30,050 nucleotides of DNA from assembly GCA_021158055.1 (NCBI GenBank), contig JAGGVJ010000023.1, forward strand, positions 1 through 30,050, in the 5' to 3' direction. Shown here one piece after another: positions 1-30,050 of this stretch. Source of the stretch: Candidatus Iainarchaeum sp. Lineage in GTDB: Archaea > Iainarchaeota > Iainarchaeia > JAGGVJ01. Both the position numbers and the translations under genes were made by a program. Positions within the stretch are counted from its first letter, which is position 1, and each line of letters starts with the position of its first letter. The notes beneath the pieces were generated by a model. The model had not been told where the DNA came from and did not search any database. It saw only the letters and a list, made by a program, of their open reading frames with translations.

Positions 1-126
1 AGTGAAACTAACTTCATATCTTTCAGTGAAACTAACTTCATATCTTTCAGTGAAACTAACTTCATATCTTTCAGTGAAACTAACTTCATATCTTTCAGTG
101 AAACTAACTTCATATCTTTCAGTGAA
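1..126. repeat. Perfect tandem repeat, 24-bp unit AGTGAAACTAACTTCATATCTTTC, 5 copies plus a 6-bp partial; may continue left of the window
   Basis: Units at 1, 25, 49, 73 and 97, then AGTGAA at 121-126. No spacers. Overlaps the stop codon of the KaiC-like gene. Confidence 0.97.
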
Positions 127-823
127 GCGACTCCCACATTATCTCGTCTTTTGAGTGAACAGTTACTCCTTTGTCAGTTATGTCAAACGGGTGAACTCTC
201 TTGTCATGGTTTGTGCCGCGCATTTTTCGCACAAAAATTGACCTGTTCGGCGGAACAAAATAAAGCATGACTATCCCGTCAACTGCAAACTCCTCCACCC
301 CGAAAGCAGAATACACGTCTTTTTTACCGTTTGTTTCAGCAGTCAAAAGCGTTGTGCACCCTAGTTTTTTGAGACTTTCGCTTATCTTAAAGATTGTGTG
401 GCGAATCATCTGCTCTTTTTCAAGCCACAAACCAAAAGCAGTAGTCGAATCAATTACAAGGCGCTTTGCGCCCATTTCCTCAACCATCTCCTGTATTTTC
501 TTAAGCTCGTCATCAATCTTGTTGGCAAAAACCGCAGGGTCATACATTCCAAAACGATAAATCTTAAGTTTTTTTTCGGTTTGAAGCTTGGTTATATCCC
601 AGTGAAACCTCTGCATGTTCCACCAAATGTTTGTGGGACCCTCTTCAAGCGTAATGAAAATACCCGGCTCCCCGTAATCTTTTGCACCGTTGTACAAAAA
701 CTGCGTGCAAAAAATCGATTTACCGCAACCCGCACCACCGGAAACAAGCGTTGCACTCCCCTCTAAAAACCCGCCTTCTATAAGCTCGTCCATTCCCGGA
801 ATACCGCTTGGAATTCTCTTCAT
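119..823 (-). CDS. KaiC/RAD55-like RecA-superfamily ATPase, single domain (archaeal type)
   Basis: N-terminal RIPSGIPGMDELIEGG, Walker A GGAGCGKS, TLEE, Walker B LVIDS, GVEEFAVDG and RKMRGTNH motifs; GAAGGTGG upstream of the ATG. Confidence 0.9.
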   Translation of the reverse strand: MKRIPSGIPGMDELIEGGFLEGSATLVSGGAGCGKSIFCTQFLYNGAKDYGEPGIFITLEEGPTNIWWNMQRFHWDITKLQTEKKLKIYRFGMYDPAVFANKIDDELKKIQEMVEEMGAKRLVIDSTTAFGLWLEKEQMIRHTIFKISESLKKLGCTTLLTAETNGKKDVYSAFGVEEFAVDGIVMLYFVPPNRSIFVRKMRGTNHDKRVHPFDITDKGVTVHSKDEIMWESLH

Positions 824-978
824 ACAAAACCACCTTCAATAACCTTTATAACTACTGATATATTTAAGTTATATAATTTCAGTCTAAACAATAAATCATA
901 AAAAGGTAAATGCCTGACAGTATTTATAAGTTTGCGATAATACAAAAAATACAACACTAAAAAATTTTGATGGTCCTC

Positions 979-1929
979 ATGGCACAGGTTAAAAAATCCG
1001 CAAAACAAAAGGCAAAAAAGCCGAAACAAACGCAAACGGATAACAAAACCCTTTTGGAAGATTTAAAAACCGCGCCGGAACAACAGGAATTAACAGGTCA
1101 ACCGACAAAAAAAACCGGTGAAAACCAAACTGAACAAACTGACCCTAAAAAAATAACTTCCGGCAAACAGGAAAACGCAGAAAGCAATGAAAAGAACCCT
1201 GATCTTGTTACAATGATTGACGAGCCAACATGGAAAGTCATACTGTTTGACCTGGTCAAAAAAAACAACTTCAACCCCTGGGACATAAACATTGTCAGCC
1301 TTGCAGACGCTTACATGAACAAAATCCAATCACTGAAAAAATTTGACTTCCACATTCCTGCAAACGCGGTGCTTTGCGCATCCATTCTTCTCCGCATAAA
1401 ATCAGACATTTTCAAAATCGACTTTAAAGAAGAACCCAGTGAAGACCCCGATGCCTCAATGTTCAGCATGTTTGATGATTCGTTTTCAATGGATGAAACC
1501 CTGTTAAATGACCTCACCGAAAACACAAGCGTAGTGCCTCACCTGCATGCTCCGAAAAGAATAACCAAACGCAAAGTCACACTCACAGAACTTGTCGACG
1601 CAATAAACGATGTGCTTCACAGGACAAGACAACCAAGAAAACAACCTGTAAATCTTGAAGACGAACTTGACTTCATGGATTACTTCAATGCAGAAGAAAC
1701 CGAAACAATAGAAGAAAACGTAAAAAACATCTATGAAACAGTGAAAAAAAACGTTGACAACGAAGGACTGACAAATTTTTCGACAATAATTGAATCAAAC
1801 GAACCAGAAGAAAAAGTCTCAAAATTCTTTCCCCTTCTCTACCTCATGAACGACAACAAAATAAACCTGTGGCAGGACGACTTCTTTGGAGAAATATTCA
1901 TAGCGCTGATAGAAAACCAAAAAGCATAA
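979..1929 (+). CDS. scpA: Segregation/condensation protein A (kleisin), with a long low-complexity N-terminus; start could be 967, 970 or 979
   Basis: NPWDINIVSLADAY, ASILLRIKS, RKVTLTELVDAI and C-terminal FFPLLYL...INLWQDDFFGEIFI are typical of ScpA. Confidence 0.9.
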   Translation: MAQVKKSAKQKAKKPKQTQTDNKTLLEDLKTAPEQQELTGQPTKKTGENQTEQTDPKKITSGKQENAESNEKNPDLVTMIDEPTWKVILFDLVKKNNFNPWDINIVSLADAYMNKIQSLKKFDFHIPANAVLCASILLRIKSDIFKIDFKEEPSEDPDASMFSMFDDSFSMDETLLNDLTENTSVVPHLHAPKRITKRKVTLTELVDAINDVLHRTRQPRKQPVNLEDELDFMDYFNAEETETIEENVKNIYETVKKNVDNEGLTNFSTIIESNEPEEKVSKFFPLLYLMNDNKINLWQDDFFGEIFIALIENQKA

Positions 1930-2000
1930 CGGCAAATCAAACCACGCGGGATTCTATTCCAGAAATCCAGACCCGTCAATTCAAATTCGACTTGCAAACG

Positions 2001-3281
2001 GTGATAAGCATCACAAAAGAAAAAAACGCAAAAACGCAAACGCAAAAACTTGCCGGCCTTAAAAAAACACTTGAAGGAAAAATCCTTGAAAGCGTCAATA
2101 AAGAAAAATACCTCAAAATTATCAACATAACAACCAACATCGAAAAACTGAAGCAAAAAGCAAGAAAAAACGGACTTATTTTGCTTCACAAAAAAATACC
2201 CCTGGAAATACCACACATAAGCGGAAAAATAAATCACATAAAAAACATCAGAAAAACATACGAACTGATACAGGAAATAGCTTCAGTAAACGGAATCAAC
2301 CCTGATGAAAAACTGCTCCACAGAACCATGTTCAACTCAGAAACACTTCCGCCGTTGGGAAAAGAATACTGGTGGTTTCTTTTCATCGGGGAAGACACAG
2401 ACAAACCAATCCAGGTAATGTTTCTTGTCTTTCGAAAACACGGAAATCAAATGCTATTCAACAAAAAACACATGGATTTCAAAAATATCAAAAATAACAA
2501 ATTTCAAGGCGTTACTTCTTGCTGGGCATGGGACGGCGAGAAAATGCATGATTTGGGTGACACAAATGCAATCACCACGCTCGACCCAAAACACAATACA
2601 CTAACCAGCAAAATTTCAAACCATGACATTCATTTTAACGGAACCTACCCCAATTTCAAGCTAAAAATCGGTGACGCAATCAACCTGGAAATGACTGAAC
2701 TGAACCAGATAGACAGCAAAGACGCTTACGCGACATTTCTGCCTCCCTTTGGCATCGGGTGGGTGGACATGTTCTCAAAAACAACAGGAACCGTGCTTGG
2801 GAAAAAATTCAAAGGAAAAGCACACCTTCAAAAAGTTGTCGGAGTCACGACCTCCGGATGCTTTAACTGGGGGGAAATCTTCTTTGAAAACGGGTCATCA
2901 TTTACCATTTTCTGCATCAAGCCAAAAAAGAACTCAAAAATTGCCCTTCACACATCCGCCACTTTCTATGACAATCATAAAAAAACAATCACAAAATTTA
3001 ATGACCCGAAAATAGAAATATCCAAAAAAGAACCGGAAAATAAAAATGAAAATATCCAATGGGTAATTCAAGGGGCTGACAACGACAACGAATTCACCCT
3101 CGTGCTGGACACATACAGTAAAAAAGAATTCAACATGAAAACCATTGAATGGCAGACATACATTGAATACCTTGTAACAGCAAAAGAATTCAAGCTCAAA
3201 ACAAAAAGCAAAGAAATTAACTTAAGCAAACTCAGCAAAGGCACGGGAACATTTGAAGATGCCTACGGGTTCATATTCTAA
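2001..3281 (+). CDS. Hypothetical protein: ~100-aa basic N-terminal region plus a beta-rich, possibly AttH/CrtC/tocopherol-cyclase-like domain; paralog of the next gene; start uncertain
   Basis: Long ORF with KEYWWFLF, WAWDGEKMHD, AHLQKV, FNWGEIFFENGS and GTGTFEDAYG matching the downstream gene. The fold assignment is inference. Confidence 0.7.
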   Translation: MISITKEKNAKTQTQKLAGLKKTLEGKILESVNKEKYLKIINITTNIEKLKQKARKNGLILLHKKIPLEIPHISGKINHIKNIRKTYELIQEIASVNGINPDEKLLHRTMFNSETLPPLGKEYWWFLFIGEDTDKPIQVMFLVFRKHGNQMLFNKKHMDFKNIKNNKFQGVTSCWAWDGEKMHDLGDTNAITTLDPKHNTLTSKISNHDIHFNGTYPNFKLKIGDAINLEMTELNQIDSKDAYATFLPPFGIGWVDMFSKTTGTVLGKKFKGKAHLQKVVGVTTSGCFNWGEIFFENGSSFTIFCIKPKKNSKIALHTSATFYDNHKKTITKFNDPKIEISKKEPENKNENIQWVIQGADNDNEFTLVLDTYSKKEFNMKTIEWQTYIEYLVTAKEFKLKTKSKEINLSKLSKGTGTFEDAYGFIF

Positions 3282-3300
3282 AAAATCAAACGGTGATCAC

Positions 3301-4422
3301 TTGTCTGAAAAACAAGACAAAAACAAACAAAACGACATATGTGAAAAAATCTGGGAAATCGACCCGAGCGACAAAAAAACCGGAACCTGGTGGTGGTGGT
3401 TTTGGCTTTTTTTCATTGACAGTGAAAACAACCGGGATAAACCGGAGCAACTCATGGTTCTCTGGTCAACAAAAAACAACCCGAAAATAAAATGCAACGA
3501 CATTGTCATGGAACTCAACAACCAAATCTCACCCCTGAAAGACAAAACCACTTTCAAGGGAGCAGTGGCAGTGTGGTATTTTGACGGGGAAAAAATGCAC
3601 GACAACTACATTCTTGAAAACTGCAACATGACCCTTGACAAAAAAACACGCAGCCTAACATCTGATTCAAAAGACAAAACTGTTTTCCGTGAAAAAGAAG
3701 GCAAATTCACAGTAAATATAAGCAAAGGTGAAAAAAAATTCACCTTCACTTCAAAAACCATGGGCAGTAACAGATTTACTGCCGTCAGCGCAACCAAAAG
3801 CAACTACTTAAAAGGACTGTTCAGCCACGGCATAATAAAGCTGCCGAAAATAGGCTTCGACGGGCTGATAAAAGACACAAACGGAAAACGGGACATAAGC
3901 GGAACAGCATACTTTCAAAAAGTCACAGTCAATGCACCTGTTTCGCCATGGTACTGGGGAATATTCCATTTTGAAGACGGCAGCATACTATCATACTTCA
4001 ATCCGTACATCGGCACAGCGATCCTAAAAGAAAACATTCCCGATTGCCTTGTGCCGTTTGACAGGAAAATCGCTTTGAAAAAAGGGATGTATTTCTTTGA
4101 CAACAAAACAAAAAAACAGCACGTGTTTGAAGGCCTGTCCATAAAAGAACAGACAAACAATCAAAATCAGCCCACATTTAAAATCAGGGGGGAAAACAAA
4201 GATTCAAAAATAGCTTTCACGCTTGACTGCTATTCAAACGCATCCTGGAAATTTGAAAAACCCACGCTTGGACCGGTTAAAACACGGCTGAAATACAACG
4301 AATACCCTGCAAAAATAACGTTTTTTGAACTTTCTTTTAATAAAGAAGAAAAGAAAATCGTATTAAATGACCTGGGAAAAGGAATCGGAAACGTCGAACA
4401 TTCCTGGGGAATCCTAATCTGA
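3301..4422 (+). CDS. Hypothetical Trp-rich protein, possibly AttH/CrtC/tocopherol-cyclase-like beta-barrel; paralog of the upstream gene
   Basis: TTG start after a GGTGA RBS. Motifs TWWWWFWLFF, WYFDGEKMHD, AYFQKV, PWYWGIFHFEDGS, YNEYP and GIGNVEHSWG. Confidence 0.72.
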   Translation: MSEKQDKNKQNDICEKIWEIDPSDKKTGTWWWWFWLFFIDSENNRDKPEQLMVLWSTKNNPKIKCNDIVMELNNQISPLKDKTTFKGAVAVWYFDGEKMHDNYILENCNMTLDKKTRSLTSDSKDKTVFREKEGKFTVNISKGEKKFTFTSKTMGSNRFTAVSATKSNYLKGLFSHGIIKLPKIGFDGLIKDTNGKRDISGTAYFQKVTVNAPVSPWYWGIFHFEDGSILSYFNPYIGTAILKENIPDCLVPFDRKIALKKGMYFFDNKTKKQHVFEGLSIKEQTNNQNQPTFKIRGENKDSKIAFTLDCYSNASWKFEKPTLGPVKTRLKYNEYPAKITFFELSFNKEEKKIVLNDLGKGIGNVEHSWGILI

Positions 4423-4458
4423 AAAGCATATGCTCCCCGCAACAAAACCAGTTACCAC

Positions 4459-5106
4459 TCACTTAAAACTAAACGCGGACGGGCACAACTTGCTAATGAC
4501 ACAATCATTGCAAGATGGTTTCCTTGCAGTACACACTTGCCTTCCGTGAGCTATAATCAAATCAGAAACCAATCCCCACTTGTTTTTTGGAAACAACCCA
4601 ACGAGATCTCTTTCAATATTTTCAGGGCTGGTGCTTGAAGAAAACCCCAGGCGAAAAGAAAGCCTTTTCACATGGGTGTCAACTGCAATTCCTTCAACTG
4701 CCCCAAACGCATTCAACAGCACAACATTTGCAGTTTTTCTCCCAACACCGGGAAGACCCAGCAAATCTTGCATGGAACCTGGAACCTCTGAGTCAAACTC
4801 TTCCCTTATGATCCTTGAAGTCTCTTTAATGTTTTTTGCCTTATTCCTGTAAAATCCAGTGGACTTAATATCTTTTTCAAACTCCGAAATATCCGCGTCC
4901 GCATAGTCATCAACTGTCACGTATTTTTTGAAAAGCTCTTTTGTAACCTTGTTAATGCGCTTGTCCGTGCACTGGGCCGAAAGAATAGTCGCAACCAAAA
5001 TTTCAAGCGGATTTGAATAACAAAGAGTAGTATGCGTTTTTTGGTACTTGTTTTCAAGAAGCGAAAAAACAGTGCCTGCAAGATTTTTTTCAATCACTCC
5101 CACCAT
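4459..5106 (-). CDS. nth: Endonuclease III (HhH-GPD glycosylase/AP lyase, [4Fe-4S])
   Basis: ILSAQCTD, LPGVGRKTANVVL, AVDTHV and C-terminal CTARKPSCNDCVISKLC. Confidence 0.96.
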   Translation of the reverse strand: MVGVIEKNLAGTVFSLLENKYQKTHTTLCYSNPLEILVATILSAQCTDKRINKVTKELFKKYVTVDDYADADISEFEKDIKSTGFYRNKAKNIKETSRIIREEFDSEVPGSMQDLLGLPGVGRKTANVVLLNAFGAVEGIAVDTHVKRLSFRLGFSSSTSPENIERDLVGLFPKNKWGLVSDLIIAHGRQVCTARKPSCNDCVISKLCPSAFSFK

Positions 5107-5314
5107 AGATTAATTACTAATCAAACTTGTTAAGAAACCTATGCAAACAGTCAAAAACAAAACAATTACATAAAAAATGATTCAAGATTCACCAAAACAA
5201 AAATCCCGCTGAAAATCAAAAAATTACCAACTGTTTTTTATATTCAGTGCCATTTATTCTATTTCGGCAACTAACAAGGTAAACAAAAAATTGCTTGAAG
5301 GGAGGGATAAAAAA

Positions 5315-5566
5315 ATGACTGATTCAGATGGAAAAAACGAACAAGGAAAACACAGCGAACTCATAGAAGAAGTTTACACAAACCTAGAGAATCTTCAGCA
5401 GTCACTTGACAATCTCGCTGAAAAAGAATTCCCCATGGACTTGATTGTCATTGCATCGCTCATAGAACAAAACATAAAAATCGACCAGGTTGACTTCTTC
5501 CTGAAACTTGTCAAAAAAGAAGTCCTTGACCAGCACAAGTTCTTTGAAAAAACAAAAAAGAAATAA
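5315..5566 (+). CDS. Small hypothetical helical protein
   Basis: ATG preceded by GGAGGG; fills the gap upstream of scpB; no recognisable motif. Confidence 0.55.
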   Translation: MTDSDGKNEQGKHSELIEEVYTNLENLQQSLDNLAEKEFPMDLIVIASLIEQNIKIDQVDFFLKLVKKEVLDQHKFFEKTKKK

Positions 5567-5659
5567 ATCAACAAAAACCGCAAAAACGTTAAAACAAAAG
5601 CCCTTAAATAAGTTCAGACTTTCTTTTTACAGGCACTTTGCCAATCAACAGATGAGACT

Positions 5660-6382
5660 ATGGAAGACAAAAAACTGCTTGAAGCAGCATTATTCATGAG
5701 CCCCGACGCTCTTGACCTGAAAAAACTTGCAAGGGTGCTTAAAACCAAAAAATACTCTTACGTGGAAGCTTACCTCAAGGAACTGAAAAAAGACTACTTT
5801 GCACGAGACACCGCAATTGAACTCACGCGGGACGAAAACGGCAAATACCGGCTTAAAGTAAAAGACAAATACCTTGAAAAAGTCGCGTTCTTTGCAGCTG
5901 AAAAAGACCTTGGGAAAAAAGAACTTGAAACCCTGGCATACGTCGCTTACCACGAGCCTGTCAAACAAAGCTCGATTGTCCAAAAAGTCAGGTCTTCTTC
6001 ATACGACTACATAAAAAAATTAAAAGAACACGGGTTCATTTCAAAAGAAATCATTGACGGAGAACGCTCGCCAATACTCAAAACCACAAAAAAATTCCGC
6101 GACTACTTCGGAACAGACGCAATCGCATTAAAAGAAATGATAAAAAATGCACCTGCTGAAGAACCCACTCTCGAAGACTACAACCAGACAAAAGAGCAAG
6201 AAAAAAACAACACCCGGCAAGAGAAAACCGATTTCCCGCAGCAAGAGAAAACCGATTCCACACAACAGGGAACGCAACAAAACAACAAACCCGATGACTG
6301 GCAAACAACAACTGATCCTGTTTCTCAATCTGAAAAAAAAGAAAACCTGCCTAAAAGCGCGGAAAAACCTAAGAACGCATAA
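5660..6382 (+). CDS. scpB: SMC-Scp complex subunit ScpB, with a Q/T/K-rich disordered tail
   Basis: LLEAALFMS, ETLAYVAYHEPVKQS and TTKKFRDYFG motifs. Confidence 0.93.
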   Translation: MEDKKLLEAALFMSPDALDLKKLARVLKTKKYSYVEAYLKELKKDYFARDTAIELTRDENGKYRLKVKDKYLEKVAFFAAEKDLGKKELETLAYVAYHEPVKQSSIVQKVRSSSYDYIKKLKEHGFISKEIIDGERSPILKTTKKFRDYFGTDAIALKEMIKNAPAEEPTLEDYNQTKEQEKNNTRQEKTDFPQQEKTDSTQQGTQQNNKPDDWQTTTDPVSQSEKKENLPKSAEKPKNA

Positions 6383-6435
6383 AAACAGCGAAAATAACAT
6401 ATAACACCTCAACCTAAAACTTTGAGGCAATCAAT

Positions 6436-6987
6436 ATGACATCAAAAAAAGCACTTTTGACAAGAGCCCAGGCAATCAAGCTTTTGAAAAAGTACAGCAC
6501 AGGTGAAAAATCGTTCGAAGCAGTGCTTTCTCACTCACTTGCAGTTGAAAAGTCCTCAATAATACTGGCCAAACACATAGAAAAGAAACAACAAACAATA
6601 GACTTTCACCTGCTTTCAATCGGCGCCATTCTCCATGACATCGGGCGCTTTTCATGCCCGCCGAAAACACCCGCCTCCATTCAGCACGGAGTAAAAGGAG
6701 CTGAAATTCTTGAAAAAGAAGGGTTTGAAAAACTCGCAAGAATCGCTGAAACACACATTGGCTCGGGGCTTGACAAAGACACCGCTGAAAAACTCGGGCT
6801 TCCAAAACGCGACATGAACCCGAAAACAGTTGAAGAAAAAATAATCTGCCTTGCAGACACGCTTGTGTTTGGAACGCGAATCGGCTCCTTTGAAGAAGCC
6901 GTTGAAAGATACAGAAAAGAAGTCGGGAACGACTTGGCAGAAAAAACAAAAAAACTCAAACAAGAGCTATACAACCCAACAAACTGA
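6436..6987 (+). CDS. HD/HDIG-domain metal-dependent phosphohydrolase
   Basis: HSLAV, LHDIGR, HGVKGAEIL, ETHIGSG and EEKIICLAD. Confidence 0.88.
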   Translation: MTSKKALLTRAQAIKLLKKYSTGEKSFEAVLSHSLAVEKSSIILAKHIEKKQQTIDFHLLSIGAILHDIGRFSCPPKTPASIQHGVKGAEILEKEGFEKLARIAETHIGSGLDKDTAEKLGLPKRDMNPKTVEEKIICLADTLVFGTRIGSFEEAVERYRKEVGNDLAEKTKKLKQELYNPTN

Positions 6988-7024
6988 TTCTGATTCATTT
7001 AAAAAAAGAGATAAAAGAGAGCAC

Positions 7025-7094
7025 CTGCCCTCTCTTATCTGCCCCGCACCCTCCATTATCTGCCCCGCACCCTCCATTATCTGCCCTCTCTTAT
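7025..7094. repeat. Composite A-B-B-A repeat between convergent genes: 14-bp CTGCCCTCTCTTAT x2 flanking 21-bp CTGCCCCGCACCCTCCATTAT x2
   Basis: A at 7025-7038 and 7081-7094; B at 7039-7059 and 7060-7080. Confidence 0.9.
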
Positions 7095-7149
7095 ACCACA
7101 TACCATGCCACTGCATCATGTTACCGGCTGATTGTTTTGTAATGCCTGT

Positions 7150-8754
7150 TCACACAAGCAAACCAACAATATAAACAAGCAAGCATGCCAACACTCCGCT
7201 CATGATGCCCACTAAAACAAACTCAACAACTTTCGTGCCCTTTGGCATGCCTGTGTATTTTGCTGTCATCTGCCAGCAGCTTTTCTTAAGGTTAAACGAC
7301 AAACTCAAACGCTTTTTAACCTGCTTAAACAAAACATCGACACCCAACAGCATCAAAACAGTCATCACTGCCGCCACAATAAATCCCAACAAGTTTGCAA
7401 ACAGATTGACATCATACATGCTGCCCCCGAAAACAGGGGCTATTGAAATAGCGAATAATATGACAAAAAGCACAAATGCAAAAAACACCACTGAAAACAC
7501 CGACAGCAGCACCAGCAACACAACTGGTGCAAAAAGCGAAAACAAAGCTGTTTTTTTAAGCGGCTGCTTCTTTCCCATTGCCCTAAAATATCCAAGCGAT
7601 GCCAAAAACCAACTCAAATAAACAATCAGCACTGCAAAAGGAAAAACCGGAACCGCGTTCACAATCGCAAGCGAGCGACCATAAACAGCCATATCGTCTT
7701 TTGAATCCTTCAGGTAAAGACGCAGATCCTTTGAATACAGCTCTGATTTCACTCCGGGCTGCGGCGGAACGTACTTCATATACATATCTTCATAGCCACC
7801 GTCATAATAGTTATTGAAAGCGTTCCACACAAAAAACCTGTTTTCAAGGTTTTTTGTTTCAAGAGAAGGGTCAATGTTTGAGGTCAGCGTGTTTTCAACA
7901 GGAATCTTTACTTTGATGCTCATATTTCTCGGCATTTCTTTCCAGTACTGTGTGGTTCCCGACGGAAAATAAAGCTTTTTTCCCGCAGAAGTGTTTGTGA
8001 GATGAGTGAACATCGCGTAAACACCCACAGAACTAACGCCAACCGGTTTTTTTATCGTGAAAACAACAACTGACTTGTCAAGATAATCTGAAAAATCCAT
8101 CTGCATCCCGGACACGCCGTAATACTCAAGCACTTCCCGCAAGGAATTTGAATCAAGCCCTTCAAAGACTTCTGCGTGACCGACATCGCCAAACAAGTAC
8201 TCTTCAGTCGGCCTGATGCCTTCCTTTGCATTAAGGGTGTCATATCCTGAAAAAGACTCCCTGCCAACGCTCTGGATTGCATAAAAAGGGAAAAAAACAG
8301 CTGAAAGCGGAGCAGTATACATCGTCAAAACATCTGCAGAAAGTTGGGGTGCAAAATCCTTTATCTTATTTTCGGAATCAACTGCTTCCCGGATTTCTTC
8401 TTCCCAAGAAGAAAACTTGTTATTGAAATCATCGCGGTTCATCTTTTCAAGATTCAGGTTAACCGGCTTTTCTTCAAAGGGAACAATCCAGACTACTTCG
8501 TCCCTTTCATACTCCGCGAAATCCAAAGTCACATACAGGTGAGTCATGTAATTGTCACCCATCAACTCAAGGTACCCGAGCTGTTCAAGCTCTGAAACAC
8601 TGGGCGGACCAGGATTATAAGGCATGATAGGTATGCCGTCAGCTGACACAAAAGGCATCAAAAAAGAACCAATCAACGAAAACAATACAAAAGCAAAAAA
8701 CAACCCCTTTGCATTGTGCCTTGAAAAACCGGAAAAACTTTTTTCAATATCCAA
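7150..8754 (-). CDS. Membrane protein: signal peptide, extracellular domain (weakly DUF2330-like) and about 5 C-terminal TM helices
   Basis: Hydrophobic N-terminus ending VSA-DG, VVWIVPF..KP motif, hydrophobic C-terminal third; GGAGGG upstream of the TTG. Confidence 0.7.
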   Translation of the reverse strand: MDIEKSFSGFSRHNAKGLFFAFVLFSLIGSFLMPFVSADGIPIMPYNPGPPSVSELEQLGYLELMGDNYMTHLYVTLDFAEYERDEVVWIVPFEEKPVNLNLEKMNRDDFNNKFSSWEEEIREAVDSENKIKDFAPQLSADVLTMYTAPLSAVFFPFYAIQSVGRESFSGYDTLNAKEGIRPTEEYLFGDVGHAEVFEGLDSNSLREVLEYYGVSGMQMDFSDYLDKSVVVFTIKKPVGVSSVGVYAMFTHLTNTSAGKKLYFPSGTTQYWKEMPRNMSIKVKIPVENTLTSNIDPSLETKNLENRFFVWNAFNNYYDGGYEDMYMKYVPPQPGVKSELYSKDLRLYLKDSKDDMAVYGRSLAIVNAVPVFPFAVLIVYLSWFLASLGYFRAMGKKQPLKKTALFSLFAPVVLLVLLSVFSVVFFAFVLFVILFAISIAPVFGGSMYDVNLFANLLGFIVAAVMTVLMLLGVDVLFKQVKKRLSLSFNLKKSCWQMTAKYTGMPKGTKVVEFVLVGIMSGVLACLLVYIVGLLV

Positions 8755-8937
8755 AATAAACCCTCCGCTAAAAACAATTATCTTAAAACAAAAATAATAA
8801 TCTAAAAAGAATTTTTTGTTTTTTTAAATTTACAAAGGTTTTGAACTTATATAAAGAATATGTTTTTGTATGGTCAAAAACCTACTAAAAACAACCAGAA
8901 CCGATAGCAAAACCATTCACAAACCCCCGGCCACCAA

Positions 8938-9600
8938 CTAAAAAAGAGTCTGCTGCCCAAATGCATGCGGCTTTTTTTTGTACTTGTCAAGGGTTTTCCA
9001 GGCGCTTCGCATAAAGTGAGGGATTGACTCGTTTTTTGAAAAATAGTCTTCTATAAACGCTTTTGTTTTCGGGTCAGAAGGGTATCCTGAACCAAAATCA
9101 CCCAACTCTTCTCTTAAAACTTCAATTGTAGAATCACGGGTCACTTTTGCAAGAATCGACGCCGCACCCACAATCGGGTAATTCACATCTGCCTTGTGCT
9201 CGCTCACAATATCAACTTTCGGGTTGTCAAGATATTTTCGAATCCTCCTTGCAAACCTCGGCGCTTCAGTGTCAGGGGAATCAACATAAATCCTGCCGAA
9301 CCGCGAATCAATTGCATTGATCGCTTCCGCGATTTTCATTGCCTCGATCTCGTTCAGACTGTGCTCTTGCATCAGCAAGTCAAGTTCAGACGGAGAAACG
9401 CTTATGATTGCGGATTCAAAAAGTTCCGCAATCAACCAGTCATGAAGCTTTTTTCTTTTCTTCGGGGCAATCAGCTTTGAGTCGCGAATCTCCATTTCCA
9501 AAAGCTTTTGCTCATCTTCATCATCAAGAACCGCAACAGCAAGAACCATCGGCCCTATCACAGGACCTCTTCCCGCTTCATCAACTCCGGCAATTATCAT
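8938..9600 (-). CDS. rnhB: Ribonuclease HII
   Basis: GVDEAGRGPVIGPM, RDSK, KAD..YPIVGAASILAKV.RD and GSGYPSDPKT. Confidence 0.97.
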   Translation of the reverse strand: MIIAGVDEAGRGPVIGPMVLAVAVLDDEDEQKLLEMEIRDSKLIAPKKRKKLHDWLIAELFESAIISVSPSELDLLMQEHSLNEIEAMKIAEAINAIDSRFGRIYVDSPDTEAPRFARRIRKYLDNPKVDIVSEHKADVNYPIVGAASILAKVTRDSTIEVLREELGDFGSGYPSDPKTKAFIEDYFSKNESIPHFMRSAWKTLDKYKKKPHAFGQQTLF

Positions 9601-9748
9601 AACAACACATCAATTCAAAAAACTTAAAAACATAAGGGCATTTTATATAATGTCTAAGTTCAAACATGTTAAATAATGTCTGGCCTGTAAGAATCTATAA
9701 AAACACGCCTGAAACATACAAAAAACAAAAAATCCTGAGGGACCCCAA

Positions 9749-10288
9749 ATGATTGAAGAAATCACAAACACCGCGGAACTATTACTGACCACGTTAAACA
9801 ATTTCATTGCAGCCAACTTGTTTCAATGGGGAATTGCACTCATAACACTCATAATCGGGTTTTTTGCCATAAAAATCGTAAGAGCTTACGTGAAAAGGTT
9901 TTTCGACAACGTAAACCTTGACAAAACACTTGAGGTATTTATTCAAAAACTCATAAGAGTCTTTTTGTGGATAATACTTGTAATAATTGTTTTGAGCAAC
10001 CTGGGATTTGACGTAACCGGTTTCATTGCAGGGCTTGGAATACTGGGCTTTATTGTCGGCTTTGCAACAAAAGACGTGCTTTCAAACCTTGCAGCCGGCA
10101 TGTTCCTGCTTTTAAACAGGCCTTTTAAAGTGGGGGACGAGATAAAGGCAGCAAAAATAGAGGGAAAAGTCAAAGCAATCGGAACATCAGCATGCATACT
10201 TATCACTGAAAAAAACGAGTACATAACCATACCAAACTCAAAAATATGGGGCGGTCCGATAACAAACCTTTCCCGCCTGAAAAAATAA
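9749..10288 (+). CDS. mscS: Small-conductance mechanosensitive channel, short form without the C-terminal alpha/beta domain
   Basis: TM helices, GFATKDVLSNLAAG, RPFKVGD and IPNSKI. Confidence 0.88.
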   Translation: MIEEITNTAELLLTTLNNFIAANLFQWGIALITLIIGFFAIKIVRAYVKRFFDNVNLDKTLEVFIQKLIRVFLWIILVIIVLSNLGFDVTGFIAGLGILGFIVGFATKDVLSNLAAGMFLLLNRPFKVGDEIKAAKIEGKVKAIGTSACILITEKNEYITIPNSKIWGGPITNLSRLKK

Positions 10289-10445
10289 AGATTTATAAGC
10301 AGTCAAAGCGATATATCATATCCACTAAAACAACAATATTAGTAATAACACATTAACACAAACTGCAACAATAACACCCGGCAACCGCAAAACCAATTTG
10401 CTGCTTGATAACAAATTATTTTAATCAATCTTATAAGGTGATTTA

Positions 10446-10703
10446 ATGGAAGGAATAATAAAAAACTACAGGCAAGGCGTCCACACCCAGCACACAAACC
10501 AATTCGTGGTAGAAATCAACGAGTCAAAAACAAAAGAACAGGCATCAAAATTCATCGGGAAAAAAACTGTTTGGACAACCGGTTCAGGAAAAGAAATCAA
10601 AGGAAAAATCACTCAAACCCACGGAAACAAAGGAGCAGTGCGCGTAAGGTTTGAAAAAGGACTACCGGGACAGGCAATCGGGGCAAAAATCAAAATACTT
10701 TAA
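10446..10703 (+). CDS. rpl35ae: 50S ribosomal protein L35Ae
   Basis: NYRQG..TQ...Q and GKI...HGNKGAVRVRFEKGLPGQAIG; AGGTGA RBS. Confidence 0.95.
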   Translation: MEGIIKNYRQGVHTQHTNQFVVEINESKTKEQASKFIGKKTVWTTGSGKEIKGKITQTHGNKGAVRVRFEKGLPGQAIGAKIKIL

Positions 10704-10779
10704 CTGAAATGCTGATTTCAACACCGAGTTTATACCAAACAAACTCAAAAACAACCATTAAACAAATCCGGGTGACAGG

Positions 10780-11961
10780 TTGTCAAAAACAGACCCAGTA
10801 ACCAGACAAATCACGGAGGGAACAACAAAACTCATTGTTCCCGATGAAACCCACTATTTTTCAAAAGAAATCAAAGAAAAAAGCACATACGTTCCCTCAA
10901 CCCTGCCTGTTTTTTTCAACAAAATGATGGTGCTGTCCCGTGACATAACCGTTGTCTTTGCAAAACACGCGAAAAAAAAACTCAAAAAACTAAGGGTCAT
11001 TGACCCGTTTTGCGCAACAGGGGCAAGAGGGATCAGAATAGCAAACGAAGCAAAAGCAGACCGCCTCATACTAAGCGACTTTGACGAAACCGCGTGCTTT
11101 CTTGCGGAAAAAAATGCAAAACTAAACAGCCTTGAAAACACTGAAATCTTAAACCAGGATGCAAACACAATCCTTTGCCAGGCAAAAACAATAAACTTCG
11201 TGGAACTTGACCCTTTCGGCTCTCCGGCTCCTTTTCTTGACTCTGCCGTAAGAAGCATCAAAAAAGGAATCCTGTCACTGAGCTCAACTGACCTGGCAGC
11301 GCTCGCCGGAACATACCCGGACGTTGCACTCCGAAAATACGGCTTGCGGCCCTTTAAATCAGATTTTTCAAAAGAACTTGCAATGAGAATACTTGCGACA
11401 ACAATCATCCGGACTGCCGCAAGACACGACCGGACAGTTCAATTCGAACTCTGCTTTTACGACACACACCACCTCAAAATGTTTTGCTTCATAAAACACG
11501 GAAAAGAAAAAACCACAAAAATGATCCAGTCACTTGCATACATGAACTTTTGCCAAAAATGCCTTCACAGGTTCGAGTCAAAAGAAAAGCAGGCAACATG
11601 CCCGCACTGCAAAAACAAGATTTTTAGCTGCGGACCCATTTTCACAGGAAACACAAGCAACAAGGAAACTGTTTTGGACTGCCTGAAGACAGCGGAAAAT
11701 TCAGAATTAAGCGCAAAGAAAAAAGCGCTCAAAACACTGACTTTAATTGCAGGCGAACTTGAAAGACCTTTTTACTTTGACATCCACAAGGTTTGCGACC
11801 ACTTCAACATCCCCTGCATTTCAACAAAAGCAATGATCGACGGGCTTGAAAAAAAAGGATTCAAGGCAACGCGCACTCACTTCTCAGCAACTGCAGTGAA
11901 AACAAATGCAAGTATTGATGTTGTGGAATCAGTTATTCTAAAAACTATCAAAAATCAATAA
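10780..11961 (+). CDS. trm1: tRNA (guanine(26)-N2)-dimethyltransferase
   Basis: PVFFN..M..SRD, ATGARGIR, ELDPFGSP, CxxC...CxxC zinc finger and RTHFS...VKTNA; GGTGA RBS. Confidence 0.93.
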   Translation: MSKTDPVTRQITEGTTKLIVPDETHYFSKEIKEKSTYVPSTLPVFFNKMMVLSRDITVVFAKHAKKKLKKLRVIDPFCATGARGIRIANEAKADRLILSDFDETACFLAEKNAKLNSLENTEILNQDANTILCQAKTINFVELDPFGSPAPFLDSAVRSIKKGILSLSSTDLAALAGTYPDVALRKYGLRPFKSDFSKELAMRILATTIIRTAARHDRTVQFELCFYDTHHLKMFCFIKHGKEKTTKMIQSLAYMNFCQKCLHRFESKEKQATCPHCKNKIFSCGPIFTGNTSNKETVLDCLKTAENSELSAKKKALKTLTLIAGELERPFYFDIHKVCDHFNIPCISTKAMIDGLEKKGFKATRTHFSATAVKTNASIDVVESVILKTIKNQ

Positions 11962-11963
11962 TC

Positions 11964-12248
11964 TTATTTTTCTATAAAACACAAAATTTCTCCTTTAAAT
12001 TCAGGGTTAAGAGAATAACGTTTACCGCCAACATTGCTATGATGTGCTAAAACAACACCAATTCTAACTAATTCTTTTAAAACATTTTTAACATTCAATT
12101 TTTTATCAGTTTTAAACTTTCTATTTTTAAAAAGATGGTCATCAATAATTAGACGCCTGCCCCAATAGCCTTGTCTTGCCATTTTTTTAAAAACCCAAGC
12201 AACAATAATTTTTTCATCATTGTTTTCAAAAGTTTTATTGATAATCAT
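11964..12248 (-). CDS. Small basic hypothetical protein, probable winged-helix fold
   Basis: GYWG motif and LKELVRIGVV...RYSLNP wing; AT-rich. Confidence 0.65.
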   Translation of the reverse strand: MIINKTFENNDEKIIVAWVFKKMARQGYWGRRLIIDDHLFKNRKFKTDKKLNVKNVLKELVRIGVVLAHHSNVGGKRYSLNPEFKGEILCFIEK

Positions 12249-12346
12249 TAAACCATTAAGCAGCAGACCGGGTATTTAAAAGTATTGTCCAATATTAATA
12301 CACCAATCATTCAATTAGTGCACATTTAATATTAAAAAAGAATACA

Positions 12347-12371
12347 TTTAAATATGCACATATGTGCATAT
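12347..12371 (+). promoter_or_regulatory. TATA box (TTTAAATA) overlapped by the perfect 20-bp palindrome ATATGCACATATGTGCATAT, a candidate operator
   Basis: Palindrome at 12352-12371 read directly; lies between two divergent small genes; purine-rich BRE-like run upstream. Confidence 0.7.
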
Positions 12372-12444
12372 ACATATACACACATAGTATAAACCATTAT
12401 AATATAAAATTAAAGAAAACAAGTCAAAAAACAAAGGCAAGCAC

Positions 12445-12780
12445 ATGGACAAATCAATTTTCTTAACAATAATGGGCGAGTCGCCTCAGTTAAAAGTGAT
12501 TGACTTTTTAATTGAAAACAGTATTTTTGATTATTCAAAATCAGAAATTTCAAAAGGAGCAAGCATATCCAGAAACACTTTAAATAACATATGGGATCAG
12601 CTAGTTTTTTCCGACATAATCACAAAAACAAGAACTGTAGGAAGAGCAACGTTATATAAGTTGAACACCAAAAACCCCGTTGTTAAAAAATTTATTCAAC
12701 TCGACCAAACACTGACCAGAGAATATGCTGAAAAACTGTCTCAAACCAAAACAGCCATAACACAACCAGTTAAAAACTAA
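12445..12780 (+). CDS. Winged helix-turn-helix transcriptional regulator
   Basis: KVIDFL...FDYSKSEISKGASISRNTL...TRTVGRATLYKLN..NP pattern. Confidence 0.85.
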   Translation: MDKSIFLTIMGESPQLKVIDFLIENSIFDYSKSEISKGASISRNTLNNIWDQLVFSDIITKTRTVGRATLYKLNTKNPVVKKFIQLDQTLTREYAEKLSQTKTAITQPVKN

Positions 12781-12828
12781 AAAAATAAACAAAAAAAGTT
12801 ATTTAACCTCACAAGCACTATTTATACC

Positions 12829-13488
12829 ATGGAAAAAAAACACAAAATGGAAAAAAAACACAAAATGGAAATAAAAAGCCAAAACCCGATAAACCACCTG
12901 GATCCTGAAAACACGCACGACATAATTGAATTTTACTTTGAAATCAACCACCTGAAACAACTGTTCAGACAAGGGTGGCTCAGGAACGTACCAAAAGACC
13001 AATGCGAGAGCGTTGCAGACCACTCATTCGGAACTGCTTTGCTTGCAATGGTTATCGGAAACGAGCATTTCCCGCAAATAGACATGTCAAAAGCAGTGCA
13101 GATTGCTTTAATTCACGACCTTGGAGAAGTTTACGCGGGAGACCACACTCCGTATCACAACATCAGCCAGGAAGAAAAAAGCAGGCTTGAAAGAGAATCA
13201 ATAAAAAAACTTTTTTTGAAGCTTCCAAAAGGCAAAAAATACATTGAACTATGGGAAGAATTCGAATCAGGCACAACAAACGAAGCAAAATTTGCAAAGC
13301 AAATAGACAAACTTGAAATGGCACTGCAGGCAAGCGTTTACGAACACCGTGGTTATAAAAACATGCAGGAATTCTTTGACGACGCAAAAGAAAAGATAAC
13401 CGACAAAAAACTGCTTGAAATATTCAAAGAAATCGAACCCATACGGAACAACAAGAATCAAACCAAGCCACGTAACAAAATTGACTGA
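12829..13488 (+). CDS. HD-domain 5'-deoxynucleotidase-like protein (YfbR/HDDC2 family); start may be 12847 or 12865
   Basis: LK...RQGW, ESVADHSF, LIHDLGE...GD and DKLEM..QA..YE. Confidence 0.9.
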   Translation: MEKKHKMEKKHKMEIKSQNPINHLDPENTHDIIEFYFEINHLKQLFRQGWLRNVPKDQCESVADHSFGTALLAMVIGNEHFPQIDMSKAVQIALIHDLGEVYAGDHTPYHNISQEEKSRLERESIKKLFLKLPKGKKYIELWEEFESGTTNEAKFAKQIDKLEMALQASVYEHRGYKNMQEFFDDAKEKITDKKLLEIFKEIEPIRNNKNQTKPRNKID

Positions 13489-13531
13489 CATGCTCTTTCA
13501 CCCCCATAAAAATGCAAATATGAAACACCCA

Positions 13532-13561
13532 TCATTTTTATATAAGGTCATTTTTATATAA
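13532..13561 (+). promoter_or_regulatory. Duplicated TATA element, TCATTTTTATATAA x2, upstream of the KamA-family gene
   Basis: 14-bp direct repeat at 13532-13545 and 13548-13561; the second copy ends 19 bp before ATG 13580, a leaderless-type spacing. Confidence 0.6.
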
Positions 13562-13579
13562 CGCGTCCCAAATTATAAT

Positions 13580-15421
13580 ATGCCAAACTCTAATACAGAA
13601 AATTACAATACAGAAAACATTATCCTGCTTTCAAAACAAGAATTAACAAAAAAACTTTGGTCAGCCGACCCGCACATCAGGCAATTTCTTAAGAAAAGCA
13701 AAGACCTCCACTGCGCAAGAAACAATTTTTTTGAATATCTAAACGAGCTAGAAAGGCACTACTTCAACATTTTCTCAGACAACCACTTCAAAAACATACA
13801 CATACTGGAAAAAAACAATGCAAAAGAATGCATAAGGGTACTGAAAAACATCATAAGAACCGAAAACGAAAAAATAACAGGGTTCTCTGCACTGAAAAGA
13901 CTATCCGGCCTTGCAAAAGACAAAAACAAGACCCTGCCTAAAATAAGCGAGGGTTTTTTGTGCGAATTTATTTACCTTTTCAAGGGAATTAACGGAAAAT
14001 CAGGCATTCTCCGCCCCATACACAAGGACCCGGACCTGAAAGACGCGAACGAAATCGCAGTCAATCGCTCAAGTTACCTGGACTCATACTCGAAAACAAT
14101 CCAGGAGCATTTTAAAAAATACAAAGACGGGTGCGATGCAGAATTGCTGAAAAGTTCAAAGGCACTTAAAAAAGAAATTCTTGATTACTTTGAATCCACG
14201 GAAAAAGACTGGGAAGACTATTCATGGCAACTCAACCATGTAATCAAAGACAGAAAAACCCTGTCTTCCTTGATCAAACTGAACAAAGATGAAGCAAGCG
14301 GATTAAAGTGCGCTGAAGAAAAAAACATCCCTTTTCAGATAACCCCTTACTACCTTTCACTCTTCAACAAAAACAAAAGGTCTTACCACGACCGCGTCCT
14401 CCGCGCCCAGGTAATCCCAAGCCTTAAGTACTGCTCAGCCATCAAAAAAAACTGTGAATCCGAACTTGATCTGGATTTCATGGGGGAAAAATTCACCAGC
14501 CCAATAAAAAGCATTACAAGGAGATACCCTCAAATACTAATCCTGAAACCGTTTGATTCCTGCCCGCAAATCTGTGTTTACTGCCAGAGAAACTGGGAGA
14601 TAAAAAGCCTTGAGGAAACAAAAACAAACAAAAAAGAAATACAAAAAGCCATTGACTGGATAAAAGACAACGAAAGCATAACAGAAGTTTTGGTAACCGG
14701 CGGGGACCCGCTGACCCTAAACAACAAATACCTGGGGTGGCTGCTTGACGAAATCTCAAAAATAAAACGCGTTGAACGAATAAGAATCGGAACCAGAACA
14801 CTAGTCACTCTCCCTTTCAGATTTGACAAAGAACTGCTGAAAATACTTGAAAAACACCACTGCATCGGCAAAAGAGAGATATGCATCGTAACCCACTTTG
14901 AACATCCAGTGGAAATAACCCCTGACTCGATAAAAGCAATAAAAAAAATAAAAAAACTGGGAATCAGCATTTACAACCAGCAGGTTTTCACATACTACAA
15001 CAGCAAAAAATTTGAAACATCTTTTCTCAGAAAAAAACTAAAACTGTCAGGAATAGACCCTTACTATACATTCAACACAAAAGGAAAAGAAGAAACAATT
15101 GACTTTCGGGTTCCGATTGCAAGAATCGAACAGGAAAGAAAAGAAGAGGCAAGACTCCTGCCCGGCATTGTCCGCACAGACGAGCCCGTCTTCAACGTGC
15201 CAAAACTTGGAAAATCACACTTGAGAGCATGGCAGGACCACGAACCAATCATGGTTTTAAGTAACGGCAAAAGAATCTACCGGTTTTACCCGTGGGAATC
15301 CAAACTCAACCTGACCGATGACTACATTTATACAGACGTGCCAATTTACGACTACTTAAAGAGACTGCACAAAGACAACGAAAACACAAACGATTACCAC
15401 TCAATATGGTACTACTTTTAA
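13580..15421 (+). CDS. KamA-family radical SAM/PLP aminomutase, long form; predicted glutamate 2,3-aminomutase-like
   Basis: ITPYYLSL, RRYP, C328xxxC332xxC335, VTGGDPL, RIGTR, THFEHP, PYYTFNTK(501) and FN(539)VPKLGK(545). Confidence 0.9.
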   Translation: MPNSNTENYNTENIILLSKQELTKKLWSADPHIRQFLKKSKDLHCARNNFFEYLNELERHYFNIFSDNHFKNIHILEKNNAKECIRVLKNIIRTENEKITGFSALKRLSGLAKDKNKTLPKISEGFLCEFIYLFKGINGKSGILRPIHKDPDLKDANEIAVNRSSYLDSYSKTIQEHFKKYKDGCDAELLKSSKALKKEILDYFESTEKDWEDYSWQLNHVIKDRKTLSSLIKLNKDEASGLKCAEEKNIPFQITPYYLSLFNKNKRSYHDRVLRAQVIPSLKYCSAIKKNCESELDLDFMGEKFTSPIKSITRRYPQILILKPFDSCPQICVYCQRNWEIKSLEETKTNKKEIQKAIDWIKDNESITEVLVTGGDPLTLNNKYLGWLLDEISKIKRVERIRIGTRTLVTLPFRFDKELLKILEKHHCIGKREICIVTHFEHPVEITPDSIKAIKKIKKLGISIYNQQVFTYYNSKKFETSFLRKKLKLSGIDPYYTFNTKGKEETIDFRVPIARIEQERKEEARLLPGIVRTDEPVFNVPKLGKSHLRAWQDHEPIMVLSNGKRIYRFYPWESKLNLTDDYIYTDVPIYDYLKRLHKDNENTNDYHSIWYYF

Positions 15422-15464
15422 ATTCCGGCAAAACACAACACAGAAAATATTATCCTGACCGCGC

Positions 15465-16004
15465 TCAAAGCGGCTCAATTGACGCGTATTTTCCGCTTCC
15501 GATATATGAAATCAACTTCACGCCGTTTTTGCCAAGCTTTAAAACACCTAACTTCGCGTCAAAAAACTTTTCTTCAACGCCGCAGTTTACCACTTCCCCT
15601 ACCACAAGAAAGTGGTCTGAAACCTCAAAAACGTGAATTACCCTGCACTCAAGAAACGCAACGCAGTCGTCAAGGATAATATTGCCGTTTTCAGTAACGG
15701 TTGTCCTGTAGTTCCTCTCCAGAAACTTGTCCTTGTCGCGGCCTGAAACATTCCCGCAGTAAATCACTTCTTTTAACTGGTCCGCTGTCGGGATATTCAC
15801 TGCAAAATAACCACTTGCGCGAATCAACTCAAGCGAAAACCTGTTTTTTGCAACGCTCAACATCACCTGCGCGGGACTGCGTGAGACAGGGGACAGCCAC
15901 GAAACCGAAAAAACACTTCTTTTTTCTTTGTGCCTTGAAGTGACAAGGGAAACCGGGTGGCAATAAAGAAGAATTTCCGGGTTGCTTACAGGTATTTTTG
16001 CCAT
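15465..16004 (-). CDS. Flavin reductase-like protein (FMN-binding split barrel)
   Basis: PVSLVTS, FAVNIP, CGNVSGRDKDKF and LECRV....VSDHFLVVGEV. Confidence 0.9.
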   Translation of the reverse strand: MAKIPVSNPEILLYCHPVSLVTSRHKEKRSVFSVSWLSPVSRSPAQVMLSVAKNRFSLELIRASGYFAVNIPTADQLKEVIYCGNVSGRDKDKFLERNYRTTVTENGNIILDDCVAFLECRVIHVFEVSDHFLVVGEVVNCGVEEKFFDAKLGVLKLGKNGVKLISYIGSGKYASIEPL

Positions 16005-16043
16005 TAAACCAATCCTTTATTAAAAACTATACCCTGCAATGCA

Positions 16044-17114
16044 TCAATTGTCCCTGTTGAGATAAATTGTCTGGGTCGGGAACGCCATCTCAATTGCTGC
16101 TTTTTCAAACTGTTCCTTTATGGTAAAATTAATGCTTTGCTGGGTGTCCATGAATTTGTTGTAGTCGCCTGAACTGACAAAGTAAACAACTTCAAAATTC
16201 AAACTGAAATCCCCAAAGTTTTTGAAGTGCGCGCGGCTGAAATCCGCAAGCTCTTCTTTTTCAATAATTTTTTCAACCATTCCGGGAATACTCTTCAGTT
16301 TCTTGACAGGTGTGTCATAAGTGACGCCAAAAGGAAACACAACCCTTCTCTTTTCCATTTTCTTGTAATTATTAACCCTTGCCTCGGTCAATTCCTTGTT
16401 TGAAATGATAAGCTCCTGGCCCTGAAGAGTCTTTATTTTGGTTGATTTTATGCCGATTTCCTTTACTGTCCCGGAATCGGTTCCGACAACAATAAAATCA
16501 CCCACCCTGAAAGGCTTGTTGAAATAAATTGAAAAAGAAGCAAAAATGTCAACCAGAATATTCTGCAATGCAAAAGCAATTGCGATTCCGCCGATTCCAA
16601 GCCCTGCCACAAGAGTCGTAACGTCAAAGCCGATGTTTGAAAGGATAAGCACTGCCGCAACAAACCACAATCCAATTTTCAATGCCTGGTTCAAAAACAA
16701 TATGACTGAATGGTCGGTTTTTTTCTCTTCCTGCTGCCTTTTTTCAATAATTTTTCCGCTGCCGTAATCAATGACTTCGTGAAGCGCTTTCACTGCATAG
16801 AAAACAATTGCAACAATAAGCAAATATTCAATTCCCACACTCACCAATCCGGGAACATTAAGGAACTGAAGTGAAACATACATCGAAACAATGACATAAA
16901 AATACCAGTTTATCCTGTCAATGAAATGAATAAACACGTCATCCAGATCATTTTTGGTTTTCTCAAAAAGAGTCTTCAGCCTGGAAACAACAATGTACTT
17001 GAAAATCTTCATTGCCGAAATCAATACGACAAAAAGCAGAAGGCAAAAAACGTAATCAAAAACAGTGTTTCCGAAAAAAGTACTTGCCATTATTTCAGGG
17101 GAAATCAAATCCAT
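16044..17114 (-). CDS. mscS: MscS-family mechanosensitive channel, full length
   Basis: AGLGIGGIAIAFALQNIL, KPFRVGDFI, FGVTYDT, FGDFSLNFEV and MAFPTQ. Confidence 0.93.
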   Translation of the reverse strand: MDLISPEIMASTFFGNTVFDYVFCLLLFVVLISAMKIFKYIVVSRLKTLFEKTKNDLDDVFIHFIDRINWYFYVIVSMYVSLQFLNVPGLVSVGIEYLLIVAIVFYAVKALHEVIDYGSGKIIEKRQQEEKKTDHSVILFLNQALKIGLWFVAAVLILSNIGFDVTTLVAGLGIGGIAIAFALQNILVDIFASFSIYFNKPFRVGDFIVVGTDSGTVKEIGIKSTKIKTLQGQELIISNKELTEARVNNYKKMEKRRVVFPFGVTYDTPVKKLKSIPGMVEKIIEKEELADFSRAHFKNFGDFSLNFEVVYFVSSGDYNKFMDTQQSINFTIKEQFEKAAIEMAFPTQTIYLNRDN

Positions 17115-17206
17115 ACAAGAACTAAATCAAAAACAGTATTTATTTCTTTTCAAAAAACAGGGTTATTCTTTTTCAAAAACCAGTTTTTTTCAATGTTCTG
17201 CAAAAA

Positions 17207-17233
17207 ACAAAAAAAATGAACCTCACTGTGAGG
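17207..17233 (-). terminator. Possible terminator downstream of tfb: short hairpin CCTCA-N3-TGAGG followed by a T-tract on the minus strand
   Basis: 5-bp stem at 17221-17233 and an adjacent A-run on the plus strand. Weak, because A-runs are common in this window. Confidence 0.25.
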
Positions 17234-17257
17234 CCCATTGTTTCATTCTGTTCCACT

Positions 17258-18166
17258 TTACGTGTTGACGTCGATATCAAGCTCTTTTTTTAGTTCCCTG
17301 TAGCGGTTTCTTATTGTGACTTCAGTTACCCCGGCAACGTCTGCCACTTCTTTCTGGGTTCTTCGCTCACCCATCAAAACCCCTGCAATGTACACTGCAG
17401 CAGCGGCAACCCCTGTGGGACCCCTTCCTGAAATCAAGCCTTTATTGACTGCGTTTTCAAGGATGATTCTTGCCTTTTCCTGCACTTCGCCACTCAAGCC
17501 AAGGGCAGAAGCAAACCTCGGAATGTAATTCACGGGATTTGTCAACGGAACATTAATCTTGAGTTCCCTTGAAATAAACCTGTAAGTCCTTCCAATTTCC
17601 TTTCTGGTAAGGCCGGACGCTTCAGCAACCTCGTCAAGGGTTCTCGGAACGCCGTATTTCCTGCACTCGGTGTAAATGATCGACGCAACAACCGATTCAA
17701 TCAACCTTCCCCTGATAAGCCCTTTTTCAACTGCCTTCCTGTACAAAAGAGCAGCTGACTCTCTAATGTTGTTCGGAAGCTTGAGGAAAGAAGACATCCT
17801 TTCAAGTTCGCTCAACGCAATTGCAAGGTTTCGCTCCATTGAAGAGCTGATTGAAGCCCTTTTGTGCCATTTTCTCAAACGGTACATCTGCGCCTGGGTT
17901 CCGGCAGAAATCTTTCCGCCGCGGGCATCCCACGCATACCTGTCAATTTCAGTTACAAGCCCTTTGTTAAGTCTCGTGTATTTCATTGGGCCGCCTGTTC
18001 TTGCGCGCTTGTCCCGCTGGTCTGCATCAAAAGCCCTCCACTCGGGGCCAGTGTCAACCAGTTCATCTGAAACCACCAGACCGCATTTGCTGCAAACAAT
18101 TTCTGCTTTCTCATAGTTCCTGATCAACGATTTTGACTTGCATTCCGGACATTCTCCTTCTCCCAT
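17258..18166 (-). CDS. tfb: Transcription initiation factor IIB
   Basis: CPEC...CSKCG zinc ribbon, DTGPEWRAF, two cyclin repeats and [13 protein letters not shown]. Confidence 0.98.
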
Positions 18167-18234
18167 AACACCAACTCCACTAAATTAAAATTATTCAATA
18201 AAAAATTGCAAAAAACAAATGCAAAAAAACACTT

Positions 18235-18477
18235 TCAATGCCTGTATTTTTTCCCGCGGGGATTGTCTTCAACAAAAAGCTTGTTTCCCTGAAGCAGCTC
18301 TTTTTTCGGATTCACTGACACGAACGGTTCCTCAACAGGTCCGAAAACATCAAAAACAAAACCAACAGGTTTTTCCGAATCCAGATAAACTTTTGCACCG
18401 ATCTTCGGCGGTTTCCTGCAACGCAACACAACACGGCCGCTTTTAGAAATATGTGCAACTTCGCCTAAAAACTTCAA
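18235..18477 (-). CDS. gar1: H/ACA RNP protein Gar1/Naf1; probable TTG start at 18477
   Basis: LG.V.HI.KSG, PKIGAKV and VG.VFDVFGPV..PFV.V; immediately upstream of tfb, a known archaeal gene order. Confidence 0.85.
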   Translation of the reverse strand: MKFLGEVAHISKSGRVVLRCRKPPKIGAKVYLDSEKPVGFVFDVFGPVEEPFVSVNPKKELLQGNKLFVEDNPRGKKYRH

Positions 18478-18564
18478 AAGAAACAGTCCCGCAAAAACCA
18501 TATGTATTATATATAACATATTGCCAATCAAAAAGTATATAAACATTTCGGTTATCTTTACAAT

Positions 18565-19818
18565 ATGGCAGGAAATCTAAAGCGATACGAAAAAATTGTT
18601 GGAAAAAAAATCATAAACGAAATATACTCCAAAGTAGACAAGCTTTCGGGAAAGCATATTGTCTGCATCAACTCGACCAACCAGGGAGGGGGGGTTGCAG
18701 AAATACTGAACAGTCTTGTGTTCTTATTCAATGAAACCGGGTTAAGTTTCGGGTGGAGAACCCTGCACGGAACCCCTGACTTTTTTGGGGTCACAAAAAA
18801 GTTCCACAACGCATTGCAGAGCGGGAAAATCCGTCTGTCAGAGAGAAAGAAAAAAGTATATTGCGAGACAAACAGGAGGTTCTCGGCGTTCACGCACATA
18901 AACCACGACCTTGTCATAATCCACGATCCCCAGCCGCTGCCCTTGATTGACTTCTACGAAAAAAAAGAGCCGTGGATATTCAGGTTCCATGTAGACCTGT
19001 CCGACCCCAATCCAAGGCTCTGGAATTACCTGAAAAAATTCGTTGAAAAATACGACCACGTAGTTGTCTCAAAAGAAGAATTCAAAAAAGATGATTTAAA
19101 CGTTCCGCAAAGCGTTATCTGCCCGGCAATAGACCCGCTGAGCTTCAAGAACAAGCCCTTGTCTGCAAAAACCATCAACAAATGCATGACTGCATTCGGG
19201 ATTGACATGAACCGGCCCATAATCTCCCAAGTATCAAGGTTTGACAAGTGGAAATGCCCACTTGACGTAATAACAATTTTTGAGCTGGTCAGGAAAGAAA
19301 TCGACTGCCAACTAATCATGCTCGGGTCGCTTGCAACAGACGACCCTGAAGGCCAGGCGCTGTTTAAAAAAACCGAGAAAAGAATGGAAAAAAGCAAATA
19401 CAAAAAAGACATCAGGTTAATCCTACTTGAAAGCAACATTTTGGCAAACGCCGTGCAACGGGCGTCATCAGTGGTGATACAGAAATCCTCAAAAGAAGGA
19501 TTCGGACTCGTGGTCTCGGAAAGCATGTATAAAGGCACTCCGGTTGTGGCTTCCCGCGTCGGGGGAATCCCCTTGCAGATAATCGACGGAGTCAACGGAT
19601 TCCTGCACGAACCCGAAGACATTAAAGGATTCAGCAAAAGCGTAATCAAACTGATGAAAGACAAAAAGCTGAGGGAAAAATTCGGGAAAAACGGAAAAGA
19701 ACACATAACACGCAATTTTCTTATCACAAGACTGATGCTTGACTGGCTCAACCTGTTTGAAAAATACCTGCTAAAACCAGGCAAGAAAGCTAAAATAAGC
19801 AAAAAGCTGGAAATGTAA
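18565..19818 (+). CDS. treT: GT4 glycosyltransferase, trehalose synthase TreT-like
   Basis: INST.QGGGVAEIL, FF.VTKKFHNALQ, IHDPQP, QVSRFDKWK, DDPEG and QKS.KEGFGLVVSE. Confidence 0.88.
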   Translation: MAGNLKRYEKIVGKKIINEIYSKVDKLSGKHIVCINSTNQGGGVAEILNSLVFLFNETGLSFGWRTLHGTPDFFGVTKKFHNALQSGKIRLSERKKKVYCETNRRFSAFTHINHDLVIIHDPQPLPLIDFYEKKEPWIFRFHVDLSDPNPRLWNYLKKFVEKYDHVVVSKEEFKKDDLNVPQSVICPAIDPLSFKNKPLSAKTINKCMTAFGIDMNRPIISQVSRFDKWKCPLDVITIFELVRKEIDCQLIMLGSLATDDPEGQALFKKTEKRMEKSKYKKDIRLILLESNILANAVQRASSVVIQKSSKEGFGLVVSESMYKGTPVVASRVGGIPLQIIDGVNGFLHEPEDIKGFSKSVIKLMKDKKLREKFGKNGKEHITRNFLITRLMLDWLNLFEKYLLKPGKKAKISKKLEM

Positions 19819-19847
19819 CTGACACCGTGTTTTAGTTAAAGGCATAA

Positions 19848-22800
19848 TTACTCAACAAACTCTGCTTCTACTTTCACGTAACTTATCCTGTTCAAAGGGT
19901 CATTGCTTATTATTGCTATTTCCTTCTCGTAAACTTCCCCCGCCTGATAGCTTTCTAAAGATTCAAATTGACGGAAAAAATAAAACCCAATCATCTGCCT
20001 TTCCCCGGGTTCAAGAGTCATGTAGCTTTCGTCCGGTTTCCTGCCTTCACAGCCCTCACAAGGCGGGAATTCAACTGAATCTGAAGTTGCCCTAAAAAAC
20101 AATGCAGAGTTGCCTTCGTTTTTGACAATGAATTCTTCTGAATTTTTCCCAAGCAAACTTTTTTTGTCCTGAACTTTTCCAAAGTGAATTATGTTCCTGT
20201 CAACAGATAACTTTGGTTTGCCTTCCTGCACATCGTACCTCAACTTCAGAGTCGGGTCCCCCAGCAAAGTCCTCGTAATACCCCAACTTTCTTTAAAGTA
20301 ATCCCCAAAAGTCACTCCCGCTGCCAACGGGAACAAATTATCCAGGAATTCACTCTCAAAAATACACGTGTCTGTGCACCCGTAAACAACTAACCCGTTG
20401 CCTGAAAAAAGATACGCTCCACCAATATAATTTCTACTGGTGAAATCGCAAAGATTGCAACTTTTTAACCAGTAGAACCCGGGCTTTGGTTCTGTTTGCT
20501 TGATATTTCCTGTGAATATGTTTTCTTCGTGCTGGTCCGGTGAACCGTGGCCGTTATATACCACAATTTCATAGGGCTTGCTTAATTTTTCAAGGTATTC
20601 CGCGTCTTTTTGAAGCGGGTCGTCTTCTTCGCTTACGCGGATAAGCTCAATTTCTTCGGGTTTGAACAAGTTTTGAGAAACCATTGAATTTAGCCCGGTT
20701 ATGTATTTTTCTTTTATGAAATCAACGGGTTTTTCCCTGAATTCAAGCAATGGATCATATACAAGTCCGTTATTCAAAAAAGCCAATTTACCTGTTCTGT
20801 ACAAGTGGTTTCTTTCAAAATATCTCTTCAGCAAATCAACCCGTTCTTCCTCACTTGCTTCCTGCTCACTTGTTCCCTGCGCCCAGGCAGTGGGTGCAGT
20901 CAATCTCCCCACCCACACTTTCGGGTTTTTCCATTTTAAGTTCATTAACGAAGTATTGCCGGTGACTTCGCCTGAATCCGGGTCAATAGCCACTACATTT
21001 TCCTGAATACGGGCTGTGCAGGTGTCCAGATTGTAATAAACAGAACCCGAAGGCAGCTGATATTCGTCAAGAACAACATATTCATCTTCAATGCGCTGAA
21101 AAGGCTTGCTTAGATAATCATAACCTTCATATTCTTCTTCATAATAGCTTTTTATTTCTTCAATAATCTCCTGGCTAAGCGGCTTGCAGGACTCCTCAAT
21201 ATCAGCGTAGTAAAAATCACCGGAAGTGCCTTTGAGGGCATAGCAAACATCTGACACCATTCTCGACGGCTTGAAAAACAGCACGAAAGGTATTTTCCCC
21301 ACAAGAAGCACCCCGGTTACAGAATCCTTGTTTTCAAGAATTACCTCTTTTATCCGCTCCGGAGACTCCCATTCGCCGTGATAGATCTCCACGTCAAAAC
21401 CAAGTTCGTTTTTAACGTCTTCAGAATATGTGTCCAAGTAAGGTTGGAGGGATCCAAATATTTTCTCCTCTACAAAGACCAAAACTTTACAGCTTTCAGA
21501 ATTGCATGCCGGCTCAACAAAAGGAGGGACAAACCGCTCGACAAACAACCCGCTCAACTCAGAAAAAAGCATGGGCTCTTCCGACCCTCTCTTCAGGACA
21601 AACTCAAACAACCTGGCTGCCTGCTCTCTTCCGGTTGCGTCAATTTTTATCCAGAAAGTGTCTGAAAACTCTTTTTCAACAACGATATTGTTGATTTTGG
21701 AACCGGCGTCAACTGTTATTATTGTCCGCGGGGTTATCCTTGAATCGTTGATTAATGACCAACGCAGGTCATTAAATGACCTGATCACGTCATCAAAATC
21801 ATCAAAATTTTTCTCTGAAGGCAGCTTGTCTCTTTTTATCACATGCGTTAAAGGAATAAATCCGACTGCAACTTTTTCTAAAATTTGTTTTGTTTCATTG
21901 GTGTCTGTCACCACAAAAGTGTTCAGCGGGTTCAAGGCGTTTCCGAGATTCTCCAGGTTTACTTCGCAATATTCCGGCAACTCTTTTTTGTCTTTTATTT
22001 GGAGTGAAATATAACTTGAACCTGCTAAATAATCCTTGTATTTCATTGTCAGATCAAAAACGTATTCCCCGCAGGATTCGCTGAAAGGGACTTCATTGAA
22101 ATTTGTGTAAAACACATCGTCTAAAAGAGGCTTGACTGACAAATCATCATCACTGTAGAGGATTCCCGGAAAATCTGAAAAAAATGACCCGCTTTCTATC
22201 CTTTCAAGCTTGACATTCGAAGCGCTGAACGGCTCGGCAAAATCGTCAAAAGAAGCATACTTTAACCTTGCCTTGAATCCGTTTTCAAGCTCAGACCTTA
22301 ATTTGCTCCAGACCCCCCTCATGGATTCCAGAAATTGGTCTGGCAGGGCTTCACTTTCAAGCACTTTTTCAAGCAGGTTCCTGTAATCGCAGTAAGAACA
22401 GTCCAATTGCGCAACTTCAGGCGACTGCCGAAGCGACTCAAGCAAATGCCGCCTCAACTGCACTTGCGCCAGAATCTGGGCTGCGTCACAAAAGTTTTTT
22501 TCACAGGAACCCATTATTTCAAGAAGTCCTTCCGATGAAAGTTTCCCGTATTCAATAGTGATATCCTTTGGACTCTTCAAACTAAAGTATTCTGTCTTGT
22601 AACTTGTCGGAAAAGTTTTGCTGTCATCCACGGTAAAATTTAAGTTTCCAGCAACCCGAAGCCCGTCGCCAGCCCCGTCAATGTGGTTGGAGGTATTCGT
22701 TGATTTTTCCTGAAACAGTTCAAGGCATCTCTGCCTGTATTGAGAGTATTCCCCGACCAGCTTTTCGCAATCATCTTCTGTTATTGCCCCGCCGGCTTTC

Positions 22801-22961
22801 AACCCTTCAAAGCACTGGTCCTGCTGTTGCTTGGTCGGAAGGTCAATGCAGTCTTTTATCTTTGAAACCCTGTCTTTTTCCCCGAACAACTCTCCAAGAC
22901 AGCCGGAAACCAACAAAACAAAAATTAGTGCTGATGCAAGCAAAACTTTTTGACCAAACAT
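19848..22961 (-). CDS. Large lipoprotein with a C25 (gingipain-like) cysteine peptidase domain and a C-terminal Ig-like domain
   Basis: LVSGC lipobox; VLLVGKIP, DFYYAD, P.VWVGRL, NGH805G, SC835 and LLGDPTLKL; then IHFGKV...VKNEGN..L...ISNDP. Confidence 0.75.
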   Translation of the reverse strand: MFGQKVLLASALIFVLLVSGCLGELFGEKDRVSKIKDCIDLPTKQQQDQCFEGLKAGGAITEDDCEKLVGEYSQYRQRCLELFQEKSTNTSNHIDGAGDGLRVAGNLNFTVDDSKTFPTSYKTEYFSLKSPKDITIEYGKLSSEGLLEIMGSCEKNFCDAAQILAQVQLRRHLLESLRQSPEVAQLDCSYCDYRNLLEKVLESEALPDQFLESMRGVWSKLRSELENGFKARLKYASFDDFAEPFSASNVKLERIESGSFFSDFPGILYSDDDLSVKPLLDDVFYTNFNEVPFSESCGEYVFDLTMKYKDYLAGSSYISLQIKDKKELPEYCEVNLENLGNALNPLNTFVVTDTNETKQILEKVAVGFIPLTHVIKRDKLPSEKNFDDFDDVIRSFNDLRWSLINDSRITPRTIITVDAGSKINNIVVEKEFSDTFWIKIDATGREQAARLFEFVLKRGSEEPMLFSELSGLFVERFVPPFVEPACNSESCKVLVFVEEKIFGSLQPYLDTYSEDVKNELGFDVEIYHGEWESPERIKEVILENKDSVTGVLLVGKIPFVLFFKPSRMVSDVCYALKGTSGDFYYADIEESCKPLSQEIIEEIKSYYEEEYEGYDYLSKPFQRIEDEYVVLDEYQLPSGSVYYNLDTCTARIQENVVAIDPDSGEVTGNTSLMNLKWKNPKVWVGRLTAPTAWAQGTSEQEASEEERVDLLKRYFERNHLYRTGKLAFLNNGLVYDPLLEFREKPVDFIKEKYITGLNSMVSQNLFKPEEIELIRVSEEDDPLQKDAEYLEKLSKPYEIVVYNGHGSPDQHEENIFTGNIKQTEPKPGFYWLKSCNLCDFTSRNYIGGAYLFSGNGLVVYGCTDTCIFESEFLDNLFPLAAGVTFGDYFKESWGITRTLLGDPTLKLRYDVQEGKPKLSVDRNIIHFGKVQDKKSLLGKNSEEFIVKNEGNSALFFRATSDSVEFPPCEGCEGRKPDESYMTLEPGERQMIGFYFFRQFESLESYQAGEVYEKEIAIISNDPLNRISYVKVEAEFVE

Positions 22962-23016
22962 ATAATCAATGTATAACTAACCAAGTTTATAATTATTGCA
23001 CTTTTACATCGTTTTT

Positions 23017-25668
23017 TCAATCTGCAAACTCTTTCTTAGGAACAAACCACACAACCGCTTTTGTCAATGCGATGGTCAAAACCCAACCCACTGCAAGCGT
23101 GACAGCAATTGCGGTCCACATTTCAAGTGTCAAAGGCACAACACTGAAAAACTCGCCCAAAGGAGTGTACAAAAGCACAACGTGCAAACCCAGGGCAACA
23201 ATCAAAGCCAGATTCAGCCACTTGTTTGAAAAAAACGGCGTTTTTTCCTGGTGCCTGATTGCGGCAATCAACAACAGCTCATAGAAAACAAGCGCCGTGA
23301 AAACAATTGTCTTTGCCGCTTCAAGGCCGAACAAATTGACTGAAACAAAAAACAATGCAATGAGCAAAAGCCCAATCTTAAACCCAATAATTGCAACCAG
23401 CCACACCAACTGCTTGTTGATTATGTTCTCGCCTGAATCCCTGGGCTTGACTTTCATCACATCCTTTTTCGGCGGGTCGGCGCCCAAAGCAATAGCCGGC
23501 AGGCCGTCAGTTAAAAGGTTTACCCACAGGATCTGAACCGCGCCCAAGGGAAAAAACCCCAGAAAAGACGTGAAAAGCACGAGAATCACTTCTGAAAAAT
23601 TGCAGGTTAAAAGCAGATTTACAAACTTCCTGATATTTGCAAAAATCGTTCTTCCCTCCTTGATCGAAGCAACAACGTCTGAAAAATCGTCGTCAAGTAT
23701 AATCATGTCAGCAGAACACTTTGCAACATCTGTTCCGCGAATACCCATTGCAACCCCGACTTCCGCCATCTTCAAAGCAGGAACATCGTTTACGCCGTCA
23801 CCGGTCATCACAACGCGATGGCCGCTCGCCTGAAGCAACTTCAAAATCCTGACTTTGTGAGACGGGGAAAGCCTTGCAAAAACATTGACTTTGGGAAGCA
23901 GATCCGAAAACTCGCTGTCAGACAACAGGTCAATTTCGTTTCCGTCAAGAGCGACTGTTCCGATACCCACCCTTTCCGCAACCACTTTAGCAGTGAGCTT
24001 GTTGTCCCCGGTCAGCATTATGACCCTGATTCCCGCAGAATGCGCGAGCTTGACTGCCCCGGGCACATCTTGTCTCGGCGGGTCCATCATGGCCTGGAGC
24101 CCCAAAAACACAAGGCCGTTTTCCGCAGCAGAATCATTTGAAATACCCGCAACTTTCCTTGAGGCAAAAGCAAGGACCCTAAGCGACTGCAAAGCAAACT
24201 CATCGCTTTTCCCTAAAATTTCCTTTCGCCTGCTTTCAGAAAGCAAAACCTCTCGTCCGTCAACCAATACTTTGTTGCACCGGCTCAAGATAACTTCCGG
24301 AGCGCCCTTAACAAAAGAAATCTTAAAGTCCCTGAAACCACAAATCACACTCATACGCTTTCTCTCCGAAGAAAACGAAAACTCCTTCAACCTCTGCTTT
24401 TGAGCCCTAAGTTCCCTGACATCAATTCCCGCTTTTGCTGCAACATCCAAAAGGCTGGTCTCTGTGGGGTCACCGATCAGACCTTCTTTCCCGTCAAAAG
24501 AAATGCCGTCGTAAGCATTGTTGCATAAGACACCGCACTCCAAAAGCCCGATCATCTCCCTTAAACCGACAGCATTACCGTCTGAAAGAAAATGCCTGTC
24601 AACGACATCAATTGTTTTTCCGTTAAAAAAAAGTTTCTGGATAACCATCTTATTCTCTGTTATCGTGCCTGTTTTGTCAGTGCAGATCACATCAACAGAA
24701 CCCAGTGTCTCAACAACGGGAAGGCGCCGGACAACCGCGTTTTTCCTGACCATCCTTTGCGTGCCGACTGCAAGCGCAAACGTCACGACCGCAGGAAGCC
24801 CCTCCGGAATGGCTGCCACCGCCAGGCTGATTGAAACCATAAAAACATTCAGGAGATAACCCGCCTCCAGAAATTTTTCGCTGTAAAAAACAAACTGGAC
24901 CAGAACAATAAGCACGACCAAACCCGCTAATCCAAAGCCGATCTTTTTGCCGAGAGTGTTTATTTCAACCTGAAAAGACGCGGGTTTTTGTTCTGTCCTG
25001 TTAACTTCCTCTGCAATGGAACCCACTTCAGTTTTCATGCCCGTCGCGACAACAACAGCCATTCCGGAACCGCGAAGCACATTTGTGCCCATGAACACCA
25101 TGTTGGCCCGCTCGGCAAGGCAAGCGTCTTCAAAAATAACCCTTTCATGCTTGTTTGAGCCCATGCTTTCCCCGGTAAGAGCCGACTCGTCAACCTTTAA
25201 ATCAACTGCCTCAATTATCCGTGCGTCTGCAGGAATAGCTTCCCCTTCCCCGAAAACAATTATGTCTCCCGGAACCAGCTTGCCTGCATCAACAACCATT
25301 TCCCTGTCGTCCCGGATAACAACAGCACGCTTCACAATCATTTTTTTAAGCGCTTCAATGCTTTTTTCCGCACGGTAATCCTGCACAAAACCAAAAACAC
25401 CGTTTATGAAAACAATTGCCGCAATCAGGCACGTGTCAATCATGTGCCCCGCAATAAAAGACACGACTGCCGCCGCAATCAAAATAAGTACCAAAAAATT
25501 CCTGAACTGGGAAAGAAAGATCTTAACCGCACTTGGACCTTGTTTTTCTTCAAGCACGTTCAACCCGTATTTTTTCAGCCTTGAAGCTGATTCAAACAAC
25601 GAAAGCCCCTGTTTTGAAGTTTCAAGTTCTTTAAATATCCTGTCAACAGACTTTATGTGCCATTTCAT
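23017..25668 (-). CDS. Cation-transporting P-type ATPase, type IIA (Ca2+-like)
   Basis: TGES, PEGLP, DKTGT, KGAPE, TGD, GDGVND and NLLTDGLPA. Confidence 0.95.
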
Positions 25669-25870
25669 TTCATATCAGAAAAAAAAAAGGAAAAACAACT
25701 ATAAAAGAACAATTGTTTAAACACGCTGACTGCCAAAAAATAAAAACAAGTCAAATCAAATAATATTGTGCGCGTCAAATACCGTGTCTGCAGGCAAAAG
25801 CTGCTTCAAACCGCAAAACAACCCGCAGTTTTAACAAAAAACCCGTGACCTGCAACAACCATTCCAGACA

Positions 25871-26713
25871 GTGAACAAAATGCACTCAAACAACCCCTCT
25901 CTTCCGGAAGCGAAGCAAACTATTGAAAACGCAATACACTCCGGCAGAATGACTTTAATTGTCGGAGAATGCTCAATAAAATACATGGGGCGCGCCGGCT
26001 CAAAACTCTCAAACGGCGAAAGGCTCATAATCATAAAACAAGACGGCAGTTTTTTAGTGCACCAGAACCAAAAAATGAACCCTGTAAACTACCAGCCACC
26101 CGGGTGCATCTTTCAGCTTTCGATTGAAAACGAAATGACAAAATCCAAAGAAACAACAGGGCCTGAAGAAACAACAGGGTCCGAAAACAATCAAAACTGC
26201 GAAACAGAACTCAAGCTTTCAAGCATAAGAAGAAAGCCAAAAGAAAAAATCGAAGTCATCTTCAAGACCATTTCATTTGTTTCAACGCACAAAATGCACG
26301 ACAACCAATCAATCAGGCTTTTCGGATCGGAAAACCAGCTCTCAGAACTTTTGCTTTCAGACCTTCATCTAATCGAAAAAGGCCTGGTTCCGGTGAAAAA
26401 AGAACAGGTGATGAAAAAAGGAACAGTTGACATCATGGCAAAAGACTCGCACGGCAGGCTTGTTGTAATAGAGCTTAAAAGGCGAAAAGCAGAACTCAAT
26501 GCGGTCTCCCAGCTTTCAAGATACGTTGAAGAAACAAAAAAACTCAAAAACACGCAAGTGCGCGGGATACTCGTGGCGCCGGAAATAACTCCGGGCGCCC
26601 AAAAATACCTTGAAAGAGAAAACCTTGAATTCTTCAAACTGGACTTTTCAATAGGAAACCCGAGCGCGAAAATAAACGGGCTTGAAAGCAAGCAAAAAAC
26701 GCTTTTCGAGTGA
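25871..26713 (+). CDS. nucS: Endonuclease NucS/EndoMS, with a ~20-aa low-complexity insertion
   Basis: Y.GRA.S.L..GERLIIIK.DGS.LVH, PVNYQPPG, VDIMAKD, VIELKR and QL.RY. Confidence 0.93.
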   Translation: MNKMHSNNPSLPEAKQTIENAIHSGRMTLIVGECSIKYMGRAGSKLSNGERLIIIKQDGSFLVHQNQKMNPVNYQPPGCIFQLSIENEMTKSKETTGPEETTGSENNQNCETELKLSSIRRKPKEKIEVIFKTISFVSTHKMHDNQSIRLFGSENQLSELLLSDLHLIEKGLVPVKKEQVMKKGTVDIMAKDSHGRLVVIELKRRKAELNAVSQLSRYVEETKKLKNTQVRGILVAPEITPGAQKYLERENLEFFKLDFSIGNPSAKINGLESKQKTLFE

Positions 26714-26777
26714 CGTTTTTGCTGCCTCCTTTTTGCCCCCGGATTTTATCCGATCTCAAGGCATTGGCTCTTCCTGA

Positions 26778-27488
26778 TTACTCTTCAGGAAACAGATCTT
26801 CCACAGCAGAAACACACACTGACTTCATGAAATCGTCAGCTATCTGTTCGCAGAGTTCCGCGTTTTCCTCGCTGACTGCCTGGTCTATAATGCATGCGTC
26901 GCGGGCAACGGAATCAGAAATCATGTTGCAGTCAGGGTTTTCGCTTGCCAGAACACGGCAGTTTTCCTGCATCATATAATCAAATATACCATCGCAAAAA
27001 GACGGATTTTTGTCCTGAAGCGCAAGGTCATACAAACAATTGTTTTTCAGCGACTGGTCAGTCATCAAATTGCATTCCTGCAACTTCAAAACATAAACAT
27101 CTTCTTCTGCCAGCCCTTCACTTCCTTCTTCAAGAACAAACTCCTCTTCTTCACCAGACAACATCTCTTCTTCAGGCAAGAGCATTTCTGTGTCCGGAAG
27201 CCCAGGCGGGTTTGCCGCTATTTCAAGGGCGCTTGGGGCAGGTTCTTCAACATGCTCATGCGGAAGTCCAACACTGGGAACTGCGGGTTCAGATGAATCC
27301 TGCTCACTGCCTGAAGAAGACTGCGATGCCTGCGCTTGCTCTCCCTGAACTTCCGGAACTGAATCTGATTCCGGAGAAATTATTTCGCTTTCTGAAAAAG
27401 GACCTTTCAAATTGCTGTCCGGAGAAACGCAACCCGCAAACAGGACAACTGCCAATACCGATACCGCAAAGATTTTGCCTGAAAACAT
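26778..27488 (-). CDS. Lipoprotein with an acidic Pro/Ser/Glu linker and about 3 C-terminal Cys repeats
   Basis: LFAGC lipobox; repeats of C..I/M......C...A.......C; CAGGTGG RBS before ATG 27488. Confidence 0.75.
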   Translation of the reverse strand: MFSGKIFAVSVLAVVLFAGCVSPDSNLKGPFSESEIISPESDSVPEVQGEQAQASQSSSGSEQDSSEPAVPSVGLPHEHVEEPAPSALEIAANPPGLPDTEMLLPEEEMLSGEEEEFVLEEGSEGLAEEDVYVLKLQECNLMTDQSLKNNCLYDLALQDKNPSFCDGIFDYMMQENCRVLASENPDCNMISDSVARDACIIDQAVSEENAELCEQIADDFMKSVCVSAVEDLFPEE

Positions 27489-27649
27489 TAAACCACCTGT
27501 CAAAATTATAATCCGCCAATGCTATACTATACAAATCATTATTATGTTAAACTATAATGTCAAAAAACCTTAATATCAAAAGATGTTTAAATACCCTCCC
27601 ACACTTGCAAGCCTTCTTGCAACGCTTAAAAAACAGTCCTATAAGCTTA

Positions 27650-28759
27650 TTAAAGCATTCCAAGCTGCATTGCAATCAACATCCCTACACCAAGGCACAG
27701 GAGGATTATCCCCGCGATGAAATGCAGTACCCCCAGCTTTTCTTTCCTTAACGCTTCTGCTTTTTCAGTGGTTGTAAAGCCGAAGTAAACTGCCAGCGTA
27801 ATTAAAATCATGGGCATGACAAAAATTAAATTGTACAGCAACAGCAAAACCAAAGCATAATCCCTTGTTGCAACTTTTGAAAGCAAGCCGAGTATCACTA
27901 TGTAAGGCCCTGACGTGCATGGAAGCAAAAACAAACTTACCAAAAACCCGATTGCAAACGCCCCGGGAACCGACGTGACCCCCTTGATCAGCGACTTAAG
28001 CTTTGGCCTCCAGCCCATCGGGACTTCCATTACAAACCATTTGCCGTACCACAAATAATCCTTTAGATTAAACAACCCGATAACTATTGCCAAAAACGCT
28101 ACAATCGCGTAAAAAAAATTGGTCATCCCGGTTGCCTGAATGGCAGAATACAAGCCAACGCCCATCAAAAAATATGAAATGAAAATCGACAGGGTAAAAG
28201 CAAAACCGGTCATCAGTGCCTTCTTTTTCTTTTTTGAAGCCAGAACTGTCGTGAGCAGTACAATAAGCACCGCAAAAGCGCACGGGTTAATGGCGTCGAC
28301 AACAGCTGCGAATATCACTGCGGGAACTGTAATCGTCTGCCTGAACTGTTCCTTTTGAGAATTTTCTTCTTCCGCCCCGGGATTTTCGCCGGAAAACTCC
28401 AGACAATTCACTACTTCCTGTTCAATTTCCCCTGCAATTGAATCACTAAAACCGACAATCATTTTACTGCCAATAAAAATAGTGGGGACGCCTTCAATTT
28501 CCCTGTTGAAGTTGTTTGACATCTCAATAAACAGATCCCTTCCCTCTTTATCAAAATAAGTCTCGTACCTGTGGATATTTAACTGCGGGTATTTGTCCTC
28601 AAGAATTTCAAGAAAACTCAATGCTTTAGCGCAATGAGGGCAACCCTGGCCATAGAAAAAATACAGGTCAACTCCGGGATCATTATCCTGAGCCAAAGCC
28701 ACTGAAGGCAACAAGGCAAAACTCAAGGACAAAATAATCAACACAGCGCTAAATCTCAT
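27650..28759 (-). CDS. Extracytoplasmic thioredoxin/glutaredoxin domain fused to a CcdA/DsbD-like transmembrane domain
   Basis: Signal peptide, GCPHC, GVPTIFI, DAINPCAF, LPCTSGPY and LLYNLIFVMP; GAGGTGG RBS. Confidence 0.88.
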   Translation of the reverse strand: MRFSAVLIILSLSFALLPSVALAQDNDPGVDLYFFYGQGCPHCAKALSFLEILEDKYPQLNIHRYETYFDKEGRDLFIEMSNNFNREIEGVPTIFIGSKMIVGFSDSIAGEIEQEVVNCLEFSGENPGAEEENSQKEQFRQTITVPAVIFAAVVDAINPCAFAVLIVLLTTVLASKKKKKALMTGFAFTLSIFISYFLMGVGLYSAIQATGMTNFFYAIVAFLAIVIGLFNLKDYLWYGKWFVMEVPMGWRPKLKSLIKGVTSVPGAFAIGFLVSLFLLPCTSGPYIVILGLLSKVATRDYALVLLLLYNLIFVMPMILITLAVYFGFTTTEKAEALRKEKLGVLHFIAGIILLCLGVGMLIAMQLGML

Positions 28760-29080
28760 GCTCTCCACCTCTTTTTTGAAAAGTAACCAATGTTATCTAT
28801 CAAGTGACCAATATTTTATTAGGTGCGTATTGTTAGATAACCATTTTACTAGATAACTATTAATATTAGACAATTAAATAAGTTATCATTAGATAGCTCG
28901 TCAATTATTCATAAAACGACTTGTATTACTCATAAATTCTTTGATAATCTTAAATCCGCCTTTTTTTAACTTACAGTTTTTGTTTAAATATCTTGTTTAA
29001 AAAACTAATCTCTTATTCAGAAGATTAATAAAAAAAAAGAAAAGCAAGAATAAAAAGCATTCAACTGAAAGTTGCCGCGT

Positions 29081-29296
29081 TTATATTCTTGCCATTATTG
29101 TTCCACATTTAGGGCATGGGAGCTTGTTGCAGGGCTGCGCCCTGGTATGCTCTTGTTCATACCCGCATTTAGGGCACTTGCAGGTTCCTCCAAGACCTGC
29201 TGCCAGCGGACCACCCATTCTTCCGCCAGTTACTCCAAATCCTCTGCCAGCTCCTCTTCCCTGACCAACCGGTCCGGTTCCGTCTCTTCCAGGCAT
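29081..29296 (-). CDS. Small Gly-rich protein: DUF5320-like N-terminus plus a Cys-rich metal-binding ribbon
   Basis: MPGRDGTGP.GQG...CKCPKCGY...H....PC....CPKCG..M.R; GGAGGTGA RBS. Confidence 0.85.
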   Translation of the reverse strand: MPGRDGTGPVGQGRGAGRGFGVTGGRMGGPLAAGLGGTCKCPKCGYEQEHTRAQPCNKLPCPKCGTIMARI

Positions 29297-29332
29297 TTCA
29301 CATTCACCTCCATGAATTTTTATTGCCTTTCT

Positions 29333-29366
29333 ATTATGCATTATAATGCATAATGTTATATATAAA
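29333..29366 (-). promoter_or_regulatory. TATA box (TTTATATA, minus strand) followed by the perfect 22-bp palindrome ATTATGCATTATAATGCATAAT, a candidate operator
   Basis: Palindrome at 29333-29354 and TATA at 29366-29359, both upstream of ATG 29296. Confidence 0.7.
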
Positions 29367-29571
29367 CATTTCTGAAAACAAACATTCTTGAAATATTGAA
29401 AAAAATATCGGCGAAATATTGAAGAAATGAAAACCTAACACCCCCAGAGATATCAAAGATTTATAAAGAACCAATAAATATGAACTAAAACTAGAATATT
29501 TCAGTAAATTGTTTAGGGAAAATTTTACAGGTAATAAAAAACAAAAAAAATCAAAAAAAGGAGTGGGAAAA

Positions 29572-30050
29572 ATGAAAAAAATAATGGGTTTTTTAAGTCT
29601 TGTGCTTGTTCTTGCCGTCGCAAACGCAAGCGTGCTTGACACAAGCGACATGCTTTTGATGGCATATTATCAGGACAGATGTCTTGACGGCGGAATCGAG
29701 GACTTGAGCAAAGTAGCGGAAGAATATGACATCATAACCGAAAGTACTCCGCAGTACCTTGAAGGGCAAATAAAAATCATTCAAAATACCAGCAGTCAGG
29801 AGTACACAATGGTAAATGTGAGAACCAGAACTGACGGGTGGGTTGTCGCATGGCTTCCGAGTTCAACCGAACACATTCTCGGAGACATCCCGAAATGGGA
29901 CACAATAACAAACAGCGCCGTGTCCACAACAACAGTTGAAAACGCAATTGATAGGATAATTACGAGAGCAGGGCACAAAAGCTGCACAGTTGAGGCATCA
30001 CCTTACACTTACTCAAAAAGTGATGTTGCTTACTACTCAGGGTTTTACCC
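29572..30050 (+). CDS. Secreted hypothetical protein, partial (runs off the window end; absent from the ORF track)
   Basis: Translated by hand: MKKIMGFLSLVLVLAVANA-SVLDTSD..., open to 30050; AGGAG RBS; classical signal peptide. Confidence 0.8.
   Translation, partial: MKKIMGFLSLVLVLAVANASVLDTSDMLLMAYYQDRCLDGGIEDLSKVAEEYDIITESTPQYLEGQIKIIQNTSSQEYTMVNVRTRTDGWVVAWLPSSTEHILGDIPKWDTITNSAVSTTTVENAIDRIITRAGHKSCTVEASPYTYSKSDVAYYSGFY

Follow-up and report, generated by a model that had tools for sequence, protein, structure and literature searches.

Which amino acid is rearranged by the KamA-family aminomutase encoded in Candidatus Iainarchaeum sp., a marine-type DPANN archaeon with a small genome, and what would its product serve there? 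The gene lies in a window of 30,050 nucleotides, the whole stretch of DNA analysed here (contig JAGGVJ010000023.1 of assembly GCA_021158055.1). A preliminary description, made from the letters, had taken the enzyme to be a glutamate-type rather than a lysine-type aminomutase that forms β-glutamate, and this is still the reading best supported by sequence comparison, with a Lys at the position of a substrate-binding Asp of lysine 2,3-aminomutase, a Lys/Asn/Lys pattern like that of bacterial glutamate 2,3-aminomutase (Eam), and a preference for Eam-like proteins in hhalign comparisons. The encoded protein is probably a glutamate 2,3-aminomutase of the long, methanogen type, for which we infer glutamate as the substrate and β-glutamate as the product. 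The type itself is not new, having already been reported from a methanogen.

Tunckanat et al. (Biochemistry 2022, 61:1077) reportedly describe an N-terminally extended glutamate 2,3-aminomutase from Methanococcus maripaludis, and a sentence in a paper citing them assigns the archaeal enzyme to production of β-glutamate as an osmolyte and the bacterial glutamate 2,3-aminomutase to glutamate fermentation. According to a 2005 review, by contrast, early NMR work had excluded that methanogens obtain β-glutamate through a glutamate aminomutase; the review puts forward a hydroxyglutaryl-CoA route. Full-text search found no literature on MJ0634 or MmarC7 1783, and the β-glutamate literature retrieved contained no direct description of the long form. 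The protein in the window would be an ortholog of the M. maripaludis enzyme.

Gene, source genome and family assignment

The open reading frame claimed in the preliminary description proved to be real (Table 1), and a profile search of the small, 94.9%-complete source genome identified it as the only KamA-family gene there. Judged from their letters, the two copies of TTTTTATATAA in the upstream intergenic region are candidate archaeal TATA boxes, which may give the gene its own promoter. The sequencing runs carrying the stretch are labelled as hydrothermal vent metagenome, with no RNA runs listed among them. An O2-sensitive enzyme had been thought unexpected in such a genome; the 24 Radical_SAM matches that it contains make a radical SAM enzyme unsurprising there. 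A search of this 94.9%-complete genome revealed neither SAM synthetase nor PdxS, which, as regards cofactor supply, counts against the proposed reading. Few amino-acid pathways are present among those checked.

Table 1. Coordinates of the features within the window
Feature	Positions	Strand	Description
Upstream intergenic region	13489..13579	+	Two copies of TTTTTATATAA
KamA-family aminomutase gene, long form	13580..15421	+	613 residues plus stop; ATG start; no internal stop
N-terminal helical domain, residues 1–205	13580..14194	+	AF2 model: pLDDT 87.4, 11 helices
Radical SAM cluster motif CPQICVYC, residues 328–335	14561..14584	+	C328-x3-C332-x2-C335; string search
PYYTFNTK, residues 494–501	15059..15082	+	K501 at LAM Asp293; string search
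FNVPKLGK, residues 538–545	15191..15214	+	N539, probable counterpart of LAM Asp330/Eam-like Asn; K545, probable PLP-lysine
Long-clade C-terminal domain, residues 546–613	15215..15418	+	Ends SIWYYF; highly conserved in alignment A1
MscS-type mechanosensitive channel gene	16044..17114	-	MS_channel_1st, _2nd and _3rd (Pfam); convergent, two genes downstream

The protein is a KamA-family radical SAM/PLP enzyme, scoring 307.9 bits against TIGR00238 (cut-off, 199.2; residues 199–544 on model positions 2–331; 309.7 bits in the whole-genome search), with an E value of 6.9e-92 for the family model, well beyond chance. The top solved structure is that of C. subterminale lysine 2,3-aminomutase (LAM; PDB ID, 2a5h), both by sequence (E = 3.7e-40) and in a Foldseek search with the predicted model (E = 1.5e-15; 308 columns; 30% identity). 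The best equivalog match is the glutamate 2,3-aminomutase model TIGR04368, with 261.2 and 261.9 bits, below the cut-off of 650; the models for AblA/KamA lysine 2,3-aminomutase (TIGR03820; 206.7 bits; cut-off, 525.4) and for EpmB, the enzyme of EF-P β-lysylation (TIGR03821; 134.1 bits; cut-off, 369.3), likewise remain below theirs. LAM-type enzymes reach 420–520 bits on TIGR04368, so that the overall sequence of the long form is farther from Eam than is that of LAM. In hhalign comparisons, the profile of the long forms aligned with Eam-like short forms at E = 8.4e-67 and with LAM-type enzymes at 4.7e-58. No match to LAM_C (PF12544) was detected in the protein at E values up to 0.1. The Pfam accession PF28531 appears in the Atlas output.

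That the gene encodes a lysine 2,3-aminomutase of the AblA/KamA or EpmB type, as suggested by the label "lysine 2,3-aminomutase" that the JGI annotation gives to many homologues and by LAM being the only solved relative, is extremely unlikely, given the low scores on both lysine-type models and the Lys that occupies the position of Asp293. A partner gene ablB was likewise not found, either in the window, in line with what the preliminary description had noted for the neighbourhood, or in the source genome (94.9% complete). Two other genomes, G031 and G032, carry LAM-type genes alongside the long form, which argues for differing functions of the two.

Residues of the active site

String search reproduced the motifs quoted previously and the numbering of K501, N539, and K545, as well as the intervals of 38 and 6 residues between them. 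The cluster motif is directly followed by Q336 and R337, the latter falling in the column of the LAM-type post-motif Arg in a MAFFT comparison of 71 rows comprising long-form, LAM-type, and Eam-like sequences. In LAM, the post-motif Arg binds the free α-carboxylate of the substrate. The placement of K501 on LAM Asp293 was borne out by three independent methods: by phmmer and hmmsearch alignments to 2a5h, in which PYYTFNTK lies over PYYIYQCD, by hhalign against both the LAM-type and Eam-like profiles, and by MAFFT. The cluster motif and the Lys at the Asp293 position are established, as are the family membership, the structure of the clade, and the gene context.

The proposed equivalence of N539 and K545 with LAM Asp330 and Lys337 is less firmly supported: in the MAFFT comparison, K545 falls in the column of the PLP-lysine, a placement of moderate strength, and N539 lies one gap column from the D/N column. 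The alignments to 2a5h and to the LAM-type and Eam-like profiles end at residue 515–516, before both residues, and that to TIGR00238 extends through residue 544; the match of N539 and K545 therefore rests on the motif x-x-[D/N]-x-P...G-K, and the roles of the two residues are accordingly putative. The spacing is D..37..D..7..K in the LAM-type sequences (L086 and L087 ORFs), and the Eam-like short forms have invariant K332, N369, and K376, also spaced by 37 and 7. The three Cys residues, Q336, R337, K501, N539, and K545 are invariant in all 18 long forms of alignment A1, and the Lys/Asn/Lys pattern recurs in every catalytically intact long-form row of the tree (22 of 22). In the full-length AF2 model, the confidence falls below 50 over residues 517–545, and that of residues 496–552 is too low for judging the pocket.

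Terminal domains

The long helical N-terminal extension described previously is real, with residue 12 of LAM aligning to residue 206 and the models being helical throughout. Residues ~1–155 are specific to the long clade, whereas residues ~160–205 have counterparts in the N-terminal helices of the Eam-like short forms, the hhalign alignment beginning at residue 160. The domain is conserved over 46 long forms, with 22–52% identity to that of the window. No convincing match to its fold was obtained in Foldseek (best E value, 1.0), and VIA-align returned generic helical matches (best Z-score, 5.2; root-mean-squared deviation, 4.0; 90 aligned). The M. maripaludis C7 enzyme of Tunckanat and colleagues reportedly carries an N-terminal extension of ~160 residues. 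At the opposite end, the C-terminal domain is free of Cys, C435 being the last Cys of the protein. In oligomer formation or in regulation, the helical N-terminal and the C-terminal domains probably stand in for the Zn/Cys-containing C-terminal domain that LAM possesses. A more specific proposal, that the N-terminal domain is a built-in sensor of ionic strength or potassium acting as a post-translational switch for β-glutamate synthesis, is speculative and unlikely; if true, small-genome DPANN archaea would have gained self-regulating, glutamate-fed osmoprotection by one enzyme through a single transferred gene.

The two extra domains, for which there is no known fold, could also dock a macromolecule, in which case the enzyme would act on a protein or peptide residue, or on an amino acid bound to a carrier. 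The unusually strong conservation, with 58–70% full-length identity between archaea and bacteria among the 120 matches listed, the many invariant residues beyond the core (A1), and the position of the gene between glycine-cleavage genes and that of lipoyl synthase in Syntrophales would be in line with such a substrate. It is nevertheless very improbable, as R337 is retained at the column of the LAM-type post-motif Arg and no conserved partner gene is found over 79 sources. We know of no KamA-family member that acts on a protein-bound residue.

The long clade and its distribution

The long clade (~600 residues) is represented by 572 related stretches in the genomes of anaerobic archaeal and bacterial species. 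It is monophyletic (SH-aLRT, 100) and forms a separate deep branch that is not nested within the Eam-like short forms, so that the Lys common to the two could be either ancestral or convergent. Eam proteins above the TIGR04368 cut-off were found in none of 151 genomes from the phylum of G031; the glutamate-type comparison set hence consists of six proteins below the cut-off, referred to as Eam-like, for which the glutamate 2,3-aminomutase model gives the highest NCBIfam score (488–590 bits).

No Methanococcales names occur in the clusters of 20 long-form representatives, nor among the 120 matches listed in the homologue search with an AT-rich representative (P0135). In the control genome of M. 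jannaschii, the Eam model gave a match with an E value between 1e-60 and 1e-45 and AblA was missed at 1e-45. By these profile matches, M. jannaschii displays the same weak pattern as the protein in the window, with the Eam model ranking above the AblA model.

Gene neighbourhood

In addition to the MscS-type channel, which is possibly related to the aminomutase in function through solute release, the window encodes a TreT trehalose synthase and a P-type cation ATPase. Together with a glutamate dehydrogenase encoded elsewhere in the genome, these neighbours fit osmoadaptation. In five of the 79 sources, a member of the same MscS protein cluster is encoded no more than three genes away from the long-form gene; at one Micrarchaeota locus, an Na/H exchanger gene, the long-form gene, and an MscS gene follow one another in order, and in a Methanocella genome, an MscS-like gene adjoins a LAM-type gene. 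Clustering of the neighbours covered 995 ORFs, taken from the window and from 80 loci, with the exclusion of two loci (L024 and L071) where the long-form gene was uncalled. Over the 79 sources, the neighbourhood is mostly unconserved, with no partner gene common across lineages, and is sometimes catabolic. In ~12–15 related Syntrophales loci, the long-form gene is located between gcvPB and lipA.

The catabolic neighbours, seen at bacterial loci, comprise genes for a CoA-transferase, an enoyl-CoA hydratase, a class-III aminotransferase, and a B12 aminomutase subunit, and a 2,4-diaminopentanoate dehydrogenase-like gene. They would suit a 2,3-aminomutase of glutamate or of a related acidic amino acid, for instance 2-aminoadipate, that works in catabolism or general metabolism, perhaps by supplying or draining a pathway of β-amino-acid degradation, rather than in osmolyte synthesis. 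The fermentative role given to the bacterial enzyme in the citing sentence points the same way, as do the names of non-halophilic anaerobic lineages borne by most homologues among the matches listed. Such a function is rather unlikely for the gene in the window, although it is the least improbable of the alternatives: no catabolic partner of this kind is present among its neighbours, where MscS, TreT, and the cation ATPase are found, each catabolic context is limited to a few related loci, and the genome is small, with few of the checked amino-acid pathways.

Proposed reaction and comparison with known enzymes

The mechanism proposed for the long-form glutamate 2,3-aminomutase is transferred in its entirety from the established mechanism of LAM, and is thus an analogy. 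C328, C332, and C335 would hold the [4Fe–4S] cluster, by which SAM would be reductively cleaved to yield the 5'-deoxyadenosyl radical. l-Glutamate would be bound as an external aldimine to PLP, which in the resting enzyme would reside on K545, with the α-carboxylate directed to R337 and the γ-carboxylate to K501 assisted by N539; K501 and N539 would thereby take the place of the two aspartates holding the ε-ammonium group of lysine in LAM. The radical would then abstract a hydrogen from C3, the amino group would migrate from C2 to C3 via an aziridinyl radical, and return of the hydrogen would give β-glutamate. In the marine-type DPANN host, β-glutamate would most likely serve as a compatible solute, anionic and metabolically inert, obtained in a single step from glutamate that could be supplied by the glutamate dehydrogenase mentioned above.

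The enzyme in the window resembles that of M. maripaludis C7 in being a KamA radical SAM/PLP protein with a long N-terminal extension, glutamate-type pocket residues, and an archaeal host, and for both, β-glutamate for salt tolerance is the proposed product. The core starts at residue ~206 in comparison with LAM and at ~160 in comparison with Eam-like forms, leaving an N-terminal extension as in the methanogen type. The two systems, likened here by description, differ in that the present host is a small-genome DPANN archaeon and not a methanogen.

With bacterial Eam (TIGR04368; C. difficile, Ruzicka and Frey 2007), the protein shares the Lys/Asn/Lys residues and the CQR sequence after the cluster motif, and with Eam-like forms the N-terminal helices corresponding to its residues 160–205. 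Unlike Eam, it has ~155 extra N-terminal residues, lacks LAM_C and a C-terminal Cys, and belongs to a separate deep clade (TIGR04368, 261 versus 650 bits); its loop reads VPKLGK with 38/6 spacing, in contrast to APGGLGK with 37/7 spacing in Eam-like forms. The likeness to LAM (2A5H; TIGR03820) extends to the fold, the cluster motif, the post-motif Arg, and the class of the PLP-Lys motif. It differs from LAM in having Lys and Asn for the two lysine-binding Asp residues, and in lacking both the Zn/Cys C-terminal domain and an ablB partner.

If the protein is indeed a glutamate 2,3-aminomutase of the methanogen type, a single gene would enable a metabolically poor, host-dependent archaeon of saline habitats to make a compatible solute from glutamate, and the type would extend beyond methanogens to DPANN archaea and many anaerobic bacteria. 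In practical terms, the annotation of a very large family would be improved, most sources labelling such genes merely as "KamA family" or, wrongly, as "lysine 2,3-aminomutase".

Sequence family and active-site residues of the aminomutase

The aminomutase gene, an uninterrupted open reading frame for a protein of 613 aa (P0001), has a G+C content (0.398) typical of the window (0.411), and the 91-base spacer on its 5′ side contains two TTTTTATATAA boxes, which could be candidate archaeal promoter elements. P0001 belongs to the KamA family (NCBIfam TIGR00238; 307.9 bits over residues 199–544; cut-off, 199.2), and none of the NCBIfam equivalog models reached its cut-off with P0001: glutamate 2,3-aminomutase (TIGR04368; 261.2 bits, cut-off 650), AblA (TIGR03820; 206.7, 525.4), arginine 2,3-aminomutase (TIGR04468; 160, 600), and EpmB (TIGR03821; 134.1, 369.3). 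In Pfam, only Radical_SAM and Fer4_12 matched above cut-off, and the LAM_C domain was not found in P0001. The sole solved sequence relative is Clostridium subterminale lysine 2,3-aminomutase (LAM; PDB entry ID, 2a5h; E-value, 3.7e-40 in a single-sequence search and 2.5e-51 in a profile search), which was also first in a Foldseek search with the full-length AlphaFold model of P0001 (E-value, 1.5e-15; 308 columns; 30% identity).

A string search located CPQICVYC at residues 328–335, PYYTFNTK at 494–501, and FNVPKLGK at 538–545, so that the residue numbers and spacings (38 and 6) of the preliminary description, which placed Lys501, Asn539, and Lys545 at the positions of Asp293, Asp330, and the PLP-binding Lys337 of LAM, are exact. 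In both HMMER alignments PYYTFNTK lies over PYYIYQCD of 2a5h, putting Lys501 on the lysine-binding Asp. Two comparison sets were assembled from tool-derived sequences only. LAM-type proteins (e.g. ORFs in loci L086 and L087, and protein P0215) carry PYYLYQCD and V-x-D-A-P-G-G-G-G-K. Six Eam-like short forms, whose best NCBIfam match is the glutamate 2,3-aminomutase model (488–590 bits, all below 650), carry PYYxFHxK and V-N-A-P-G-G-L-G-K, with Lys332, Asn369, and Lys376 invariant. When a profile of 18 long forms (the ~600-aa KamA-family proteins including P0001) was aligned by hhalign, Lys501 was opposite Lys of the Eam-like profile (E-value, 8.4e-67; 339 columns; query 160–516) and opposite Asp of the LAM-type profile (4.7e-58; 295 columns; query 206–516). 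Since every profile alignment ends at residue 515–516, Asn539 and Lys545 are matched by MAFFT and motif only: Lys545 falls in the PLP-Lys column, and Asn539, which agrees with the Asp330 position by motif, is one gap column off the Asp/Asn column. The assignment is firm for Lys501 and probable for Asn539 and Lys545. The full-length model is uninformative on the pocket, because its pLDDT is below 50 over residues 496–552. Arg337 immediately follows the cluster motif, like the Arg of LAM-type enzymes. The last Cys of P0001 is Cys435, and it thus lacks the Cys cluster that LAM-type proteins have at the C-terminus. Lys501, Asn539, Lys545, Arg337, and the three Cys are invariant across the 18 aligned long forms, as are many residues in their N- and C-terminal parts.

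Relation to known glutamate 2,3-aminomutases

The Methanococcus maripaludis C7 protein of Tunckanat et al. (2022) reportedly has an N-terminal extension of ~160 aa; its function is reported to have been predicted from the residues of the pocket and then verified by expressing the protein in a methanogen and detecting β-glutamate. This description fits P0001, a putative orthologue of that enzyme. The M. jannaschii control genome lends indirect support to a methanogen-type enzyme: it has a KamA-family match, reaches TIGR04368 at an E-value of 1e-45 (not at 1e-60), and misses the AblA model at 1e-45. P0001 likewise ranks TIGR04368 ahead of the AblA model (2.0e-78 vs 7.3e-62). Against this reading stands a 2005 review, according to which early NMR work excluded a glutamate aminomutase as the methanogen route and spoke for one through hydroxyglutaryl-CoA. 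According to a statement in a citing paper, glutamate 2,3-aminomutase serves glutamate fermentation in bacteria and production of the osmolyte β-glutamate in archaea. The earlier proposal of a glutamate 2,3-aminomutase making β-glutamate is the best reading of P0001, and probably the correct one. Enzymes of this type have been published before; P0001 adds a DPANN archaeal member to the long glutamate 2,3-aminomutases.

N-terminal domain

The proposed helical N-terminal extension of ~190 aa was borne out when the first 194 residues were modelled separately from 46 sequences (identity, 22–52%), giving an all-helical structure of 11 helices (pLDDT, 87.4). No convincing fold match was found in the PDB (best Foldseek E-value, 1.0), and the best VIA-align hit was a generic helical match (Z-score, 5.2; rmsd, 4.0; 90 aligned). 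In the hhalign alignment, residues 160–205 correspond to N-terminal helices also present in Eam-like short forms; therefore, ~155 residues are peculiar to the long clade.

Extent and phylogeny of the long clade

A homologue search gave 4937 matches to P0001 at E-values up to 0.001 among 8000 candidates scored, the best 120 of which are all 577–637 aa long (identity, 58–70%; query coverage, 95–100%). Source names among these 120 include Methanocella, Diapherotrites, Micrarchaeia, Woesearchaeota, Nanoarchaeota, and Thermoplasmatales, together with Syntrophales, Bacteroidales, Lentisphaeria, and KSB1. In species-representative genomes, at least 599 stretches fit the search patterns and at least 572 encode a relative. 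When 50%-identity representatives were searched exhaustively, 3024 matches were obtained at E-values up to 0.001, with full-length long forms at identities as low as ~27%, several fusions, and copies that have lost the cluster cysteines. Nine representatives related to the long clade (P0138, P0139, P0142, P0147, P0210, P0217, P0184, P0185, and P0199) retain its general architecture but not the cysteines of the CxxxCxxC motif, and the PLP lysine is often missing as well; they may be non-catalytic paralogues.

The tree comprised 59 of 71 aligned rows, after exclusion of nine without an intact cluster motif, P0243 with a frameshifted-looking C-terminus, and the divergent P0127 and P0145. The 22 long forms, all with the Lys/Asn/Lys residues, make one group (SH-aLRT, 100), and a long branch sets them apart from all of the 37 short forms. 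Within the latter, the Eam-like and LAM-type groups are neighbours, a placement that is weakly supported. Across 151 genomes of one bacterial phylum, TIGR04368 scored LAM-type proteins at 420–520 bits and long forms at 205–260, and its cut-off of 650 was passed in none. We rejected the long clade as a subgroup of glutamate enzymes, because it is a separate branch in the tree and scores below LAM-type proteins on TIGR04368; it is a distinct deep branch with the pocket signature of glutamate enzymes. A further architecture is seen in locus L094 (G182:C76, 1486–4209, minus strand), a ~908-aa frame with a ~500-residue N-terminal region and an Eam-like core (607.7 bits on TIGR04368) in which Lys takes the Asp293 position and Thr replaces the Eam-like Asn.

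Gene neighbourhood

Features of the window around the aminomutase gene
Feature	Position	Strand	Remark
Second MscS-like gene	9749..10288	+	short, 179 aa, without C-terminal domain
Two small ORFs	11964-12780		94 and 111 aa; just upstream of the hydrolase–aminomutase pair
HD-domain hydrolase gene			before aminomutase gene
Aminomutase gene	13580..15421	+	P0001
Flavin-reductase-like gene			after aminomutase gene, convergent
MscS channel gene	16044..17114	-
TFB gene			between MscS and TreT genes
TreT-type trehalose synthase gene	18565..19818	+
P-type cation ATPase gene	23017..25668	-

The TreT, two MscS-like, and cation ATPase genes are all no more than 10 kb away from the aminomutase gene, and as a group they resemble a loose neighbourhood for osmoadaptation. 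The two small ORFs have no Pfam matches and occupy a low-G+C stretch (0.27 and 0.32; window, 0.41).

In a survey of 80 related loci and the window, the long-form gene was called in 79 of the 81 sources, and no broadly common neighbour was found across these 79. Among the recurrent neighbours, GcvP subunits (15 sources), LipA (12), and GcvT (10) come exclusively from MAGs of related Syntrophales and delta-proteobacteria. This is the only lineage, among loci seen, where the long-form gene lies directly between gcvPB and lipA (L008, L012–L014, L016, L017, L020, L022, L023, L026, L033, L067, and others), with gcvT upstream and at times lpd downstream. MscS also recurs, in five sources, of which one is the window and the others are from Bacteroidales (two) and Micrarchaeota (two). 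A Methanocella genome has an MscS-like gene directly upstream of a LAM-type (AblA-like) gene (L087, 54–1190, plus strand), a parallel to the long-form gene and its MscS neighbours. A Pfam scan of immediate same-strand neighbours (n = 43, one per protein cluster) found, among others, transporters (Na/H exchanger, CitMHS, ZIP, and FeoB), enzymes (aminotransferases, GNAT, CoA-transferase, and enoyl-CoA hydratase), a B12 aminomutase subunit, and a 2,4-diaminopentanoate dehydrogenase-like protein. Overall, the contexts fit an enzyme working alone on a free metabolite; the osmotic flavour belongs to the window and a few other loci, and a catabolic role is possible in some bacteria.

Host genome

The host genome (1.15 Mb; 45 contigs; 94.9% complete) is that of a DPANN-type archaeon, as judged from the TFB of the window, whose best named relatives are in Diapherotrites and Micrarchaeota MAGs (70–76% identity). 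It has no other KamA-family gene. None of the 30 class-level relatives searched (16 at least 90% complete) yielded the long form, and it is present in other DPANN MAGs; its distribution is thus patchy, and acquisition by horizontal transfer is likely. The only KamA-family genes found in the class-level relatives are two short forms (L003 in genome G024 and L004 in G030; ~370 aa; 35% identical), in which Arg takes the Asp293 position (PYYxFQCR), together with an HxxGK motif, a further uncharacterised pocket type.

The host encodes glutamate dehydrogenase, and neither glutamine synthetase nor PdxS was found in its 94.9%-complete genome. An ablB gene, whose absence nearby was pointed out in the preliminary description, was not found elsewhere in this genome either. 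SAM synthetase was matched there by neither the archaeal (PF01941) nor the bacterial (PF02773) model; possible reasons are a gene in the missing part, a highly diverged gene, or import of SAM. An O2-sensitive enzyme had been considered unexpected in a probably reduced genome, but with 24 Radical_SAM matches this host is no unusual setting for a radical SAM enzyme. Six Radical_SAM matches within ~8 kb (G000:C28:46257-54174) may represent a radical SAM gene cluster, e.g. a peptide or cofactor maturation locus. The window stretch is present in two runs labelled hydrothermal vent metagenome, with no RNA run listed, and these two runs may be its source.
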